From: a virus
Length of the DNA stretch: 17,122 bases
Direction: 5' to 3' (one strand)
Virus genome (UHGV): UHGV-0339891
Shown: positions 1 through 17,122 of the stretch, piece by piece
How positions within the stretch are numbered: position 1 is the stretch's first letter
Layout of the letters: each line of letters opens with the position of its first letter
Program-made: the position numbers and the translations under genes
Notes under the pieces: generated by a model
Seen by the model: the letters and a program-made list of their open reading frames with translations, nothing else
Told to the model about the DNA's origin: nothing
Database searches by the model: none

Positions 1-147
1 TGATGCTGAATTTCTGAATCCCATAGCATCTGGCTGTTCTCCGGTACTGGTTACAGCTATAAAGCGGTCATGAAAACAAACCTTGAACCCGTTGCGCTTA
101 AGGAACTTGTACGCAATCTGACAGAGTTCGCGGTGTGTTAACGCCAT
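1..147 (-). CDS. Hypothetical prophage protein, partial (C-terminus runs off the window start)
   Basis: Minus-strand ATG at 147..145 preceded by GGAGGG (plus 152-157); reads MALTHRELCQIAYKFLKRNGFKV... open to position 1; start lies 2 nt downstream of the upstream gene's stop. Confidence 0.4.
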   Translation of the reverse strand, partial: MALTHRELCQIAYKFLKRNGFKVCFHDRFIAVTSTGEQPDAMGFRNSAS

Positions 148-148
148 A

Positions 149-541
149 TCACCCTCCTTTGATGCGAATGCCTGTAGCGCGGATTGCATCGATGACTTCA
201 GAAACTTTGTATGCCATTACCGTTTGGTAATCCTCGTGAAAATCTGTTCGATGAAGCATGCTGCTACGTTCTGGGAGCGATATTTCCCGCGCTTCCAGTT
301 CAGCAATGCGCTTCTCTGCGACTTCCAGCGCATTTACCAGATCATCAACGGTTCCAGCCGCTTGGCGTGCGTAATCTGTAATTGCCAGCTCGCATTCAAT
401 TTCAGTTCCGTTTTCGTTGGTGTGGCAAATAGCAAAGTAATCGGAGTCGATTTCGTTATCAGCCAAACTCCTAAGCGTGTCGGCAACCAGCACTCCGTTT
501 TCAATCAGCATCTCTGTTGCGCGTTTGTCGATGTTGCTCAT
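149..541 (-). CDS. Hypothetical Ea22-region protein (130 aa), shares MSNID N-terminus and AEKRIAELE segment with the neighbouring gene
   Basis: ORF track 149..541; ATG start; start overlaps the stop of the upstream gene (538..541). Confidence 0.55.
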   Translation of the reverse strand: MSNIDKRATEMLIENGVLVADTLRSLADNEIDSDYFAICHTNENGTEIECELAITDYARQAAGTVDDLVNALEVAEKRIAELEAREISLPERSSMLHRTDFHEDYQTVMAYKVSEVIDAIRATGIRIKGG

Positions 542-1401
542 TGCGCGGCCTCCTGGCGGTCTATGCGTTCAATTTCGGCCAGAATAAGTGCGCCAGCTTT
601 CACAAGGTCACGACGCGGCCCAGATTGCTTCCACCAATCAGGAGCCCACGGCCAATGCGCTGGCGTTGAGAAGCCTTGATTGTGTGCGCTAATCGCATAG
701 CAAGCTGCAGCATCTGCCAGCTCACCGTTTTGATAGGCGTCGTCATGCTCCGGTGTCCAACCCTCAACAGCCCTCTGCCGCTGACGTTCTGATATCACAT
801 CCAGAAGTGCAGGATTGAACGCCAGCACCTCCAGTTCAGCAATCCGCTTCTCTGCGGCTTCCAGCTTCTCGCGCATATCGTCAACGTACTCGACCAGAGA
901 TCCGCCAGCAGGAATTTCGCATTCCTCGACCAGTTGGAAGTAGATATCAGCTGCGGCCCGTGTGTTGCTATGCCTAGCGTCGCCCATCTCACCTTCACGA
1001 AGAGCATCGCGTTCGGCGGTAAGATTGGCTATTTTGCTGTCTTTTCCTTCCAGCTCAACGCGAAGCCTCCCAACCGTAAGCGCAATATCCTCGTTCTCCT
1101 GGTCGCGGCGTTTGATGTATTGCTGGTTTCTTTCCCGTTCATCCAGTAATGCCAGCACGGTAGCCGGACTGGCTGCGGCGATGAATTCAGCATTGGCCTG
1201 CTGTTCCATTTGGAAATCTTCATCGAAACCGCTTTCAGGATGCGCTCCTTCAATTCTGCAAATAGGAATATATCCAGCAACTTCACGATGAATTAGTGCA
1301 TCATCACCATCAAATCGGCCCTTTCCATATTCGAGCGACCACTCACCACACGTTGCTTTTTCTGCCTTTTCACGCAGTGCCTGATAGTCAATATTGCTCA
1401 C
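538..1401 (-). CDS. Ea22-like prophage protein (287 aa), coiled-coil centre with a Trp/His-rich C-terminal domain
   Basis: ORF track; N-terminus [21 protein letters not shown] typical of lambdoid Ea22-like proteins (recalled, not searched); apparent GTG start at 1401 overlapping the upstream stop. Confidence 0.55.
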   Translation of the reverse strand: MSNIDYQALREKAEKATCGEWSLEYGKGRFDGDDALIHREVAGYIPICRIEGAHPESGFDEDFQMEQQANAEFIAAASPATVLALLDERERNQQYIKRRDQENEDIALTVGRLRVELEGKDSKIANLTAERDALREGEMGDARHSNTRAAADIYFQLVEECEIPAGGSLVEYVDDMREKLEAAEKRIAELEVLAFNPALLDVISERQRQRAVEGWTPEHDDAYQNGELADAAACYAISAHNQGFSTPAHWPWAPDWWKQSGPRRDLVKAGALILAEIERIDRQEAAQ

Positions 1402-1856
1402 TGGTTGCCTCCTTGGCGTAACTGGGCGGCGAACTCATCAGCACCAAGTGCAATCATTTTGCAGACTGATGCTCCTCCATCATTCGTTCTAAGATGGCTG
1501 GAAAACATCTCTACACCCTGCGCCCTCACTTCAGCCAGGAAGGCGTCGGTGGCTGGTGTTTCAGTGAACTCACTAACCCAGTCGGGTCCAAATTCTTCGG
1601 CGCACATCTTATCGAACTCACGCTCAGATTCTTTCAGCTCTGCATTCTCAGCAGCCAGCGCTGCGCACTTAGCCTCAAGGTTGTCAATCGTGATTCCAGC
1701 AGAACGACACTCCCGCAACGCCGTTTCTAGTTTTGATTCAAGTTCACCAAACTTACGGACAAGATATTCAGCGTTTGTTTCGTTAACCTTTAAATCTCGG
1801 GGGATGCATTTACCTTTCAGAAATCCATCCATCTCAATTAGTGTCATTTGTTTCAT
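1398..1856 (-). CDS. Hypothetical coiled-coil prophage protein (about 152 aa from ATG MKQMTL)
   Basis: ORF track 1398..1874 (GTG); preferred ATG at 1856..1854 overlaps the TGA of the upstream small ORF (ATGA). Confidence 0.45.
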
Positions 1857-2017
1857 TTTTTCCCACTCCGCCACATCGCATTCAGATATTTGTTTTGATT
1901 CACTGATGGAAAAGAATTTCTCTTAAGCAATTCCTCTCTCGATGGCATTGGCTTTACGCGTTGGCGAATAATCATTTCTGCCGGAAGAATGCCGGGATTG
2001 TATGCAAGTCCTCTCAT
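1853..2017 (-). CDS. Small hypothetical protein (54 aa)
   Basis: Not in ORF track (<60 aa); ATG at 2017..2015 preceded by AAGAGGAA with 7-nt spacing; stop overlaps the next start. Confidence 0.3.
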
Positions 2018-2033
2018 GGTAAATTCCTCTTTG

Positions 2034-2348
2034 TTAATTTATTCGTATGCCTGTTCTCTCTTCATCAAGTTTTTTTAGCTTGTATCGCATAGCTCTTACT
2101 GAATAAATTGAGCGGCAGGTTGCAATTGCTATTTCTTCTGCGGAGAACTTACCGAAAAGTGATACTTCGGCTCTTGTCCATCGTCTTCCACGAAGTCGGC
2201 TAACAATGTCAGCGCCAATCCTTGTTGCTTTCGCCATTACTGCTTTCTCAGTCCTTTCCAGTTTTTCAGCGATAACTTCAACTGGCATTGTTGCCGCTAC
2301 TTCGCGCAAGAAATCGACTTCCCATTTCTCCCAAGGAGTCTTTTTCAT
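2034..2348 (-). CDS. Hypothetical prophage protein (104 aa)
   Basis: ORF track; ATG start at 2348; no clear SD. Confidence 0.45.
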
Positions 2349-2359
2349 AGGCGATACCG

Positions 2360-2842
2360 TTATTTGATAAGAAGTGAAGGTTTCCCAACTTTGAGTTGAG
2401 CGCCGGGGATATTTATTCCTGCTTTTAGTTGGTGTTTGATTGCCAGTTTGTCGGCTTTAATTGTCGTTTCAAACTCAACGTATTCAGGAGGAAGGGCGCT
2501 TGAGTCGATTATTTCTACAGTTTCTGACGGTTTGCGGATTGTTACCTGGTGAATACCTGCTCGAATCTTTTTCTTGCCTACCATTTCAAGCGATGACGCT
2601 ATATATGATTTGATGCTGTCAATCTTATTTTGAATTACTGCGGCTCGCTCATTCAGTGACTTTGCCTCTTCCTTGAGGCGTTCAGCATAACCAGATTCAT
2701 TTTTAATGACGGAAAGAAGTTGCTCTATTTTATCGGTAAATTCTCCTTCCATGCCTTCTATTGTGTCAGCAATCATCTCTGGTTCTAAATCTGAATCCAT
2801 CAATTTTGCGTATTCATTGGCAATTTCATACAGTTTGCTCAC
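2360..2842 (-). CDS. Siphovirus Gp157-family protein (about 160 aa)
   Basis: ORF track 2360..2848 (TTG); better start GTG at 2842 with GGAGG 6 nt upstream; size, coiled-coil character and position next to recT fit the Gp157 family (recalled). Confidence 0.5.
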   Translation of the reverse strand: MSKLYEIANEYAKLMDSDLEPEMIADTIEGMEGEFTDKIEQLLSVIKNESGYAERLKEEAKSLNERAAVIQNKIDSIKSYIASSLEMVGKKKIRAGIHQVTIRKPSETVEIIDSSALPPEYVEFETTIKADKLAIKHQLKAGINIPGAQLKVGKPSLLIK

Positions 2843-3728
2843 TGGCAACCTCCAGTTTCTCTTTGCATTCTATGTAAATGGCTTGTACGTTCTGCTGCAA
2901 TTTCATTCCAGATGTCAGGCGATATGCTTCTGCAAAATATCGCTTCAAATCATCCATGTTTTCTGCCTGAGCCATTTCATCACAAAGAAGTTGTGCTTTA
3001 TCCATTATTTCCTGCTGGCGTTTCCGTTTATCTTCGCGGATATCTTCCTCTGATTTGTGCGGCATTACTGGTTCCTGATGCATACCTTCATCTTCGTTAA
3101 GCAGGTGAATGGCATTATCCAGTCGCTGGGCTTTAGGCCAGTATTTGCTGGCGCGTTTAACTATGGTTTTACGCGCCATCTCTTCCCAGAATGTCTTCCA
3201 CGGTCCATTCTTTGCCTTGCTCGTTGCTTCCACAGCTTTAATTTCTGCCAGACTCATTTCTTCAGTCAGGTAGTCACCATCTGCTGTTTTAACCGTACAA
3301 TAACCACCAACAATAGAGCCTCGCTCACCAAATGCGTTGTATTTGTGGGTTGGTGCTGAATCAAGGCCGTTTGATTCATAGGTGTCGTTTGAGTACACCA
3401 GTTTGCATTGCCCCCACTTAATTGATCCTGTCGACTGTGCAAGGTGAAGTAATCCCATATAGCTGATATCAAGGCAAACCATGCCGTCGCGCGGAACCAG
3501 ATAAGCAAGTTTGCTGGCCGGGTTTAAGGTGATGCCGATCGCCGCAACATTGATGATGGCGTTCTGTGCGCTGGTTGGATTTGCCAGTGCCGTTTTAGCC
3601 AGGTAATCATTTTTCTGGAAATACTGAATTGCAAACTGGCTTTCCTTAGCCCATGTCACCGTCTGTTCAGTCAATGCTCCGCAGAATAACTGCTCCTGCT
3701 GTTTAACGAATTCAACGATATTGCTCAT
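2826..3728 (-). CDS. recT: RecT-family single-strand annealing recombinase
   Basis: 300-aa ORF; C-terminal motif NGPWKTFWEEMARKTIVKRASKYWP resembles E. coli RecT NGPWVTHWEEMAKKTAIRRLFKYLP (recalled); ATG overlaps the upstream stop (ATGA). Confidence 0.75.
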   Translation of the reverse strand: MSNIVEFVKQQEQLFCGALTEQTVTWAKESQFAIQYFQKNDYLAKTALANPTSAQNAIINVAAIGITLNPASKLAYLVPRDGMVCLDISYMGLLHLAQSTGSIKWGQCKLVYSNDTYESNGLDSAPTHKYNAFGERGSIVGGYCTVKTADGDYLTEEMSLAEIKAVEATSKAKNGPWKTFWEEMARKTIVKRASKYWPKAQRLDNAIHLLNEDEGMHQEPVMPHKSEEDIREDKRKRQQEIMDKAQLLCDEMAQAENMDDLKRYFAEAYRLTSGMKLQQNVQAIYIECKEKLEVASEQTV

Positions 3729-4036
3729 GCAGCTTCTCCAAAAATGTGTCTGCGTTTAAATATTGCGAAGGCATATTCAGCCTTAACTCTTTCGGTTATT
3801 GCATCCCAGAACCATTCATCGGCTTTTTCCTGATAGTTACAATCATCATCTTCCAGCCAGTCGATAGCATCCTTAGTATGTTCATCTGGTTTATATGAGC
3901 GAAGCATTTCGCTTATTGGGTCGCAACGTTTGCAGAGGCGATCAACTTCACTGTTGATTCGTTCGTAATCTTCATCAGTAAAACTTGCGATTATTTGCGA
4001 TATTTCACGCTTATCATTCAGAGTCAGAATCATCAT
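3725..4036 (-). CDS. Small strongly acidic protein (103 aa, net charge about -10) in the position of lambda gam
   Basis: ORF track; ATG ATG start with GGAG 4 nt upstream; 25 D/E vs 15 K/R by my count; no recognisable similarity to lambda Gam. Confidence 0.5.
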   Translation of the reverse strand: MMILTLNDKREISQIIASFTDEDYERINSEVDRLCKRCDPISEMLRSYKPDEHTKDAIDWLEDDDCNYQEKADEWFWDAITERVKAEYAFAIFKRRHIFGEAA

Positions 4037-4117
4037 CTTTCTCCTGTTCTTTGTGCTGATTGAGCATTTTGTTCATCTGACGAATGAATTCTTCGTCTGA
4101 CCAGTTATCTGTAAAAC

Positions 4118-4270
4118 TCATTTCCTGCGATACCACGGAAGGTTGATAGCTGATTTCATCGCTTTATTTGCTTCAAGCCACATTTTTGAATCACCAATAA
4201 ATCTGGCTATTACTGCTTTGTTCTGTGCAGCACGAAGCATCTGGTGATTGATGGCTATTTCATTGCGCAT
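4118..4270 (-). CDS. kil: Kil-like small protein (50 aa), called by position and size
   Basis: Translated by hand: MRNEIAINHQMLRAAQNKAVIARFIGDSKMWLEANKAMKSAINLPWYRRK; lies immediately downstream of and overlapping the cIII-like gene, as kil does in lambda. Confidence 0.4.
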   Translation of the reverse strand: MRNEIAINHQMLRAAQNKAVIARFIGDSKMWLEANKAMKSAINLPWYRRK

Positions 4271-4389
4271 AACGTCTCCAGTTGTTTCTTTGCTGCTCTG
4301 ATTAATTGTTTAACTCGGCGTGATAATTCAGATTCGTGCGGGTAGAAAGCGGACATGACGCCGCTACCCGCGAGCTGAAAGTGCATCAT
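4252..4389 (-). CDS. cIII: cIII-like small protein (45 aa)
   Basis: Translated by hand: MMHFQLAGSGVMSAFYPHESELSRRVKQLIRAAKKQLETLCAMK; the central segment resembles the lambda CIII helix (ESLLERITRKLRDGWKRL, recalled). Confidence 0.5.
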
Positions 4390-4464
4390 GGGTAACTCCT
4401 TATATTTGATTGCATAACGAAAACGCCTCGAGTGAAGCGTTATTGGTATGCGGTAAAGCCGCGC

Positions 4465-4776
4465 TTAGGCGGCTGATGTTTCTTCTTTCAGGCTTTCGAG
4501 ATATTTACGTGGGTCGTCGTAACATTGGCATTCGCTGTACCAATCCACCCAGCGATCAGTAAGCCCCATCTCTGATAAATCTTCATCGGTAAGGCTCTCA
4601 TCCCACATCTCAAGGCCGTTAGCATTGCAGTAATCAGGCTTGATGTTGTTGTCATACTGAAAGGCGTCATAATCAGCCAGTGCATCCATCAGGCGAACAC
4701 CCTCTTCAACACTTGCCACTTCTACAATGAACGGTTTCATAGGTACTTGCGGGATATGCCAGACACGTAATTTCAT
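4465..4776 (-). CDS. Small strongly acidic protein (103 aa from MKLRVWH, net charge about -14)
   Basis: ORF track 4465..4830; preferred ATG at 4776..4774 with GGAGG upstream; the upstream extension of the track ORF runs through a terminator hairpin. Confidence 0.5.
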   Translation of the reverse strand: MKLRVWHIPQVPMKPFIVEVASVEEGVRLMDALADYDAFQYDNNIKPDYCNANGLEMWDESLTDEDLSEMGLTDRWVDWYSECQCYDDPRKYLESLKEETSAA

Positions 4777-4786
4777 ATTTCCTCCG

Positions 4787-4815
4787 TCAAAAAAATCGCC
4801 CTCACACTGGAGGGC
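4787..4815 (-). terminator. Intrinsic terminator inside the pL operon
   Basis: Minus-strand stem GCCCTC/GAGGGC (plus 4798-4803 / 4810-4815) followed by U7 (plus A-run 4789-4795). Confidence 0.5.
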
Positions 4816-4908
4816 AAAGAAGATTTCCAATAATCAGAACAAGTCGGCTCCTGTTTAGTTACGAGCGACATTGCTCACATAGCAGACTCGCAAATCTGCT
4901 ATAGGCGC

Positions 4909-5070
4909 TTATTCGCATCGCATGACAACATCAAATTTTTCGAGATTACTTTGTCGCAACAATCCTTCTTCTACGCGGTCAGCTTTTCTATAATTATCAA
5001 ATTCGAAATGTTTAATTACTTCTTTCGTTTCTCGCTCTATAACTTCAACAATGTATTTCTTATTCATCAT
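4909..5070 (-). CDS. Small hypothetical protein (53 aa)
   Basis: Not in ORF track; hand translation MMNKKYIVEVIERETKEVIKHFEFDNYRKADRVEEGLLRQSNLEKFDVVMRCE; ATG overlaps the upstream TGA (ATGA); AT-rich. Confidence 0.35.
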   Translation of the reverse strand: MMNKKYIVEVIERETKEVIKHFEFDNYRKADRVEEGLLRQSNLEKFDVVMRCE

Positions 5071-5363
5071 TCTTCCCCAAGAGCTTTTCTGATTGCTGCA
5101 AGACCTTTATTAACAGCTCCATACCATTCTGGATATGTTGTCTTTGTTCTATTTTTGGTTTGCTTAAGTAATAACTGAAGTGCTTCGAGAAGGTCAGGTG
5201 CTGCCGCTATTAGATTGGCATCTTCAATGCGTTGAACTTCCTCACAGATTGCAATATACGAACGCCAGCCTGCGCCATTTTCAAGTGAGTCTGCCTGGAT
5301 GATTTTAATCTCATCGCCATCCATCATTATTTCCCACTTACCTTCAGTACCTTTAAATTCCAT
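5067..5363 (-). CDS. Hypothetical protein (98 aa from MEFKGTEG)
   Basis: ORF track 5067..5369 (GTG); ATG at 5363 with AGAGGTG upstream. Confidence 0.5.
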   Translation of the reverse strand: MEFKGTEGKWEIMMDGDEIKIIQADSLENGAGWRSYIAICEEVQRIEDANLIAAAPDLLEALQLLLKQTKNRTKTTYPEWYGAVNKGLAAIRKALGEE

Positions 5364-5383
5364 GTTCACCTCTGTTGTTTATG

Positions 5384-5411
5384 TCAAAAATAAAGGCCGA
5401 CTATGCGGCCT
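5384..5411 (-). terminator. Intrinsic terminator inside the pL operon
   Basis: Minus-strand stem AGGCCG/CGGCCT with 6-nt loop followed by UUUAUUUUU, starting 5 nt after the stop of the 5416..5865 gene. Confidence 0.45.
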
Positions 5412-5415
5412 GAAA

Positions 5416-5865
5416 TTACTTAACCAATGATGCTGCATATTCGATAAGGTAAAGCTTTGGGGCCAGCCAAATTTTTAACCAAGTCATATTGGTTACTACA
5501 CCAATAATAAAAATCCCCCACAGAGTCAAAACTCCAACCAATGGCATGATAAGAAGGTTAATATCTCCTTTGCTATCCCAAACCATTGTCGGCCTGTATT
5601 TTGGATTTCCCCTCTCCCATGAGTATCCTTCATCACCGATTTTACCTGTCTCAACTCTTTGGCACTGCTTCTTCATAAACCAGAAAACCAGTGGGATTGT
5701 TAGAATGGCTATTAATGTTTTAATCAGACTGTCAACCATATTCCATAGCAGCAACTGATGAACAACATCAGGAATCTGTGCCTGGCTAAATGAAACAGCC
5801 GCGTCTATTCCATTACTGGCTTTTTGCAGTAGTTCTACGAGAATCTTGTTTGCTTGTTCTTCCAT
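5416..5865 (-). CDS. Predicted two-TM inner-membrane protein (149 aa), first gene after N; possible superinfection-exclusion type function
   Basis: ORF track; ATG preceded by GAGGTG; two hydrophobic stretches (LIKTLIAILTIPLVFWF and LLIMPLVGVLTLWGIFIIGVV). Confidence 0.55.
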   Translation of the reverse strand: MEEQANKILVELLQKASNGIDAAVSFSQAQIPDVVHQLLLWNMVDSLIKTLIAILTIPLVFWFMKKQCQRVETGKIGDEGYSWERGNPKYRPTMVWDSKGDINLLIMPLVGVLTLWGIFIIGVVTNMTWLKIWLAPKLYLIEYAASLVK

Positions 5866-5984
5866 ATATCACCTCAAATAAGTGGTTTGCTGCCTAATTT
5901 AATTTTCTGGCGACCAACACAAGTCACACCCATTTCACTGCGTGGCTTGCGGTAGTAAATACGGTTATGTTTACGCTCGACTTC

Positions 5985-6173
5985 TTATGCCTTCTTGCAG
6001 CGAAGGCTTCCGAGTGATGCTGCTTTATCTGCTCTGACGCAACCAGAGAGCTTTAGCGCAATTTTTCGCGCCAGTCGCTGCTCTTGCATTGCCTGTTCAC
6101 GTTGAGCCTGTCTGCGTGCTCTGCGGCGGTTTCTGGCATTATCGTCAGCCAGATATGTAATAACTACTGTCAT
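5985..6173 (-). CDS. N: N-like transcription antiterminator, short (62 aa) with an arginine-rich motif
   Basis: ATG with GGAGG 5 nt upstream; N-terminal motif NARNRRRARRQAQREQ; first gene downstream of pL and nutL. Confidence 0.5.
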   Translation of the reverse strand: MTVVITYLADDNARNRRRARRQAQREQAMQEQRLARKIALKLSGCVRADKAASLGSLRCKKA

Positions 6174-6367
6174 GTTGACCTCCGATGATTGACTTTGGTG
6201 ATTGGATGGCCGGTGCTGAATTCCGGCTTACTGGTTAGAGCGCCCGCACTACCAGTGACGCTGTCTTGAGGCGCAGATTGGTTACTGCTTGCCATGAGCG
6301 CTGTTTATACATTGGTCGAGCATCAGCCTGCTCATTCATCCAATCCCAAAGCCAACTACTCTTTGGT

Positions 6368-6408
6368 TCCCGCATTTCGGCGGGACAATCCCATCAATGT
6401 TAAAGAGC
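6368..6408 (-). promoter_or_regulatory. nutL (boxA GGCTCTTTAA plus boxB hairpin)
   Basis: Minus-strand GGCTCTTTAA (plus 6400-6408), 13-nt spacer, then hairpin CCCGC-CGAAAT-GCGGG (plus 6368-6386); the same boxB occurs at nutR. Confidence 0.6.
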
Positions 6409-6454
6409 CTGCCAATCTGTTCCGTTTGGCTACCAGCGTCCTGCTGATGGCTTA

Positions 6455-6540
6455 AAGATAACTTAGGTTATAGGTGTGGTCAATAACATAATTTATATTT
6501 TGTGGTAAATAAGTTATAAGTGATGGATAACAAAGGTATT
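6455..6540 (-). promoter_or_regulatory. pL promoter with OL operator sites
   Basis: Minus strand: -35 TTGACC (plus 6478-6483), 17-bp spacer, -10 TATCTT (plus 6455-6460); operators ATAACTTAGGTTAT 6458-6471, ATAACATAATTTAT 6483-6496, and weaker ATAACAAAGGTATT 6527-6540. Confidence 0.55.
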
Positions 6541-6660
6541 TTATTTTTGTAAATGTTGCTGATTGATTGGTGTTTGAGGGCTTGCGTGCGGGGTGAAGGT
6601 GTTACCTTTGGCTTGATGCTTGTCTATGATGATGATGGGTGATTGGGTGGTGAACGGCAG

Positions 6661-6695
6661 GAAAAGAAAACCCGGCGCTGAGGCCGGGTGTTTTT
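6661..6695. terminator. Bidirectional intrinsic terminator ending the cI operon
   Basis: Stem CCCGGC/GCCGGG (6671-6676 / 6683-6688) flanked by TGTTTTT on plus and TTTTCTTTTC on minus. Confidence 0.55.
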
Positions 6696-6990
6696 AGTCT
6701 TTTCTTTTGCTTAGCATTTCGTCGATTTCTAAGTCAATACGATATTGATCTATTGCTTTTCTCTCGTTTGGGGTTGGTATTTTATACTGTTCAATTAGAT
6801 CTGTTGTGTATTTTATTTCATCTAATGTGATTTTTATATCAGATAGAATCTCTTTTATATCAATTAGATGCTCTTCTTCTTTTGCGCGATTAGAGCTATG
6901 TTCAATCATTTGAGATAGCTTTTTGCTAATGCTTAGCAAAACAAAAAGAATGATGACCAAAACAACAACAAAAACTATCAGAAATTCCAT
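6694..6990 (-). CDS. Small membrane-anchored coiled-coil protein (98 aa), a moron in the rexAB position downstream of cI
   Basis: ORF track; ATG with GGAGG 4 nt upstream; N-terminal TM helix EFLIVFVVVLVIILFVLLSI then a charged helical domain; AT-rich; terminator 6 nt after the stop. Confidence 0.55.
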   Translation of the reverse strand: MEFLIVFVVVLVIILFVLLSISKKLSQMIEHSSNRAKEEEHLIDIKEILSDIKITLDEIKYTTDLIEQYKIPTPNERKAIDQYRIDLEIDEMLSKRKD

Positions 6991-7030
6991 TATCCCTCCG
7001 CACTTCCGTAAGTCTTCTTCTGATTATCGG

Positions 7031-7738
7031 TTACCAACTATGAGACGACCAGAATACTCTGCCAATAATCCTTACGGTTTTATGAAATTCATCTCTATCC
7101 ATTACTTCATCCGGGTACTCTTCGCGATTTATTGATCTGATTATCACCGATGTAGGGGTGGCGATTAATGTTTTTACTCGTAACAAATCAGACTGGCAAA
7201 TAGCGTAGGTTTTACCATCTCTGATTGTGGTATCTTGCGTGTTAACACCAACAACATCGCCATCGTGAAGCGTTGGTTCCATGCTTTGCCCTACAACCCT
7301 AACTAGCTTGGCTGATCTTTCAGATACTCCCATCTTTTTCAGATAGTGCTTTCTGAAAACCAAAGAGAACTCCGATGATTCCTCTAGCTCGCAGCTACCG
7401 CTTCCAGCTGAAAGCGAAACGTTAAGAAGAGGCAACGCAACAAACTCGTCATCGTTTCTTTTAATGTCTTCCCATACCACAGCTTTTAAAGATGACTCAC
7501 GGACATTGGATGGTTCTTCATGTGCACCATCCCTCATTTCACCAATACCAGAACTAAGCCATTCAGGACGCACTTTTAAAGCATTGGCTAATTCAACCAT
7601 CTTGCGAGATCCGTTTGTTTTACCGGACGACATCTTCTGTATGGCTGGCTGAGATATTCCAACCATGTCAGCAAGCTGTGATTGTGATACCCCTGCTGAG
7701 CTCATGGCTGCATTTAGTCTTTCTGCGAATGTTTTCAT
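7031..7738 (-). CDS. cI: cI-type prophage repressor (HTH plus LexA-like S24 peptidase domain)
   Basis: ORF track 7031..7768 (TTG); ATG at 7738 (MKTFAERL); HTH segment QSQLADMVGISQPAIQKM; Ala-Gly site in LSAGSG; Ser in GQSMEP and Lys in LLRVKTL. Confidence 0.8.
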   Translation of the reverse strand: MKTFAERLNAAMSSAGVSQSQLADMVGISQPAIQKMSSGKTNGSRKMVELANALKVRPEWLSSGIGEMRDGAHEEPSNVRESSLKAVVWEDIKRNDDEFVALPLLNVSLSAGSGSCELEESSEFSLVFRKHYLKKMGVSERSAKLVRVVGQSMEPTLHDGDVVGVNTQDTTIRDGKTYAICQSDLLRVKTLIATPTSVIIRSINREEYPDEVMDRDEFHKTVRIIGRVFWSSHSW

Positions 7739-7745
7739 ACCCACA

Positions 7746-7816
7746 AATCTATAACTACGGTTATCCAAAGTAAAATAACAAAGGTTATTGCTATTTTTTA
7801 TAACTTGAGTTATCTT
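7746..7816. promoter_or_regulatory. OR region: three operators with divergent pRM and pR
   Basis: Operators ATAACTACGGTTAT 7751-7764, ATAACAAAGGTTAT 7775-7788, ATAACTTGAGTTAT 7800-7813; pR -35 TTGCTA 7788-7793, 17 bp, -10 TATCTT 7811-7816; pRM (minus) -35 TTTACT 7769-7774, 17 bp, -10 TAGATT 7746-7751, giving a near-leaderless cI. Confidence 0.6.
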
Positions 7817-7849
7817 TGGTTATAAGTAATGACCACAAGAGGTATGCTC

Positions 7850-8074
7850 ATGAATTTAGTAATTCAACGAGCCTTGAAAATTGTCGGTAGCCAAAAGCGT
7901 CTTGCCGACAAGTGTGGTGTAACGCAGCCAGCAGTACACAAATGGCTGAAAGGCGGGTTGGTCTCTCCAGAGAAAGTTACCGCCATCGTTAACGCCACTG
8001 GAGGGCAGATCAAGGCTTACGAAATTCGCCCCGATTTGCCACACCTGTTTCCAAAACCGAATCAGGCAGCATAA
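7850..8074 (+). CDS. cro: Cro-like repressor (74 aa from MNLVIQ)
   Basis: ORF track 7829..8074; preferred ATG 7850 with AAGAGG 7 nt upstream; HTH-like segment QKRLADKCGVTQPAVHKW; first gene right of OR. Confidence 0.65.
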   Translation: MNLVIQRALKIVGSQKRLADKCGVTQPAVHKWLKGGLVSPEKVTAIVNATGGQIKAYEIRPDLPHLFPKPNQAA

Positions 8075-8081
8075 GTAACAC

Positions 8082-8126
8082 CGCTCTTTAACAGTCATGG
8101 TCCTCATTCCCGCCGAAATGCGGGAA
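8082..8126 (+). promoter_or_regulatory. nutR (boxA CGCTCTTTAA plus boxB hairpin)
   Basis: CGCTCTTTAA 8082-8091, 15-nt spacer, hairpin TTCCCGC-CGAAAT-GCGGGAA 8107-8126, identical to the nutL boxB. Confidence 0.6.
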
Positions 8127-8132
8127 TACAAC

Positions 8133-8167
8133 GCGCATAAGTTGATGCGCATAACTTCTTATTTGTT
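8133..8167 (+). terminator. Possible tR1-like terminator/pause hairpin
   Basis: Hairpin GCGCAT-AAGTTG-ATGCGC followed by a T-rich tract between nutR and cII; tail is weak. Confidence 0.3.
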
Positions 8168-8183
8168 AAGGAAATACTTACAT

Positions 8184-8462
8184 ATGCAACTTACAAGTAC
8201 TCGCAAGAAAGCGAATGCAATTACAAGCAACATCCTGAATCGAATTGCTGTACGTGGTCAGCGAAAGGTTGCCGACGCGTTAGGGATTAATGAATCGCAA
8301 ATTTCGCGATGGAAAGATAGCTTCATCCCAAAAATGGGAATGCTTCTGGCTGTTCTTGAATGGGGTGTTGAAGACGAGGAGTTGGCGGAACTGGCTAAGC
8401 AAGTAGCCAGAATGCTGACAAAAGAAAAAGCCCCGAAGAACGGCGAATTCTTCGAGGCCTGA
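8184..8462 (+). CDS. cII: cII-like transcriptional activator (92 aa)
   Basis: ATG 8184 with AAGGAAA upstream; SQISRWKDSFIPKMGMLLAVLEWGV matches lambda CII SQISRWKRDWIPKFSMLLAVLEWGV (recalled). Confidence 0.75.
   Translation: MQLTSTRKKANAITSNILNRIAVRGQRKVADALGINESQISRWKDSFIPKMGMLLAVLEWGVEDEELAELAKQVARMLTKEKAPKNGEFFEA
8421..8458 (-). terminator. Minus-strand intrinsic terminator inside the 3' end of cII (OOP-like antisense RNA terminator)
   Basis: Minus-strand hairpin CCUCGAAGAA-UUCGCCG-UUCUUCGGGG followed by CUUUUUCUUUU; no T-run on the plus strand. Confidence 0.45.
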
Positions 8463-8644
8463 TGTAGAAAGACTGGATCAATCCACAGGAGTAATTATGA
8501 CAAAACGTCGTAAGAAATACCAGGAAAAAGAAGAGATTCGACACCCTGATTCACCTGAGGGATTAGTGGTAGCCGCAGCAAATAACAGGGTGTTCGCAGA
8601 GCGCCTTGTTGGTGTTTACAGACTAGCCAAAGCAGGAGTGAAAC

Positions 8645-9557
8645 ATGGGCGTCGTTAAGTTAGCTGATTACAGGCATAACCCTGTACAACATCAGGAGGC
8701 ATCCAGTATGGGGTATGTCTCTATACACCGCCAGTTTATGGACAGCAGTCTCTATAAGGACTCTCAGGCAGTACATCTTTGGCTTCACTTAATCCTCAAG
8801 GCTAATCACGAATCTACTGTCGTCAATACGGATATCGGTCCGATAACTGTTGATCGCGGTCAGATGATAACTGGACGCCCGTCGCTGGTCAGAGAAACAT
8901 TCATCCCCGACAACAAAGTTCGGAGCTTATTACGGACTTTTGAGTCGAAGGGGATGCTTAATATTTGCTCGATGGGGAAGAAATTTAGCCTGTTTACAAT
9001 CGTTAAATATGACGATTTTCAGGCAAAAAATTGTCCAACGGTTGTCCAACGGTTGTCCAACGGTTGTCCAACGGTTGTCCAACGCAAACACCAGTAATGG
9101 CGCGGCTCTCAGCGGAGATTGTCCAACGGTTGTCCAACGGTTGTCCATAAACAATAATATAAATAATATCTCTAATACTGACGTATTAGAGAGTGCCACA
9201 GCAGACAAAAAGTCTGACAAGAAAAAACCTTCCGTCAGCTGTCAGGATGTTGTCGATGCTTACCACGAAATCCTTCCTGAAGCGCCAAGAATCCGCGCAC
9301 TGAATGACAAGCGTAAAAACCAGATCCGAACGTTCTGGCGCAAAGCCGGAGTGATAACCCGCCAGCTTGACGGGCATGGGTTCACGATGCAGGACTGGAG
9401 AAATTATTTGAGCTACGTAGGCGAAAATTGCCGATGGATGTTCGAAGAACGCCCAAACCATCAACGCGGAACCGTCTGGCACAAAAAGGGATTTGACTTC
9501 CTGCTTAACGACAATACCTACCTGAAAGTTCGTGAGGGTGAACACGATGACCGATAA
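8645..9557 (+). pseudogene. O-like replication initiator, reading frame split inside its iteron array
   Basis: N-terminal frame 8645..9097 (alternative start 8707) and C-terminal frame 8940..9557 are offset by +1 and overlap across the 11-bp repeats; C-terminal stop overlaps the helicase start. Confidence 0.55.
9031..9150. repeat. Origin of replication: TTGTCCAACGG iterons followed by an AT-rich tract
   Basis: Five tandem 11-bp copies at 9031-9085, a 33-bp spacer, about three further copies at 9119-9150, then an AT-rich tract at about 9151-9180; embedded in the O-like gene as ori is in lambda O. Confidence 0.7.
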
Positions 9558-10983
9558 TTTTTATGCGCCGCCCCATAGCATCGAGGCAGAGCAGGCGGTT
9601 ATTGGTGGATTGCTTCTGGATGATGACAGCAGTGAGCGCGTCCGGAAAGTTCTGGCGATGCTGAAGCCTGATTCATTTTACAGCCGACCACACAAAATCC
9701 TTTTCGAAGAAATAACCAGAATGCACCGGGAGCAAAAGCCAGTAGATGGGCTGACGCTTTTCGATGAACTGGAGCGCAAATCGTTAACGGCGTCTGTTGG
9801 CGGTTTTGCTTATATCGCTGAGATCGCAAAGAACACGCCAAGCGCAGCAAACATCGTTGCCTATGCAATGCAGGTTCGTGAAACCGCAATGGAACGCTAC
9901 GCCATCAACCGCATGACTGAAGCGACGGAATTGCTCTATTCCCGCAACGGAATGACTGCAACGCAGAAGTACGAAGCTATTCAGGCGATTTTCACGCAAC
10001 TGACAGACCATGCAAAAACCGGATCGCGTAGCGGCCTTCGCTCATTTGGCGAGGTCATGGAAGACTGGGTTAGCGACCTTGAGAAGCGATTTGACCCGTC
10101 AGGCGAACAACGAGGAATGAGCACAGGGATCCCATCGCTGGACAGGATGCTGTCACCGAAAGGTCTGGTGAAAGGCTCTCTGTTTGTCATTGGCGCTCGC
10201 CCTAAGATGGGGAAAACGACGCTATACAGCCAGATGGCAATCAACTGCGCAGTTCATGAGAAAAAGCCCGCTCTGATGTTCAGCCTTGAAATGCCAGGTG
10301 ACCAGATACTGGAAAAACTGGTAGGGCAGAAGTCAGGTGTTAACCCAAATATTTTTTACCTTCCGGCGACAAATGACGCCGATGACGGCTATCAGGGTGA
10401 TTACGATGGTGACTTCACCAGGGCGATCGAAACAGCCAATCGCTTGAGTGAAATCGACCTGCTTTACATCGACGACACGCCGGGATTATCTCTGGCTCAA
10501 ATCGTCAGCGAAAGCCGTCGAATCAAGCGAGAAAAAGGATGTGTTGGCATGATTCTGGTCGATTACCTGACACTAATGACCGCTGAAAAGGCCGATCGTA
10601 ACGACCTTGCTTACGGCATGATCACCAAAGGACTGAAGAACCTTGCCAAAGAGCTTGATTGCGTTGTTGTGCTTCTGACGCAGCTTAACCGCGCACTGGA
10701 AAGCCGAACCAATAAACGCCCATTACCAAGTGACTCACGAGATACAGGGCAGATTGAACAGGATTGCGATTATTGGGTGGGGATCCATCGTGAAGGTGCT
10801 TTTGATGACAGTGTTCCACCTGGTGAAACCGAACTAATCCTTCGTCTCAATCGTCATGGCAATACCGGCACGGTGTATTGCATTCAGGCAAATGGCGCTA
10901 TTTATGACACAGACCAACAGTCTGCTGAAATGCGCCGCCGTGAACGCGAGGAACCGCAGTCCAAGAAGAAAGGAGGATTCTGA
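9547..10983 (+). CDS. DnaB-family replicative DNA helicase (P22 gene 12 type)
   Basis: ORF track 9532..10983 (GTG); ATG 9547 with GAGGGTG upstream; DnaB-like N-terminus HSIEAEQAVIGGLLLD and Walker A GARPKMGKTT. Confidence 0.85.
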   Translation: MTDNFYAPPHSIEAEQAVIGGLLLDDDSSERVRKVLAMLKPDSFYSRPHKILFEEITRMHREQKPVDGLTLFDELERKSLTASVGGFAYIAEIAKNTPSAANIVAYAMQVRETAMERYAINRMTEATELLYSRNGMTATQKYEAIQAIFTQLTDHAKTGSRSGLRSFGEVMEDWVSDLEKRFDPSGEQRGMSTGIPSLDRMLSPKGLVKGSLFVIGARPKMGKTTLYSQMAINCAVHEKKPALMFSLEMPGDQILEKLVGQKSGVNPNIFYLPATNDADDGYQGDYDGDFTRAIETANRLSEIDLLYIDDTPGLSLAQIVSESRRIKREKGCVGMILVDYLTLMTAEKADRNDLAYGMITKGLKNLAKELDCVVVLLTQLNRALESRTNKRPLPSDSRDTGQIEQDCDYWVGIHREGAFDDSVPPGETELILRLNRHGNTGTVYCIQANGAIYDTDQQSAEMRRREREEPQSKKKGGF

Positions 10984-11011
10984 TGACCATCTACATCACT
11001 GAGCTAATAGC

Positions 11012-11044
11012 AGGCCTGCTGGTAATCGCAGGCCTTTTTATTTG
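11012..11044 (+). terminator. Intrinsic terminator after the helicase gene (tR2-like position)
   Basis: Stem AGGCCTGC/GCAGGCCT with 8-nt loop followed by TTTTTATTT. Confidence 0.5.
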
Positions 11045-11058
11045 GGGGAGAGTAAATC

Positions 11059-11265
11059 GTGGTTAAGTTTATGCTCGTCGCACTCAAATGCGTTGGCGTT
11101 GGATGGATTCTTCTGACGTTTTTTATTGTTCTGCATAGCTACATTCGTCTTGTGAATGACGGTAAAGACCCATGGTATACGTTGTTTGGCGCTGCATTTG
11201 TCTGGGTGATTATCGGTGTTATGCCTGTTGTCGTAGCAAAAATGGCGTGGCGTTTTGTGAGTTGA
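11059..11265 (+). CDS. Small hydrophobic membrane protein (68 aa from GTG, or 64 aa from ATG 11071)
   Basis: ORF track; two hydrophobic helices; GGGGAGAG upstream. Confidence 0.4.
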   Translation: MVKFMLVALKCVGVGWILLTFFIVLHSYIRLVNDGKDPWYTLFGAAFVWVIIGVMPVVVAKMAWRFVS

Positions 11266-11282
11266 ACTGAGGGTAAGTATCG

Positions 11283-11603
11283 ATGGCCGAATCAAGAAAG
11301 CAGTTTGAAGAAAGTTGGTTGCGACGTGGAGGCGAATCTTCAGACCTTATCCGTTACCCTGAAAATCACCATGAAATTGGCAGTGGTGATATTGGTGGTC
11401 AATACGTGATGGACGATGTTCAAGGCCACTGGTAAACGTGGCAGGCATCGCGAGCAGCTATTGAAATAACCGCGCCAAAGTTTATCGACAGCAGAGAAGC
11501 ATTAGCCAAAGGGTTTACTGTTGATTATTCCAATGGCTTCGGTGATGCAATGGATGCTTATGAGGAAAACATCCGCGCTGCTGGAGTCAAAGTGAAGGAG
11601 TGA
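11283..11603 (+). pseudogene. nin-region ORF interrupted by an in-frame TAA (would be 106 aa)
   Basis: ATG 11283 with GAGGGT upstream; 50 codons, TAA at 11433-11435, then 55 further sense codons in the same frame to TGA 11601-11603. Confidence 0.4.
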
Positions 11604-11605
11604 GT

Positions 11606-11791
11606 ATGAGTCGACGAAGTAGCTTTTTGGGGTTTGTAATATTCCTGTTCTGCACTGGTTACATCGTAATCTGGTCAGTTTCGAACATTGACCGTGGCGG
11701 GGAATATCTCATTGTAATGTTCTTTCCTTTGTTTCTTGGGTGGTACGCCGCAAGGTTGCTGGAAGAATGGGGTTACAGGCATAAAAAATAA
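11606..11791 (+). CDS. Small membrane protein (61 aa)
   Basis: ATG 11606 with AAGGAG 6 nt upstream; hydrophobic segments. Confidence 0.4.
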   Translation: MSRRSSFLGFVIFLFCTGYIVIWSVSNIDRGGEYLIVMFFPLFLGWYAARLLEEWGYRHKK

Positions 11792-11802
11792 AGGAGTATT
11801 CA

Positions 11803-12213
11803 GTGAAGCAAACAATCTTCCTCCGAACTAAGCAACAACAGCAAGCTGCAATAAATGCCATCCTCGCAACACCACTCGATAAAGACAATCCAGTCACGAT
11901 CCACATTACTGACTACAAGCGAAATCTTGACCAGAACGCAAAATTTCACGCGATGCTGGCGGATATCGCTCGTCAGGTTCAATGGTGCGATAAATGGCTA
12001 AAACCAGAACAATGGAAGGTTTTGTTGATCAGCGGTCATGCAGTGGCAACAAAACAGGAAGCTGATGTTTTGCCCGGGCTTGAAGGCGAATACGTCAACA
12101 TTCGCGAAAGTAGCGCGCAGATGAGTGTGAAGCGTATGGCAAGTCTGATTGAGTACACGACAGCATGGGCTATTGGTCAGGGTGTCAGATTTACCGACAG
12201 GAGGTACGAATGA
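11803..12213 (+). CDS. ninB: NinB (Orf) recombination mediator
   Basis: GTG start with AAGGAG upstream; motif [20 protein letters not shown] matches lambda NinB LDQNRKLWACLGDVSRQVEW (recalled). Confidence 0.7.
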
Positions 12214-12386
12214 GACGACAGCGACGAAGTATCACCGACATCATCTGCGAAAACTGCAAATACCTTCCAACGAAACGCTCCAGAAATAAACGCAAGCCAA
12301 TCCCGAAAGAATCTGACGTAAAAACCTTCAATTACACAGCTCACCTGTGGGATATCCGGTGGCTAAGATATCGTGCGAGGAAATGA
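12210..12386 (+). CDS. ninE: NinE-like small protein
   Basis: ATG overlapping the ninB stop (ATGA), AGGAGG upstream; sequence [27 protein letters not shown]... recalled as lambda NinE. Confidence 0.55.
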
Positions 12387-12388
12387 CA

Positions 12389-12748
12389 ATGGATTATTCA
12401 CAGTTAAGTGATTTTGAAATTAACGTGGCGGTATTCGAAGCCATTCATAACGGATCACCGGATTACAAAGAAGGTGAGAATGGCGATGTGGTGTTTGTCT
12501 CATTTGAGGGAGACATTGTAAACGGAGACGCAGTTGAAGTAGAAGTTGAGCGCGGTTCCTTTAACCCATGCGCAAACCCAGCAGACGCATGGCCGATTAT
12601 TGAAAAATACAGGATTAGCATTATCAATCTCGATGAAGACGAGTGGGGTGCACGCGGTGTGGCCTACTGTAAATCTAAGCGAGCTATACATGAAAATCCC
12701 CTCCGCGCCGCCATGATTGTCTTTCTCATGATGCAGAGAATCCAATAA
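12389..12748 (+). CDS. Hypothetical acidic nin-region protein (119 aa)
   Basis: ORF track 12347..12748; preferred ATG 12389 just after the ninE stop. Confidence 0.45.
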   Translation: MDYSQLSDFEINVAVFEAIHNGSPDYKEGENGDVVFVSFEGDIVNGDAVEVEVERGSFNPCANPADAWPIIEKYRISIINLDEDEWGARGVAYCKSKRAIHENPLRAAMIVFLMMQRIQ

Positions 12749-12924
12749 TGCTTAGCCCATCCCAATCCATTCAATACCAGAAAGAAAGCGTCGAGCGGGC
12801 TTTAACGTGCGCTAATTGCGGTCAAAAGCTGCATGTGCTGGAAGTTCACGTGTGTGAGCACTGCTGCGCAGAACTGATGAGCGATCCGAATAGCTCAATG
12901 TACGAGGAAGAAGACGATGAGTGA
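12748..12924 (+). CDS. ninF: NinF-like Cys-rich small protein (58 aa)
   Basis: Hand translation MLSPSQSIQYQKESVERALTCANCGQKLHVLEVHVCEHCCAELMSDPNSSMYEEEDDE; start overlaps the upstream stop (TAATG). Confidence 0.55.
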   Translation: MLSPSQSIQYQKESVERALTCANCGQKLHVLEVHVCEHCCAELMSDPNSSMYEEEDDE

Positions 12925-13129
12925 TTACCTGAAATGGTATCTCTGCCACCGCTGGTTAATTAAGTTTGCTGTAAAAGACTGGATGACAGCGGATGCCAAC
13001 AAGCTTAAGCAAAGAAAAGACTATTACTACGCCAGAATGAAGGAAAACTACTGCTCAATTCGCACTCGCATATTTATTAAAAAAGACCTTCAGTCAATTC
13101 TTCAATTGCGAGGGAAGGTAAATGGCTAA
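12917..13129 (+). CDS. Hypothetical AT-rich small protein (70 aa)
   Basis: ORF track; ATG overlapping the ninF 3' end. Confidence 0.35.
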   Translation: MSDYLKWYLCHRWLIKFAVKDWMTADANKLKQRKDYYYARMKENYCSIRTRIFIKKDLQSILQLRGKVNG

Positions 13130-13412
13130 CCTACGCAAAGAAGCGCGCGGCAGAGAATGCCAGGTACGTATTTACGGCGTATGCAATGGCAATCCTGAAA
13201 CTACAGTTCTGGCACATTACCGGATGGCTGGAATTTGCGGAACGGGAATGAAACCTGACGACATGATCGGCGCATGGGCTTGTAGCGCGTGTCACGATGA
13301 AATCGACCGACGCACCCATAACCTCGACAACAAAGACGCCAGACTTTACCACCTCGAAGGCGTGATCAGGACGCAGGCGATACTGCTGAAGGAGGGGAAG
13401 ATTAAGTCATGA
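13122..13412 (+). CDS. YbcO-like (DUF1364-type) Cys/His-rich putative nuclease
   Basis: ORF track; RGRECQVRIYGVCNGNPETTVLAH... with conserved Cys/His pattern (recalled as DLP12 YbcO-like). Confidence 0.55.
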   Translation: MANLRKEARGRECQVRIYGVCNGNPETTVLAHYRMAGICGTGMKPDDMIGAWACSACHDEIDRRTHNLDNKDARLYHLEGVIRTQAILLKEGKIKS

Positions 13413-13771
13413 ACGAATATCAGTTTGTGCTTCCATACCCGCCGTCGGTGAACACCTACTGGCGAAGACGGGGAAGCCAATACTACATCAGCGATAAAGG
13501 CCAGAAATACCGAAAAGACGTTCAGCAAATCATCCGCCAACTCAAGTTAGACATTTTCACCAAATCACGACTACGAATCAAAATAATCGCAGACATTCCG
13601 GACTCACGTCGCCGCGATCTCGACAACATCCTTAAATGCTTGCTCGACTCCCTTATCCACGCCGGATTTGCGGAAGACGACGAGCAATTCGATGACATTC
13701 GCGTAATTCGTGGTGTGAAAGTACCAGGCGGAAGGCTTGGAATAAAAATCACCGAACTGGAGAACGTATGA
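13409..13771 (+). CDS. rusA: RusA Holliday-junction resolvase
   Basis: ORF track; DSRRRDLDNILKCLLDSLIHAGF matches E. coli RusA [23 protein letters not shown] (recalled). Confidence 0.8.
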   Translation: MNEYQFVLPYPPSVNTYWRRRGSQYYISDKGQKYRKDVQQIIRQLKLDIFTKSRLRIKIIADIPDSRRRDLDNILKCLLDSLIHAGFAEDDEQFDDIRVIRGVKVPGGRLGIKITELENV

Positions 13772-13956
13772 ACGCCACAATTCAAACGATACCAGAGCTT
13801 CTTATCCAGACACGAGGCAATCAGACCGAAGTGGCGAGGATGCTTTCCTGCGCAAGAGGAACAGTGCTCAAGTACAACCGAGACAGCAAAGGCGAGCGTC
13901 ATGTAATAGTTAACGGCGTCCTGATGGTCAAACAGGGCAAGAGGGGAAGACGATGA
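13768..13956 (+). CDS. ninH: NinH-like protein
   Basis: ORF track; TIPELLIQTRGNQTEVARMLSCARGTV resembles lambda NinH (recalled). Confidence 0.55.
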   Translation: MNATIQTIPELLIQTRGNQTEVARMLSCARGTVLKYNRDSKGERHVIVNGVLMVKQGKRGRR

Positions 13957-14471
13957 GCATAAGAGAACTAAATCTCACCAAAGAGCAGCACGAGTGGCTG
14001 AATGGCTGGCTTGAACTGTGGGGCGCATGGGTTTATTCAGGTCGTCTGGAAAAGCGCATGAGCAGCGTAATAGCGAAGTTCATGGAGAGCGTAGAGCCGG
14101 GAAGAGTTATGACAAGGCCAATGTGCAATGATGATGATGGAATGTTGATTTCTCAGGTCGTCGATTCCGTCATGTACATTGACAAAAAAGCCTTTGGGAT
14201 CCTCCTCAGCTACTACGCTCATGGTTCATCTAAGCGAGCAATTGCATCCTACTATCACGCGACTGCAAAGCCACGCAAGATGTGTGGACGTGGTGGCGAG
14301 GGATGGAGAAAACCTTCACTGGCAACCTGTAGAAACGAAATTGACGACATCCTGAAAGCGTCGTTATTTGTTTTGTACCAACCAATGCAAAATGCTTTCA
14401 AAATGCGTAAACGTGTTGAGAAAGTTAAGCATGTTGCTGTTAAAAGCCTTGACATGCAATTAGCCATTTAG
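13953..14471 (+). CDS. Q: Q-like late-gene antiterminator (phage 21/82-type Q family)
   Basis: ORF track; last gene before pR' and the lysis cassette; LELWGAWVYSG and CNDDDGMLISQVVD motifs resemble 21-type Q (recalled). Confidence 0.65.
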   Translation: MSIRELNLTKEQHEWLNGWLELWGAWVYSGRLEKRMSSVIAKFMESVEPGRVMTRPMCNDDDGMLISQVVDSVMYIDKKAFGILLSYYAHGSSKRAIASYYHATAKPRKMCGRGGEGWRKPSLATCRNEIDDILKASLFVLYQPMQNAFKMRKRVEKVKHVAVKSLDMQLAI

Positions 14472-14478
14472 CCATAAT
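14449..14478 (+). promoter_or_regulatory. pR'-like late promoter
   Basis: -35 TTGACA 14449-14454, 18-bp spacer, -10 CATAAT 14473-14478, inside the 3' end of Q. Confidence 0.5.
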
Positions 14479-14488
14479 TAGCAGGTAA

Positions 14489-14533
14489 GCTGCCGTTAGT
14501 GACTCTTAAGTTGCAACGGTGGCTTTTTTATTT
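14489..14533 (+). terminator. Terminator hairpin just downstream of pR'
   Basis: Stem GCUGCCGUU/AACGGUGGC (two G-U pairs) with 17-nt loop followed by TTTTTTATTT. Confidence 0.4.
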
Positions 14534-14770
14534 GCACAACAGGTAAGAGCATTCTCCCTTATGGGGCTTGGCTTAAATGCACCGAGTGCTCTTATCGTTG
14601 TGCTGAATTAAGCGAATGCCGGAAGCAGAACCGGATCACCAAATGCGTACAGGCGTCATCGCCGCCCAGCAACAGCACAACCTAAACTGAGCCGTAGCCA
14701 CTGGCTATCCTGAATTCATCAGTGATAGTTACGCTGCGGCCTTCTACACATGATCTTCGTGAAAGCGGGT

Positions 14771-14807
14771 GGCAGGAGGTCGCGCTAACAACCTCCTGCC
14801 GTTTTGC
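14771..14807 (+). terminator. Intrinsic terminator in the Q-S intergenic region (alternative tR')
   Basis: 9-bp stem GGCAGGAGG/CCTCCTGCC with 11-nt loop followed by GTTTTGCCC. Confidence 0.5.
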
Positions 14808-14925
14808 CCGTGCATATCGGTCACGAACAAATCTGATTACTAAACACAGTAGCCTGGATTTGTTCTATCAGTAATCGACCTTATTCCTAATTAAATAGAG
14901 CAAATCCCCTTATTGGGGGTAAGAC

Positions 14926-15249
14926 ATGAAGATGCCAGAAAAACATGACCTGTTAGCCGCCATTCTCGCGGCAAAGGAACAAGGCATCGGGGCAATCCTT
15001 GCGTTTGCAATGGCGTACCTTCGCGGCAGATATAATGGCGGTGCGTTTACAAAAACAGTAATCGACGCAACGATGTGCGCCATTATCGCCTGGTTCATTC
15101 GTGACCTTCTCGACTTCGCCGGATTAAGTAGCAATCTCGCTTATATAACGAGCGTGTTCATCGGCTACATCGGTACTGACTCGATTGGTTCGCTTATCAA
15201 ACGCTTCGCTGCTAAAAAAGCCGGAGTAGAAGATGGTGGAAATCAATAA
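14926..15249 (+). CDS. S: Class I holin S with dual-start MKM motif
   Basis: 107-aa ORF that appears essentially identical to lambda S (recalled). Confidence 0.9.
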
Positions 15250-15709
15250 TCAACGTAAGGCGTTCCTCGATATGCTGGCGTGGTCGGAGGGAACTGATAA
15301 CGGACGTCAGAAAACCAGAAATCATGGTTATGACGTCATTGTAGGCGGAGAGCTATTCACTGATTACTCCGATCACCCTCGCAAACTTGTCACGCTAAAC
15401 CCAAAACTCAAATCAACAGCAGCCGGACGTTACCAGCTTCTTTCCCGTTGGTGGGATGCCTATCGCAAGCAGCTCGGACTGAAAGACTTCTCTCCGAAAA
15501 GCCAGGACGCTGTGGCACTGCAACAGATTAAAGAGCGTGGCGCTTTACCGATGATTGATCGCGGTGATATCCGTCAGGCTATCGACCGTTGCAGCAATAT
15601 CTGGGCTTCACTGCCTGGCGCTGGTTATGGTCAGTTCGAGCATAAGGCTGACAGCCTGATTGCAAAATTCAAAGAAGCGGGTGGAACGGTCAGAGAGATT
15701 GAGGTATGA
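15233..15709 (+). CDS. R: Endolysin R (lytic transglycosylase)
   Basis: 158-aa ORF that appears near-identical to lambda R (recalled); start overlaps the S 3' end. Confidence 0.9.
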
Positions 15710-16143
15710 GCAGAGTAACCGCGATTATCTCCGCTCTGGTTATCTGCATCATCGTCTGTCTGTCATGGGCTGTTAATCATTACCGTGATAACGCCATGAC
15801 CTACAAAGAGCAGCGCGATAAAGCCACATCCATCATCGCTGATATGCAGAAGCGTCAACGTGATGTAGCTGAACTCGATGCCAGATACACAAAGGAGCTT
15901 GCTGATGCTAACGCGACTATCGAAAGTCTCCGTGCTGATGTTTCTGCTGGGCGTAAGCGCCTGCAGGTCGCCGCCACCTGTGCAAAGTCAACGACCGGAG
16001 CCAGCGGCATGGGCGATGGAGAAAGCCCAAGACTTACAGCAGATGCTGAACTCAATTATTACCGTCTCCGAAGTGGAATCGACAGGATAACCGCGCAGGT
16101 TAACTACCTGCAGGAATACATCAGGACGCAATGCCTTCGATGA
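15706..16143 (+). CDS. Rz: Rz spanin (i-spanin)
   Basis: First about 30 aa match lambda Rz ([30 protein letters not shown]), the rest is divergent; ATGA overlap with R. Confidence 0.8.
15905..16090 (+). CDS. Rz1: Rz1 outer-membrane lipoprotein spanin, embedded in the +1 frame of Rz
   Basis: ATG 15905 with AAGGAG 8 nt upstream; signal peptide ending in lipobox VSAC; proline-rich mature part. Confidence 0.65.
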
Positions 16144-16590
16144 TAGCGATAATTTTACTCATCATCCTTCACATCTGGCTCTGTAGACAGGGTGGTGATC
16201 ACTTCTGGAGTGAATCCAGATTAAACATCTCATTGCTGATGCTTGATATTGAGCATCTGGCGCGCGGTAAGGGGCTGCGTTGAGATAAGAGCCAGTTCAT
16301 TACAAAGCCTATCTACTGGTGGGCTTGATAATGAAACCGGAATTTATTCTGGGTAACCAGTTACGGCAGTACCGCGAAACAACCCAAGCCAGTAAGTGGG
16401 GAAATAACACTGGCAGCCACTGAAAGATGAACCTCCTGCCTTATGGCAAAAAAGATTCTTTGTGGTGGCGGACTGATGGAAAGACATCGGTTATTGCAGA
16501 GGCCATTCAATGAGTGGTCTCGACAATGGCTTATACCCTACACGGGATAACTTAACTGATATCCCTTTTAACGGATAAACGGAGCCAACA

Positions 16591-16833
16591 ATGGCAGAGA
16601 TTATTCCCATGACTGAAGAACAGAAATTCAAGTTAGAAATTTACCGACTGCTATCTAAGAACAATTCAGCGGCAGAGGAAGCGTTTGCATTCATTGGTGC
16701 TGACCAGTTGAAACTGGAATTGTTCAAGTTGCACTACAACGATGGCGGTGCAAATCCAGACTTCACATCTCGCACTATCGAAGCGGTGCGTAAATCGAAG
16801 GAAGCGTTAGACCTGTTCACTACCGGAGGGTAA
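16591..16833 (+). CDS. Hypothetical protein (80 aa)
   Basis: ORF track; ATG preceded by ACGGAG. Confidence 0.4.
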   Translation: MAEIIPMTEEQKFKLEIYRLLSKNNSAAEEAFAFIGADQLKLELFKLHYNDGGANPDFTSRTIEAVRKSKEALDLFTTGG

Positions 16834-16836
16834 GAG

Positions 16837-17010
16837 ATGACTGAACAAGAAATGCCGAGATACCAGTGCCACAAAAAAGTTCGCGCCCTGAAGATTGGCT
16901 CTATAGAACATAAGCCAAACCCAGATCAGTCTGGTAAGACTGGCTCTTCTAGTTATGGGGCAATTATTCATCCGGATGATAAGGGTGATGCTGCCAACTT
17001 ACTGATTTAG
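16837..17010 (+). pseudogene. Hypothetical gene truncated by IS1 insertion
   Basis: ATG 16837 with GGAGGG 6 nt upstream; the frame runs into the IS1 terminal repeat at 16984 and stops at an IS1-encoded TAG (17008-17010). Confidence 0.4.
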
Positions 17011-17122
17011 TGTATGATGGTGTTTTTGAGGTGCTCCAGTGGCTTCTGTTTCTATCAGCTGTCCCTCCTGTTCAGCTACTGACGGGGTGGTGCGTAACGG
17101 CAAAAGCACCGCCGGACATCAG
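16984..17122 (+). mobile_element. IS1 left end (terminal inverted repeat and start of insA), continues beyond the window
   Basis: GGTGATGCTGCCAACTTACTGATTTAGTGTATGATGGTGTTTTTGAGGTGCTCCAGTGGCTTCTG... matches the canonical IS1 left end from memory. Confidence 0.8.
17039..17122 (+). CDS. insA: IS1 InsA, N-terminal part (partial)
   Basis: GTG start; translation [27 protein letters not shown] matches IS1 InsA (recalled). Confidence 0.75.

Follow-up and report, generated by a model that had tools for sequence, protein, structure and literature searches.

Which partner serves a phage RecT annealase when no exonuclease gene stands next to it? This question is raised by a P22-like/lambdoid prophage, of which we analyzed a 17,122-nt stretch of UHGV-0339891 (hereafter, the window), with a recombination module located at 2034-4036 on the minus strand. 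An earlier note on this DNA had presented a nuclease-free RecT as something unusual, which the literature contradicts. Indeed, a survey published in 2025 on the recombination modules of lambdoid phages counted 84 out of 246 as devoid of a nuclease, and named HK140, scored as lacking one over its whole genome, as a case where a RecT-type annealase (SAP-4) works with MuGam in the absence of a phage nuclease (PMC12315714). The identical block of Gally is also in print, where recT-gam-abc1 is named as its recombination module (PMC9928086).

The recT-Gp157 arrangement is thus real, common, and already described and, as it was first framed, a RecT without an exonuclease partner matters little, being common and annotated in several sequenced phages. 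The published accounts of the HK140/Gally-type module contain no analysis of the RecT C-terminus, leave p103 (the gene preceding recT) uncounted, and give no mechanism for the missing nuclease. Shuffling of partner domains was suggested in the survey, and its analysis was left out of scope there (PMC12315714). A derivative of Gally deleted for recT-gam-abc1 was made and its phage stocks were used in a lysogenisation test (PMC9928086), which suggests that the phage can do without the module in the laboratory and is silent on mechanism. What is new here is that the last ~85 residues of RecT switch together with the downstream gene, between a Bet-type Exo-binding form and a Gp157-specific form.

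Module organisation and the search for an exonuclease

The gene order of the window is cI-N-...-cIII-kil, then the module, then DUF2737 and the ea genes; neither the int/xis end nor any structural gene is included. The module consists of four tightly packed genes, encoding p103, RecT, Gp157, and an Abc1-like protein (Table 1), and is expressed from pL, downstream of cIII and kil. The position of kil is the same in P22, lambda, and phi80. On the other side, the DUF2737 protein is 75% identical to P22 orf56, which comes after abc2 in P22. No Rfam family, tRNA gene, or Chi site was detected in the whole window.

Table 1. Coordinates of the module genes, of the two parts of RecT, and of the flanking genes in the window.
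Feature	Coordinates	Strand	Matches	Place in the locus
cIII	4255..4389	-	PF08134, E 2e-30	upstream boundary of the recombination-module slot, early-left operon
kil	4118..4270	-	PF06301 Lambda_Kil, E 1.7e-20	final conserved gene ahead of the module
40-aa ORF	4014..4136	-	phrog_17766, 7.6e-16	occupies the P22 arf position
p103 (103 aa)	3725..4036	-	phrog_3486, 4e-59	
RecT (300 aa)	2826..3728	-	PF03837; phrog_148; TIGR00616; PDB 7UB2	
RecT residues 1-215, predicted single-strand annealing core	3084..3728	-	PF03837 over residues 31-214	
RecT residues 216-300 + stop, CTD_G	2826..3083	-		C-terminal domain specific to the Gp157-paired form
Gp157-family protein (160 aa, GTG start)	2360..2842	-	PF05565, E 2.5e-38	exonuclease-gene position
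Abc1-like protein (104 aa)	2034..2348	-	phrog_323, 5e-20; phrog_11492	
DUF2737 (54 aa), homologue of P22 orf56	1853..2017	-	PF10930, E 2.6e-31	downstream boundary of the module slot

By profile search, the 300-aa ORF is a RecT family annealase, above the curated cut-offs (PF03837, E 3.2e-33 and 115.4 bits for a cut-off of 24; TIGR00616, 76.8 bits for a cut-off of 52.65; phrog_148, 7.8e-91), and its residues 34-199 match the solved RecT structure 7UB2 (E 7.6e-5); an annealing activity is predicted. The following ORF matches PF05565 Sipho_Gp157 with 132.1 bits (gathering 28.6) over positions 1-162 of 162. These PF03837 and PF05565 matches bear out the succession of a recT and a Gp157-family gene, as read from the sequence in the earlier note. 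The start of gp157 is most likely the GTG at 2842 and not the TTG at 2848, because a GGAGG motif lies 6 nt upstream of it and because the resulting length, 160 aa, is that of all homologues. With this predicted start, gp157 and the recT stop overlap by 17 nt, and the ribosome-binding site lies within recT.

The gene on the other side of recT, p103, is a conserved member of the recombination module. It ends in an ATGA overlap with the start of recT, has no match in Pfam, NCBIfam, or PDB, and its homologues in Serratia and Cronobacter modules are 38-50% identical. In other phages, this slot is held by a RecBCD inhibitor of the phi80 GamL type and, in our species survey, the place upstream of recT was taken by p103, by a GamL-like gene, or by neither. 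One ORF of the survey (L117) weakly matched both the p103 and the GamL HMMs (5e-5). We nevertheless rejected p103 as a divergent GamL (hhalign probability of 0.2%, no PDB match), the likeness being positional only. Similarly, the 40-aa ORF located between kil and p103, whose N-terminal 20 aa match phrog_2123, was rejected as an Arf, since its similarity to P22 Arf extends over just 12 residues (E 0.007).

The last gene of the module encodes a 104-aa protein with two helix-turn-helix-like repeats and a weak match to the LuxR-type HTH of NarL (5.7e-4). This protein and P22 Abc1 both match phrog_323 (5.4e-20 and 1.3e-23, respectively), a family to which Mu gp9 also belongs. The alignment of its family against P22 Abc1 gives an hhalign probability of 89% (E 2e-6, 76 columns), and the comparison with Mu gp9 a probability of 92%; pairwise BLASTP against P22 Abc1 or Abc2 finds nothing. 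Judged from these comparisons, it is a remote homologue of P22 Abc1, seen only at the profile level, and an accessory gene of the module. Its counterpart in Gally is annotated "similar to P22 Abc1". Of the recT neighbours described as unknown small ORFs, the Abc1-like gene, DUF2737, and p103 can all be placed by family or by position, if not by function.

We searched the locus for a nuclease by several means. The minus-strand ORFs in 149-4389 gave no exonuclease profile match in Pfam, PHROGs, or NCBIfam, and a six-frame tblastn of the whole 17 kb window, queried with lambda Exo, phi80 Exo, a PD-(D/E)XK exonuclease from Vibrio, and a nuclease of the DUF3799/RecE-like kind, returned nothing better than E 0.09. 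No exonuclease of the lambda-Exo, YqaJ, or RecE type was thus found anywhere in the 17 kb window, in agreement with what had been noticed for the minus-strand ORFs. In particular, the lambda-Exo/YqaJ or RecE/DUF3799 gene that adjoins the annealase in lambda Red or RecET systems has no counterpart next to this recT. The window ORFs gave no profile match to SSB and, in the module, lambda Gam, phi80 GamL, and P22 Abc2 gave no Pfam/PHROG match and no significant tblastn match. At the edge of the window, the ORF at 1-147 runs off the sequence and is the start of a 171-aa protein, a full-length homologue of which carries a PD...ExK motif. It was rejected as the missing nuclease: it has no exonuclease profile match, no more than 2 out of the 80 related recT loci carry it, and it occurs in Stx phages too. 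No exonuclease is annotated in the early-left region of Kapi1, between cI and xis with the attachment site, or in that of Gally, between c2 and int.

The same composition is found well beyond this prophage. The block is present at ~92-94% DNA identity in Kapi1, mEpX1, HK140, Gally, Louie, and Dewey, and the module further occurs in phages and prophages of Pantoea, Klebsiella, Serratia, Cronobacter, and Vibrio. Relatives of the window RecT, confirmed by tblastn, are encoded on 417 IMG/VR contigs. Among the best 80 of these 417 loci, all have Gp157 and p103 (80/80 for each) and 73 have the Abc1-like gene; on both strands, the surrounding 5 kb never contain a gene for Exo, DUF3799, Abc2, lambda Gam, or GamL. 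Together, these searches show the identities of the genes, the conservation of the module, and the absence of an exonuclease.

The RecT tail co-varies with the downstream gene

In phi80, in ArgO145 and other Stx phages, in two Vibrio/Yersinia phages, and in ENT47670, an exonuclease gene follows recT. Comparing these Exo-paired RecTs with the window RecT, we observed that the N-terminal cores (residues 1-215) are 48-81% identical. On the contrary, the identity of the tails across the two forms is only 7-25%, for 35-78% inside the Gp157 form. The Exo-form tail is the C-terminal, Exo-binding domain of lambda Bet: hhalign relates them with a probability of 99.8% (E 6e-28), and the phi80 RecT tail matches the Bet C-terminal domain entries 8TFU and 6M9K in PDB. 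This domain of lambda Bet binds lambda Exo and SSB (PMC6393309). With the window-type tail, the hhalign probability against lambda Bet falls to 0.1%, and residues 216-300 of the window RecT have no match in PDB. The Bet-type tail that docks Exo and SSB in lambda Red/RecET-type systems is therefore missing from the window RecT and, judged by these alignments, a domain of ~85 aa unrelated to it, which we call CTD_G, stands in its place.

We then compared tail type and downstream gene in 42 loci from different species, whose counts are not phylogenetically independent. Among the 17 loci with a Gp157-type tail, Gp157 comes next in 16 (in the remaining one, the contig ends) and Exo in none; among the 21 with an Exo-type tail, Exo comes next in 21/21 and Gp157 in none. 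The downstream gene hence agrees with the RecT tail type in 37/37 loci (kinship uncorrected), with cores up to 81% identical across the two forms. This demonstrates that the RecT tail co-varies strictly with its downstream neighbour. The p103 and Abc1-like genes accompany RecTs of either form, Exo or Gp157, and are also found with a DUF3799 nuclease module in SEN22.

Because the type of the RecT tail switches together with the neighbouring gene, and because Gp157 lies in the Exo slot, we conclude that Gp157 is the cognate partner of RecT and takes the place of the exonuclease in this role. Direct binding between the two proteins would be expected, CTD_G being a putative Gp157-docking domain, and the prediction that follows from the tail switching is that the RecT tail binds Gp157. 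The partner had been proposed to be absent, host-supplied, or non-canonical. The evidence favours the last two options; Gp157, which occupies the Exo slot and co-varies with the RecT tail, had been overlooked as the partner.

Gp157, a probable DNA-end binder, and its presumed role beside RecT

The Gp157 family is very large, with 12,413 clusters at 50% identity, and its members occur in Firmicutes as well as in Proteobacteria; all of the 143 diverse homologues that we collected match PF05565. The window protein falls into phrog_253, labelled 'Mu Gam-like end protection', and Mu Gam itself into phrog_491. In the AF2 model of Gp157 (pLDDT 79), a helix of 68 residues leads into a beta domain and, when this model is compared by element order with the AF2 model of Mu Gam, the secondary-structure elements come in the same order and at the same positions.

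At the sequence level, the window Gp157 has no match to PF07352 (Mu Gam) at E <= 1, and sub-threshold matches to this profile appear in 39 of the 143 diverse family members (best E 5.3e-6). RasGAP_C likewise scores 1.5e-5 in 33 family members, and some of the PF07352 cross-matches could reflect coiled-coil composition. Using a shallow Gp157 alignment, hhalign against Mu Gam gave a probability of 1.2%; with a deeper one, the probability against the Gam profile rose to 17-29% (E 6e-4 to 1.5e-3), and the weak HMM and hhalign matches are collinear, over Gam positions 47-159. The Mu Gam profile used is itself shallow, the 120 Mu Gam homologues listed being all at least 72% identical. Sequence searches of PDB, either with the single Gp157 or with the 143-sequence profile, returned coiled-coil noise alone and no Gam-like entry; fold searches of PDB gave no Gam-like entry either, and no Gam-annotated protein is present among the best 50 BFVD matches listed. 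The relationship between Gp157 and Mu Gam is thus only moderately supported by the alignments and models, and the homology is not statistically secure.

Only L6, K40, Y82, P120, K134, G144, and G149 are conserved at 90% or more across the 143 members, so the family has no conserved catalytic set. Gp157 is probably a dimeric DNA-end binder of the Mu Gam/Ku type and not a nuclease.

The explanation that we favour as a whole, to which we give a probability of roughly 0.6, is that RecT works with Gp157 as an end binder on single-stranded DNA supplied by the host, without any phage nuclease. The N-terminal core of RecT would supply single-strand annealing. The Gp157 coiled-coil dimer, a presumed distant relative of Mu Gam and Ku, would bind the ends of double-stranded DNA, where it may shield the phage DNA from RecBCD and the other exonucleases of the host and would hold RecT through the RecT C-terminal domain. 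As for the ssDNA, we can only infer its source, which might be host functions (e.g., resection of the RecQ/RecJ type) or gaps at the replication fork. A stronger version, which we put forward tentatively, is that RecT and Gp157 make up a separate type of two-component recombinase: the obligate docking partner of the annealase would be an end binder of the Ku/Mu Gam kind and no exonuclease, joined to it through a dedicated RecT tail that would have evolved as a modular substitute for the Bet-type Exo/SSB-binding domain.

Gp157 could otherwise be an adaptor that contacts RecT with one side and a host helicase-nuclease (RecBCD, RecJ, or SbcCD) with the other and so recruits it actively, in the manner of P22 Abc2, which by binding RecC turns RecBCD into the resection engine of Erf. 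Of the other readings, this one survives best, and we still hold it to be unlikely. The module occupies the exact place of P22 arf-erf-abc1-abc2 and retains an Abc1-like gene, nuclease-free P22-type modules are common (PMC12315714), the co-variation of the RecT tail with Gp157 implies a protein-protein contact, and a family-wide set of catalytic residues is lacking, all of which would suit an adaptor. However, no similarity between Gp157 and Abc2 could be detected, and neither the window nor the 80 related loci gave a tblastn match to Abc2. Moreover, a family that spans Firmicutes and Proteobacteria argues against one specific host-protein target, the end-processing nucleases being AddAB in the former and RecBCD in the latter. 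Finally, what weak homology signal there is leads to Mu Gam, an inhibitor that blocks RecBCD without redirecting it (PMC12315714).

That Gp157 would be itself a non-canonical nuclease, with a divergent minimal alpha-beta-beta-beta-alpha-beta (PD-(D/E)XK-like) fold resecting ends for RecT, seems to us improbable. It does occupy the exact gene slot of lambda-type Exo beside closely related RecTs, the order of elements in its AF2 model (helix, three strands, helix, strands) resembles the PD-(D/E)XK core, and H100, D115, E125, K131, and H139 are invariant in the enterobacterial members. Across the 143 diverse members, however, no acidic or histidine residue is conserved, the D...(D/E)xK motif is absent from strands 2 and 3, and no nuclease family appears among the Pfam cross-matches. 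The weak Foldseek matches in BFVD to a PD-(D/E)XK protein, an 'Exonuclease', and COG5377 (ranks 23, 43, and 46; E 0.012-0.38) all have E values over 0.01 and extend across ~100-120 columns of proteins that are far larger, and the better-supported remote relative, Mu Gam, is not an enzyme.

We give as little credit to the absence of any partnership, in which RecT would act alone on the ssDNA of replication forks, as in oligonucleotide recombineering, with Gp157, p103, and the Abc1-like protein each serving anti-defence or host takeover independently, as neighbours by chance. Early-left operons do have a mosaic make-up of small accessory genes, p103 and the Abc1-like gene assort with Exo and Gp157 forms and with the SEN22 DUF3799 module, and end-binding proteins do serve by themselves as anti-RecBCD factors (PMC12407980). 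Nevertheless, the match between RecT tail and downstream gene in every one of the 37 loci, the 17-nt overlap with the ribosome-binding site inside recT, and the proven binding of a partner by the alternative tail (PMC6393309) would be difficult to account for if RecT and Gp157 had no specific relationship.

Least probable by far is a canonical exonuclease encoded elsewhere in the prophage: the int/xis end and all structural genes do lie beyond the 17 kb window, and the 1-147 ORF does have a PD...ExK-type homologue, but lambdoid recombination genes form contiguous early-left clusters and HK140 is scored as nuclease-free genome-wide (PMC12315714), no exonuclease is annotated in the Kapi1 and Gally early-left regions, the PD...ExK gene is almost never found at related loci (2/80), and the window RecT wholly lacks an Exo-docking domain.

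If RecT and Gp157 do act as a two-component recombinase, the RecT tail would be a swappable cassette for partner selection, an exonuclease-free route of end-directed annealing recombination would be defined, and a compact or less toxic recombineering pair might become available. For recombineering with such RecTs, their own Gp157 may be needed for dsDNA substrates or may have to be left out for oligonucleotides. Gp157-like end-binding partners may also affect the sensitivity to defence systems; Gabija, for instance, is licensed by end-binding proteins of phages (PMC12407980).

Comparison with known recombination systems

The modules of HK140, mEpX1, Gally, and Kapi1 have the same genes in the same order as the window, and lie likewise between kil/cIII and DUF2737 with the ea genes. 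Only the flanking mosaic genes differ (gp17 superinfection-exclusion, Ead/Ea22 variants, and the PD...ExK gene at 1-147).

Mu Gam and Gp157 are of similar size (174 and 160 aa) and, in the models, both would begin with a long coiled-coil helix, after which comes a beta domain of small size. Mu Gam, which belongs to PF07352, is not paired with an annealase; on the contrary, Gp157, a PF05565 member, is paired with RecT, and its end binding is only predicted. Both Mu gam and the window gp157 adjoin a phrog_323 (Abc1-like) gene.

In phages of Firmicutes, genes for gp157, Mu gam-like, DUF1351, or DUF2483 proteins adjoin erf and sak4 (PMC8093625). There, as in the window, a Gp157-family gene stands beside an annealase without an exonuclease, and analogous functions have been proposed (PMC8093625). 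However, the Firmicutes gp157 lies upstream of Erf/Sak4, usually with an SSB gene, whereas that of the window, in Enterobacterales, lies downstream of RecT and comes without an SSB gene. For RecT, the companions reported in Firmicutes phages are mostly YqaJ or DUF3799 nucleases (PMC8093625).

The window module fits the P22 type as defined in the 2025 survey, i.e., an anti-RecBCD gene and an annealase in a contiguous early-left cluster, with neither nuclease nor SSB (PMC12315714). The anti-RecBCD label applies to it because Gp157 is called 'MuGam', as the survey does for HK140, and we could verify it only partly here. P22 arf-erf-abc1-abc2 occupies the same slot, from kil to orf56/DUF2737, and also contains an Abc1-family gene; both phages have an annealase without a phage nuclease and would therefore rely on the host for the processing of DNA ends. 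Three differences separate them. The P22 annealase is Erf and that of the window is RecT; the anti-RecBCD factor of P22, Abc2, binds RecC and remodels RecBCD, and a homologue of it was not found in the window; and abc1 lies between erf and abc2, whereas the Abc1-like gene of the window comes last in the module, after Gp157.

The GamL-RecT-Exo modules of phi80 and Stx phages and the lambda Red system (Gam-Bet-Exo) share with the window the operon position, the tight overlap of the annealase gene with that of its downstream partner, and the presence of an anti-RecBCD-type gene accompanying the annealase. In this comparison, the window RecT core shows 52-81% identity to the cores of the Exo-paired RecTs from phi80, ArgO145, ENT47670, and the Vibrio and Yersinia phages. 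It is in the tail of RecT and in the gene that follows that they part: the phi80/Stx RecTs carry a lambda Bet-type tail and are followed by an Exo gene of ~226 aa, whereas the window RecT, with no nuclease beside it, carries an unrelated tail and is followed by Gp157.

Gene content of the recombination block

The window represents the early region of a temperate Enterobacterales phage, P22-like/lambdoid in type. The earlier note had seen in it a recT gene adjoined by a Gp157-family gene, with no recognisable exonuclease nearby, and our searches confirm both points. The 300-aa RecT matched PF03837 (E 3.2e-33), TIGR00616 (above cut-off), phrog_148 (7.8e-91) and the PDB RecT entry 7UB2, and the product of the next gene matched Sipho_Gp157 (PF05565) over its full length (E 2.5e-38). 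The likely gp157 start is a GTG at 2842: it is preceded, 6 nt upstream and inside recT, by GGAGG, and gives a protein of 160 aa, as in all homologues, with a 17-nt recT/gp157 overlap. No ORF between 149 and 4389 matched an exonuclease family of Pfam, PHROGs or NCBIfam, and four tblastn queries (lambda Exo, phi80 Exo, a Vibrio PD-(D/E)XK exonuclease, a DUF3799/RecE-like nuclease) gave no counterpart anywhere in the window.

Features of the window
Feature	Position	Strand	Remark
171-aa gene, start	1-147	-	runs off the window
Ead/Ea22-type gene	149-541	-	
Ead/Ea22-type gene	538-1401	-	
DUF2737, Ead/Ea22 gene, other "ea" genes		-	early-left operon, after recombination block
Gp157	2360-2842	-	recombination block
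RecT	2826-3728	-	recombination block
p103 (103 aa)	3725-4036	-	recombination block
kil	4118-4270	-	early-left operon
cIII	4255-4389	-	early-left operon
P22 gp17-type exclusion gene	4465-4830	-	early-left operon
Predicted membrane protein	5416-5865	-	149 aa, phrog_3054
N-like antiterminator		-	early-left operon, after cI-type repressor
Predicted membrane protein	6694-6990	-	98 aa, phrog_18389
cI-type repressor	7031-7768	-	start of early-left operon
cro, cII, DnaB-type helicase		+	
NinB/Orf	11803-12213	+	nin region
NinE, NinX, NinF		+	
YbcO, RusA	13122-13771	+	nin region, overlapping genes
NinH, Q, holin, Rz		+	

Upstream of recT lies p103 (phrog_3486), with an ATGA stop/start overlap, and a 104-aa Abc1-like gene follows gp157. 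In the 80 IMG/VR contigs whose RecT is closest to that of the window (at least 92% identity), Gp157 and p103 are always present and the Abc1-like gene is found in 73; Exo, DUF3799, Abc2, lambda Gam and GamL, searched within 5 kb, are in none. The p103-RecT-Gp157 trio also occurs in Cronobacter, Serratia and Pantoea prophages, p103 being 38-50% identical. The gene that follows Gp157 is of variable size there (64-132 aa); where tested (Cronobacter and Serratia loci), its product belongs to PHROGs 323/11492, like the 104-aa protein of the window.

The sole nuclease-like item of the early-left block searched is the gene entering the window at 1-147, whose 49 aa are 100% identical to Shigella phage 75/02 Stx gp71. 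A motif typical of PD-(D/E)XK nucleases, PD(40-41)...E53-x-K55, is present in its full-length 171-aa homologue, which falls in phrog_9263 with a weak match to phrog_5429 'DNA repair protein' and none to a Pfam or NCBIfam family. We ruled it out as a module member, because only 2 of the 80 related recT loci carry it.

Elsewhere, the nin region encodes YbcO (putative nuclease, PF07102), RusA (Holliday-junction resolvase) and NinB/Orf (recombination mediator), so that the phage has late-step recombination functions, though without a resection nuclease. The two adjoining Ead/Ea22-type genes, which encode coiled-coil proteins, have a common 'AEKRIAELE' segment and patchy matches to many overlapping PHROGs, typical of mosaic shuffling in that gene family. 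The 98-aa membrane protein is encoded directly downstream of the repressor gene, before the N-like gene, where exclusion or defence genes often lie in lambdoid phages. Rfam and tRNA scans of the whole window gave no matches.

RecT tail and downstream gene

Close RecT relatives take two forms, split by the downstream gene. In the Gp157 form (the window, PA-1, KO-TP1, Serratia and Cronobacter prophages, and Vibrio phage 1.247.A, whose RecT neighbour was recognised by the Gp157 profile, E 1e-45), RecT is matched over its whole length and Gp157 comes next. In the Exo form (phi80, ArgO145 and other Stx phages, Vibrio phage 1.178.O, Yersinia phage vB_YenM_25, Cronobacter phage ENT47670), the match is limited to the first ~215-230 residues, and an exonuclease gene of ~226-270 aa lies downstream, in most cases next to recT and in vB_YenM_25 separated from it by an inserted homing endonuclease. 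With the alignment divided at residue 215, identities between the two forms are 49-81% in the core and 7-25% in the tail; within the Gp157 form they are 50-91% and 35-78%.

An independent test covered 42 loci of different species from a genome collection and used HMMs of both tail types and of Gp157, Exo, p103, GamL and the Abc1-like protein. All 21 loci with an Exo-type tail have Exo next and never Gp157; among the 17 with a Gp157-type tail, Gp157 is next in 16 (the other contig ends there) and Exo in none. Four tails stayed unclassified. The classified loci show zero exceptions, in counts that are not phylogenetically independent. Both forms can be accompanied by the genes for p103, GamL and the Abc1-like protein.

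The Exo-type tail is the lambda Bet C-terminal domain (hhalign 99.8%, E 6e-28, Bet residues 184-259; for phi80 RecT, PDB entries 8TFU, E 6e-32, and 6M9K, E 2e-25), which binds lambda Exo and host SSB (PMC6393309). The window tail has no similarity to this domain (hhalign probability 0.1%) and no PDB match. Hence, the window RecT has lost the Exo-docking domain and carries another one, found only with Gp157. The simplest reading is that Gp157 would be the cognate partner of RecT, docked by its tail. Gene content and tail/partner co-variation are what the data show; that RecT and Gp157 form a true two-component recombinase, an annealase and an end-binder joined via a swappable tail, we hold at a probability of about 0.4.

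Gp157 as a putative end binder

Gp157 is labelled "Mu Gam-like end protection" in PHROGs and several genome annotations, a label that our results uphold in part. The family is very large, with 12,413 clusters (50% identity, E <= 1e-3), and 39 of 143 diverse members have sub-threshold matches to PF07352 (best E 5.3e-6); the window Gp157 itself has none. Weak matches of the Gam HMM are collinear across nearly the full length of Gp157, and hhalign reaches a probability of 29% (E 6e-4) in the C-terminal beta domain. The AF2 models (pLDDT 79 for Gp157, 75.5 for Mu Gam) agree in the order, and closely in the position, of their structural elements: a 60-68-residue helix, three strands, helices and terminal strand(s). 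On the other side, Mu Gam is placed in a different PHROG, coiled-coil composition yields spurious Pfam matches with scores comparable to the PF07352 cross-matches, PDB fold and profile searches with Gp157 gave no Gam-like entry, and none of the best 50 BFVD matches listed is annotated as Gam. On balance, Gp157 is probably a Gam/Ku-like end binder.

The module, transcribed from pL, would supply RecT, Gp157, p103 and the Abc1-like protein. Gp157 dimers could cap double-stranded ends (injected or rolling-circle DNA, breaks) and keep RecBCD off, as Mu Gam does (PMC12315714, PMC12407980). RecT would be tethered at the capped ends via its C-terminal domain and would pair single-stranded DNA, supplied by host resection or arising at replication forks, with a complementary strand by annealing. 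Both the binding events and the source of single-stranded DNA in this scheme are inferences. In the main rival explanation, Gp157 would recruit a host nuclease, like Abc2 in P22. That Gp157 is itself a nuclease is improbable: three of the 50 listed BFVD matches are weak ones to nuclease-annotated proteins, but conservation among the 143 diverse members is limited to L6, K40, Y82, P120, K134, G144 and G149, with no acidic or histidine set.

The window has no Chi site (GCTGGTGG) on either strand, which is uninformative by itself since only ~0.4 are expected by chance; it is in line with a published trend, Chi being mostly absent from lambdoid phages that encode an anti-RecBCD function. The gene for p103 occupies the slot of phi80 GamL-type RecBCD inhibitors in other phages. 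One Yokenella ORF (L117 3693-3989) matched both the p103 and the GamL HMMs (5e-5), and profile-profile comparison of the two was not significant (probability 0.2%); p103 may be a GamL analogue or a very divergent GamL relative.

The 104-aa protein shares phrog_323 with P22 Abc1 and Mu gp9. Its family aligns by hhalign with Abc1 (probability 89%, E 2e-6) and gp9 (92%), BLASTP detected nothing between the protein and Abc1 or Abc2, and the NarL LuxR-type helix-turn-helix is a weak match to the family profile. The gp9 gene lies directly upstream of gam in phage Mu (L010 5482-6325), so that an Abc1-like HTH gene beside a Gam-like gene recurs in Mu and the window (2034-2842), which hints at a functional pair.

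Comparison with known modules

The interval between kil and DUF2737/orf56 is a swap site with different modules in different phages. P22 has arf-erf-abc1-abc2 there, and Klebsiella phage KO-TP1 a GamL-type gene where p103 would be, then RecT and Gp157. In Salmonella phage SEN22 (L004 2803-4815), RecT and Gp157 are replaced by a DUF3799 RecE-like nuclease plus a 189-aa phrog_11517 protein, between the genes for p103 (94% identical) and the Abc1-like protein (91%). SEN22 is the prototype of the 'SSB + nuclease, no annealase' module type (PMC12315714), which makes the 189-aa protein a candidate SSB or annealase.

Kapi1, mEpX1, HK140 and Gally carry the same block as the window at ~92-94% DNA identity. 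In Gally, recT-gam-abc1 was named "the recombination module", and stocks of its deletion derivative were used in a lysogenisation test (Misson et al. 2023, PMC9928086). In Firmicutes phages, Gp157-family or Mu gam-like genes adjoin erf and sak4 (PMC8093625). Across 314 Enterobacteriales phages of a 325-phage panel, 13 functional types of recombination module were described, 84 of 246 modules being without nuclease (Zheng et al. 2025, PMC12315714). The gene arrangement was therefore already known. Of the earlier note's view of the partner, the lack of a phage exonuclease and the existence of a non-canonical partner stand, and the oddity does not, the recT-Gp157 block being a common, described module type. 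Shuffling of partner domains was deemed likely but outside scope by Zheng et al. (2025, PMC12315714), and the co-variation of RecT tail and partner supplies detail that the literature had anticipated.

Follow-up and report, generated by a model that had tools for sequence, protein, structure and literature searches.

Lambdoid phages reportedly have a mosaic, or 'moron', module organisation, said to have been described by Juhala and co-workers in 2000 and by Hendrix. Modules of this kind are gene-plus-terminator units of deviant GC content that lie between conserved genes and share linkers at their junctions, and the classical moron is a promoter-gene-terminator unit. The N-cIII interval is a hotspot of genes for accessory functions and host interaction: lambda carries sieB, ral and ea10 there, and P22 SieB is encoded in the same interval. 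P22 further encodes Y8K6 (orf78; NCBI 'XkdD/Y8K6 family') between ral and gene 17. As summarized in two papers that cite Semerjian et al. 1989 (PMC6486243, PMC9409062), P22 Gp17 is reported to counteract the exclusion exerted by the Fels-2 prophage, the phenotype having been observed for Salmonella P22 with Fels-2 as the excluding prophage.

Here we analyse the corresponding interval of UHGV virus genome UHGV-0339891, a lambda/P22-type (lambdoid) prophage; the stretch of 17,122 nucleotides is referred to as a whole as the window. The interval contains a block of four genes, all on the − strand. From the PL side, these encode a 149-aa membrane protein, a 98-aa protein, a small protein of 52 or 53 aa, and a 103-aa acidic protein (gp17). 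An initial annotation had described the four open reading frames (ORFs), an ATGA overlap, a net charge of −14 for the last protein, two hydrophobic segments in the first, and two terminators, all of which were located as claimed. Its proposal of a variable accessory slot between N and cIII, equivalent to the sieB-ral-ea10 interval of lambda, was also borne out.

Transcription signals of the interval

A PL-like promoter (TTGACC-17-TATCTT; 6455..6483, − strand) lies directly upstream of nutL and N. nutL (6367..6408, − strand) consists of boxA GCTCTTTAACA and a boxB hairpin CCCGCCGAAATGCGGGAA, and identical boxA and boxB elements are present in nutR at 8083..8126 (+ strand). The nut motif was matched in none of 200 shuffled sequences. 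Another nutL candidate at 6209..6242 (CGCTCTAA plus GCCGG...CCGGC) was dropped because it does not fold (z 0.24) and because the true nutL/nutR pair was found at the positions above. On the other side, cIII (4255..4389, − strand; PF08134, E 2e-30) forms the right-hand boundary of the slot.

The first intrinsic terminator past PL, T1 (5384..5411, − strand), has a hairpin at 5411..5394 followed by TTATTTTT, with a folding energy of −9.7 kcal/mol (z −2.45). T2 (4787..4817, − strand), within a linker common to cassettes, has a hairpin at 4817..4796 followed by a T7 tract, with a folding energy of −16.1 kcal/mol for the 56-nt stretch 4780..4835 (z −1.8). A third terminator-like hairpin, T3 (4414..4441, − strand; hairpin 4441..4422, z −3.2), lies between gp17 and cIII. 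In addition, an 11-bp hairpin without a U-tract is located 3' of the 53-aa gene at about 4869..4903 (− strand), bounds that are approximate since they were counted by hand from the dot-bracket fold of 4860..4912. The initial annotation overlooked T3 and this hairpin, as well as the dead 3' part of N and the second-ATG start of the 53-aa gene described below.

Terminator-like sites in 3500..8200 number 7, compared with 4.0 ± 2.4 expected, so that the count is not significant; despite this, the individual sites are exactly intergenic and conserved. Specifically, the copies of T1 and T2 in BEN2908 are identical to those of the window, and T3 is kept in both phage L and BEN2908. The predicted terminators flanking gp17 match those in phage L and P22-like phages; the annotation of phage L places one on either side of gene 17, and the upstream hairpin is preserved there through compensatory changes in the stem. 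In HF4s, T2 sits ahead of a gene unrelated to gp17. An Rfam search of 3500..8500 returned no match. The terminators of the initial annotation are real.

N is truncated at codon 63

The N antiterminator gene (5985..6173, − strand; phrog_271, E 1e-17) is cut to 62 aa by a TAA at codon 63. The 119 nt that separate N from the membrane gene are no true 'spacer' but the dead 3' part of N (5874..5984, − strand), which continues in the same frame, translates as EVERKHNRIYYRKPRSEMGVTCVGRQKIKLGSKPLI followed by a stop, and ends with TGA 8 nt ahead of the next ATG. Over its 62 residues, the protein is identical to the intact N of HF4s and of the SW4848 prophage (99-101 aa) and has a single difference from that of Gally. 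Codon 63 is GAA in all three, and among IMG/VR contigs the GAA allele occurs in 95 and the TAA allele in none.

Genes behind T1 would require N-modified RNA polymerase. Because of the premature stop, their N-dependent expression is doubtful here, and we infer that they are probably poorly expressed on induction, although N(1-62) could retain partial activity. The expectation that the genes of the block depend on N thus has to be revised: it does not hold for the membrane gene, as this precedes T1, and is doubtful for the others.

A membrane protein of the phrog_3054 family

The gene following N (5416..5865, − strand; RBS GAGGTG) encodes a 149-aa two-TM membrane protein of the phrog_3054 family, with hydrophobic stretches near residues 43-65 and 102-128. 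In intact relatives, the stop codon of N and the RBS of the gene overlap. The family contains 516 clusters when grouped at 90% identity and 2,614 at 50% identity (E <= 1e-3), and all 49 sampled members match phrog_3054. The 149-aa protein itself has no match in Pfam at E <= 0.1 and likewise none in PADLOC, and a Pfam scan of 49 diverse family members gave scattered single chance matches only. Ten distant members that were looked up by cluster are all named just 'hypothetical protein', and PDB sequence and profile searches with the family returned nothing credible. We found no model for phrog_3054 in the Pfam copy searched, nor any solved structure or literature on the family. Conservation in the family is 0.27 in the centre, compared with 0.66 and 0.80 at the termini. 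The positive-inside rule predicts an N-out/C-out topology, and in 45 of 46 members it places the hypervariable loop on the cytoplasmic side.

No sigma-70 promoter-like site is present upstream of the membrane gene in three different contexts, and none lies between PL and the gene in the window; expression in the prophage state is therefore not indicated. As the gene precedes the first terminator, it should be independent of N. Since no terminator intervenes between PL and the stop codon of the gene, the product would be immediate-early and made together with N, as judged from the absence of predicted intrinsic terminators, Rho-dependent termination being beyond the prediction.

The gene and its terminator behave as a hopping unit. 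Depending on the prophage, the unit follows N, ral, the lysis cassette or Q; a Pantoea homologue is followed by an unrelated 10-bp terminator. A role as holin or in lysis, prompted by the Pantoea homologues placed after the lysis cassette, was rejected because a canonical holin, endolysin and spanin are already encoded at the Pantoea loci and because the E. coli and Salmonella copies are located in the early-left operon.

The initial annotation noted that the membrane protein lies where superinfection-exclusion genes are usually found. Accordingly, it might be a superinfection-exclusion or abortive-infection determinant that shields the lysogen or the freshly infected cell from other phages. 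Its two TM segments, the position-hopping gene-plus-terminator unit, and the hypervariable centre between conserved termini would all suit such a determinant. So would immediate-early placement, as T4 Imm is an early-acting block. However, no sequence relationship to lambda Ral, Ea10 or SieB was found (hhalign probability of 0.3% for the membrane-family profile against lambda SieB, PF14163), and in other prophages the membrane gene occurs alongside both SieB and Ral. Lambda sieB lies on the + strand, opposite to the − strand PL operon, and the prophage expresses it; the membrane gene, by contrast, runs in the direction of PL, and no promoter belonging to it could be detected. A cytoplasmic hypervariable loop is also a poor fit to surface recognition of an incoming phage, and no experimental data were found for exclusion by the membrane protein. 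The protein does not stand in for SieB. Given that the two are unrelated and occur in the same prophages, and that the gene is on the PL strand with no promoter detected for it, superinfection exclusion is not indicated, and we consider such a determinant unlikely.

Our best guess is that the membrane protein has an envelope-level accessory role in infection or induction, of which phage exclusion would be just one option. It is rather doubtful that phrog_3054 represents a new class of phage envelope-acting proteins for early exclusion or anti-defence. Features that would fit a class of this kind are the conserved N- and C-terminal segments with a hypervariable loop that would set specificity, and the location as first gene after N, which would precede every other accessory function.

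A probable Y8K6-family protein with a translationally coupled partner

The 98-aa protein (5067..5363, − strand; RBS AGAGGTG) probably belongs to PF27050 (Phage_P22_Y8K6) and matches phrog_1273 (E 5e-32). Precomputed PF27050 matches exist for homologues with 54-96% identity to it and for the 98-aa gene beside an identical membrane gene in L017; the protein itself gave no match in a Pfam copy that does not include this model. No NCBIfam model matched the protein, and PDB sequence and profile searches gave nothing credible. P22 Y8K6 occupies a slot upstream of gene 17 like that of the 98-aa gene, and the two proteins share a common core, EDANLIAAAPDLLEAL, and the C-terminal AAISKALGEE. In both cases, an overlapping small ORF follows.

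This small ORF (4909..5070, − strand; phrog_6949) is AT-rich, with a GC content of 0.32, and is translationally coupled to the 98-aa gene, its ATG overlapping the TGA of the latter (GAAGAATGATGAAT). It probably starts at the second ATG and then encodes 52 rather than 53 aa. Its synonymous fraction is 0.56, compared with 0.19 expected (p = 3e-15); by this measure, the ORF is a real gene under purifying selection.

Mosaicism extends into the Y8K6 family: its N-terminal beta part is swappable, its C-terminal helix varies, and the downstream partner ORFs of its variants are non-homologous to one another. We looked for co-variation of the variable C-terminal segment with the small partner ORF and found none. 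For example, P0195 has the same C-terminal segment as the 98-aa protein, yet its 62-aa partner is unrelated.

gp17 is a homologue of the P22 gene-17 product

gp17 (4465..4776, − strand; RBS GGAGGAAAT) has a pI of 4.1 and, by homology, is an acidic anti-exclusion factor of the P22 gene-17 family. It matches PF17420 ('GP17') over the full length with an E-value of 7e-56 and 186.8 bits (Pfam gathering cut-off 25; residues 1-98 of the 98-position model), and it also matches phrog_1510. All 120 homologues listed carry PF17420. The P22 gene 17 product is likewise 103 aa long, and gp17 is 91% identical to the widespread Salmonella gp17-family cluster P0242, a figure that refers to the cluster and not to P22 Gp17 itself. 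gp17 adjoins cIII on the upstream side in the PL operon, in the same order as in P22-type phages and phage L, and the gp17-cIII stretch has about 83% DNA identity to P22-like Salmonella phages. Compared with P22, gp17 resides here in an E. coli-type prophage whose N and immunity region differ and which has RecT in place of Erf.

Since P22 Gp17 is reported to counteract Fels-2 exclusion, an anti-defence role of gp17 is supported by homology, and the acidic protein stands as the anti-defence candidate it had been taken for. By this homology, gp17 would be a counter-defence protein that permits phage growth in cells with P2-like (Fels-2-type) prophage exclusion. It would most likely act by directly binding a defence component, and its specificity may differ in E. 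coli.

The initial annotation had further proposed a DNA mimic, that is, a protein blocking restriction enzymes or DNA-binding defence proteins such as EcoKI or BREX. The strong negative charge of gp17 is conserved, the family being uniformly acidic with a median net charge of −14 over 109 members; the family is present in virulent as well as temperate phages; and gp17 occupies the slot of Ral in lambda and P22. The charge is shared with Ocr, ArdA and Ugi-like mimics, but it is necessary rather than sufficient, and no structural or sequence similarity to these proteins was found. Specifically, the predicted structure of gp17 is confident (pLDDT 92.5) and matches no known mimic or anti-restriction fold, and the invariant residues are mostly aromatic or polar, not acidic. 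PDB sequence and profile searches with gp17 gave nothing credible, and PADLOC-DB 2.0 searched with all four proteins of the block gave only a chance-level DruE fragment (E 0.04). A DNA mimic is thus quite improbable, and counter-defence by a gene-17 homologue is the preferred reading.

The genes assort independently

Among phage and E. coli records, none covers at least 80% of 4300..6100. The four genes occur together in no record searched, including 80 loci that carry the 53-aa gene and 54 loci that share the N type of this prophage. Of these 54, 5 carry the membrane gene, 7 the 98-aa gene, 4 gp17 and 1 the 53-aa gene. The sole pair that travels together is that of the 98-aa and 53-aa genes (65 of the 80 loci). 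In BEN2908 the membrane gene is followed directly by gp17, while in L017 the membrane gene is accompanied by the 98-aa gene and a 52-aa gene, gp17 being absent. The GC content of the cassette genes is 0.32-0.41, compared with 0.46 for the window.

The block would therefore be best described — by its deviant GC, its gene-plus-terminator units and the shared linkers at its junctions — in the terms used for lambdoid moron modules; unlike classical morons, however, the cassettes have no detected promoter of their own, which makes them operon-embedded accessory genes instead. We propose that the block comprises three independently exchangeable cassettes within the early-left (PL) operon, with terminator-containing linkers as the joints. 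Cassette 1 would be the gene for the 149-aa protein, placed in the inner membrane, cassette 2 the Y8K6-family protein with its translationally coupled 52-aa partner, both real genes, and cassette 3 the P22 gene-17 homologue between terminators. A single co-operating operon for anti-defence or exclusion, in which a membrane sensor would act with soluble effectors, is highly improbable: although the four genes are adjacent on the same strand in one PL transcription unit, they assort independently and are parted by terminators and shared linker sequences.

Discussion

Taken together, the block is likely to be a typical mosaic early-left stretch of three cassettes, in which gp17 serves in counter-defence and the genes behind T1 are N-dependent and probably poorly expressed. 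By itself it adds little, being a further combination of cassettes already catalogued, in the best-known lambdoid mosaic hotspot. The truncated N is a caution against presuming delayed-early gene expression in this prophage.

The individual cassettes point to features of their families. phrog_3054 is a very large family of membrane proteins, often encoded by the first gene after N. Y8K6-family genes are paired with interchangeable, translationally coupled small partners. The gp17 family carries the PGAP name 'superinfection exclusion protein', which is misleading for gene 17, whose product is reported to work against exclusion and not to bring it about. Gene-17 proteins are widespread and conserved, and they are mislabelled despite a reported role in counter-defence.

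Organization of the N-cIII interval

The window is a lambdoid prophage, with the minus-strand gene order read from right to left. A CI-type repressor gene (7031..7768, -; Peptidase_S24 and HTH), divergent from a Cro/YdaS-type gene (7829..8074, +), is followed by a predicted PL-like promoter (6483..6455, -), nutL (6367..6408, -; boxA GCTCTTTAACA and boxB hairpin CCCGCCGAAATGCGGGAA) and an N-type antiterminator gene (5985..6173, -; phrog_271). The boxA and boxB hairpin of nutR (8083..8126, +) are exactly those of nutL. Beyond the block under study lie cIII (4255..4389, -; PF08134, E 2e-30), Kil (4118..4270, -; PF06301), small ORFs, RecT (2826..3728, -) and Gp157. The initial annotation correctly placed the block in a lambda-type accessory interval, because sieB, ral and ea10 occupy the equivalent interval of lambda. 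An acidic protein also of 103 aa (3725..4036, -; net charge -10; phrog_3486, no Pfam match) is encoded directly upstream of RecT and overlaps the RecT start.

All annotated elements of the block are present, and each of the four ORFs has a plausible ribosome-binding site. Specifically, they encode a 149-aa membrane protein (5416..5865, -) with two hydrophobic segments (approximately residues 43-65 and 102-128), a 98-aa protein (5067..5363, -), a 53-aa protein (4909..5070, -; GC 0.32) whose ATG overlaps the TGA of the 98-aa gene, and an acidic 103-aa protein, gp17 (4465..4776, -; net charge -14, pI 4.1). Two terminators, T1 (5411..5394, -) and T2 (4817..4796, -), each comprise a hairpin and a U-tract. 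Two further hairpins had been missed: T3 in the gp17-cIII gap (4441..4422, -; z -3.2), and a perfect 11-bp hairpin lacking a U-tract just after the 53-aa stop (about 4869..4903, -, bounds counted by eye within the folded stretch 4860..4912), a possible processing site or cassette boundary.

The region as a whole shows no excess of terminator-like sites over chance (7 versus 4.0 +/- 2.4 expected), yet the individual block terminators are conserved. The same three hairpins occur in the E. coli BEN2908 prophage. In Salmonella phage L, the hairpin ahead of gene 17 is retained with a changed stem sequence that still pairs (GCCCTC/GAGGGC versus GCCGCTC/GGGCGGC), and the phage L record annotates predicted terminators on each side of gene 17. 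Behind a Pantoea homolog of the membrane gene lies an unrelated 10-bp terminator.

Independent assortment of three cassettes

The membrane gene, the 98-aa/53-aa pair and gp17 assort as three independent cassettes. Coverage of at least 80% of 4300..6100 at one place was found in no phage record, nor in any of the 5,426 complete E. coli genomes, of which 2,304 match in part. Of the 54 IMG/VR loci that share this N type and extend at least 2.5 kb downstream, 5 carry the membrane gene, 7 the 98-aa gene, 4 gp17 and 1 the 53-aa gene; none carries all four. T2 sits in a linker common to different cassettes, because homology to other prophages starts about 45 nt upstream of it and because in phage HF4s (locus L002, 2839..2860) the T2 linker precedes an unrelated 322-aa TolA/Agt-like gene. 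The linker (T2 plus about 45 nt upstream, 4787..4860) precedes gp17 in the window and in BEN2908 and TUM12368, and is likely a recombination boundary between cassettes.

Transcription of the block and a truncated N

Expression of the whole block had been proposed to depend on N, which needs two corrections. First, no intrinsic terminator is predicted between PL and the stop codon of the membrane gene, and 5866..5984 folds no better than shuffled sequences; the membrane gene, located ahead of T1, is therefore expected to be transcribed together with N without need of antitermination. Second, although the 98-aa gene, the 53-aa gene and gp17 do lie behind T1, T2 and T3, their N-dependent expression is doubtful because N is truncated. 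The N ORF encodes 62 aa and codon 63 is TAA (5985..5987). Intact N proteins of HF4s, Gally and the E. coli SW4848 prophage are 99-101 aa long with GAA at codon 63. In IMG/VR, the GAA allele occurs in 95 contigs and the TAA allele in none. Past the TAA, the frame remains open until a TGA, which lies 8 nt before the ATG of the membrane gene (5874..6173 overall). The N gene is a nonsense mutant with a dead in-frame tail.

N(1-62) retains the arginine-rich motif. In lambda N, it is the C-terminal part that contacts RNA polymerase. By analogy, antitermination in this prophage would be reduced or absent, because N(1-62) is missing the C-terminal third, and the prophage may be defective in delayed-early expression.

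The membrane protein family

The 149-aa protein has no match in Pfam, NCBIfam or PADLOC and belongs to phrog_3054, a family of unknown function matched by all 49 sampled members. The family comprises 516 clusters at 90% identity, every one labeled 'hypothetical'; a profile search of 50%-identity clusters found 2,614 with E <= 1e-3 and 1,192 with E <= 1e-10. A conserved N-terminus of about 45 aa (A..L..LL.KA..G.DAAV.FSQAQIPDV..QLL.W) and a strongly conserved C-terminus (WLKIW.APKLYLIEYAASL.K) flank two poorly conserved TM segments and a hypervariable loop of 15-76 aa, with mean majority-residue fractions of 0.66, 0.32, 0.27, 0.24 and 0.80 from N-terminus to C-terminus. By positive-inside count, a heuristic only, the central loop is cytoplasmic in 45 of 46 members, implying an N-out/C-out topology.

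The gene's position varies. It directly follows N with an 8-nt gap in HF4s and L018-L020, follows ral in L015-L017, and in Pantoea and related prophages lies in the late operon, after the lysis cassette or Q. These Pantoea-type homologs (L006-L008, 5001..5453; L009, 5001..5450) are about 60% identical and follow holin, endolysin and spanin genes, or come shortly after Q, rather than following N.

The membrane protein had been proposed as a superinfection exclusion factor from its location, a role that none of the analyses supports and that seems unlikely. It is unrelated to lambda SieB (hhalign probability 0.3%), and the L015 and L016 prophages encode it alongside SieB and Ral. Nothing points to expression in the lysogen, because no sigma-70 promoter-like site precedes the gene in three of its contexts. 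Directly behind its repressor gene, the lambda-like prophage L015, whose 149-aa protein is identical, carries a gene with a BstA_C domain (3330..4235; abortive infection).

A better candidate for prophage-expressed exclusion or defence is another 98-aa gene (6694..6990, -; GC 0.30), directly downstream of the cI-type repressor gene in the position of lambda rex, with a bidirectional terminator beside it (6670..6689). Its product matches phrog_18389 (unknown function) and combines an N-terminal TM segment with a charged tail, probably helical to judge from the sequence; a weak match to ZorB is at chance level (E 0.009). The same 98-aa gene also comes after the repressor gene in L025 and L026.

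The coupled 98-aa/53-aa pair

The 98-aa protein of the block is assigned to PF27050 (Phage_P22_Y8K6) through homologs 54-96% identical with precomputed matches and through phrog_1273 (E 5e-32). This family includes a P22 ORF of the ral-17 interval. The 53-aa ORF is a genuine gene. Across 39 different versions of its DNA in IMG/VR, substitutions by codon position are 21/12/56 and the synonymous fraction is 0.56 versus 0.19 expected (p = 3e-15). The first codon is GTG or ATA in many of them; translation thus probably starts at the second ATG, for a 52-aa product. The 53-aa gene has a homolog of the 98-aa gene directly next to it in 61 of 80 loci, and such a homolog can be detected upstream of it in 65 of the 80. 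As a rule, Y8K6-family genes have a small ORF behind them that overlaps them and is translationally coupled; it is 62 aa long in L024 (2788..2976) and 42 aa in L021 (2794..2922). P22 likewise has such an ORF, orf67, but none of these partners is homologous to the 53-aa gene, and the 62-, 42- and 53-aa ORFs are mutually non-homologous.

The acidic protein is a P22 gene 17 homolog

The acidic protein is a full-length match to PF17420 ('Superinfection exclusion gene product 17'; E 7e-56) and also matches phrog_1510, identifying it as a homolog of P22 gene 17. Both proteins have 103 aa, and gene 17 lies just upstream of c3 in P22 as gp17 does of cIII here. The database name is misleading, because the role of P22 Gp17 reported in PMC6486243 and PMC9409062, both citing Semerjian et al. 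1989, is to counteract Fels-2 prophage exclusion. By homology, gp17 would be a counter-defence gene, which supports the anti-defence proposal for this protein. The family comprises 246 clusters at 90% identity and occurs in temperate and virulent phages, the latter being G7C-like coliphages, a Pectobacterium myophage and, according to PMC9409062, Kuttervirus.

The accompanying suggestion that the acidic protein is a DNA mimic fits the uniform acidity of the family (median net charge -14, 109 members) but is otherwise unsupported and unlikely. The AlphaFold model (30 sequences; pLDDT 92.5, pTM 0.80) confidently predicts a small alpha/beta fold, for which BFVD yields gp17-like proteins only. Aromatic or polar side chains make up most of the invariant positions (P9, Q10, F16, Y36, D37, F39, Q40, K46, D48, Y49, N51, W76 and W79). 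Conservation is lowest in the most acidic stretch, residues 57-75, which is partly absent from distant members.

The block, correctly described in the initial annotation, is an ordinary mosaic accessory region. Of its genes, gp17 comes from a known counter-defence family and the other three from catalogued families with no assigned function.

Follow-up and report, generated by a model that had tools for sequence, protein, structure and literature searches.

Probable nonsense truncation of the antiterminator gene N in a presumably defective lambdoid prophage of the HK620 N-nut class

Phage lambda N consists of an arginine-rich motif (ARM, residues 1–22), a NusA-binding segment (residues 34–47) and an RNA polymerase-binding region (residues 73–107). 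The N-nut specificity class of the locus described here is, as read from its annotated nutL and nutR sites, already known from the record of phage HK620 (GenBank AF335538, annotated by Clark et al.). Residues 1–62 of HK620 N match the N product of the 17,122-nt viral genome stretch UHGV-0339891, referred to as the window, at 61 of 62 positions, the exception being Leu57 to Ile; boxA and boxB of nutL and nutR are the same, as is the order pL-nutL-N and cro-nutR-cII. The two genes part after residue 64, where HK620 N acquires a P22/H-19B-type C-terminus (…LPNVAIYAAGYRKSKQLTAR; 90 aa), whereas that of the window gene is of the phage 21/lambda type and untranslated. Phages 611R6 (vB_EcoP-611R6), Gally and IME10 (Lederbergvirus) share 98% nucleotide identity with the window over nutL, leader and N, and have the same ARM, boxB, 99-codon frame and C-terminus. 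In contrast to the window, codon 63 is GAA (Glu) in these phages, residues 69 and 91 are Gln and Met, and N is intact, with an annotated length of 99 aa (300-nt gene); over residues 1–62, Gally N differs from the N of the window at one residue. The features of the locus are compiled in Table 1.

Table 1. Positions of the N gene, nut sites, regulatory elements and neighbouring genes in the window.
Feature	Position	Strand	Basis
Truncated N ORF, 62 codons + TAA	5985–6173	minus	ORF list, translation
Premature ochre TAA, codon 63	5985–5987	minus	alignment with 611R6, Gally, IME10
Untranslated N remainder, 36 sense codons + TGA	5872–5984	minus	translation
N Shine-Dalgarno GGAGG	6179–6183	minus	read from sequence
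N leader RNA, 20-bp long-range helix (6356–6337 with 6208–6188)	6188–6356	minus	RNA fold
nutL: boxA GGCTCTTTAA (6400–6409), 14-nt spacer, boxB TCCCGC-CGAAAT-GCGGGA (6368–6385)	6368–6409	minus	
nutR: boxA CGCTCTTTAA (8082–8091), spacer, boxB ATTCCCGC-CGAAAT-GCGGGAAT (8106–8127)	8082–8127	plus	
PL promoter candidate, -35 TTGACC, -10 TATCTT	6455–6483	minus	promoter scan, inferred from position
OL operators ATAACnnnnGTTAT, overlapped by candidate PL	6458–6471, 6483–6496		operator pattern
OR operators, three exact ATAACnnnnGTTAT sites	7751–7813		operator pattern
tL1-like intrinsic-terminator-like site, first leftward one past N	5394–5411	minus	consensus match
Additional leftward terminator-like sites	4796–4817, 4422–4441	minus	consensus match
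tR2-like terminator-like site, directly after helicase gene, between PR and Q	11012–11035	plus	
tIMM-like bidirectional intrinsic-terminator-like hairpin, end of cI transcript	6670–6689	both strands scanned	
cI-type repressor, 235 aa, HTH + S24 peptidase, apparently intact	7031–7738	minus	
cro-like gene, 74 aa	7850–8074	plus	phrog_35, E 9e-27
cII-like activator gene, first one past nutR	8184–8462	plus	phrog_191, E 1.6e-37
O-like replication initiator gene, two overlapping ORFs (8645–9097, 8940–9557)	8645–9557	plus	

N opens the leftward early operon: it follows pL/OL and nutL, and its start is at position 6173. The ORF at this position encodes 62 aa on the minus strand, and the protein begins MTVVITYLADDNARNRRRARRQAQREQ. 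Its ARM, NARNRRRARRQAQR (residues 12–25, seven Arg), is invariant or nearly so among 74 N relatives, and the translated part retains both the motif (about residues 13–25) and the central region. Alignment with the DNA of 611R6, Gally and IME10 reveals a single G-to-T difference that turns their GAA into TAA at codon 63. Beyond this TAA, the frame continues through 36 sense codons to the normal TGA at 5872–5874, 7 nt ahead of the ATG of the next gene. Translated through the stop, the 99-aa sequence has a phrog_271 ('anti-termination protein N-like') match that spans residues 1–98 (E = 2.6e-36). Classification as N rested on PHROGs and direct alignment, the Pfam match to PF25694 (N_peptide) being weak, with scores of 19.2 bits for the read-through protein and 14.7 bits for the 62-aa form, both below the gathering score of 27.9. 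By these alignments, an ordinary phage N gene of 99 codons has been cut down to the 62-aa ORF by a nonsense codon at codon 63, and the N of the window is a lambdoid N member by descent, in the form of a pseudogene.

The initial annotation had rightly placed a 62-aa ORF with an ARM at the N position, and had taken it either for a minimal N or for a truncated gene beside persisting nut sites and downstream terminators. The latter proposal is supported by the GAA-to-TAA change, the in-frame TAA with its conserved tail and the conserved nut sites; the former is refuted by homologues of 99–101 aa, which show the 62-aa form to be a conserved longer protein cut short. A frameshifted continuation downstream of 5985 had also been envisaged, but the continuation lies in the same frame after the nonsense codon. 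It had been overlooked that the ORF ends at an in-frame TAA with 36 conserved N codons beyond it.

A module homologous to residues 74–107 of lambda N is encoded at 5875–5979, past the in-frame TAA, and the translated 62-aa product is devoid of this C-terminal RNA polymerase-binding region. Read-through residues 65–99 are 60% identical to lambda N 74–107 (BLASTP, E = 9e-12), and the read-through C-terminus also matches chain N of PDB 6GOV. The codons after the stop remain an intact conserved frame, the mark of a recent lesion and not of an evolved short gene. Residue 69, six codons past the stop, is His in the window and Gln in all 102 other sequences, a change compatible with relaxed constraint.

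The nut sites of both early operons contain boxA SGCTCTTTAA and a boxB with the common core CCCGC-CGAAAT-GCGGG, in agreement with the initial annotation. The 16-mer CCCGCCGAAATGCGGG has just two copies in the 17 kb, the boxB of nutL and that of nutR, each in the orientation of its early transcript (PL or PR), against 0.01 expected by chance; two matches were found in 0 of 200 shuffles. Furthermore, nutL is kept in all 69 loci having the window-type ARM and a boxA. Motif type agrees with boxB type in each of three specificity classes (69/69, 13/13 and 12/12 loci), which have the central/C-terminal N segment in common. As a by-product, this comparison provides a natural covariation table that relates three ARM types to three boxB hairpins on a shared N backbone.

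In exclusion factors of the HK022 Nun type, the motif targets the boxB of another phage, the C-terminus arrests RNA polymerase, and the phage has no nut sites of its own. This reading was rejected for the window, which has its own cognate nut sites, motif-boxB covariation as in a true N and an N-type tail matching lambda N 74–107. Only one DNA match (90.7% identity, C-terminal part) falls on a record that annotates Nun beside N, that of mEp235.

The long-range helix of the N leader stops 4 nt upstream of the N Shine-Dalgarno sequence. The RNA fold of positions 6160–6448 (minus strand) has an energy of −103.2 kcal/mol (z = −3.8), and 0 of 200 shuffles were equally stable. By analogy with lambda, we infer only that the helix may function as an RNase III site. 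Two small ORFs in the leader (6170–6295 and 6235–6375) were treated as presumably non-coding, because the region forms this strong long-range helix; one of the two is annotated 'proline-rich cell wall protein' in 611R6. Operator repeats ATAACnnnnGTTAT flank the cI/cro region, with six matches in the window versus 0.39 expected. The tR2-like site consists of an 8-bp stem with six GC pairs, followed by TTTTATTT (terminator scan), and tIMM is annotated in HK620 at the position equivalent to that of the hairpin at the end of the cI transcript.

The cI-type repressor matches phrog_4 / phrog_6201 (E = 1.6e-52). The two ORFs of the O-like gene match positions 1–136 and 114–292 of phrog_345, and, aligned with Sf6 gene 43, the window has a 22-nt insertion, an expansion of the iteron array that shifts the frame. 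The array, at 9031–9084, has five copies of an 11-nt unit, against three in Sf6 (TRF), and among the E. coli matches listed for a 136-nt query of this region, the best cover 114 nt. On the basis of the alignment, the O-like frameshift is, after the nonsense codon in N, the second lesion that inactivates a gene of this prophage. The remaining genes examined in the window have full-length profile matches; this speaks against decay, in that the prophage is not extensively decayed. The best matches of the whole window are mosaics 95–97% identical to it, with coverage never above 72% for any one complete E. coli genome or phage record.

We estimate a probability of roughly 85% that N is nonsense-truncated in a defective lambdoid (P22/HK620-like) E. 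coli prophage of the HK620-type N-nut class, and a decaying prophage is the most likely picture. In the intact system, the ARM would bind boxB UCCCGC-CGAAAU-GCGGGA in the nutL and nutR transcripts, boxA would be bound by NusB and NusE (S10), and the C-terminal region, related to those of lambda and phage 21, would keep RNA polymerase termination-resistant. Conversion of Glu63 (GAA) into an ochre codon leaves N(1–62), with the RNA-binding motif and the central region and devoid of the RNA polymerase-binding module. N without its C-terminal domain (CTD) fails at nut-distant and intrinsic terminators (PMC3526286), and N(1–62) is not expected to support processive antitermination through the sites at 5394–5411, 4796–4817 and 11012–11035. 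If N(1–62) does not antiterminate, delayed-early and late gene expression would fail. The truncation of N together with the frameshifted O would render the prophage defective, with immunity still conferred by the intact cI.

Among the 74 collected N genes with this ARM, 72 encode 98–101 aa, and the remaining two, the window and one unrelated contig (L005; Logan SRR12212784), have the same TAA. The 90%-identity cluster that holds the 62-aa sequence has 454 members, and those listed are almost all of 99–101 aa. An exact look-up of the 62-aa protein returned 17 contigs; in nine of the ten shown, N runs off the contig end, seven of them going on with G or GA, as in the GAA allele, and two stopping exactly after GCA, so that among these ten a true TAA occurs only in L005. 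Codons 62–64 are, from the alignments, a recombination junction between N modules, which explains why many '62-aa N' entries in databases are contig-end fragments. A 30-mer megablast against 5,426 complete E. coli genomes gave no hit for the TAA allele, and exact-pattern scans gave none in GTDB species representatives, IMG/VR and JGI metagenomes, the first such pattern being slightly too specific, so that tails of the L005 type would escape it. With the GAA allele as a control, hits came from at least 200 of the complete E. coli genomes and from 97 viral contigs. A common lineage variant was therefore rejected, the TAA being absent from the collections scanned while the GAA control was recovered.

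This rarity is also what a sequencing or assembly artefact would produce, in which case the real codon 63 would be GAA, N would be 99 aa long, and the 22-nt iteron expansion would be mis-assembled. The N gene carries three G-to-T changes within 90 nt relative to its closest relatives, one of them at a position invariant in 102 other sequences, a pattern also typical of oxidative-damage artefacts, and 11-nt tandem repeats are prone to assembly error. However, L005, which has the identical TAA, is an independent assembly that differs in its immunity region, leader and C-terminal variant. In addition, one of the three changes, Met91 to Ile, occurs naturally in phage 21 as well, and the rest of the window, with its other genes full length, does not look error-ridden. 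We therefore regard an artefact as unlikely. The occurrence of TAA in the differently mosaic L005 could hint at selection or at spread of the allele, as opposed to random decay; the two TAA alleles have no other rare variant in common, and may have arisen independently or spread by recombination.

A partly functional fragment is also unlikely. N(1–62) would in that case bind boxB and probably NusA, and would either block Rho loading locally, immediately past nutL and nutR, or compete with full-length N. Deletion of the CTD leaves lambda and H-19B N able to block Rho at the nut-proximal tR1: read-through at nutR-tR1 was close to wild type both in vivo and in vitro, with failure at a second, distal terminator (PMC3526286). 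For this reason N(1–62) is perhaps not wholly inert; moreover, it contains the whole module common to HK620 N. Local activity would allow some cII/O/P-proximal transcription and no processive antitermination, whereas a competitor would act against the N made by other phages of this nut class, whether co-resident or superinfecting. Against both, similarity to lambda N residues 34–47 was not detected, which makes NusA binding by the fragment putative; with PL repressed in the lysogen, synthesis of the fragment would have to await induction; and an allele this rare speaks against selection. An extended version, in which N(1–62) is a stable exchangeable module ending at the junction near codon 63, its allele retained or arisen twice and taming the prophage or excluding relatives, after induction or superinfection, through boxB and NusA binding with local Rho protection or competition against the intact N of HK620-class phages, is very unlikely.

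A selected 62-aa 'minimal N' that antiterminates without a CTD is extremely improbable, one reason being that N deprived of its CTD does not overcome distal or intrinsic terminators (PMC3526286). The retained ARM and central region, the intact nut sites, the two mosaic contexts of the TAA and the position of codon 63 at a natural module junction, where HK620 N changes its C-terminus, would suit such a protein, but its length is at odds with the 98–101 aa of nearly all genes with the motif, the frame past the stop is intact and conserved up to the normal stop, and every natural variant, HK620 included, has some C-terminal module. Programmed read-through or suppression of the stop, restoring full-length N, can be given scarcely any credence: the codons past the TAA form an open, conserved frame, but relatives have a sense codon at codon 63 and no conserved stop, UAA is of all stop codons the one least prone to leakage in E. 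coli, a tRNA search of the window found no suppressor tRNA gene, and an Rfam search gave no match above the gathering score and hence no known recoding RNA element.

With nonsense truncation as the preferred reading, the 62-aa ORF should be labelled an N pseudogene (codon 63 ochre) and not a new short antiterminator, and a note that both N and O are probably defective should go with the prophage; no new question on antitermination is raised.

A comparison with phage 21 shows that its N is almost identical over residues 33–99, including the C-terminal RIYY.KPRSEMGVTCVGRQKIKLGSKPLI, and that its boxA, GGCTCTTTAA, is the same. By contrast, phage 21 has a different motif (GTAKSRYKARRAEL) and boxB (UCUCAAC-CUAACC-GUUGAGA), and its N is full length. 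Lambda N (PDB 6GOV) resembles that of the window in gene position, arginine-rich N-terminus and the presence of boxA/boxB nut sites in both early operons; 60% identity is confined to the C-terminal 35 residues, which are untranslated here, with no detectable similarity elsewhere. The boxB loops differ as well, the window having a six-base CGAAAU loop on a G+C-rich stem and lambda a GAAAA pentaloop. A functional parallel is found in laboratory N nonsense mutants of lambda such as Nam7 and Nam53 and in CTD-deletion N constructs (PMC3526286), in which the RNA polymerase-binding C-terminus is likewise removed while the nut sites are intact; processive antitermination is expected to be lost, possibly with some nut-proximal anti-Rho activity left. 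Unlike these laboratory mutants, the allele of the window would be a natural ochre in a prophage.

The window is the early-control region of a lambdoid prophage, and its N gene is interrupted by an in-frame stop at codon 63. The minus-strand translation from the ATG at 6173 to 5872 reads MTVV…SLRCKKA * EVERKHNRIYYRKPRSEMGVTCVGRQKIKLGSKPLI *, with asterisks for the two stops. The TAA (5985–5987) is followed in frame by 36 sense codons and a second stop, TGA (5872–5874), which sits 7 nt ahead of the ATG of the next gene. The closest phages, vB_EcoP-611R6, Gally and IME10, are 98% identical to the window over 555 nt covering nutL, the leader and N, and a 300-nt N gene is annotated at the same place in two of the three. 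Their codon 63 is GAA (Glu), differing from the TAA only by G versus T in the alignment, and their N proteins, of 99 aa, are 96% identical to the read-through translation of the window. Phage 21 N is nearly identical to this translation over residues 33–99. Over residues 1–98, the read-through sequence is a match to PHROG 271, 'anti-termination protein N-like' (E = 2.6e-36), and a match to Pfam PF25694 falls below the gathering score. The initial annotation had proposed either a minimal N or a truncated gene with persisting nut sites. The in-frame TAA, the conserved N codons beyond it and the GAA of relatives with a 99-aa N refute the former; the stop, the intact boxA and boxB and the downstream terminator-like sites support the latter. 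The lesion is an in-frame ochre mutation, and not the frameshift that had also been considered.

Coordinates of features in the window
Feature	Position	Strand	Detail
Leftward operon	left part of window		RecT, Gam-like protein, superinfection-exclusion family protein, small genes
Intrinsic-terminator-like sites, leftward	5394-5411, 4796-4817, 4422-4441		downstream of N
N-position ORF	5985-6173	-	62 aa
Codon 62-64 junction	5985-5990	-	
nutL, then pL/OL			right of N-position ORF in left-to-right order
boxA of nutL	6400-6409	-	GGCTCTTTAA
Bidirectional terminator	6670-6689		
98-aa ORF	6694-6990	-	no function assigned
cI-type repressor	7031-7738	-	
Operators	7751-7813		three exact copies of ATAACnnnnGTTAT
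cro	7850-8074		nutR next, then cII
boxA of nutR	8082-8091	+	CGCTCTTTAA
cII	8184-8462		
Rightward genes	right part of window		in order: O-like initiator, DnaB-like helicase, nin-region genes, Q, lysis genes
Iteron array	9031-9084 and 9119-9147		within O-like gene
Intrinsic-terminator-like site, rightward	11012-11035		between helicase gene and Q
Q	13953-14471		
Lysis genes	after Q		holin, endolysin, Rz

Residues 65–99 of the read-through translation are 60% identical to residues 74–107 of lambda N (E = 9e-12), and they match chain N of PDB 6GOV, the solved structure of the lambda N antitermination complex. Lambda N 74–107 is established as the C-terminal, RNA-polymerase-binding domain (restated in PMC3526286), and since its homologue lies beyond codon 63, the stop removes exactly this module. 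Terminator-like sites lie downstream in both operons, which indicates a phage built to depend on N. Without their C-terminal domain, the N proteins of lambda and H-19B remain able to overcome Rho at tR1, close to nut, but not to pass a second terminator farther away or hairpin terminators (Muteeb et al., PMC3526286). By analogy, N(1–62), the product predicted from the ORF, would provide at best local Rho protection and no processive antitermination, so that delayed-early and late expression should fail. No suppressor tRNA or known RNA element was found in the window.

A second lesion affects the O-like initiator gene (8645–9557), which is divided into two ORFs, 8645–9097 (150 aa) and 8940–9557 (205 aa), matching PHROG 345 at positions 1–136 and 114–292, respectively. 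The 11-nt iteron TTGTCCAACGG is present in five copies, versus three in Sf6 gene 43, and the two extra copies (+22 nt) shift the frame and split the gene. The best E. coli matches listed for a 136-nt query span 114 nt, consistent with the three-copy form. All other genes checked in the window are full-length matches to their profiles. Two independent inactivating lesions in essential lytic genes, with the repressor intact, are typical of a prophage that is starting to decay.

In the 3′ third of N (5933–5987, minus strand), the window departs from its closest relatives at three positions, each a coding-strand G-to-T transversion (E63stop, Q69H, M91I). Oxidative damage, as mutation or as artefact, could account for this pattern, and so could relaxed constraint downstream of the stop. 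Residue 69 is His in the window and Gln in all 102 other sequences; this change, unique among 103, is compatible with relaxed constraint, and fits a run of G-to-T errors equally well. The alternative to decay, that the N stop and the O frameshift are both sequence errors, is unlikely. It is highly improbable that N(1–62) persists because it keeps a nut-proximal anti-Rho or dominant-negative activity.

The truncated form is rare. The 90%-identity cluster holding the exact 62-aa sequence has 454 members, and nearly all those listed are 99–101 aa long. The exact sequence occurs in 17 contigs; among the ten listed, the gene runs off the contig end in nine, of which seven go on with G or GA, as in the GAA allele, and two stop exactly after GCA. 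The only genuine TAA among these ten is that of L005, a fetched locus from Logan (SRR12212784). Searches for the TAA allele had no match among 5,426 complete E. coli genomes or in IMG/VR, the JGI metagenomes or GTDB representatives; the GAA allele was found in at least 200 genomes and in 97 viral contigs. N genes with the window-type arginine-rich motif, extracted from the fetched loci (n = 74), encode 99 aa (50), 101 aa (21), 98 aa (1) or 62 aa (2), the last being the window and L005 (SRR12212784_77, 2284–2472), where the GAA-to-TAA change at codon 63 is identical. L005 is an unrelated mosaic prophage contig: its immunity region is of the P22 c2/cro type, its N leader differs from that of the window, and its C-terminus is the 101-aa variant. 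The nonsense mutation is thus present in two backgrounds, which may reflect independent recurrence or recombinational spread. An N of the same class in IMGVR_UViG_2698536480_000001 (~2508–2531, minus strand) has a separate apparent defect at its N-terminus, with the longest ORF (73 aa) beginning at internal Met29 and a cognate boxB upstream.

The first 62 residues of N are shared and followed by one of at least three C-terminal modules: a phage 21/lambda type (99 aa in total), a variant ending …KSIPAYYD (101 aa), and the P22/H-19B type of HK620 (90 aa; L114, the HK620 locus, 2361–2633). This arrangement identifies codons 62–64 as a natural mosaic junction, at which the exchangeable N-terminal module is the RNA-binding motif plus the central region. 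Many short-read contigs end exactly there, probably because of the junction, and leave databases with spurious '62-aa partial' N entries.

Between cI and pL, the position of lambda rexAB, the 98-aa ORF has a hydrophobic N-terminus, holds a 21-nt tandem repeat (6832–6875) and is followed by the bidirectional terminator. It matches PHROG 18389 (unknown function) over its full length and is probably a lysogen-expressed moron. Directly after Q (14449–14530, plus strand) lies a near-consensus promoter (TTGACA, 18-nt spacer, CATAAT; 11 of 12 matches), followed by a hairpin and T-run (~14490–14530); together they look like pR′ with a short terminated leader, the Q target.

The N leader (6188–6356, minus strand), between nutL and the N Shine-Dalgarno, contains a 20-bp long-range helix (6356–6337 paired with 6208–6188) reminiscent of the hairpin processed by RNase III in the lambda N leader; the fold of the whole leader has a z-score of -3.8. 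The leader is invariant in the four closest sequences, and N itself carries several synonymous changes. A small leader ORF annotated as 'proline-rich cell wall protein' in one relative is probably spurious.

The antitermination elements described initially are all present: the arginine-rich stretch of the 62-aa ORF (NARNRRRARRQAQR), a boxA at both nut sites, and an identical boxB. The window contains the 16-mer CCCGCCGAAATGCGGG at exactly two places, 6369–6384 (minus) and 8109–8124 (plus), with 0.01 expected by chance and two matches in none of 200 shuffles. Both copies fold into a G+C-rich stem of 6–8 bp with a CGAAAU loop. Comparison of arginine-rich motif types on the shared backbone of the fetched loci shows perfect covariation with boxB type: TCCCGC-CGAAAT-GCGGGA for the window type (69/69 loci), TCTCAAC-CTAAYC-GTTGAGA for the phage 21 type (13/13) and GCGCT-GACAA-AGCGC for the P22 type (12/12). 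The result is a tidy table and not a new principle, and supports the hairpin as the cognate boxB of the window N. Of the first 62 residues of HK620 N (AF335538), 61 are shared with the window ORF, before the switch to a different C-terminus, and the nutL and nutR annotated in that record have boxA and boxB sequences identical to those of the window; the window system is a member of an N–nut class already described.

Follow-up and report, generated by a model that had tools for sequence, protein, structure and literature searches.

The DNA analysed here, hereafter the window, is a stretch of 17,122 nucleotides of the virus genome UHGV-0339891. Two divergent genes, cI on the minus strand and cro on the plus strand, are separated in it by a gap of 111 bp, and the following features were placed around them.

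Genes and control elements of the immunity region

6455 to 6483, minus strand: promoter pL, with a -35 element TTGACC (reverse complement of 6478-6483), a 17-bp spacer and a -10 element TATCTT (reverse complement of 6455-6460)
6458 to 6471: OL1, ATAACTTAGGTTAT, a perfect palindrome that covers part of the pL -10 element
6483 to 6496: OL2, ATAACATAATTTAT, with a single mismatch; the first base of the site also belongs to the pL -35 element
6504 to 6517: candidate weak OL3, GGTAAATAAGTTAT, a weak match
6527 to 6540: candidate weak OL4, ATAACAAAGGTATT, two mismatches
6670 to 6689, both strands: bidirectional intrinsic terminator from the terminator scan (hairpin of -13.7 kcal/mol, z = -2.7)
6694 to 6990, minus strand: orf98, encoding a small membrane/coiled-coil protein; it follows cI where lambda has rex
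7031 to 7738, minus strand: cI repressor, 235 amino acids, with HTH_3 and Peptidase_S24 domains
7746 to 7774, minus strand: putative promoter pRM, with a -35 element TTTACT (reverse complement of 7769-7774), a 17-bp spacer and a -10 element TAGATT (reverse complement of 7746-7751)
7751 to 7764: OR3, ATAACTACGGTTAT, perfect, with a G/C-rich centre; it lies within the pRM spacer and has one base in common with the pRM -10 element
7775 to 7788: OR2, ATAACAAAGGTTAT, perfect; it adjoins the pRM -35 element and has one base in common with the pR -35 element
7788 to 7816, plus strand: promoter pR, read from the sequence, with a -35 element TTGCTA (7788-7793), a 17-bp spacer and a -10 element TATCTT (7811-7816)
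7800 to 7813: OR1, ATAACTTGAGTTAT, perfect, with a 3-bp overlap with the pR -10 element
7850 to 8074, plus strand: cro, 74 amino acids, an all-alpha Cro of the P22_Cro/YdaS type

The cI gene has identical coordinates in E. coli E7476 (PGAP annotation). Residues 4-67 of the repressor matched the PDB entries 1sq8, 2r63 and 1per with E-values of 7.5e-8 to 2.8e-7 (phmmer), and the HTH_3 domain was also found by Pfam. The recognition helix SQPAIQKM, residues 29-36, is located in this 434-like helix-turn-helix, and the C-terminal domain is a Peptidase_S24 (PF00717, E = 2.4e-17). Ala111-Gly112, Ser152 and Lys189 align with the Ala-Gly, Ser and Lys of lambda cI and are all invariant in the alignment; the Ala-Gly site and Ser/Lys dyad that the initial annotation had ascribed to the repressor are thus present. 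The Cro protein resembles the Xfaso 1 Cro (3bd1). Its recognition helix TQPAVHKW starts with the same QPA as that of cI, and its ATG is preceded by AGAGG, 7 nt upstream.

Downstream of cI, orf98 corresponds to phrog_18389, a family of unknown function; it is hypothetical in the PGAP annotation and gave neither a Pfam match nor a meaningful PADLOC match. On the minus strand, the terminator at 6670-6689 ends the cI-orf98 transcript. An N-like gene and nutL follow pL on its downstream side; in UHGV-0339891 Glu63 of N is changed to an ochre codon (5985-5987), so that 37 of the 99 residues are lost from the C-terminus. Strain E7476 has the N+ allele. Boxes of the type TTGYN6TTGY, expected for cII, were not enriched in the window (6 versus 4.9 by chance), their position alone being suggestive, and the Rfam scan of the window returned no known RNA family.

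The promoter scan called pL, which agrees with the consensus at 9 of 12 positions and has a predicted start around 6448. Its flank GATGGCTTAAA (6446-6456) is, letter for letter, the start region of pL in phage 434, where the 434 transcript start is annotated. With 8 of 12 consensus positions, pR fell just under the threshold of the scan and was not called; its start would be at about 7823. The two promoters share one register (-35 element, 6 nt, operator, CTT) and the -10 sequence TATCTT.

Probable operator sites and the recognition helix

An exact search for the palindrome ATAACNNNNGTTAT gave four perfect copies in the window, at 6458-6471, 7751-7764, 7775-7788 and 7800-7813. Such a number of ATAAC-N4-GTTAT sites compares with 0.01 expected, and none of 200 dinucleotide shuffles of the window reached it. 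The sites are clustered in the window well above chance. The three 14-bp OR palindromes start at 7751, 7775 and 7800 with spacings of 24 and 25 bp, exactly as first described. When up to two mismatches were allowed, the search of the window added 6483-6496 (one mismatch), 6527-6540 and 7810-7823 (two mismatches each). The last of these was rejected as a fourth OR operator: 4 bp of it belong to OR1, and outside the lineage of the window and PA28, in HK639-type and other relatives, its GTTAT is not retained. No other repeated element was seen in OR, either in the sequence or in the alignment of relatives.

The OL region was said to carry sites that match those of OR. This holds for OL1, which is perfect, and for OL2, which has one mismatch; beyond these there are two conserved half-sites, and neither the search with up to two mismatches nor the comparison of relatives revealed a clear third site. 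In 82 of 97 oriented loci OL1 is kept as the first member of a pair of sites with a spacing of 25 bp, located beyond cI as seen from cro. The deviant right half of OL2 (TTTAT or ATTAT) is itself kept across relatives. Conservation at the candidate OL3 and OL4 is limited to the facing half-sites GTTAT (6513-6517) and ATAAC (6527-6531). Instead of three equal sites, OL then has a perfect one, a near-perfect one and some weaker remnants. The conserved half-site pair and a T-rich block upstream of OL2 might provide a fourth site at OL, or else another leftward promoter under repressor control.

The distribution of the motif was analyzed in other phages and prophages from two directions. A scan of IMG/VR viral contigs with the motif alone yielded 120 loci, 89 of which have three sites in a fixed register within a gap of 115-117 bp; the gap is bounded by homologues of the cI N-terminal domain (identity of 55% or more) and of Cro (73% or more). 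By their cI C-terminal domain the motif-found loci divide into three divergent S24 classes, a natural exchange of domains that links the sites to the cI N-terminal domain and Cro. Of 480 perfect sites in 1.38 Mb of DNA from phages and prophages, 465 occurred in clusters and 15 singly. Calculated from base composition, some 4-5 isolated sites would be expected in 5 Mb of host chromosome.

Conversely, a scan that started from the protein, over bacterial genomes taken one per species, retained 13 loci that have the helix [ST]QPA[IV]QK and upstream DNA. The 170 bp upstream of cI in these loci contained 28 perfect sites versus 0.014 in shuffles, and 39 sites with at most one mismatch versus 0.30. 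Their hosts extend from Enterobacter to Gilliamella; apart from the sites, the intergenic sequences could not be aligned. Relatives with the helix SQP(S/A)IW(K/R) carry ATAAC-N4-GGTAT instead of ATAAC-N4-GTTAT, and relatives that lack the recognition helix have no sites. Helices of the SQPA type may be common among XRE-family proteins. In complete E. coli genomes, the module was present in 163 of 5426 (about 3%).

Across 43 distinct relatives, the positions of the sites are fixed with respect to the promoters and to the start codons of cI and cro. Column conservation in this OR alignment peaks at the half-sites and at the four promoter hexamers, the conservation of the half-sites being partly circular because the loci were chosen for two perfect sites; the 13 protein-found loci form the unbiased set. 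The pR -10 element TATCTT is nearly invariant among the 43 relatives; the -35 element is TGGACA in most relatives and TTGCTA here. The centre AAAG of OR2 is kept in most relatives, and GTTATCTT and the -35 element of pL in nearly all relatives.

A putative lysis-lysogeny switch

In every computational test run the palindromes behaved as operators. The region 6455-8074 is very probably the switch by which a lambdoid prophage of E. coli decides between lysis and lysogeny, with cI and Cro acting on ATAAC-N4-GTTAT operators. From the presence and statistics of the sites, the register in which they are conserved, the recognition helix that accompanies them, the domain content and the catalytic residues, we infer binding, the order of occupancy, activation of pRM, the transcription starts and the RecA sensitivity as follows. 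Dimers of cI would bind the 14-bp palindrome through the 434-like helix-turn-helix. Occupancy of OR1 and OR2 would block pR and with it cro, cII and replication, and the dimer at OR2, placed against the pRM -35 element, could stimulate synthesis of a leaderless cI-orf98 mRNA. OR3, inside pRM, would turn this promoter off at high repressor levels. At the left end, OL1 and OL2 are predicted to cover pL, from which N and the recombination genes would be expressed. Cro would bind the same sites, lowering pRM and later pR and pL. Finally, repression would be relieved when cI, stimulated by RecA, cuts itself between Ala111 and Gly112 with the Ser152/Lys189 dyad.

SOS inducibility is suggested by these motifs, and RecA sensitivity is unreadable from motifs. 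The switch might operate as described with a repressor that is poorly SOS-inducible, or in a prophage that is non-inducible, so that induction would fail in practice. The ochre codon in N points in that direction, as it should block delayed-early expression even after cI cleavage; mitomycin C induction could consequently fail even if the repressor itself responds. Nevertheless, the Ala-Gly, Ser and Lys residues are all in place and aligned with lambda cI, and the same cI is found in genome records of Stx1a-converting phages, and we regard such a failure as unlikely.

The maintenance transcript also admits another reading. The -10 element assigned to pRM lies 7 nt from the A of the cI ATG (7738), and the cI mRNA made from this promoter would be leaderless or would have a leader of 1 nt. 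The form TA-N-ATT of this element occupies a fixed position with respect to OR3 in all relatives. In the Enterobacterales relatives the cI ATG is 6-7 nt from it and the intervening bases vary, while in the Gilliamella relatives the distance is about 30 nt and the ATG is preceded by a Shine-Dalgarno-like GGGA or GAGA. A leader with a Shine-Dalgarno-like sequence in the latter is the pattern expected if the assignment of the -10 element is right. Alternatively, the transcript could begin further upstream and cI be translated from a weak ribosome-binding site. The GTGGG directly upstream of the cI ATG would fit, as would phage 434, the closest structural relative, which has a 17-nt leader and an annotated ribosome-binding site. 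However, the distance from the start of OR3 to the cI ATG is 13 bp, versus 11 bp in lambda, the -10 element is retained so close to the ATG in all Enterobacterales relatives, and in Gilliamella it keeps its place relative to OR3 while the leader is long. A non-leaderless cI is thus quite improbable, and we retain a leaderless or nearly leaderless maintenance transcript.

Which protein reads the sites was also considered. The palindromes might be bound solely by Cro, or by some other factor, with cI recognizing a different sequence in the region. Homologues of Cro are as constant a companion of the sites as the N-terminal domain of cI, and co-occurrence alone cannot separate the two proteins. 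Against this stand the QPA start shared by the two recognition helices, a few loci (L011, L115) that keep the cI domain and the sites with no detectable Cro homologue, and the lack of any other repeated element in OR. Moreover, the characterised lambdoid switches all have both proteins on the same sites (lambda and 434 annotations). Recognition by Cro without cI is accordingly very hard to credit, and binding of both proteins to the palindromes is preferred. That the sites are chance palindromes or by-products of the promoters to which no protein binds is effectively refuted by their numbers in the window and in the independent protein-found loci and by the retention of OR3 and OR2 even within promoter spacers, notwithstanding the A/T-rich intergenic DNA and a half-site GTTAT that supplies the TAT of the -10 sequence TATCTT.

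A proposed immunity group and comparison with known switches

The cI and Cro recognition helices, the three OR sites and the OL pair are found in the same register in HK639, PA28, SH2026Stx1 and Stx1a_10051. The cI N-terminal domains of HK639 and the Stx1 phages are 85-100% identical to the one described here, and other cargo genes are located between cI and OL. HK639 differs by a very divergent S24 C-terminal domain and by RNA-based (put-like) antitermination. In PA28, OR2 has one mismatch (ACAAC...) and the cI-cro module is 79% identical in DNA. The initial annotation held that the motif defines the immunity specificity of this prophage. A role in specificity is supported, but the specificity is not private: it is common to HK639, PA28, SH2026Stx1 and many Enterobacterales prophages.

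It is possible, at slightly less than an even chance in our estimate, that a single module, made of the operator ATAAC-N4-GTTAT with the helices SQPAIQK of cI and QPAVHKW of Cro and combined with at least three divergent self-cleaving C-terminal domains (of Ala-Gly or Cys-Gly type), makes up one cross-immunity group. This group would extend over commensal E. coli prophages, HK639, Stx1 phages of O157:H7/STEC, and prophages from Enterobacter to Gilliamella. If so, a harmless or defective resident prophage like UHGV-0339891 could exclude Stx1 phages, and in a double lysogen it could keep the Stx1 phage repressed and thereby set the induction threshold. The pairing of operator sequence and recognition helix would predict homoimmune prophages and, with them, which strains should resist lysogenic conversion by Stx1 phages carrying this module. 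The natural swaps of the C-terminal domain would make induction thresholds comparable at constant DNA specificity.

Searches of the literature on the motif, on HK639 and H-19B operators and on Stx1 cI operators gave no description of an ATAAC-N4-GTTAT operator, and no report of binding, footprints, transcript starts or cleavage for this repressor or its group. Four Stx phages or cryptic prophages of E. coli whose lambdoid cI/Cro switches have experimentally mapped operators, H-19B, 933W, BAA2326 and CP-933P, were compared. The Stx1 phage H-19B is reported to have four OR sites (Shi and Friedman 2001; PMC8065619). Identity with its switch was rejected: BLASTP of cI gave E = 0.12, Cro gave no alignment, and the H-19B OR contains no ATAAC-N4-GTTAT site at up to two mismatches. 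The operators of 933W, BAA2326 and CP-933P are different, and their repressors are unrelated.

The cI N-terminal domain, a five-helix HTH_3 domain, aligns with the full DNA-binding domain of the 434 repressor (434 residues 1-63, E ~1e-7). Both systems have a 14-bp operator in which the outer 4-5 bp confer specificity and the centre varies, and three OR sites and OL sites that overlap pR, pRM and pL. Gln17, Gln28 and Arg43 of 434 are kept as Gln19, Gln30 and Arg45. By contrast, the half-site is ATAAC here and ACAA(G/T) in 434 (ACAA-N6-TTGT operators), and Gln29 and Gln33 of 434 are replaced by Pro31 and Lys35. In the 434 co-crystal structures, Gln29 and Gln33 contact base pairs 2 and 4-5, and the differences between the two operators include these positions. 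The pair thus represents a natural specificity variant of the 434 repressor and operator, in which Gln29 to Pro and Gln33 to Lys go with ACAA to ATAAC. The imm434 specificity, a half-site ACAA read by the helix TQQSIEQ, was rejected for this phage: ATAAC and SQPAIQK indicate a different immunity. The two systems also differ in site spacing (24-25 bp here, 22-23 bp in 434), in the leader and ribosome-binding site of 434 cI, and in the P22_Cro/YdaS type of the present Cro.

The overlap of the operators with pR, pRM and pL had been described as that of lambda with a different sequence. This is borne out, and the layouts of both lambda and 434 match. The order N-nutL-pL/OL, accessory gene, cI-pRM/OR/pR-cro-nutR-cII is that of lambda. 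The three OR sites have similar centre-to-centre distances (23-24 bp in lambda, 24-25 bp here), and OR3 is comparably close to the cI ATG. As in lambda, the pRM -10 element is TAGATT and leaves no space for a Shine-Dalgarno sequence, and the S24 repressor contains the Ala-Gly, Ser and Lys. The lambda operators, however, are 17 bp long and unrelated in sequence, the cI proteins are 27% identical, and lambda Cro has another fold. Lambda OL has three clear sites, and the distance between OL and OR is about 2.4 kb in lambda versus 1.3 kb here. Conceptually, the switch follows textbook lambda.

Predicted operators and promoters of the immunity region

The window has four exact matches to ATAACNNNNGTTAT, at 6458, 7751, 7775 and 7800, against an expected 0.01, and none of 200 shuffles reached four; the motif is far commoner here than at random. 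The three sites of OR, the cluster between cI and cro, are spaced by 24 and 25 bp, exactly as the initial annotation had claimed. Allowing up to two mismatches added sites at 6527 and 7810, and one at 6483 that deviates at a single base. The sequence ATAACTACTGTCAT at 6160-6173, across the start codon of N, is likewise one mismatch away from the operator pattern; the half-site at this position reads GTCAT, not GTTAT, in the near-identical prophage of E. coli E7476, and the match is probably due to chance. Three promoters were assigned around these operators:

6483 to 6455, minus strand: pL, TTGACC-17-TATCTT, from a consensus promoter scan
7788-7793 and 7811-7816, plus strand: pR, -35 TTGCTA and -10 TATCTT, 17 bp apart, read from the sequence
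7769-7774 and 7746-7751, minus strand: pRM, -35 TTTACT and -10 TAGATT (reverse complements), 17 bp apart, read from the sequence

OL1 covers the -10 of pL and OL2 touches its -35. The consensus score of pR (8/12) is slightly below the scan threshold; pR and pL have a common register of -35, six bases, operator and CTT. The -10 of pRM ends 7 nt before the A of the cI ATG, leaving no room for a Shine-Dalgarno sequence. With inferred starts, the computed centre of OR1 falls near -17 of pR, that of OR2 near -42 of pR and about -43 of pRM, and that of OR3 near -20 of pRM. Because the distance from the cI ATG to OR3 (13 bp; 11 bp in the lambda record) and the site spacing (23 and 24 bp in lambda) are nearly equal, the predicted arrangement is lambda's, almost base for base. 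The lambda-like overlap of promoters and operators proposed earlier, with a near-leaderless pRM, was recovered in the same layout, the starts again being those deduced from the sequence.

Linkage of the operator to cI and Cro

The ATG at 7738, which PGAP also picked, is the best start for the cI ORF; the 235-aa product contains HTH_3 and Peptidase_S24 domains. Ala111-Gly112, Ser152 and Lys189 are invariant in an alignment with the lambda, PA28 and HK639 repressors, where their lambda cI counterparts are A111-G112, S149 and K192; the Ala-Gly site and Ser/Lys dyad announced for this repressor are present. The cro gene (7850-8074, 74 aa) starts at an ATG 7 nt after AGAGG and encodes an all-alpha P22_Cro/YdaS type protein. 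'YdaS toxin' survives as a Pfam name for historical reasons; the CP-933P YdaS behaves as a Cro (PMC8630535).

Other prophages had been suggested as a place to look for the motif. IMG/VR was scanned on DNA alone for pairs of perfect sites separated by 8-13 bp, and at least 120 loci were obtained. In 89 of the 120 matches listed, the sites lay within a 115-117-bp gap between homologues of the cI N-terminal domain (at least 55% identical) and of Cro (at least 73%), with three sites in fixed register in nearly all of them. Among the 43 distinct OR sequences from listed loci and reference phages, column conservation was highest at the six half-sites and the four promoter hexamers, in the forms TA-N-ATT, GTAAA, GGACA or TGCTA, and TATCTT. 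The same N-terminal domain was joined to three divergent classes of S24 C-terminal domain in the listed loci:

Class 1: window/PA28 type, LSAG/SGS
Class 2: Cys-Gly type, about 40% identical
Class 3: HK639 type, VSAG/PGS, not linked by tblastn

Since the C-terminal domains are naturally shuffled, the sites are tied to Cro and to only the N-terminal domain of cI. In the Cys-Gly class (loci L020, L027, L110, L116 and L011), ACG/DG replaces Ala-Gly at the predicted cleavage site. Remoter HTH pairs (35-50% identical), reached through the motif alone, likewise open their recognition helix with SQPA(I/V).

The reverse scan used peptide patterns from the cI N-terminal domain in one bacterial genome per species and was unbiased for the DNA motif. 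Sites lay directly upstream of cI in all 13 loci that encode the helix [ST]QPA[IV]QK and include upstream DNA (Enterobacter, Kluyvera, Entomohabitans, Symbiopectobacterium, Serratia, Hafnia and several Gilliamella). These 13 x 170 bp held 28 perfect sites, against 0.014 in shuffles, and 39 sites with at most one mismatch, against 0.30; several loci had an extra perfect site 0.9-2.3 kb beyond cI, the position of OL. Protein-first relatives lacking the helix had no sites. Relatives with the helix SQP(S/A)IW(K/R) (Rahnella, Xenorhabdus, Morganella, Providencia) carry ATAAC-N4-GGTAT instead, an asymmetric site found in loci L135-L137 and L139-L141 where OR3 and OR2 would lie, 25-50 bp upstream of cI. 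This co-variation, in a small sample, would be expected if the inner half-site positions were read by residues 34-35, and the GGTAT pairing may represent a naturally altered specificity. In Gilliamella the -10 keeps its place against OR3 while the ATG lies about 30 nt off, behind GGGA/GAGA, whereas in Enterobacterales the cI ATG is 6-7 nt from the -10; this difference supports the assigned -10 as well as a leaderless cI mRNA.

The left operator and the surrounding prophage

Matching sites had also been claimed at OL, over pL. The perfect site at 6458 and the near-perfect one at 6483 stand; no clear third site was found there, only conserved half-sites. A perfect and a near-perfect site 25 bp apart, 0.9-3.1 kb beyond cI, were present in 82 of the 97 listed oriented loci, with pL conserved beneath them and the right half of OL2 deviant in all cases (TTTAT or ATTAT). 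As assigned here, OL is two firm sites. Beyond OL2 nearly all relatives conserve only two facing half-sites, GTTAT (6513-6517) and ATAAC (6527-6531), next to a conserved block AATTTATTTTTGTAAA (6541-6556); on the minus strand upstream of OL2, HK639-type phages have TTTACA-18-TATCAT, with TATCCA in the window. The stretch 6504-6556 could hold weak OL3 and OL4 sites (6504-6540) or a second leftward promoter.

The distance from cI to OL varies because the cargo genes differ. The following elements flank the switch:

6694-6990, minus strand: orf98, the cargo gene, between cI and a bidirectional terminator, at the lambda rex position
6368-6385, minus strand: nutL boxB-type hairpin
8106-8127, plus strand: nutR boxB-type hairpin, boxA at 8082-8090
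8193-8206 and 8217-8230, minus strand: cII-box-like repeats TTGCGAGTACTTGT and TTGCTTGTAATTGC, within the 5' end of cII

The small orf98 protein combines a hydrophobic helix at its N terminus with a charged tail resembling a coiled coil. It matches phrog_18389, a family of unknown function, and gave neither a Pfam nor a real PADLOC match; SH2026Stx1, PA28 and HK639 carry different genes at this position. The two nut stem-loops share one sequence, CCCGCCGAAAUGCGGG, and lie on both sides of the immunity region as in lambda; a boxA-like element, CGCTCTTTA or GCTCTTTAAC, stands ahead of each. The cII-box-like repeats point towards cro and cI, the expected place of pRE; their count across the window is not above chance.

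The N-like antiterminator gene (5985-6173, minus strand; phrog_271) encodes the arginine-rich motif NARNRRRARRQAQ. At 5985-5987 it has an ochre TAA where E7476 has GAA, which truncates N to 62 of 99 residues and keeps the motif. By analogy with lambda N, the RNA-polymerase-binding end would be lost. This copy is probably defective for delayed-early expression and, with N truncated, the prophage may be immune but not productively inducible.

The region 6200-8300 is 99.7% identical to the chromosomal prophage of E7476, and at least 80% of it is present in 97 of 5426 complete E. coli genomes. PGAP annotates the E7476 copy as a lambdoid early region: Erf, anti-RecBCD, Kil, CIII, the N-like gene, an XRE-family repressor, a transcriptional regulator (cro), CII, replication genes, nin genes, a Q-type antiterminator and lysis genes. 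The nearest phage record is the Stx1a-converting phage Stx1a_10051 (99%). Identity over just the cI-cro cassette is 94% for SH2026Stx1 and 79% for PA28 and a set of Stx1a phages, the similarity to SH2026Stx1 and PA28 being confined to 7029-8090. Immediately left of OL1, 6446-6456 reads GATGGCTTAAA, exactly as in the pL start region of phage 434. This segment and the cassette edges near 7029 and 8090 look like recombination junctions of the immunity module.

The module of cI N-terminal domain, OR and cro occurs in 163 of the 5426 genomes, 113 at 90% identity or more and 50 at 60-80%, the band that includes PA28-type modules; the HK639 variant is found in one. The half-site had been said to define the immunity specificity of this prophage. 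It does mark a specificity, but not a private one, since this distribution makes it common to a wide group including Stx1 phages.

Comparison with known switches

The data support a well-formed lambdoid immunity switch with putative sites and promoters. It is not the imm434 or lambda switch. The cI, Cro and OR of H-19B, which has four OR sites (PMC8065619), are unrelated, and the operators of 933W, BAA2326 and CP-933P differ. A survey of Stx-phage CI clades does not define operators (PMC8951638). No description of this operator turned up in the literature searched on the motif and on HK639 and Stx1 operators, and we could find no experimental description of its pairing with the recognition helix.

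The N-terminal domain of cI matches the 434 repressor DNA-binding domain over its full length (E about 1e-7). In the annotated 434 genome, 14-bp operators ACAA-N6-TTGT at OR1-3 and OL1-3 interleave with pR, pRM and pL in the same way. Gln17, Gln28 and Arg43 of 434 are kept as Gln19, Gln30 and Arg45, whereas Gln29 and Gln33 are replaced by Pro31 and Lys35. In the 434 co-crystals of Anderson, Ptashne and Harrison (1987) and Aggarwal et al. (1988), Gln28 reportedly contacts A1, Gln29 base pair 2 and Gln33 base pairs 4-5. Relative to the 434 operator, the A at position 1 is unchanged, and position 2 (C to T) and position 5 differ; this would fit unchanged docking with an altered code. The centres of OR3 are G/C-rich (TACG, CGAG, CCAG in relatives), and those of OR2 (AAAG), OL1 and OL2 are A/T-rich. 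By analogy with 434, for which the basis is said to be Koudelka, Harrison and Ptashne (1987), we infer that OR3 would be the weakest site, as a lambda-like switch requires.

Follow-up and report, generated by a model that had tools for sequence, protein, structure and literature searches.

A promoter-less cassette behind cI in the rex position of a lambda-like prophage encodes a small, predicted membrane-anchored protein and candidate exclusion factor

Organization of the immunity region

The window analyzed here is a 17,122-nucleotide stretch of DNA (UHGV virus genome UHGV-0339891), which comprises the early region of a lambda-like prophage. An initial annotation, made from the sequence alone, had placed a single AT-rich ORF on the cI strand in the slot that holds rexAB in lambda. 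We confirmed its coordinates (6694..6990), its length of 98 aa and its GC content of 30%, compared with 43% for cI and 46% for the window. The features of the region, with their strands, are as follows.

5985..6173, minus: N-like antiterminator gene (phrog_271, 1e-17)
6455..6536, minus: OL operators and pL-like promoter, forming the left edge of the slot
6537..6659, no strand assigned: spacer from the terminator to OL, G/T-rich on the plus strand (GC skew +0.43)
6660..6689, both strands: two-way intrinsic terminator, consisting of a stem and T-runs
6694..6990, minus: 98-aa ORF with an ATG start, between the cI stop and OL, on the cI strand
6991..7030, minus: cI-ORF junction of 40 nt, containing the Shine-Dalgarno sequence GGAGG (6995..6999)
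7031..7738, minus: cI-type repressor gene, 235 aa (Pfam HTH_3, 7.8e-7, and Peptidase_S24, 2.4e-17; phrog_4, 1.6e-52)
7751..7813, no strand assigned: three OR operators between cI and cro, exact ATAACNNNNGTTAT matches; pRM and pR are expected here
7829..8074, plus: cro-like gene
8097..8462, plus: cII (Pfam Phage_CII, E 3e-42)
8217..8230, minus: candidate pRE box TTGCN6TTGC, an exact match in the 5′ part of cII, directed at cI

The operator motif ATAACNNNNGTTAT was found six times, where 0.39 matches would be expected by chance; three sites are located at OR (7751-7813) and two at OL (6458-6471 and 6483-6496). A pL-like promoter, TTGACC-17-TATCTT, reads leftward from 6483 to 6455. Upstream of cI, the hexamer TAGATT (7751..7746) lies 7 nt 5′ of the ATG and overlaps the nearest operator, an arrangement that we take to resemble the leaderless pRM of lambda. 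There are three exact matches to TTGCN6TTGC in the whole window, and the copy at 8217..8230 has the location and orientation that a pRE would have. By analogy with lambda we consider this box a candidate pRE, from which the ORF would be transcribed as well.

The strong ribosome-binding site of the initial annotation is present as GGAGG, with the qualification that it lies only 4 nt ahead of the ATG of the ORF, which is a short spacing. An RNA structure masking this site is absent from the cI-ORF junction (z = 0.77), and none of the 40 junction positions varies among 24 unique E. coli-type sequences. Downstream of the ORF, a 7-bp stem with six G-C pairs (6689..6670) is followed by TTTCTTTT. An intrinsic terminator had indeed been proposed here, at a distance of 6 nt from the stop codon; it begins 4 nt past the stop. 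With a T-run on either strand, 6660..6689 has the form of a terminator in the plus direction too. The spacer beyond it (6559-6664 or 6537..6659, depending on the limits used) is the most variable segment among the E. coli copies, with 0.15 variable sites per position. It is missing from Citrobacter-type loci, which carry a convergent ORF of 68-74 aa instead.

Several other readings of the slot were discarded. For an sRNA or anti-sRNA, Rfam gave no match at the gathering threshold in 6300-7100, with chance-level matches appearing only at E up to 1, and the spacer 6559-6664 is the least conserved part of the slot. An svsR/C0293-like sRNA has been published for the 3′ end of a lambda-like cI (PMC12803456); here, K-12 C0293 compared with 6901-7800 scored 17, and the shuffled mean was 17.1. 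The e14 protein YmfJ, which is also encoded by a small ORF behind a cI-like repressor, is unrelated (hhalign probability 0.1%). A separate possibility is a type I toxin of the Hok/TisB kind. Such toxins are hydrophobic, usually shorter than 60 aa and under the control of an antisense or overlapping small RNA; the protein studied here has 98 aa with a soluble domain of 76 residues, and no Rfam RNA was found in 6300-7100.

The ORF belongs to a small family and is under purifying selection

Profile and structure searches bore out the early impression that the product is unlike recognized proteins, as the searches of Pfam, NCBIfam, PADLOC, PDB and BFVD left phrog_18389 as the only family found. 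The match to phrog_18389 is full-length (residues 1-98 on profile positions 1-98; E 5.2e-62, 207 bits). This cluster carries no functional annotation, so membership gives no mechanism, and the PHROG matches as a whole were to clusters of unknown function only. Nothing exceeded the threshold in Pfam, NCBIfam or PADLOC, where the best sub-threshold matches (DUF5385, MscL and, in PADLOC, ZorB with 13.5 bits) covered the hydrophobic anchor only. Foldseek returned zero matches against PDB and BFVD, and a sequence-profile search of the PDB retrieved designed coiled coils only. In the literature the RefSeq protein is unmentioned, and keyword searches turned up no description of the family.

A profile search of 1.84 billion representative proteins yielded only 14 clusters, with E values from 5e-36 to 6e-4. 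All 14 consist of proteins of 94-126 aa that share the N-terminal hydrophobic segment and a common motif, and length, architecture and motif are retained down to 27% identity. The members found behind repressor genes in lambda-like prophages of enterobacteria (see below) are 28-77% identical among themselves and 34-77% identical to the window protein.

We then estimated selection on the ORF from homologues with 74-77% identity, which come from Citrobacter freundii and metagenomic contigs. With synonymous divergence at about 0.8-1.1, the dN/dS ratio was 0.15-0.17 over the whole ORF and fell to 0.05-0.08 within residues 44-98. The E. coli-type copies were intact in 32 of 32 cases (24 unique sequences), and 13 of their 21 variable sites fall on third codon positions. 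Taken together, the low dN/dS, the intactness of all 32 copies and the third-position bias argue that the ORF is more than a chance reading frame, and these comparisons indicate that 6694..6990 is a genuine, selected gene. A non-functional, hitch-hiking or mis-called ORF in AT-rich spacer DNA is a reading to which we give almost no credence: its small size, high AT content and bare annotation as a hypothetical protein would fit, as would an E. coli variant in which the anchor is missing, with a match spanning 64% of the ORF, but the selection analysis effectively refutes this reading, as does the conservation of length, architecture and motif in distant relatives.

The product is a predicted membrane-anchored protein with a conserved, probably cytoplasmic hairpin

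The description of the product as a membrane-anchored helical protein was upheld by our analysis. A single hydrophobic segment (residues 3-22) forms the putative anchor, and the remainder is helical and acidic, the soluble part having a pI of 5.2. The anchor, FLIVFVVVLVIILFVLLSI, is purely hydrophobic with no polar or charged residue, and its sequence drifts across the family. It is followed by a linker (residues 23-43) that varies in length and sequence among the members, and by a conserved acidic helix-turn-helix hairpin (residues 44-98). The family motif reads IKY[TV]TDxIExYK[LI]P...ER..[IL]D....[DN].E[IV], and M1, Y69, P72, D81 and E88 are invariant.

AF2 models are all-helical with a pLDDT of 81-82. 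Their sole consistent break is at residues 69-73, which correspond to the YK[LI]P turn, and confidence is lowest at the linker (approximately residues 31-44). The pTM of the monomer was 0.29-0.31, and a model from a deeper alignment gave the same helices with a pTM of 0.31. Such low values suggest that the monomer is not a compact fold and make the packing of the hairpin tentative. Helix 2 is heptad-patterned, with hydrophobic residues at seven of the eight a/d positions.

Lysine or arginine residues are found ahead of the anchor in none of 17 aligned members and immediately after it in 15 of 17. By the positive-inside rule, this distribution predicts a topology with the N-terminus outside and the C-terminus inside the cell, and the conserved domain is predicted to be cytoplasmic. 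Since the hairpin is conserved while the anchor and the linker vary, we infer that the cytoplasmic hairpin is the functional part of the protein.

A promoter-less cassette occupies a variable slot behind cI

Next, we analyzed the genomic neighborhoods of the family. Of 14 distinct contexts, 10 have the homologue on the same strand as a gene for an HTH+S24 repressor and 0-54 nt 3′ of it, and the repressor gene faces cro and cII. These 10 contexts include every looked-up relative with E < 1e-10. The associated repressors are mostly 19-41% identical, with a few related pairs reaching 65% and one pair 77%; over the N-terminal 90 residues, identity is 14-54%, apart from one pair with 72%. Given this low identity, at least eight immunity types are represented. 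A hairpin followed by a T-run is located just past the stop codon in 8 of the 10 homologues.

DNA homology with Citrobacter-type loci is confined to positions 7000..6667 of the window, which run from the Shine-Dalgarno sequence through the ORF to the terminator stem, and the flanks are unrelated. This limit points to a promoter-less cassette that depends on cI transcription. A promoter belonging to the cassette itself was not detected: a promoter-like match of 9 of 12 is situated within the 3′ end of cI and outside the cassette, and three promoter-like matches were observed in the region compared with 5.3 in shuffled sequence. As judged from these homology boundaries, the unit is shown to be a promoter-less cassette (ribosome-binding site, 98-codon ORF and terminator; 7000..6667) directly behind cI. 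The comparison of loci likewise shows it to move among lambda-like enterobacterial prophages of differing immunity, with the same landing site in nearly all clear relatives.

The borders of the slot were defined by comparison with phages that have a related cI and are without the ORF. In E. coli prophages with a 92% or 79% identical cI, similarity to the window extends to the cI stop and resumes at 6548-6558, so that the variable slot comprises about 6549/6559..7030. This is almost identical to the region 6541-7030 that had been marked as an insertion. In the slot, the prophage with the 92%-identical cI carries two further ORFs besides one for a DUF3024 protein that matches PDC-S43, a defence candidate of PADLOC (E 7e-42). 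In the prophage with the 79%-identical cI, the slot is occupied by a different small ORF, which is convergent and encodes 69 aa. The same site holds rexAB in lambda and bstA in BTP1, and the region between cI and N is a mosaic hotspot (PMC8585504).

The locus had also been termed a moron. In the sense of Juhala and Hendrix, as defined in PMC3594210, this name is supported by the extra DNA that close relatives are missing, by the deviant GC content and by the terminator of its own. However, the cassette starts at the Shine-Dalgarno sequence and has no promoter of its own, and we therefore regard it, as far as sequence comparison goes, as mobile cargo in a variable slot and not as a classical moron.

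The short gaps to cI, the lack of a promoter in the cassette, the terminator at its 3′ end and the pRM- and pRE-like sites together suggest a cI-ORF transcript both in the lysogen and during establishment. Judging from this architecture, cI would be the first gene of a cI-ORF operon, and pRM would drive transcription of the ORF along with cI in the lysogen, as pRE probably would during establishment. This transcript would end at the terminator in 6660..6689, the counterpart of lambda t-imm. Expression in the lysogen, as first assumed, is very likely because the operon-like link to cI is kept across at least eight unrelated repressor types. Overall, these sequence comparisons lend good support to the assignment of the ORF as cargo of the cI operon at the rex position.

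Alternatively, the ORF might regulate the choice of its own prophage between lysis and lysogeny, or the induction of this prophage. The CII-degrading machinery is located at the cytoplasmic face of the inner membrane. In such a scenario the protein would be made with cI from pRE and pRM, and its hairpin would modulate either the turnover of CII by FtsH/HflKC/HflD or the cleavage that RecA stimulates in the S24 repressor. Three points would be consistent with such a role: every clear family member is found behind an S24 repressor in a cII-bearing phage, the candidate pRE box (8217-8230) would express the ORF at establishment, and a query with the E7476 cIII found no cIII-like sequence in the window. 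However, an association with cII would be expected for anything in a lambda-like immunity region. Moreover, phages with 79-92% identical cI, cro and cII carry unrelated cargo instead, and the existence of near-identical switches without the ORF indicates that the core of the switch does not include it. Its occurrence with at least eight unrelated repressor types and its GC content of 30%, which marks acquired cargo, also argue against this role. We consider a function in the prophage's own switch distinctly unlikely.

Distribution of the family among prophages and hosts

To our count, the gene is present in 98-102 of 5,426 complete E. coli genomes (approximately 1.8%), in copies that are at least 95% identical. 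These copies are always chromosomal, are found only within lambda-like prophages and are always annotated as a hypothetical protein adjoining an XRE-family regulator. It is frequently seen in pathogenic E. coli, O26:H11 among them. Among sequenced phages it was detected in one, the Stx1a-converting phage Stx1a_10051. Named relatives come from Citrobacter freundii, C. portucalensis and Yersinia frederiksenii, and others are located on viral contigs that share mosaic segments with Enterobacter and Klebsiella phages. Two scans of species-representative genomes found no relative, and a metagenome scan yielded near-identical copies and one already known locus only. The plasmid collection gave a single partial match, which covers 36% of the query with 51% identity and belongs to a 1.4-Mb E. 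coli record.

The relatives with the weakest scores (E 6e-6 to 6e-4) are found outside prophage immunity regions, where their settings are a plasmid-like contig and sites behind the genes for a sigma-54 activator and a SHOCT protein. Their contexts suggest that the fold may have a more general role at the membrane. This brings up the alternative that the ORF is host-fitness or virulence cargo, i.e. a small membrane protein that tunes the envelope, transport, stress responses or division in the lysogen. Modulation of transporters or sensors is a role of many small membrane proteins in bacteria. Envelope-located small proteins are also noted in PMC3594210. The conserved hairpin, which suggests a conserved host partner, the non-phage contexts of the weakest relatives and the frequency of the gene in O26:H11 and other pathogenic strains would all agree with such cargo. 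Against it, the protein shows no similarity to a known virulence or stress family, its presence in E. coli is limited to the small fraction of genomes given above and solely to lambda-like prophages, and the other characterized cargo of the slot is anti-phage. On balance, we regard host-directed cargo as rather unlikely.

Comparison with known lysogenic cargo and exclusion proteins

Lambda rexAB is made in the lysogen from pRM, and the cI-rexA-rexB transcript ends at t-imm. RexAB excludes T4 rII and further phages through a collapse of the membrane potential. Like the ORF, rexA-rexB occupies the slot from cI to OL on the same strand as cI, with a terminator before OL (the facts on the lambda operon are taken in part from PMC8585504). 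The products differ, as the ORF is one gene for a 98-aa single-pass protein while RexAB consists of a cytoplasmic sensor and a multi-pass membrane protein. No sequence match links them in Pfam, NCBIfam or PADLOC, and with an anchor devoid of polar residues the sequence offers no hint of a Rex-like channel.

BstA of the Salmonella prophage BTP1 is encoded by a single accessory gene directly 3′ of cI, which is thought to use the repressor promoter, has its own terminator and keeps its position across diverse prophages (PMC8585504). BstA localizes to sites of phage DNA replication, and self-immunity is provided by a DNA-based element, aba (PMC8585504). The ORF is unrelated to BstA in sequence, the 13.5-bit anchor match to ZorB being the only PADLOC match, and its product is a small membrane protein. 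Thus, the ORF shares only the slot and the operon logic with rexAB and bstA. It represents a third, unrelated and much smaller occupant of this slot, whose position is kept across many immunity types, and its promoter-less design shows cargo that borrows the repressor promoter rather than bringing its own. The unrelated occupant and its design are new, the kind of locus being already known.

Both rexAB and bstA are abortive-infection systems, and their slot and operon layout are those of the ORF. It is therefore conceivable, although we judge it unlikely, that the ORF encodes an abortive-infection effector, a one-protein counterpart of RexA/RexB. A phage-made trigger would bind the hairpin, the protein would oligomerize through its anchor, the membrane would be depolarized or permeabilized and the cell would die. 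The anchor and the heptad helix would permit oligomerization, and the low pTM of the monomer suggests an oligomer or a bound state. However, FLIVFVVVLVIILFVLLSI contains no pore-lining polar or charged residue and drifts freely in the family. Furthermore, the putative sensor is under purifying selection (dN/dS 0.05-0.08) and not diversifying, as phage sensors often are, a self-immunity element is not evident, and the PADLOC match is limited to the anchor.

Lactococcal Sie2009-type proteins are prophage-encoded membrane proteins that prevent genome entry, and their genes lie in the lysogeny module beside the repressor. P22 SieA and T4 Imm are membrane proteins that block genome entry (PMC11436027). 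We found no relation of the ORF to Sie2009, SieA or Imm in sequence or fold, and topology, size, hosts or phage types differ. HK97 gp15 is a small inner-membrane protein whose gene lies on an AT-shifted insertion in a lambda-like phage; the prophage expresses it, and it protects against phages of other immunity groups (PMC3594210). It resembles host YebO, and its gene belongs to the tail operon, where it has a promoter and a terminator to itself. In contrast, the ORF lies in the cI operon without a promoter of its own, has no significant Pfam match (YebO included) and encodes a protein whose conserved part is predicted to be cytoplasmic. What it has in common with gp15-type proteins is only the small inner-membrane character.

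A membrane-tethered hairpin as a candidate for superinfection exclusion

A contribution of the ORF to phage defence can reasonably be proposed from its position, from the other cargo of the slot (PDC-S43, rexAB and bstA) and from the architecture of the protein. The mechanism that we favor, tentatively and at a likelihood somewhat short of even, is superinfection exclusion by a tethered binder, unlike the sensor-plus-channel pair of Rex. The product would insert into the inner membrane with a periplasmic N-terminus of two residues and a plain hydrophobic anchor, which would keep the acidic coiled-coil hairpin and its conserved YK[LI]P...ER turn on the cytoplasmic side of this membrane. There, the hairpin would bind a conserved partner, most probably a host protein in or close to the inner membrane on which incoming phages depend for genome entry or early development. 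The lysogen would thereby exclude superinfecting phages of other immunity types, and the cell would survive.

We favor a tethered binder because the characterized or candidate cargo of the slot is anti-phage, the cytoplasmic hairpin is constrained and the anchor is unable to line a channel. The strong purifying selection on the hairpin is easier to reconcile with a partner that is conserved and host-like than with a phage trigger, which would evolve fast. [quoted passage not shown] On the other hand, the searched databases gave no homology to any characterized exclusion or defence protein, and the better-known entry blockers are not thought to act via a cytoplasmic domain with almost no periplasmic exposure. 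In addition, the adjacency to cI is explained simply by the need for a lysogenic promoter, and position therefore says nothing specific about function.

To our knowledge, no exclusion or defence protein has been shown to act as a tethered hairpin from inside the membrane. With still more reserve than for the mechanism itself, we suggest that the ORF could represent a new single-protein, lysogen-expressed anti-phage system, in which a cytoplasm-facing tethered coiled-coil hairpin, delivered as a plug-in promoter-less cassette, would block superinfection from inside the membrane. It would add a compact candidate to the exclusion functions encoded by prophages. About 2% of the complete E. coli genomes have the gene, O26:H11 Shiga-toxin strains among them, as does a Stx1a-converting phage, and its effect on phage susceptibility or host physiology, if any, bears on the persistence and spread of these prophages.

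Other genes in the slot between cI and OL

The slot held by the 98-aa ORF carries different cargo in the prophage of E. coli 2014C-3061 (L008), whose cI is 92% identical to that of the window. There it is occupied by a DUF3024 protein, which matched the PADLOC defence candidate PDC-S43 with an E-value of 7e-42; a 177-aa phrog_2602 protein comes next. Between the terminator and OL, the related loci L004 and L002, and also the E. coli prophage L007, which lacks the 98-aa ORF, have small ORFs of 68–74 aa convergent with the cI operon. Their families, phrog_3975 and phrog_3946, have no annotated function, and the window does not contain these ORFs.

Genes in the slot of related loci
L008 2622-2963, (-), DUF3024 protein
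L004 6324-6548, (-), small convergent ORF
L002 6324-6530, (-), small convergent ORF
L007 2639-2848, (+), small convergent ORF

In the window, the plus strand of the corresponding spacer shows a strong G/T bias (GC skew +0.43) and the cI strand is C/A-rich; it is here that variability among the E. coli copies is highest. A short ORF lies within the spacer, and Rfam gave no match in 6537..6664.

Terminator-to-OL spacer of the window
6537..6664, terminator-to-OL spacer
6553..6642, plus strand, 29-codon ORF

Surroundings of cI and the 98-aa ORF

Between cI and the ORF, none of the 40 nt of the junction varies in 24 unique E. coli-type sequences, in which the flanking genes differ at 5–7% of sites. 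RNA structure prediction over the junction showed nothing special. An exact TTGCTTGTAATTGC box (TTGCN6TTGC) was found inside the 5′ part of cII, oriented towards cI; lambda pRE, which CII activates, is laid out in this way.

Junction and candidate pRE in the window
6991..7030, cI-ORF junction
8217..8230, (-), TTGCN6TTGC box

Around cI and the 98-aa ORF, the window and E. coli E7476 (L051) are 100% identical. To the left (window 1..5400 compared), the window is mosaic relative to E7476, with the pL operon matching in patches only, and a search of the window for the cIII of E7476 gave nothing similar.

Divergent members of the family

A 75-aa variant (P0010, hit H129; E. coli 3CM, NZ_CM137008.1 3438998-3439188) retains the hairpin domain but has, in place of the membrane anchor, 14 unrelated N-terminal residues; truncation or rearrangement of the gene probably gave rise to it. 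None of the four most distant relatives (26–35% identity; P0022, P0021, P0025 and P0023 at loci L048, L044, L049 and L055, respectively) lies behind a repressor. One is preceded by a sigma-54-dependent activator and one by a SHOCT-domain protein; the contig of another also carries Rep3 and integrase genes, and one has unannotated ORFs as neighbours.

A 149-aa ORF beyond the N-like gene

Just downstream of the N-like gene lies an ORF with two hydrophobic segments.

5416..5865, (-), 149-aa ORF

Its product matched phrog_3054 (no annotated function; E-value 3e-64) and nothing in Pfam, NCBIfam or PADLOC. The position is roughly that of sieB-type genes in lambda-like phages. Prophages without the 98-aa ORF also carry this gene.

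Follow-up and report, generated by a model that had tools for sequence, protein, structure and literature searches.

The sequence data indicate that positions 8421-8486 of the virus genome stretch UHGV-0339891, the whole 17,122 nt of which are here called the window, very probably constitute the oop gene of a mosaic P22/HK620-like lambdoid phage, whose expression at this locus is predicted. Specifically, leftward transcription would begin near G8486 at pO, a minus-strand promoter whose extended -10 covers the start codon of the gene next downstream of cII. The transcript would cross the 24-nt intergenic spacer, enter the 3' end of cII and stop at the terminator tO within the last 11 codons. 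The product would be an RNA of 63-66 nt, made up of a 5'-terminal stem-loop and the terminator hairpin.

Setting and features of the predicted oop gene

The locus lies in a lambdoid immunity and replication module (7031-10983) with the gene order cI-cro-nutR-cII-(small ORF)-O-helicase, in which the O-like initiator carries 11-bp ori repeats and the helicase is of the DnaB type. The protein product of the cII homologue is 85% identical to P22 C1 and 51% identical to lambda CII, and homologous E. coli genes bear the RefSeq name 'lambda phage CII family protein'. Across 8100-8700 the nearest phage is mEpX2 (99.3%), and the top matches of the full window are mosaic P22/HK620-like E. coli phages, at ~95% over 44-58% of its length. 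The features to which the analysis refers are these:

7031-7768, minus strand: cI-like repressor.
7829-8074: cro.
8082-8127, plus strand: nutR, with boxA CGCTCTTTAACA at 8082-8093 and a TTCCCGC/GCGGGAA hairpin.
8184..8462, plus strand: cII/P22-c1 homologue (92 aa; ATG at 8184, stop at 8460-8462), the putative antisense target.
8420..8460, minus strand: intrinsic terminator tO, with stem 8460-8447 paired to 8441-8428, loop UCGCC, then a U-run to 8420.
8421..8486, minus strand: predicted OOP RNA of 66 nt, its 5' end placed at G8486 by homology with the lambda +1.
8464..8486, minus strand: 5' stem-loop I (GUGGA...UCUAC) in MFE folds, wholly intergenic, its stem starting from the first RNA nucleotide.
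8488->8473, minus strand: LexA-box-like motif CTGTGGATTGATCCAG, overlapping the predicted +1 and containing a GATC Dam site at 8476-8479.
8488-8492, plus strand: Shine-Dalgarno AGGAG of the small ORF, read from the sequence.
8502->8494, minus strand: extended -10 of pO, TGTCATAAT, identical to lambda pO, with TGT preceding CATAAT.
8517..8523, minus strand: weak candidate -35 of pO, either TGGTAT (2/6, 17-bp spacer) or CTGGTA (3/6, 18-bp spacer).
8497-8658, plus strand: small downstream ORF of 53 aa (ATG 8497-8499), DUF2740 / HK97 gp53 / P22 orf48-like.

The initial annotation had started from a strong hairpin with a U-run, said to exist on the minus strand only and to lie in the last codons of cII, and both statements are borne out. 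The tO stem (8460->8428) has 14 pairs, 6 of them G-C, around a 5-nt loop, and it falls within the last 11 codons of the cII homologue. The U-run reads UUUUUCUUUU when counted from the last G-C pair of the stem, leaves the tail TTTCTTTTGT past the stem and overlaps the last stem pairs (TTTTTCTTTT, 8429->8420); the plus strand has no such run. As an isolated 33-nt hairpin, tO reaches -19.5 kcal/mol on the minus strand versus -12.6 kcal/mol for the plus-strand version. No other hairpin followed by a T-run ranks as high on either strand of the 17-kb window, the next-best site reaching -15.9 kcal/mol. The RNA from 8486 to 8419 folds at -27.2 kcal/mol (z = -5.6), with none of 200 shuffles as good; the corresponding plus-strand fold (-17.9 kcal/mol, z = -3.1) contains internal mismatches and is without a U-run.

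The possible minus-strand -10, CATAAT, had likewise been pointed out correctly, although its coordinates are 8494-8499 and not 8495-8500, one base off, and although it stands near the hairpin at 34 nt from the base and not at 40. This hexamer is the complement of ATTATG (8494-8499) and so covers the ATG of the small ORF, pO being located in the 5' end of the DUF2740 small ORF. A simple sigma-70 consensus promoter scan of the window does not call pO, because its -35 is weak; this -35 is among the weakest in 40 upstream contexts. Lambda oop starts at the G seven nt after CATAAT, the counterpart of which in the window is G8486, and a start at this position is further supported by a 5' stem that begins at nt 1. 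Homology with lambda gives a predicted length of 66 nt and the ends determined by RNA-seq in P22 give 63 nt, in agreement with the ~65 nt first proposed. An RNA running from 8486 to 8421 overlaps the last 42 nt of cII (8421-8462, stop codon included), and its duplex with the message would end 2 nt short of the Shine-Dalgarno sequence of the small ORF.

The LexA-like box has a counterpart at the matching position in lambda, CTGTTGATAGATCCAG. A LexA site is stated to lie in lambda oop-pO (PMC5869508), and its location was deduced from this statement together with the motif, the position of the site not being given in Hayes 2013. Within the window, the LexA pattern occurs twice against 0.69 expected occurrences, a count that by itself is not significant because 47 of 200 shuffles equal it. 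LexA control of the window oop is a plausible prediction from the motif.

Several further observations concern the window beyond the oop locus. The O-like replication initiator is split between two ORFs that overlap in different reading frames (8645-9097, 150 aa; 8940-9557, 205 aa), intact O homologues being 891 bp long. At 9031-9052 the window carries a 22-bp insertion that is absent from its closest relatives and amounts to two additional copies of the 11-bp ori unit TTGTCCAACGG. The window holds 4.9 + 2.6 copies of this unit; among 34 related loci, two runs of two full copies are found in 25 and four copies in none. The insertion may reflect either a true expansion of the iterons, with inactivation of O, or an error of assembly. 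The top sigma-70-like site of the window, TTGACA-18-CATAAT (11/12), lies at 14449-14478 on the plus strand, where it spans the end of ORF 13953-14471; were this ORF to encode a Q-type antiterminator, the site would be well placed for a late promoter (pR'). Finally, a terminator-like hairpin on the plus strand (11012-11035) directly follows the helicase gene, and a bidirectional GC-rich hairpin with T-runs on both strands (6670-6689) adjoins ORF 6694-6990.

Conservation and covariation across cII loci

The comparative analysis covers 176 cII loci drawn from annotated phages, two IMG/VR scans and one GTDB scan. The first viral contig scan returned only cII copies that are 98-100% identical, a diversity insufficient for covariation; the later additions came from an alignment query headed by a divergent cII of Lonsdalea and from the GTDB scan, which extended to Rahnella, Enterobacter, Tatumella, Yersinia, Dryocola, Pantoea and Lonsdalea. 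The set contains 88 unique 145-nt segments around the cII stop, 87 of which are usable (L180 was mis-anchored and dropped). Distinct promoter contexts could be anchored in 43 cases, and one segment, L169, could not be anchored.

Conservation of the hairpin had been set beforehand as the test that could refute the proposal, and the hairpin proves to be both conserved and covarying. An automatic scan of the 87 usable segments detects a minus-strand T-rich run just within the 3' end of cII in 86 of them; in the Tatumella variant L091 the run is degenerate, CCCTTTCATTT. Directly 5' of the run lies a GC-rich inverted repeat, the folding of which was confirmed for 22 variants. Covariation was assessed on a codon-anchored alignment of 29 distinct sequences, in which 91.6% of cells pair, compared with 75.0 +/- 1.4% after shuffling. 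The covariation score reaches 0.446 versus 0.163 in shuffles, with 0 of 500 as high, and it drops to 0.03-0.12 when the 3' partners are slid; changes on both sides occur in 8 of the 12 terminator pairs. About 49 terminator cells are G-U, which is A-C on the plus strand, versus about 8 of the reverse kind. This excess fits the minus strand only, so the selected structure is that of the minus-strand RNA. The encoded CII tails change along with the stems (APKNGEFFEA, PQDCGNSFEA, APGCLEHFEA, APSCSNSIDA and TPSCGNSFDA), and the U-run of tO corresponds to the conserved T-K-E-K codons of cII.

The 5' stem-loop shows a comparable pattern outside coding sequence. RNAalifold on the full-length RNAs does not recover the 5' stem, because MAFFT leaves this variable part out of register, and per-sequence folds with fixed-geometry shuffles were used in its place. 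In MFE folds, nearly all of 22 variants, lambda included, adopt the two-hairpin fold with the first stem starting from nt 1. A terminal stem of at least 5 bp at the predicted +1 is present in 19 of 28 distinct 5' segments, whereas the fixed-geometry shuffles give an expectation of 1.18. The stem is built from about ten distinct sequences, including GUGGA/UCUAC, GUGAA/UUCGC, GUAUG/CAUAC, GUACG/CGUGC and GUAAU/AUUAC, and since this stretch is intergenic, coding offers no explanation for it.

The promoter is equally well preserved. A -10-like hexamer with A2 and T6 stands at a distance from CCTGT that is constant within one base in all 43 anchored contexts. It is CATAAT in 33 of them, and it becomes TATAAT, TAAAAT, TAGAAT or TATTAT exactly where the downstream ATG is shifted by 2-4 nt. 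The -10 is thus kept despite displacement of the ATG, which indicates that it is more than a start codon. Among the 40 upstream contexts, agreement with TTGACA rises to a sharp maximum at a 17-bp spacer (mean 3.18 versus ~1.5 at other spacers), and 19 of the 40 have a -35 score of at least 4/6.

Of 41 distinct 5' regions, 32 preserve the LexA-like box in the form CTGT-N8-[AC]CAG; in the Rahnella variant the spacer is altered and the box reads CTGT-N8-ACAG. Conservation of both the -10 and the CTGT half of the box has in part another cause, as these elements share sequence with the start codon and the Shine-Dalgarno of the small ORF. Variation at the box takes several forms. In Sf6/HK620-type variants, CCCGT disrupts the left half-site. 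Four IMG/VR loci (L102, L103, L104 and L106) have the GATCCAGT block replaced by ...GACRTAACACAGTGTG... and are without the CTGT-N8-CAG box; this subgroup may differ in its operator or in its 5' structure. Still other 5' palindromes are found in L165/L166 and L168.

Proposed antisense action and alternative readings

The available data are compatible with a model in which OOP acts on the pR message. The predicted RNA would be perfectly complementary to this message from 2 nt upstream of the Shine-Dalgarno sequence to 42 nt inside cII, a complementarity given by construction. The mechanism of lambda OOP is described in PMC5869508, PMC12197685 and PMC3985674. Lambda oop on cII-oop-pO plasmid constructs suppresses CII activities (PMC5869508), and RNase III-dependent cleavage of the cII-O message with reduced CII activity is known from lambda only (Krinke & Wulff 1987, 1990, as cited in PMC5869508). 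According to the same account, the known lambda RNase III cuts fall outside cII and the efficiency of secondary decay is not reported. By analogy, the duplex formed in the present phage would be cut by RNase III, thereby lowering cII expression and favouring lysis, and the LexA-box-like site over the +1 suggests that the RNA would rise in SOS induction. Convergent transcription from pO may also damp pR transcription toward the origin. Transcription of the window element, its cleavage by RNase III, its effect on cII and its control by LexA are what we infer from these parallels.

It is conceivable, although on the whole improbable, that pO serves chiefly to interfere with transcription from pR and to tune replication initiation, with the RNA itself being secondary. 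Such a role draws on lambda, in which pO activity reduces pR-driven transcription and a pO- mutation impairs both phage and plasmid replication (PMC3985674), and in the window too pO sits at the entry to the replication genes. However, interference is compatible with antisense action and leaves the selection for a 5'-terminal stem-loop unexplained, and the suppression of CII activities by the lambda plasmid constructs also weighs against a secondary RNA.

A second alternative, which is unlikely, ascribes the conservation of block 8464-8502 to recombination between phage modules, with the block serving as a mosaic 'boundary sequence', and not to promoter or RNA function. The Sf6 record indeed marks the homologous intergenic stretch as 'bsq5; boundary sequence'. 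Phage L shares the last 15 cII codons and the oop unit (8415-8506) with the window at 99%, its cII being 57% identical in protein. BTP1 matches these codons and the unit at 97% (89/92 bases) despite 57% protein identity in the remaining cII, and the unit is attached to at least five unrelated downstream sequences. P22, with a cII 85% identical to that of the window, nevertheless carries a different terminator allele. Sharing of the unit among differing cII and downstream parts, together with the bsq5 label, implies that the oop unit is also a module junction. Yet a junction kept by recombination accounts for identity between phages and not for the compensatory changes in divergent variants, and those from Rahnella, Enterobacter, Lonsdalea, Yersinia and Pantoea retain the -10, the 5' stem and the terminator in different sequence. 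The boundary reading is moreover compatible with an oop gene, since it concerns why the block is conserved and not how it acts. As a separate observation, mosaic joints coincide with the edges of the unit (8415-8506, as seen against L007, L088 and L006).

Tentatively, and with somewhat less than even confidence, the oop unit (pO, LexA box, 5' stem-loop and tO) may be an independently exchanged module whose terminator dictates the C-terminal tail of CII, such that compensatory changes force replacements in the tail while the U-run fixes the T-K-E-K codons. In lambda, the tail of CII is the part that signals proteolysis. If the proposal is true, the evolution of the CII tail would be driven by RNA structure on the opposite strand, and the oop block would double as a recombination 'boundary sequence' by which immunity and replication modules are shuffled.

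The oop reading also has to be weighed against a terminator that merely insulates pRE, cro and cI from stray leftward transcription out of the replication region, with no functional promoter-driven small RNA. A terminator at this site would indeed shield the immunity region as well, and the weak -35 of the window and the silent consensus scan point the same way. Nevertheless, this possibility is very slight, given a -10 that keeps a near-constant distance independently of the ATG, a -35 signal that peaks at spacer 17 across variants, a stem-loop that begins at the exact predicted +1 in 19 of 28 variants, and the discrete 63-nt RNA detected in P22 alongside the OOP annotated in BTP1. Hardly credible, lastly, is a plus-strand role of the inverted repeat, for example in stabilising the cII mRNA at its 3' end or in processing that mRNA, or the origin of the repeat as a by-product of CII tail coding: the hairpin does lie within coding sequence and the plus strand also beats its shuffles, but both versions were rejected because that strand is without a U-run, has a hairpin weaker by 7 kcal/mol and turns many conserved G-U pairs into A-C mismatches, and because the stems covary while the encoded tail changes, so that pairing is preserved and the peptide is not.

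Annotation status and relation to known OOP RNAs

Searched at the gathering score, Rfam gives no match in the window, nor at the lambda or P22 oop loci; since these two known loci give no match, Rfam 15 is evidently without an OOP family, and the negative result for the window is uninformative. In e-value mode, 8350-8560 returns sub-threshold chance matches only, for example ctRNA_p42d and sX13. The missing family also explains why genome records are without OOP annotation. Of 5,426 complete E. coli genomes, 935 carry the oop unit; among the E. coli matches listed the flanking proteins only are annotated, RNA annotation of the unit being absent. The comparative set assembled here could seed an OOP covariance model, for which it is suited because it combines covariation in both hairpins, an ATG-independent -10 and the LexA-like box.

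In P22, record BK000583 places 'oop; similar to phage lambda' on a minus-strand promoter and terminator at the homologous site. A 2026 small-RNA-seq study (PMC13397905) reports P22C-oop as a 63-nt minus-strand RNA (AF217253 14,024-14,086), at 653 and 1513 RPM in infected samples and 0 in uninfected ones; for P22 oop, the study refers to Backhaus & Petri 1984. A gap-free BLAST alignment carries the ends of P22C-oop to window positions 8483 and 8421. The two RNAs are identical over the first 33 nt and equal in architecture and length, and differ in the upper terminator stem, GAAGAAU/GUUCUUC in the window versus AAAACUG/CAGUCUU in P22. The difference amounts to about five compensatory pair changes with the register shifted by one, and the CII tails read APKNGEFFEA and PQDCGNSFEA, respectively.

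For BTP1, OOP(BTP1) is annotated from transcriptome data as an ncRNA antisense to the cII 3' end by Owen et al. 2020 (PMC7067206); the main-text passages and two supplementary files give no coordinates for it. From nt 4 through the last base of the U-run the two transcribed sequences agree completely, nt 3 being G in the window versus U in BTP1, and the downstream ORF is a different one. Phage L, Sf6 and HK620 also have this allele.

The likeness to lambda OOP proposed by the initial annotation extends to all sequence-level oop features, which are found at homologous positions. In the promoter and start region, aligned by eye since MAFFT misaligned it, the window (TTTGTCATAATtACTCCTGTgGATtGATCCAGT) and lambda (TTTGTCATAATgACTCCTGTtGATaGATCCAGT) match at 28 of 31 bases. 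Position and orientation agree, with a start just left of the first replication-module gene and a terminator in the 3' end of cII. So do the extended TGn -10 TTTGTCATAAT with 7 nt to the G at +1, the CTGT-N8-CCAG LexA-like box over the +1, the GATC and the two-hairpin fold. Lambda OOP has 77 nt and the window RNA 63-66 nt, the overlap with cII is 42 nt in the window versus 52 nt reported for lambda, and past nt 14 the two sequences are unrelated, so that stem-loop I and the terminator stem differ from those of lambda. The -35 is TGGTAT/CTGGTA in the window versus TTGAGT in lambda, and the gene downstream is the small DUF2740 ORF in the window and O itself in lambda. Among antisense regulators that act on the choice between lysis and lysogeny, OOP is a classic case; the same RNA has been described in lambda, P22 and BTP1, and the window copy is therefore an ordinary one that brings nothing new in kind.

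Follow-up and report, generated by a model that had tools for sequence, protein, structure and literature searches.

Why does the replication initiator gene of a lambdoid prophage appear as two ORFs that exchange reading frames within the repeats of its own origin? The question arises from a window of 17,122 nucleotides, the whole stretch of viral DNA analysed here (UHGV-0339891). The window covers the early genes of a lambdoid prophage of the P22-like/HK620-like kind, with the gene order cI, cro, cII, small orf, O-like initiator, DnaB-like helicase, nin genes, Q, and lysis genes.

The split gene, its family, and its neighbours

The N-terminal ORF of the initiator (8645..9097, plus strand) starts with ATG, encodes 150 residues, and is truncated by a premature TAA codon at positions 9095-9097. 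It is composed of a putative origin-binding domain and a repeat-encoded linker, to which the repeats contribute 20 residues. The ORF of the C-terminal domain (8940..9557, plus strand) has a length of 205 residues counted from TTG, and its homologous coding part extends from the repeat array to position 9557. The starts of the two ORFs are 295 nucleotides apart, which places the second in frame +1 relative to the first. An earlier note, made from the letters of this DNA, had described two ORFs at these coordinates, offset by +1 across 11-bp iterons, and the description is borne out. The initiator gene spans 913 nucleotides, which equals 891 + 22 and is thus 1 modulo 3. Instead of one continuous ORF of about 296 residues, it contains two, with the TAA codon terminating the first.

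Comparisons at the level of sequence confirm that a single O-like replication initiator is divided between the two ORFs, the first holding its N-terminal half and the second its C-terminal half. PHROG 345 ('replication initiation O-like') is matched by the N-terminal ORF at positions 1-136 (E 2e-25), by the C-terminal ORF at positions 166-292 (E 1.5e-53), and by gp43 of phage Sf6 from end to end (1-292, E 6e-85). The initiator belongs to the family of phage L gene 18, Sf6 gp43, and HK620 O (PHROG 345), in which the origin is located inside the gene. The N-terminal domain resembles PHROG families labelled DnaD-like. Alignment to lambda O by hhalign is limited to the C-terminal part (probability 97%, E 7e-11, columns 190-296 versus 178-298). 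Neither the N-terminal ORF nor Sf6 gp43 has a Pfam hit at E <= 0.01, and the PF04492 (Phage_rep_O) domain was not detected in them. Searches of Pfam, NCBIfam, and PDB sequences with the initiator gave no significant match, and Rfam has no match anywhere in the window. The AlphaFold2 model of the N-terminal ORF, calculated from an alignment of 20 sequences, has a mean pLDDT of 54, which is not good enough for searching with the fold.

The replication-region DNA of the window is 96-97% identical to that of the isolated phages Sf6, HK620, HK75, HK106, HK542, HK629, HK633, mEpX2, mEp234, mEp506, IME10, and Huey, and many E. coli prophages are equally close. Gene 43 of Sf6 is a single ORF of 296 residues, recorded as encoding a putative replication initiation protein and bearing a putative rep_origin feature over its repeats. 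It is flanked by a cII homologue and a 53-aa orf on one side, and by a DnaB-like helicase on the other. The initiator of the window occupies the same place in the early right operon, between cII with the small orf and the DnaB-like helicase. The small conserved ORF (8497..8658, plus strand, 53 aa) is a homologue of Sf6 gene 42 and overlaps the initiator start. The gene of the DnaB-like replicative helicase (9547..10983, plus strand), whose start overlaps the initiator end, is intact and encodes 478 residues, as in relatives. An exact-product look-up of this helicase returned no match.

Layout of the repeats and their coding frames

The repeats are arranged in two clusters. Cluster I (9031..9085, plus strand) is formed by five 11-bp units, four copies of TTGTCCAACGG followed by TTGTCCAACGC, in which the fifth unit ends in C. 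Directly before it lies a run of six A (9025..9030, plus strand), which the earlier note had placed at these positions; the run is unchanged here, and its shortening from A6 to A5 is a frameshift in another lineage. A spacer of 33 bp (9086..9118, plus strand) separates cluster I from cluster II (9119..9147, plus strand), which has 2.6 units with three TGTCCA cores, the canonical number. Tandem Repeats Finder reports 4.9 copies of TTGTCCAACGG at 9031-9084 and 2.6 copies at 9119-9147, each with a 100% match. The 11-mer is present in six exact copies and in one copy with a single mismatch, compared to a chance expectation of about 0.008 exact copies in 17 kb on both strands. The window contains eight cores, at positions 9032, 9043, 9054, 9065, 9076, 9120, 9131, and 9142, and the spacer leaves all of them at multiples of 11 bp. 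The repeats are adjoined by an A+T-rich stretch (9148..9168, plus strand; 82% A+T over 9148-9185) and a perfect palindrome (9169..9192) with 10-bp arms, TCTCTAATAC tgac GTATTAGAGA.

Five divergent homologues from five species records, with 73-95% identity, retain TGTCCA cores at the canonical spacing of 11, 11, 44, 11, and 11 bp, even though their peptide and the bases between the cores are different. With the units of a cluster read in three frames, this conservation of the cores is best explained by selection on DNA. The conservation fits putative protein-binding sites positioned on one face of the helix, and the repeats may be the binding sites of the initiator. The array unit holds an imperfect dyad, GTTG-tc-CAAC, and the junctions between units read CAAC-g-GTTG; the array from 9031 to 9147 is thus an alternation of GTTG and CAAC half-sites, and the register of the cores is continued across the 33-bp spacer. 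Divergent homologues have a palindrome with 9-11-bp arms at the same position past the A+T-rich stretch, each of a different sequence (L006, 3503-3526; L007, 3510-3531; L008, 3452-3475). The palindrome following the A+T-rich stretch therefore looks like a conserved origin element inside the coding sequence.

Because the 11-bp repeat length has no factor in common with 3, every frame encodes permutations of the peptide CPTVVQRLSNG. The array unit lacks stop codons in all forward frames. The earlier note had recognized that both ORFs stay open and encode this peptide; all three forward frames are open, and they encode its circular permutations. Frames 0 and +1 are jointly open for 158 nucleotides (8940-9097). 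The note had further proposed that a length change of 2 modulo 3 would restore a single protein, and each of its three options did so in silico. The gain of one unit resulted in one ORF of 307 residues, the loss of one A from the A6 run in one of 303 residues, and the removal of two units in one of 296 residues, which differs from Sf6 gp43 only by the substitutions R35S and A155V. The former corresponds to AGG to AGT at position 8747, in initiator codon 35, inside the otherwise highly conserved motif FMDSRLYKDSQAVHLW. The N-terminal domain encoded by an intact gene from IMG/VR (L011) is identical to that of the window, and R35S is therefore presumably shared with L011 rather than specific to the broken allele.

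Repeat number in relatives and other frameshift alleles

In an alignment with Sf6, E. coli 55989, and GPT24-01, the sole length difference is the 22 bp gained by the window, where cluster I has five units instead of three. Which two of the five are extra is indistinguishable. A count of repeats against intact O homologues, proposed in the earlier note, thus yields three units for cluster I of the relatives. Since the relatives carry three units, the removal of two among the options considered above corresponds to the ancestral state. In the canonical state, one ORF of 296 residues contains six TGTCCAAC cores at intervals of 11, 11, 44, 11, and 11 bp, compared to eight cores in a 5+3 arrangement in the window.

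The repeat number was compared in 86 loci, comprising 3 annotated records, 3 species-representative genomes, 79 IMG/VR contigs, and the window. An ORF of 296 or 298 residues together with the canonical 105-bp array span is present in 80 of them. One locus has an in-frame 66-bp duplication of 'cluster + spacer' (318 aa), and one has an in-frame 66-bp deletion (274 aa). The out-of-frame loci are L043 (-11 bp, cluster II), L080 (-55 bp), L074 (+1 nucleotide), L012, in which the frameshift sits elsewhere in the gene, and the window. In each of the 26 matching phage records, the array has its canonical span and is covered by one O CDS. Among 145 complete E. coli genomes with the array, the best 40 rows and 60 evenly spread ones were canonical or differed by +66 or -66 bp in frame. 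An exact scan of IMG/VR identified 93 contigs with the three-unit cluster, and a cluster I of four or more units was found in none of the IMG/VR contigs and in none of 241 million metagenome records scanned in the same exact manner. A look-up of the exact 150-aa product in the gene-position index of public assemblies returned no match.

The earlier note had also considered that homologues might naturally encode two separate proteins at this boundary. The phage records and the inspected E. coli rows have a single ORF. Where split versions occur elsewhere, they are frameshift alleles in their own right and do not represent a natural two-protein homologue. PHROG 24933, with 127 positions covering only the C-terminal domain, was considered as a sign of a natural two-gene arrangement and rejected as the norm, because the isolated phages inspected have one CDS.

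The length of the array varies in and out of frame. Three units and the 33-bp spacer constitute a 66-bp module, the duplication or deletion of which keeps the frame, and these +66 and -66 bp changes were the only frame-keeping variants seen among the relatives inspected. In-frame variants occur in E. coli GPT24-01 (L002, 1546-2502), in L036, and in E. coli IGC_RcoliRes_1.1 (H210). The initiators with a duplicated or deleted module have 318 or 274 residues and 9 or 3 cores, and there is no sign that they are non-functional.

The out-of-frame alleles include changes in both clusters and in the A-run. Cluster I is reduced to one or two units in P0005 (153 aa) and P0006 (139 aa). Cluster II has one unit fewer (-11 bp) in P0002 (159 aa), L196, and L043, and one unit more (+11 bp) in L198 and L199. 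The A6 run right at the start of the array is shortened to A5 in a heavily deleted Sf6-like remnant with an acyltransferase gene (L195, L197, and L200-L202). The sequences of this remnant are run-derived (Logan) contigs from several sequencing runs, in which the N-terminus of the helicase is fused to DUF2560 and followed by gp16-like, Mnt-like, tailspike, acyltransferase, and integrase genes. C-terminal products of 138 and 160 residues led to other frameshift alleles, not to the +22-bp one. The other public split alleles thus affect the same gene, at the same arrays or next to them, but none has the five-unit cluster of the window. Judged from these alleles, the arrays and the adjoining A-run are recurrent sites of apparent inactivation. 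The sources of the out-of-frame alleles at the array are viral contigs and draft or metagenome assemblies, in part visibly deleted prophage remnants, whereas the isolated phages and complete genomes inspected have only in-frame array variants. In phage ECP1 (L183, NC_049926.1, 79-907), O is annotated as two CDSs, 79..333 and 326..907. The division is caused by one extra C about 70 nucleotides upstream of the array; this C may be a sequencing error, or the phage may tolerate the split.

Cause of the split and state of the prophage

Three further genes of the window are damaged. The gene of the N-like antiterminator (5877-6173, minus strand) has GAA changed to TAA at codon 63 of 99 (E63), with the stop at 5985-5987. 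The protein has an arginine-rich N-terminus and belongs to PHROG 271 ('anti-termination protein N-like'), and its copy in a prophage of E. coli MS20674 is intact. The truncated 62-aa product occurs in 17 inspected contigs, most of which contain gene calls cut at contig ends. A real stop after 62 residues was found in one further run, SRR12212784 (L186); the prophage there has another immunity module. The neighbouring 152-aa protein, from the ORF ending at 1398 and counted from its first internal Met, matches only mosaics with other replication modules. A conserved ORF of the nin region (11283-11603, 106 aa) has CAA changed to TAA (Q51) at 11433-11435, where its closest full-length homologues have Q at codon 51 (14 of 31 matches). 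The left end of an IS1 element (16984-17122, GGTGATGCTGCCAACTTACTGAT...) disrupts a small ORF (16837-17010) that directly precedes the position of the packaging genes in relatives, and the window ends inside IS1. The ochre stop at 11433 and the IS1 insertion, now located from 16984, were cited in the earlier note as signs of a cryptic prophage, and the nonsense codon in the antiterminator, which it did not mention, is further evidence of the same. About 30 other genes of the window align full length to reference proteins and contain no frameshift.

We consider it likely that the split is a real mutation in a decaying prophage, in which the 22 bp gained by cluster I divide and inactivate the initiator. 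Slipped-strand mispairing or unequal exchange would have added two 11-bp units and increased their number from three to five; we infer that slippage was the mechanism of the gain. Since 22 is 1 modulo 3, translation from the ATG at 8645 leaves the true frame in the repeats and stops at the TAA codon. The stop would separate the putative origin-binding domain from the C-terminal lambda-O-like domain. The latter has no convincing start of its own, as the ATG at 9009 and the TTG codons at 9042, 9075, and 9141 all lack a Shine-Dalgarno sequence. Translational coupling through TAATG at 9095-9099 was rejected, because the ATG at 9097-9099 is in the third frame and opens a peptide of only 16 residues. 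Once repaired in silico, the gene hardly differs from a functional one, and it is otherwise free of decay, which indicates that the event was recent.

The five units could alternatively be an artefact of assembly or sequencing, in which case the true genome would have three (or six) units and a continuous O gene, with the repeat count resolved incorrectly. Short-k de Bruijn assemblers can miscount tandem arrays, and the five-unit allele is unique in every collection searched and stands without independent confirmation. Many database entries for the initiator are labelled 'partial', being cut at contig ends inside the array, and the 1-nucleotide insertion that splits O in the ECP1 record is possibly an error. 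However, the array of 55 bp is shorter than an ordinary read, and the insertion amounts to exactly two units. The other lesions of the window are three, independent, and of different kinds, as in real decay, and the absence of frameshifts from about 30 other genes makes a real slippage mutation likelier than an assembly error. We therefore regard an artefact as unlikely.

It is highly improbable that the split is tolerated or even useful, with the 150-aa fragment still binding the repeats and acting as a replication inhibitor or exclusion factor against phages of the same origin type, or with the array serving as a reversible on/off switch. Such a role would agree with the intact N-terminal domain and its normal start, with the several independent out-of-frame alleles in public assemblies, and with the in-frame variants of 274 and 318 residues, which indicate that the linker tolerates changes in length. 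Iterons of lambda cloned together with oop inhibit phages of the same replicon (PMC3349717). As 11 is not a multiple of 3, slippage by a single unit would turn the initiator off or on, and a switch would have left its mark in the out-of-frame alleles that arose repeatedly and independently at both clusters. In its most specific form, in which the origin repeats are a built-in reversible mutational switch and the off state leaves an origin-binding fragment that protects the lysogen, we give the proposal hardly any credence. A rapidly switching locus would present the opposite of what was observed: 80 of the 86 loci compared, at least 93%, are canonical, and IMG/VR contains 93 canonical contigs against none with four or more units. 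Neither the isolated phages nor the complete E. coli genomes inspected include an array that is out of frame, the N-like antiterminator needed for expression of the operon carries a nonsense codon, and there is no sign of selection for the truncated form. The near-uniform canonical state argues against a role in switching or exclusion, and such a role is unsupported.

The chance that a full-length initiator is made across the two frames by programmed recoding, whether through ribosomal frameshifting or through slippage in transcription, is close to negligible. The 158 nucleotides shared by the open frames would permit it, and an A_AAA_AAT heptamer is located just before the array. However, the homologues are read in a single frame, so that the two-frame layout is not conserved. 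A shift of -1 at the heptamer was rejected because it has the wrong direction: it would lead into a frame that stops at about 9147, whereas a shift of +1 is required. A run of six A is too short for efficient transcriptional slippage.

Under the preferred explanation, a real gain of two units, the initiator would be deprived of its C-terminal domain. It is through the C-terminal part of O that lambda recruits its helicase complex. An initiator that lacks this domain should not fire the origin, which would make the prophage replication-defective. It is most likely that the split initiator is non-functional and that the prophage is unable to start its own replication. The operon would be poorly expressed anyway, since the N-like antiterminator is truncated too. 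Damage to replication, antitermination, and the packaging end makes the prophage very probably defective, and it should be annotated as such. The split gene is a defective allele of a known replicon type, produced most likely by an ordinary inactivating mutation, and is an ordinary pseudogene. Annotation should join the two ORFs under a single label, that of a disrupted O-like (gene 18-type) initiator pseudogene.

The closest counterparts of the replicon are gene 18 of phages L and ST64T, gene 43 of Sf6, and O of HK620, which contain six 11-bp TGTCCAACGG repeats inside the gene. The six 11-bp TGTCCAACGGA repeats in gene 18 of phage L have been described as 'likely the origin' (PMC8022706). The window shares with these phages the initiator family, repeat unit, A+T-rich stretch, palindrome, and neighbouring genes, but it has eight cores (5+3) instead of six (3+3), and its frame is broken and the gene split. 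In the Stx phages 933W and P27, six lambda-type iterons instead of four add 13 in-frame residues to O (PMC7466680). Repeat number inside the O gene thus varies there as well, altering the length of the protein linker (PMC7466680), but the gain in the Stx phages is in frame and the initiator functional, whereas the gain in the window is out of frame. The addition made by the present case is modest: in the 11-bp family, slippage by a single unit breaks the frame, only the +66 and -66 bp variants among those seen keep it, and there are several independent out-of-frame alleles. More generally, a coding sequence that houses an origin of 11-bp units is a hotspot for frameshifts.

The resemblance to lambda O and ori-lambda is in the position of the origin, which lies in the middle of the gene and encodes the linker between domains, and in the homologous C-terminal domain. 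The ori-lambda layout of repeats, A+T-rich region, and palindrome has the same overall plan as that of the window. The window differs from lambda in its 11-bp head-to-tail units, as opposed to four iterons of about 19 bp, in an N-terminal domain without a PF04492 hit, and in a downstream partner that is a DnaB-type helicase rather than the lambda P loader. A strong terminator-like hairpin with a T-run (8428-8460, minus strand) is located at the end of the cII homologue, in a position corresponding to that of the lambda oop terminator.

Follow-up and report, generated by a model that had tools for sequence, protein, structure and literature searches.

The interval between the antiterminator gene Q and the holin gene S of the viral genome UHGV-0339891 (17,122 nucleotides, analysed in full and referred to below as the window) raises the question of whether a spacer containing hairpins and nested inverted repeats houses a discrete regulatory RNA or the remnant of another element, or whether it belongs to the familiar late-gene control of lambdoid phages. 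Q ends at position 14471 and S starts at 14926, and the 454 bp between them agree with the figure of about 450 bp given in an earlier interpretation made from the letters of the genome (hereafter the sequence-only reading), which also described the spacer as unusually long. That description does not survive comparison, given that the same interval spans 676 bp in lambda, 509 bp in HK75 and 460 bp in Sf6; it measures 596 bp in CUS-3, 434 bp in P22 and 366 bp in phage 21. The sequences compared are those of enterobacterial phages, among which DNA is freely exchanged, and a search with the S protein of a collection holding one genome per species returned mostly lambda DNA contaminating unrelated assemblies, together with about 8 informative loci.

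The spacer is a mosaic, in which a phage-21-type cassette (14449-14529) is followed by hairpin modules (14534-14681) and then by an S leader of lambda/Sf6 type (14685-14925). We consider it likely that three known pieces have been joined here to make up the late-gene control region and the leader of the lysis gene in a mosaic lambdoid phage of E. coli. Its control layout (promoter, Q-loading site, terminator, structured lysis-gene leader) is the standard one of phage 21 and lambda, and its sole unusual feature is a pair of hairpins that recur inside the tRNA gene clusters of unrelated phages. The region is thus mostly known biology, and these tRNA-array hairpin modules are the only unexplained lead within it. 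The evidence consists of sequence identity to characterised elements, covariation of stems and co-orientation with tRNAs. Inverted repeats are enriched in the region, with 3 perfect examples (at least 9 nt, loop of at most 40 nt) versus 0.06 in dinucleotide shuffles (P = 0.004), and the fold of the whole leader has z = -7.9.

The promoter-proximal piece is the most readily identified. Q (13953-14471, + strand, 172 aa) belongs to the phage-21 family of antiterminators (Pfam PF06530, E = 1.1e-25) and matches the Q21 structures PDB 6JNX/6P18 at E = 9e-92 over residues 1-162; residues 1-102 are near-identical to Q21, and the C-terminal part has diverged. Overlapping the end of the gene on the same strand lies the late promoter pR' (14449-14478), a near-consensus sigma-70 promoter that scores 11/12 matches in a promoter scan (TTGACA at 14449-14454, an 18-nt spacer and CATAAT at 14473-14478) and is annotated at the equivalent site in HK75, Sf6 and phage 21. 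Between its -35 and -10 elements, a tandem 8-bp repeat, AATTAGCC / ATTTAGCC (14458-14473, + strand), aligns with the annotated Q-binding element (QBE) of phage 21, ATTGAGCA / AATGAGCA. For this Q subtype, the phage L paper put forward AATTATCC / ATTTAGCC, the same variant repeat, as QBE, and it already discusses both the variant QBE and the divergent Q C-terminus; Q probably binds at 14458-14473 in the window, judging from this alignment.

Downstream, the motif TAAGCTG (14486-14492, + strand) aligns with and equals the annotated sigma-dependent pause element (SDPE) of phage 21, which lies one base past the mapped start site of that phage, and alignment to phage 21 places the start site in the window at about 14485. 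The intrinsic terminator tR' (14487-14529, + strand) consists of a 17-bp hairpin at 14487-14525 (-20.2 kcal/mol, z = -5.4) and six U residues (14524-14529), is invariant in an alignment of the window, phage 21, Sf6 and HK75, and is annotated as a terminator in the records of phage 21 (PMID 1704887), Sf6 and HK75. In the phage 21 record, start site, SDPE, QBE and terminator are all annotated from experiments. The window accordingly has the sequence elements of a Q21-type cassette, namely a PF06530 Q, a promoter with two tandem 8-bp subsites, a -10-like pause element and a terminator. The sequence-only reading had singled out a terminator hairpin only about 4 nt past the pR' start; the hairpin exists, and begins 2-3 nt after the aligned start, but it is no anomaly, since the pause element and terminator are those of phage 21 base for base and this arrangement is the phage-21 design. 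Phages 21, 82, phi80, P22 and lambda are known to make short pR' RNAs.

Phage 21 and Sf6 share the Q/pR'/tR' module of the window and have tRNA-Asn and tRNA-Thr immediately downstream of tR'; phage L likewise carries tRNAs in this slot, whereas the window has there (14534-14681) two long hairpin modules and no tRNAs. Module 1 (14534-14603, + strand) comprises a 20-bp stem (7 + 13 bp, with a bulged A at 14541) and an apical element, CUCCCUUAUGGGGCUUGGCUUAAAUGCA, and folds at -34.2 kcal/mol with z = -6.0; across all modules z ranges from -2.9 to -8.5. In the aligned copies, 94.7% of the cells of the module 1 stem are paired, versus 29-53% when the partners are slid; 5 pairs have changed on both sides, and more than 30 G.U cells pair on the + strand only. 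MAFFT misaligned the 5' arm of the Felix-O1-type copies, for which one test row was padded with N and the sequences were read directly. With 7 + 13 bp and a single bulge, module 1 is a near-continuous duplex of the length (about 20 bp or more) expected of RNase III hairpins.

The distribution of module 1 extends well beyond lambdoid phages. It follows at least six different types of tR', joined at the same nucleotide, and is also found after tRNA-Thr in P1-like phages and within the tRNA arrays of Felix-O1-like phages. Felix-O1-like, Klebsiella, P1-like and lambdoid copies all have the same 27-nt apical element, whereas their stems vary in a compensatory manner or through G.U pairs, and the module arms surround at least seven different cargos. 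Both modules are found within the tRNA arrays of Punavirus, D6, Vequintavirus and Ounavirinae phages, and each lies on the same strand as any tRNA within 400 nt (28/28 contexts for module 1, 35/35 for module 2). Identities to P1-like and D6 phages reach 94-100%, and the module cores may be nearly identical owing to recent transfer and not to selection. In lambda, HK75 and CUS-3, unrelated sequence stands in place of the apical part of module 1, which would argue that in these phages the stem alone is important, or that no part is.

Module 2 (14597-14681, + strand) has a closing stem, GUUGUGCUG / CAGCACAAC, around a 65-nt core, and its 5' arm doubles as the 3' arm of module 1. Phage D6 carries the core with 100% identity over 65 nt and rV5-like phages with 84% identity, adjacent to tRNA-Ser in each case; the closing stem around it has been rebuilt from unrelated sequence in four lineages. 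The RNAalifold register for the core (GGCG-UCAU-CGCC) does not covary, and a register with a 7-nt loop, read from the sequences, does (GGCG/CGCC, GUCG/CGAC, GGAG/CUCC). The core also contains a piece resembling a tRNA 3' end (CCGG-N8-CCGG-AUCACCA), and module 2 and tRNA-Thr have a common 10-mer (P = 0.006). ARAGORN and Rfam find no tRNA cloverleaf in module 2, and what it holds is a fragment resembling a 3' half. From these contexts, both modules appear to derive from a phage tRNA array.

Searches for previously described elements yielded little. Scans for tRNAs and for known RNA families had been suggested in the sequence-only reading: neither ARAGORN nor the Rfam tRNA model (E up to 10) detects an intact tRNA, and ARAGORN sees neither tRNA nor tmRNA in the window, in lambda, in HK75 or in CUS-3, while an Rfam scan of 13800-15300 (E up to 10) gives no known RNA family and only spurious snoRNA and ctRNA matches. 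Across related loci, Rfam returns only tRNAs, a sub-threshold STnc100 and an unrelated isrJ match. A promoter scan identifies no internal promoter in the spacer on either strand. The module 1 hairpin carries no annotation in 721 complete E. coli genomes and has no counterpart in Rfam, and the 'plp' and hypothetical-protein annotations placed over it in P1-type phages seem doubtful. We considered and rejected several identities for the modules. Y-RNA-like or tmRNA-like elements score weakly (YrlA reaches no more than 25.6 bits, where the cut-off is 69). The module arms resemble the attC motifs RYYYAAC/GTTRRRY with one mismatch each, but an integron attC-like site was dropped because the G.U pattern and the co-orientation with tRNAs indicate an RNA of the + strand. 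A small peptide starting at the ATG in the module 1 loop (MGLGLNA...) was discarded, with an ORF of 11, 16 or 57 codons depending on the phage, no synonymous variation and no good ribosome-binding site.

The third piece, the S leader of about 240 nt (14685-14925), begins in phage 21 and Sf6 directly past the 3' end of tRNA-Thr. A predicted tRNA-trailer hairpin (14691-14740, + strand) ends in a decayed U-run, CCUUCUAC; the trailer sequence lies immediately 3' of the tRNA-Thr CCA end in phage 21, Sf6, L206 and L211, and in phage 21 the hairpin is followed by CUUCUUUUUUU and constitutes a terminator. The suggestion of the sequence-only reading that the spacer may contain a remnant is borne out in several respects, as tRNA-array modules occupy the slot where phage 21 and Sf6 have tRNA-Asn and tRNA-Thr, module 2 is similar in its 5' half to the 3' half of tRNA-Thr, and the S-proximal 240 nt start at the position of the tRNA-Thr 3' end of phage 21, Sf6 and two prophages.

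The trailer is followed by a composite stem (14756-14827, + strand) formed by P1 (14756-62/14821-27), P2 (14765-70/14806-11) and P3 (14771-80/14791-800), as defined by the RNAalifold consensus of 21 diverse holin leaders. Pairs changed on both sides number 4 in P3 and 1 in P2, and changes in P1 are one-sided (G.U) only. At about 23 bp, the P1-P2-P3 composite has the duplex length of an RNase III substrate. P3 corresponds to what had been called a second strong terminator at 14771-14807. The perfect 10-bp hairpin (14771-14780/14791-14800) is certainly present, and P3, with its 4 covarying pairs, is a G+C-rich stem-loop, but the supposed strength is not borne out, given that only GUUUUG (14801-06) follows the stem and sits in the internal loop between P3 and P2. 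A simple terminator scan makes no call here because the flank is GUUUUGCC, a weak U-tract that most homologues lack altogether; in most homologous leaders the flank is UGAUCUGCC or UGAUUUGCUC (UGAUYUGCYC), and it pairs as P2 in the conserved structure. In lambda-type leaders the composite stem is at most a weak back-up terminator. The P3 loop is inverted in Shimwellia and HK620-type leaders, a palindrome event at the DNA level. A 50-codon GTG ORF (14722-14874) was rejected as a gene, as it overlies the conserved RNA helices and indels break it in homologues.

Between the composite stem and S, the two perfect inverted repeats of the sequence-only reading are present as described: GAACAAAUC (14825-14833) with GAUUUGUUC (14857-14865), and GATTACT (14835-14841) with AGTAATC (14870-14876). 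The first forms a predicted hairpin, A:B (14825-14865, + strand), with an apical stem UUACU/AGUAG at 14837-41/14848-52, and 7-9 of its 9 pairs form in 21/21 leaders. The second forms 6-7 of 7 pairs in three lambda-type rows only and 1-4 of 7 in the other 18, its 5' arm being predicted to pair instead with AGUAG, which lies nearer; GUUAC/GUAAC occupies the homologous position in HK620- and P22-type leaders. Of the two stems that an H-type pseudoknot would keep in homologues, stem 1 is kept and stem 2 is not, and the proposed interleaved pseudoknot therefore gains no support from the comparison. More broadly, folding and covariation along the leader favour P2, P3 and the sdi hairpin, which covary, and the first repeat, which is retained, but not the second repeat, which is confined to the lambda type. 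What stands of the idea of a regulatory RNA upstream of the holin ribosome-binding site is the known sdi hairpin and the conserved hairpin of the first repeat; the pseudoknot is unsupported because the second repeat is restricted in this way.

Segment B (14856-65) has an alternative partner, segment C (GAGCAAAUCC, 14898-14907, + strand), which overlaps the 5' arm of sdi. The B:C repeat has 13-nt arms and is chosen by RNAalifold as the consensus, and p(A:B) + p(B:C) is approximately 1 in 42 leaders that precede at least eight different holin N-termini. The invariance of B and C and their 100% pairing are not independent evidence, because the pattern used to gather most of the leaders prescribed both segments, and changes in A:B and B:C are one-sided (G.U) only. 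In the window itself, the thermodynamic model gives A:B at around 100% and pairs the ribosome-binding site with CUUAUUCC (14880-87), not as the sdi hairpin. The latter (14904-14920, + strand, predicted fold) sequesters the S ribosome-binding site, and its arms covary across leaders (CCCC/GGGG, CCUCAC/GUGAGG, CCUCC/GGAGG). In lambda, sdi has an established role in governing the S107/S105 dual starts. The holin/antiholin gene S (14926-15249, + strand; Pfam PF05106, E = 2.4e-30) has dual starts at Met1 (14926) and Met3 (14932), so that the lambda-type arrangement is complete, with Met-Lys-Met (ATGAAGATG) at 14926 behind the hairpin. The leader and first S codons are 97% identical to lambda.

These elements suggest the following course of events. 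RNA polymerase would start at pR' (about 14485) and pause at the -10-like TAAGCTG; without Q, it would terminate at tR' after about 45 nt and release a short leader RNA, whereas Q on the tandem 8-bp repeat would render it terminator-resistant and allow read-through into S. The modules may then act on the RNA as processing or stability hairpins. A duplex of about 20 bp is of the size cut by RNase III, and cleavage at the modules would separate the paused and terminated 5' leader from the lysis mRNA; in arrays, such hairpins would free adjacent tRNAs. The S leader would carry a decayed tRNA-operon terminator and then the covarying composite stem tipped by P3. Finally, pairing of B with A would let the sdi hairpin form and pairing of B with C would disrupt it, and such a switch would tune the use of the two S start codons, i.e. 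the ratio of holin to antiholin. RNase III processing, any function of the modules in trans and the A/B/C switch are inferences.

How should the modules themselves be interpreted? One possibility, which we put forward tentatively, is that module 1, and probably module 2, constitutes an undescribed family of small structured RNAs that travels with the tRNA arrays of unrelated enterobacterial phages (Felix-O1-like phages, P1/P7, D6, rV5-like phages and Klebsiella siphoviruses), has settled in lambdoid late leaders, and may be excised by tRNA-processing enzymes or RNase III, with the invariant apical CCCUUAUGGGGCUUGGCUUAAAUGCA serving a sequence-specific function. A rival view is that the blocks act at the DNA level, as boundary sequences for homologous recombination of Q modules, morons or tRNAs and lysis cassettes, the hairpins being incidental. 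CUS-3 annotates exactly these blocks as bsq4 and bsq3, and both the junction of at least six tR' types with module 1 at one nucleotide and the inverted P3 loop of Shimwellia and HK620-type leaders fit such a role. Nevertheless, it leaves unexplained the strand-specific G.U compensation, the fact that virulent phages outside the lambdoid group keep the blocks strictly co-oriented with tRNAs, and the conserved apical loop of Felix-O1-like phages that have no Q/S modules, so that we find it rather doubtful as a full account, while noting that it is compatible with an explanation at the RNA level. We think it unlikely that the stretch from tR' to sdi is a pure fossil, that is, decaying tRNA or moron debris without function that has been kept because it is short and recently transferred. 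The slot is indeed highly variable by phage (tRNAs, tRNA halves, different cargos), with an obvious tRNA 3' half in HK75 and CUS-3, a degenerate tRNA-Thr 3' half in module 2 and a trailer terminator stripped of its U-run, and the identity with P1-like and D6 phages suggests recent exchange. Yet compensatory and G.U changes keep the stems across Felix-O1-like, Klebsiella, P1-like and lambdoid copies with an unchanged module 1 apical element, the closing stem of module 2 has been rebuilt repeatedly, and the holin leader is conserved ahead of at least eight different holin genes.

Two further explanations invoke a separate small RNA. The sequence-only reading envisaged two true terminators and a discrete regulatory RNA near the holin ribosome-binding site, in which the interleaved repeats form a pseudoknot or alternative structures. 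Both repeats are perfect, the region is highly structured and the first repeat is universal among the leader types, but the poor pairing of the second repeat in 18/21 homologous leaders, the preference of its 5' arm for the nearer AGUAG, the upstream hairpin without a conserved U-tract, and a spacer with neither a promoter nor an Rfam match render this very improbable. Even less credible is an independent Hfq-type sRNA or anti-sRNA of the AgvB/AsxR kind in the slot. Such sRNAs sit downstream of pR' in EHEC prophages, and the anti-sRNAs are 51-60 nt long, have their own promoter and terminator, and form the antisense member of a convergent pair. The location is the 'moron site' where convergent sRNA pairs have been mapped, and CACAACA, consensus target of the GcvB R1 seed (which AgvB mimics), occurs in the 5' arm of module 1. 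However, this motif is buried in the 20-bp stem, an internal promoter is absent on both strands, both modules lack a U-tract terminator of their own and are sense to the late transcript where members of the class are antisense, and Rfam gives no match (E up to 10).

Taken at face value, the region between Q and S is an example of textbook late-gene control for which new biology is not needed. Beyond this, it reveals a hairpin RNA whose stem covaries and whose apical element is invariant, and which is common to phage tRNA arrays and lambdoid late leaders. The phage L paper asked whether the late mRNA is processed to set free the tRNAs of its leader, and if so how, and the module hairpins bear on that question. 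In addition, many different dual-start holin genes are preceded by a leader of about 170 nt in which one invariant 10-mer can pair with either of two partners, but not with both at once. If real, the A/B/C switch would add an upstream layer to the holin/antiholin timing circuit, and it is directly testable in lambda, in which the sequence is 97% identical.

Among processing systems, the closest parallel for the modules is the metY-nusA-infB operon, in which an RNase III hairpin downstream of the tRNA metY releases the tRNA. Like that hairpin, the modules are long duplexes between tRNA genes and downstream RNA, co-transcribed with both, but they have no sequence similarity to it, and cleavage or accumulation of the modules would be by analogy. 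The tRNA cluster of T4 likewise contains small stable RNAs. Daniels et al. (1988), by its title, reports RNase III sites in lambda late RNA in vivo; a tie between these sites and module 1 or P1-P3 is a guess. With regard to the promoter, the constitutive late promoter that is terminated at once and yields a small RNA in lysogens recalls StxS of Stx phages and the 6S RNA of lambda, although the terminated RNA of the window, predicted at about 45 nt, would differ from these in being almost entirely terminator hairpin.

The late region of phage 21 was reportedly described by Guo, Kainz and Roberts in 1991 and by Yin et al. in 2019. The window resembles it in Q family, in a pR' that overlaps the Q 3' end with a tandem 8-bp repeat between -35 and -10, in an identical TAAGCTG pause element, and in an identical terminator hairpin that begins 2 nt past the start. 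The two differ in the QBE (AATTAGCC / ATTTAGCC in the window, ATTGAGCA / AATGAGCA in phage 21) and in the DNA-contacting C-terminal part of Q, the window having the QBE/Q variant of the Sf6/L/HK75 subtype noted in the phage L paper. In phage 21, unlike the window, tRNA-Asn and tRNA-Thr follow tR', and the holin, S21, is a different one. The P22-like and lambdoid E. coli/Shigella phages Sf6, HK75 and CUS-3 have a Q/pR'/tR' module 97-98% identical to that of the window and share its S-proximal leader; pR' and Tr' are annotated in HK75, and CUS-3 annotates two conserved blocks as boundary sequences. They part in the middle of the slot, where two intact tRNAs are found in Sf6, the module 1 stem with other cargo and a tRNA 3' half in HK75 and CUS-3, and a lambda-like module pair in the window. 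Lambda, in which Luk and Szybalski are said to have described tandem terminators downstream of t'R1 in 1983, differs from the window in its own type of Q, its 194-nt 6S leader and its different apical cargo in module 1. From 14585 to 14930, however, the window is 97.1% identical to lambda 44845-45190, and the two have in common the 21-mer after tR', the module 1 stem arms, the dual start ATGAAGATG and the sdi hairpin.

The window belongs to a mosaic E. coli lambdoid phage akin to HK620 / vB_EcoP-683R2 (coverage 44-58%, identity ~95%) and runs from its early region to its lysis genes; a phage-21 family Q antiterminator (13953-14471; Pfam PF06530, E = 1.1e-25; Q21 crystal/cryo-EM entries 6JNX/6P18, E = 9e-92) lies upstream of the ORFs of lambda S (14926-15249) and lambda R (15233-15709). 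The sequence-only reading of the Q-to-S spacer was largely sound, in that promoter, hairpins and repeats lie where it placed them, yet corrections are needed, for example to its length: at 454 bp the spacer is not unusually long, when compared with those of lambda (676), CUS-3 (596), HK75 (509), Sf6 (460), P22 (434) and phage 21 (366). Three perfect inverted repeats of at least 9 nt occur in the region, against 0.06 expected in shuffled sequence (P = 0.004), and the fold of the leader as a whole scores z = -7.9.

The promoter scan places pR' at 14449-14478 (TTGACA, 18 nt, CATAAT), followed by a first hairpin, tR' (14487-14525; -20.2 kcal/mol, z = -5.4), and then by six U residues. The hairpin noted only a few nucleotides past the start is the experimentally characterised phage-21 archetype: the curated phage 21 record lists a -35 element, a -10 element, a Q-binding element (QBE) in the interval separating the two that consists of 8-bp subsites in tandem, a mapped start site, a sigma-dependent pause element (SDPE) at +1 to +7 and a terminator at +2 to +49, and the window's terminator is no anomaly because the alignment is invariant from the SDPE (TAAGCTG) to the terminator end. 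Annotations of HK75 and Sf6 carry the same features. The Q21 mechanism is established (Yin et al.): polymerase pauses at a -10-like element, QBE-bound Q loads, and the RNA exit channel acquires a nozzle made of Q, with suppression of hairpin-dependent termination. By identity to characterised elements, initiation at pR' should be constitutive and followed by sigma-dependent pausing, with termination at tR' when Q is absent and read-through into S, R and Rz when it is present, and the dual starts of S should fall under the control of sdi, a hairpin over the S ribosome-binding site (14904-14920). When Q is absent, transcription would yield an RNA of ~45 nt. Lambda, 21, 82, phi80 and P22 are all known to make short pR' RNAs, and the regulator StxS of Stx phages evolved from one.

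Alignment to the phage 21 QBE (ATTGAGCA/AATGAGCA) identifies a putative equivalent at 14458-14473 that differs in sequence (AATTAGCC/ATTTAGCC), and the window's Q diverges from Q21 past ~residue 100 (codons 14255-14471), whereas SDPE and terminator are identical. Judging from these comparisons, the divergent QBE repeat and Q C-terminus are those of a specificity subtype common to Sf6, HK75, CUS-3 and L; an earlier study of phage L, a member of this subtype, noted the Q/QBE co-variation. Inside Q, a CII-type site (TTGCGTGGCTTTGC, 14265-14278, minus strand) has exactly the offset from the Q start (312-325) of the annotated CII site of phage 21 paQ, and an antisense paQ RNA is probably conserved in the window; window-wide, CII motifs number 6 against 4.9 expected, which is not above chance. 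Additionally, a direct repeat (CAGGTAAG) spans the start site and pause element (14482-14489) and recurs past tR' at 14540-14547, in the 5' arm of hairpin module 1 (see below), where it is a possible promoter-distal sigma-dependent pause site; lambda has GCAGGTAA ahead of tR' and the same ACAGGTAAGAGC past it.

In phage 21 and Sf6 a tRNA-Asn begins 3-4 nt past the tR' U-run and is followed by tRNA-Thr, and phage L carries tRNA-Asn and tRNA-Leu in this slot. The corresponding stretch of the window (14534-14681), where ARAGORN found no tRNA, holds two hairpin-closed modules instead. No Rfam family matches either module and RefSeq annotates nothing beneath them in 721 complete E. coli genomes, in which about half of the matches lie on P1-like plasmids. 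Any tRNA found within 400 nt of a module shares its strand (28/28 contexts for module 1, 35/35 for module 2).

Module 1 is a 20-bp stem (14534-14603; -34.2 kcal/mol, z = -6.0) in which GCACAAC and GGUAAGAGCAUUC, separated by a bulged A, pair with GAGUGCUCUUAUC and GUUGUGC to close a conserved apical element. Sensitive BLAST recovers a 94%-identical copy from a P1-like phage, 3' of tRNA-Asn and tRNA-Thr, and the core of the module also occurs in Felix-O1-like phages, just 5' of tRNA-Arg. A scan of viral contigs with the apical 24-mer returned at least 43 distinct contexts, where the module immediately follows one of at least six different tR' terminators or the CCA end of tRNA-Thr, or sits within Felix-O1-type arrays; its carriers include Felix O1, Moogle- and SUSP-like phages, P1, P7 and Klebsiella siphoviruses. 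Across copies a 27-nt apical element is constant while the stem covaries (AGAGCA/UGCUCU to AGGGUA/UACCCU to GGGCGC/GCGCCC), as does the outer helix (CACAAC/GUUGUG to AACAUU/AAUGUU). Paired cells amount to 94.7% over 24 sequences, against 29-53% with slid partners, and five pairs change on both sides, a count reached by none of 500 shuffles. More than 30 cells hold U.G or G.U variants that would be A.C mismatches on the opposite strand, which points to module 1 acting as an RNA of + polarity, and the invariance of the apical element suggests an additional function. The same arms enclose at least seven different cargos, three of them with T-arm-like hairpins; lambda, HK75 and CUS-3 have cargos of their own.

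The 5' arm of module 2 (14597-14681; closing stem, inverted repeat I4, and a 65-nt core) doubles as the 3' arm of module 1, and GUUGUGC is thus able to pair either upstream or downstream (repeats I4 and I8). The core recurs in phage D6 at 100% identity and in rV5-like phages at 84%, and lies directly 3' of tRNA-Ser in both. Its closing helix is of unrelated sequence in each lineage (GUUGUGCUG/CAGCACAAC, UUGACC/GGUCAA, AGGAUCA/UGAUCCU), and in D6 long module-1-type arms close it. An internal hairpin has undergone compensatory change twice independently, as a direct comparison of the sequences shows; RNAalifold picked a different register. The first half of the module (TAAGCGAAUG-CCGG..CCGG-AUCACCA) resembles the tRNA-Thr 3' half of Sf6 and phage 21, with an exact 10-mer (P = 0.006).

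We infer that both modules act as RNA and descend from a phage tRNA array. Pure decay of the slot contents is a rival explanation, to be set against the compensatory changes in both modules, and so is an AgvB-like sRNA in the slot. The modules may also be DNA 'boundary sequences' for modular recombination, as the flanking blocks are annotated in CUS-3, a proposal compatible with the RNA reading. If the modules do act as RNA, stems of ~20 bp would be the right size for RNase III, whose cleavage would part the 5' leader from the lysis mRNA and, in arrays, neighbouring tRNAs from each other. Lambda late RNA is reported to have RNase III sites in vivo, and an RNase III hairpin releasing tRNA metY provides a precedent.

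Several further observations concern this slot. HK75 (L001 ~1040-1090) and CUS-3 (L002 ~1150-1185) hold an obvious tRNA 3' half (GGUUCGAUUCCGGCCGCCA), and in the arrays of P1-like and D6 phages several hairpin modules have a similar piece, of the form GCCGG-N7-10-CCGG-YCAYCA-CAAC, ahead of them, which suggests repeated tRNA-plus-hairpin units. Just 3' of the modules and 5' of tciA, P1-like and D6 phages have sub-threshold matches to STnc100 of Rfam (L004 2059-2179, L005 1586-1706, L037 3835-3955; scores of 38-42 bits where the cut-off is 47, with E values of 1e-5 to 1e-6), and in the same late-leader slot the Q-S region of a Citrobacter sp. prophage (L235 1366-1443) matches isrJ, an Hfq-binding sRNA, above threshold (45.5 bits against 37). 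The module 1 5' arm contains CACAACA (window 14534-14541; L004 1496-1510), doubled in P1-like copies and buried in the stem in the window; CACAACA is the consensus sequence to which the GcvB R1 seed is directed, a seed mimicked by the prophage anti-sRNA AgvB. A coding annotation (hypothetical protein / putative lipoprotein Plp; vB_EcoM-813R1, L004 1527-1700, and P1-like records marked 'plp') opens at an ATG in the apical loop; as the ORF runs to 11, 16 or 57 codons depending on the phage, this annotation may be spurious. Felix-O1-like phages and Klebsiella phage MK54 have a further conserved hairpin, GCCCAC-GGUAUGAUUAAUAAG-GUGGGC, 5' of module 1 (L261 330-400, L007 1440-1487, L262 1440-1490), and their conserved RNA may be larger than module 1.

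The S-proximal leader (~14685-14925), 97.1% identical to lambda 44845-45190, is present in Sf6 too; there, in phage 21 and in two prophages (Escherichia sp. and Shimwellia), it begins directly after the tRNA-Thr CCA end. What comes after its first hairpin (14691-14740) is CUUCUUUUUUU in phage 21, where the hairpin is thus the terminator of the tRNA unit, CCUUUUAC in lambda and only CCUUCUAC in the window. For diversity we gathered 42 non-redundant leaders from viral contigs, with at least eight different holin N-termini behind them and a dual-start M-x-(x)-M motif in nearly all holins. An RNAalifold consensus on 21 leaders gave a composite stem of P1 (UUCGUGA/UCACGAA, 14756-62 / 14821-27), P2 (14765-70 / 14806-11) and P3, with both-side changes at four pairs in P3 and one in P2. 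P3 had been read as a second strong terminator: its 10-bp hairpin stands as placed (14771-14800), but its U-tract falls short of that of an intrinsic terminator and the terminator scan does not call it, and its 3' flank, GUUUUG in lambda-type leaders only and UGAUYUGCYC elsewhere, belongs to P2 in all leaders. The hairpin is preserved by quite dissimilar sequences, and given this covariation and the non-conserved U flank we regard P3, on comparative grounds, as a conserved structural element, which in lambda-type leaders may double as a weak back-up terminator.

In some lineages (Shimwellia, L211, and HK620-type leaders) the P3 loop, homologous to window 14781-14790, is inverted (UGUUAGCGC vs GCGCUAACA) by a palindrome-mediated flip, which suggests that it has no strand-specific reading. 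P22-/HK620-type leaders (L202-L205, L235, L237) have a hairpin, CCCAGC..GCUGGG, ~150 nt upstream of the holin start with its U-run on the opposite strand, a leftward-transcription terminator absent from the window and lambda; an antisense sRNA of the sort mapped in EHEC prophages could end at it. Lambda S (98-100% identity), with lambda flanks, also appears in assemblies labelled as unrelated taxa (L207-L234 and others; Bacillota, Collinsella, Segatella, Pseudomonas, Shewanella, Flavobacterium and more), almost certainly as contamination by lambda control/ligation DNA.

Both interleaved inverted repeats of the leader sit where the sequence-only reading put them, and the first, A:B (14825-33 with 14857-65), keeps 7-9 of 9 pairs in 21/21 leaders; one class of leaders has a wholly different interior inside this hairpin, whose helix is extended there by CCGA/UCGG. 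There is no case for the proposed pseudoknot: the second repeat forms in lambda-type rows only, and in the predicted fold its 5' arm pairs with an AGUAG closer by, forming the tip of the A:B hairpin. A further pairing had been missed, as B (GGAUUUGUUC) has a second complement, C (GAGCAAAUCC, 14898-14907; 13-nt arms, repeat I1), which overlaps 4/6 sdi base pairs. In the 42 leaders, B and C being fixed by the search pattern that collected them, the A:B and B:C probabilities given by the model add up to ~1, with A:B favoured in 29 and B:C in 13, and predicted sdi probability follows A:B. Variation in A and C, one-sided throughout, consists of A-to-G transitions facing U in B. This fits, on weak evidence, a bistable A/B/C element that would govern sdi formation and hence S start usage. 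The prediction for the window is almost entirely A:B, with the ribosome-binding site pairing with CUUAUUCC, a lambda-type-specific arrangement.

Every flagged feature is therefore known, a direct homologue of something known, or unsupported. The features left without an explanation are the hairpin modules shared with tRNA arrays and, with less confidence, the A/B/C arrangement of holin leaders; the Q-S region as a whole is a new mosaic of a well-known type.

Follow-up and report, generated by a model that had tools for sequence, protein, structure and literature searches.

Dec, the decoration protein of phage L and its relatives ST64T and epsilon34, is to our knowledge the only structurally characterized OB-fold decoration protein. 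Its contacts with the capsid are made by residues K30, Y31, Y49, Y71, and E73 (PMC6449081), and its tail is needed for capsid binding, as Dec1-98, the OB fold without the tail, fails to bind virions (PMC11398494). The Dec genes have been described in the epsilon34 paper as the "rightmost genes", adjoining the terminase (PMC2629481). In this study, we show that a gene whose product is a remote homolog of the Dec OB-fold domain occupies a corresponding place at positions 16144-17122 of the window (the whole stretch of 17,122 nucleotides that was analyzed), where its reading frame runs into the end of an IS1 element. With a probability of roughly 85%, we read this region as a recent, strain-private IS1 insertion in a Dec-like accessory gene of the late operon of a P22-like prophage, preceded by 447 bp that represent two empty gene-cassette sites.

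Judging from its sequence, the window belongs to a P22-like (Lederbergvirus-type) prophage from E. coli or Shigella. It spans the part of a lambdoid prophage that runs from the early-left genes through immunity, replication, nin, and Q to lysis, with genes for Ead/Ea22, Gp157, RecT, gp17 superinfection exclusion, CII, a DnaB-type helicase, NinB, and NinX, as well as for an S24 repressor (7031-7768, minus strand) and Q (13953-14471). The lysis genes encode a lambda-type holin (14926-15249), an endolysin (15233-15709), and the Rz spanin (15706-16143, plus strand; PF03245, E 1.9e-36; phrog_13, E 6e-73), in which Rz1 is embedded (15905-16090, a placement that follows from collinearity with Sf6 gene 64). 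At the DNA level, the region beyond Rz is closest to P22-like elements, both phages and prophages, whose hosts are E. coli, Shigella, or Salmonella, including Sf6, HK620-type phages, CUS-3, epsilon34, and SEN22. In an IS1-free sister prophage (L006), the gene interrupted in the window is followed on its 3' side by a 59-aa ORF, a GP3-type small terminase, the large terminase (TerL), and a P22-type portal. The region 16144-17122 is the accessory-gene part of the late operon, with the lysis cassette on one side and the terminase genes on the other.

The 80-aa ORF that the earlier note had placed after an ORF-free stretch proved to be a real gene. It is a DUF2560 gene of the HK620 hkbM/Sf6 gene 67 type (16591-16833, plus strand; phrog_571), whose product matches PF10834 at E 5.5e-37 over the whole model (positions 1-72), scoring 126.3 bits where the Pfam gathering threshold is 25, and its ATG has a GGAG 6 nt to the 5' side. 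The DUF2560 family is narrow, with 72 clusters from enterobacterial phages; the AF2 model of the protein consists of four helices (pLDDT 73) and gave unspecific structural matches, and a literature search on DUF2560 and hkbM returned nothing relevant. DUF2560 is the constant backbone gene between the lysis and terminase genes, and it is predicted to encode a small four-helix protein.

The second ORF (ORF2) starts 3 nt after the DUF2560 stop codon, behind a GGAGG. The earlier note had proposed that the intact gene be rebuilt from IS1-free homologs, and four such contigs were found by exact-protein look-up with the DUF2560 product: L006 (GCA_002459605.1), which is 100% identical to the window over 12591-16983 (4,393 bp), and L008, L009, and L115, which are 100% identical over their overlap, up to 16983. 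In these contigs the native first 49 codons (16837-16983, plus strand; 100% identity to all four) run on for 46 codons past 16983, giving a 95-codon gene that ends 9 nt before the downstream gene, which bears out the claim that IS1 truncates the second ORF. The intact product of 95 aa reads MTEQEMPRYQCHKKVRALKIGSIEHKPNPDQSGKTGSSSYGAIIHPDDK up to the IS1 site and KYAAFDVSAEYICKHRPMSGGYYVVYEDGYESYSPAEVFESGYSKL beyond it; RefSeq relatives annotate the same protein as hypothetical. An independent IS3-family insertion is present in the same 288-bp gene of another E. coli (L137).

IS1 generates a 9-bp (8-11 bp) target-site duplication and promotes adjacent deletions. The earlier note had attributed the terminal repeat from 16984 to IS1, and alignment agrees with it: 16984-17122 (plus strand) agrees at 139 of 139 positions (E 8e-66) with sequences that carry the annotation IS1A/IS1B family transposase, and copies with this identity are found at 72,747 places in E. 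coli genomes (median 10 per genome). The 23-bp terminal inverted repeat of the left end, GGTGATGCTGCCAACTTACTGAT, is read exactly at 16984-17006, and insA begins with a GTG at 17039 (IS1 nt 56), in the same orientation as the late operon; the zinc ribbon at the N-terminus of InsA is encoded at 17039-17122 (PF03811, E 5.4e-16), and the window ends within insA. In a three-way alignment, homology to the IS1-free relatives breaks exactly at 16983. The result is a 57-aa ORF (16837-17010) of 49 native codons followed by 8 IS1 codons (GDAANLLI) and a TAG, all from 16984-17010; the earlier note was right that this tail comes from IS1, but its count of nine codons plus a stop is one too many, there being nine triplets with the stop included.

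On this evidence an IS1 of the IS1A/B type would have transposed into the 288-bp gene directly 3' of the DUF2560 gene, after codon 49 of 95. The sequence suggests an ordinary event that is private to the source strain, and one that is probably recent, since the flanking 4.4 kb carry no substitution at all in comparison with the IS1-free sister prophages. The left IS1 junction was absent from 5,426 complete E. coli genomes, species-representative genomes, IMG/VR, and the JGI metagenomes, and a search for a record of the fusion protein found none. We assume a simple insertion, with one assembly as the source of the junction. In that case the known habit of IS1 predicts GATGATAAG (16975-16983) as the 9-bp target-site duplication; the far side would read the IS1 right end (...ATCACC), then GATGATAAG and AAATACGCAGC, and the native gene would resume after the right end as GATGATAAG followed by AAATACGCAGCATTTGATG.

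Since the window cuts IS1 short within insA, at nt 139 of 768, a simple insertion and an IS1-bounded deletion are indistinguishable from the window; the 3' half of the gene may simply lie some 0.8 kb farther away, or such a deletion may have removed it. It is therefore conceivable, if rather unlikely, that this IS1 borders a deletion or rearrangement of its own making and that the terminase and virion genes are gone, leaving the prophage a truncated remnant. Nothing is visible past IS1, and the right-junction pattern (IS1 right end, 0-14 nt, rest of the gene) had no match in species-representative genomes, as would be expected of a deletion. However, the left junction is equally absent from the same collections, which makes the missing right junction uninformative; moreover, the flanking prophage is otherwise identical to its intact sisters, and short-read contigs often terminate in IS copies. 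We retain the simple insertion as the preferred reading of the junction.

The product of the interrupted gene falls in phrog_11049, a family of unknown function, and has no match in Pfam, NCBIfam, or PADLOC. A word-indexed search returned 444 homologs, and a profile search of 1.84 billion representatives returned 5,013 clusters (defined at 50% identity) at E ≤0.001, 3,119 of them at E ≤1e-10; the family is thus real, large, and unnamed. Some of its members have C-terminal helical tails or an in-frame fusion to the next ORF, and in some proteins the domain is fused to Phage_gp49_66 domains. TAG-to-GAG fusions of ORF2 with the 59-aa ORF also exist, and a natural fusion has 158 aa.

The sequence, the profile, and the fold agree in relating this family to Dec, and we therefore identify the ORF2 product as a remote, previously unannotated homolog of the OB-fold (capsid-binding) domain of Dec. 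By BLASTP, the product matches ST64T Dec at E 0.002, with 30% identity over 46 aa. A profile built from 58 members had phage L Dec (6e3c_C) as its top match in the PDB, a weak one at E 0.33, and hhalign of the family gave 86% against the single ST64T Dec sequence and 95.6% (E 1.2e-8) against 26 Dec-family proteins, over 80 columns that correspond to Dec residues 8-89 and take in the whole OB-fold domain (residues 12-89). Kinship with Sf6 gene 66 (Gp49 family) was rejected (hhalign 0.6%).

Among 120 related loci of IMG/VR, DUF2560 was followed by the 95-codon ORF2 in 6 and by Dec (with or without orf129) in 8, each beginning a few nt past the DUF2560 stop codon; the others had neither, and in 20 loci DUF2560 was followed directly by the 59-aa ORF, with no 95-codon gene between them. 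Because ORF2 and Dec never co-occur (0/120 loci) and the Dec genes are "rightmost", beside the terminase, the two are alternative occupants of one slot.

The 57-aa ORF retains strands 1-2, and strands 3-5 are gone together with both helices of the model, that of the OB fold and the C-terminal one (E54-56, H58-64, E71-75, E80-83, and H85-91 all lie after codon 49). Also lost past codon 49 are 12 of the 19 invariant residues of the family (P66, G70, Y71, V73, Y75, G78, Y79, S81, P84, F88, G91, and Y92). Owing to the loss of these strands, helices, and residues, the fusion reads as a null allele, whichever role the intact protein has.

We propose that the intact ORF2 product is a dispensable, late-expressed OB-fold accessory protein. 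Our best guess is that it may bind a surface, sugar, or nucleic-acid ligand through its barrel and that it would not act as a stable capsid cement; the fold and the late expression were counted toward a surface- or ligand-binding role, and the authors of the work on Dec suggest that Dec itself may bind cell-surface carbohydrate. A true capsid decoration protein like Dec, whose loss would destabilize virions, is an improbable identity for the gene product, even though the homology is to the very domain by which Dec contacts the capsid, the slot is shared with Dec in a mutually exclusive manner, the gene lies in the late operon, and the tails or fusions seen in some members could supply oligomerization. 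The 95-aa protein terminates at the position aligned with Dec residue 89 and has no C-terminal trimerizing tail (Dec 90-134), and tail-less Dec1-98 leaves virions unbound (PMC11398494). Moreover, the five contact residues of Dec align, in the order given above, with E24, H25, D55, D77, and Y79 and are not conserved, the family of about 5,000 clusters has members between the lysis and terminase genes of phages with P22-type, HK97-type, and other head/terminase modules, and the fusions to gp49_66 domains and the inconstancy of the neighboring 59-aa ORF as a partner point the same way. A "split Dec", in which ORF2 and the 59-aa ORF would be joined by read-through of an in-frame TAG, is weakened by the 20 loci that have the 59-aa ORF without ORF2 and by ORF2 genes of 75% identity that precede different genes. 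A broader and quite speculative proposal, to which we attach little probability, is that, in many temperate phages, the members of this large unannotated family of tail-less Dec-like OB folds serve as accessory proteins that bind capsids or the (carbohydrate) cell surface; Dec would be a specialized branch among them with an acquired trimerizing spike. If it were true, the IS1 hit described here and the IS3-family hit in L137 would be natural knock-outs.

No frame of the DNA between Rz and DUF2560 (16144-16590, 447 bp) contains an ORF that reaches 60 aa, in accordance with the earlier estimate of about 450 bp. Its longest ORFs are of 50 aa (16131-16283, plus strand), 49 aa, and 47 aa (both on the minus strand). 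An ORF of at least 60 aa was also missing from 61% of shuffles of the same 447 bp; the lack of ORFs is not statistically unusual and is notable only in relation to phage gene density. The 50-aa ORF overlaps the Rz stop codon and is of the Sf6 gene 65/epsilon34 gp67 type (phrog_11822, E 3.9e-38); it has a hydrophobic N-terminus, is an annotated CDS in RefSeq relatives, Sf6, and epsilon34, and is present in about half of the 120 loci.

Comparison with 129 loci resolved the remainder of the stretch into a mosaic with sharp and recurrent breakpoints. At the first of them (16297/16298), which we call cassette site 1, 90 of the 120 loci hold other sequence 310-1207 bp long and only 10 share the unoccupied state of the window; the alignment of L002, for instance, has a 356-bp insert there. 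The unoccupied boundary (16298-16333, plus strand) consists of the 9-mer CATTACAAA at 16298-16306 and then a hairpin with a 9-bp stem, and inserts whose left flank extends to 16306 are bracketed by CATTACAAA as a direct repeat. By annotation, the genes carried at this site encode Rha, Gp49, GIY-YIG, KilA-N, DUF551, and anti-CRISPR proteins. At 16346/16356, 9 bp of the window are replaced by 67-68 bp in 31 loci. Cassette site 2 (16488-16512, plus strand), also unoccupied here, holds 129-1315 bp in 39 of the 120 loci and is where Sf6 gene 66 (Gp49 family) and other genes lie in relatives. The comparison indicates that the 447 bp most probably represent the unoccupied state of a two-site gene-cassette hotspot, together with the 50-aa ORF and a conserved non-coding leader.

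The small ORFs within the leader were considered as genes and rejected. One-base indels segregate inside those at 16319-16423 (plus), 16443-16550 (plus), and 16344-16487 (minus), and none of the three has a ribosome-binding site. In ST64T, the DUF2560 gene is annotated as "orf118" and is lengthened in frame on its upstream side; the 35-aa ORF at 16443-16550 corresponds to that N-terminal addition. This ORF is probably not a gene, as it has a poly-A indel just past the start codon in 3 of 29 sequences and no Shine-Dalgarno. For the region as a whole, defence-system models gave no meaningful match to any of the four small ORFs. A reading of 16363-16549 as the 3'-terminal part of a Rha gene was discarded too, the P22 match beginning at the stop codon of ORF201.

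The core of the leader is a block at 16356-16488 (plus strand; "module B") that always lies 5' of a DUF2560 gene. Its identity is 97-100% in most loci and 93% in P22, even beside DUF2560 genes only 42% identical in protein, and it is non-coding because segregating one-base indels at 16362 and 16447 (in 10/29 and 3/29 distinct sequences, respectively) break every small ORF there. Such conservation beside DUF2560 alleles with protein differences as high as 58%, with coding ruled out by the indels, could mean that the late transcript has a structured RNA element in 16298-16590, which might control, for instance, the stability or translation of DUF2560 and the downstream genes, and that this stretch is not a passive recombination joint. 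The plus strand folds with a z of −5.5, better than all 100 shuffles (−3.7 on the minus strand), the hairpin of cassette site 1 forms helix 1 of the predicted fold, and the common stem polymorphisms are wobble-compatible on the plus strand only (U-G/C-G, G-U/A-U). However, the Rfam 15 covariance models had no match to 16298-16590 at E up to 1, and none of 80 pairs shows a compensatory double change among 29 distinct sequences that are at least 94% identical; for sequences this similar, the observed covariation score was equaled by 260 of 500 shuffles, and for each of the other measures that number was 428 or higher. In addition, relatives have genes inserted in the middle of the element (16346/16356 and 16488-16512), which a single folded unit would not tolerate, and recent recombinational spread would yield the same high identity. 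A functional RNA in the leader is possible but unsupported, and this account of the whole of 16298-16590 seems doubtful to us compared with that of an empty cassette hotspot.

An assembly chimera, that is, a contig end misextended into one of the repeated IS1 copies (median 10 per E. coli genome) while the real gene is intact, would agree with a junction found in no other record and is nevertheless very improbable, as the break coincides exactly with base 1 of the IS1 terminal repeat, a position that transposition gives and a random mis-join rarely would.

The IS1 insertion is one more strain-private IS hit in a prophage, possibly with a polar effect on the downstream terminase and virion genes. 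A gene that annotation pipelines call hypothetical is now linked, by profile and fold, to Dec, and the size of its family poses a testable question, namely whether a tail-less Dec-like domain binds capsids or cell-surface sugars. For the P22-like phages, a cassette hotspot has been mapped and its 9-bp boundary defined, at which anti-CRISPR, Rha, homing-endonuclease, and Gp49 genes are exchanged. The added value is modest: a tail-less Dec relative in a large unannotated family, a two-site hotspot, and an independent IS3-family hit.

IS1A/IS1B insertions known from genes of E. coli and Shigella have the identical terminal repeat and insA start, a break in homology at the first base of the repeat, and a short fusion tail and stop that close the gene; the difference is that only 139 of the 768 bp are visible here and that this insertion is in no other record. 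The comparison with the lambdoid morons holds in part. The earlier note had called the gene moron-like, and it is indeed a sporadic extra gene among close relatives (6 of 120 related loci), in a position that is a known zone of genetic flux. However, no promoter-like or plus-strand terminator-like site of its own was detected around 16780-16990, and ORF2 belongs to the late operon, its translation being linked to that of the gene before it.

Dec of phage L, ST64T, and epsilon34 (PDB 6E3C) has a homologous OB-fold domain with the secondary structure elements in register, and it is likewise encoded by a late-operon gene right after DUF2560 (or orf129), near the 5' side of the small terminase gene. 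In contrast to Dec, which has 134 aa and a C-terminal spike, the 95-aa protein has no spike, unconserved contact residues, and a longer beta1-beta2 loop (residues 26-41); a 59-aa ORF separates its gene from the small terminase gene here, and its family, which is far larger, accompanies many head types. The arrangement as a whole is closest to that of Sf6 genes 65-68 and HK620 hkbM-hkbN, with which the locus shares Rz/Rz1, a gene 65-type ORF of 50 aa, the conserved non-coding block, DUF2560 (gene 67/hkbM), and an ORF of 59-63 aa (gene 68/hkbN type) ahead of the small terminase. In Sf6, cassette site 2 is filled by gene 66 (Gp49 family) and no gene separates 67 from 68, whereas in the window neither cassette site is occupied and a further gene, of 95 codons, lies between the 67- and 68-type genes.

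The non-coding block at 16298-16600 has a nucleotide identity of 93-100%, above that of the adjacent coding genes, and its conservation spans P22-like phages as well as some lambda-like siphoviruses (HK140, mEp235, and HK446). The RNA fold predicted for its + strand has a z of -5.5; an Rfam search of the block gave no match, and no covariation was found in the predicted fold. In 31 of 120 related loci, an alternative segment of 67-68 bp stands in place of the nine bases at 16347-16355 of the window, and the exchange is sharply delimited at 16346 and 16356. The block also reaches into the annotation of ST64T, where orf118 (1647-2003 of related locus L130; annotated as 118 aa) is a divergent DUF2560 gene with 42% identity. 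Its upstream extension, 38 aa in frame, falls within the conserved block, and the orf118 start codon was probably called too far upstream. Elsewhere in the window, the Q antiterminator and holin genes are about 450 bp apart, and this gap (14472-14925) presumably contains the late promoter and the Q-utilisation/terminator leader.

In the IS1-free sister locus L006 (4247-4723), the 95-codon Dec-like gene and the 59-codon ORF behind it share a reading frame, and nothing but a TAG and three codons lies between them. In several public sequences this TAG is GAG, and the two are encoded as a 158-aa fusion (proteins P0001-P0004 and P0006). Programmed read-through of the TAG would seem unlikely, since the pairing is not kept in relatives that are 75% identical.

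The 95-codon gene (288 bp) is also interrupted by an insertion sequence in another E. coli prophage (L137 4001-4844; GCA_054069455.1), in an independent second event. The insertion point is the end of codon 69, which would correspond to about 17044 were the window's gene intact. The element belongs to the IS3 family, with an OrfA-type transposase (PF01527, E 6e-14), and we take it to be IS911-like in appearance; the product of the interrupted gene is a 103-aa fusion (P0012). In Salmonella phage SEN22 (L005 155-1302), the gene-65-type 50-aa ORF holds a frameshifted transposon of 1.1 kb at the equivalent of window 16154-16160, a further mobile-element strike on the same post-lysis stretch.

A profile search found proteins (P0185, P0222, and P0265) that carry a Dec-like OB-fold domain on the N-terminal side of a fused Phage_gp49_66 domain (PF13876), the domain of the Sf6 gene 66 family. 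Stand-alone genes of that family fill the cassette sites next to the Dec-like gene in this part of the genome, and together with the fusion this hints that the two small domains are functionally linked. In the Dec-family alignment (A4), the OB-fold domain is common to all homologues, while the C-terminal tails fall into three or more unrelated types, namely the spike of the phage L type, longer tails rich in Thr and Ala (170-205 aa), and tails matching PF11133 (head fibre). The OB fold therefore acts as a module with exchangeable tails, of which the spike of phage L Dec is one.
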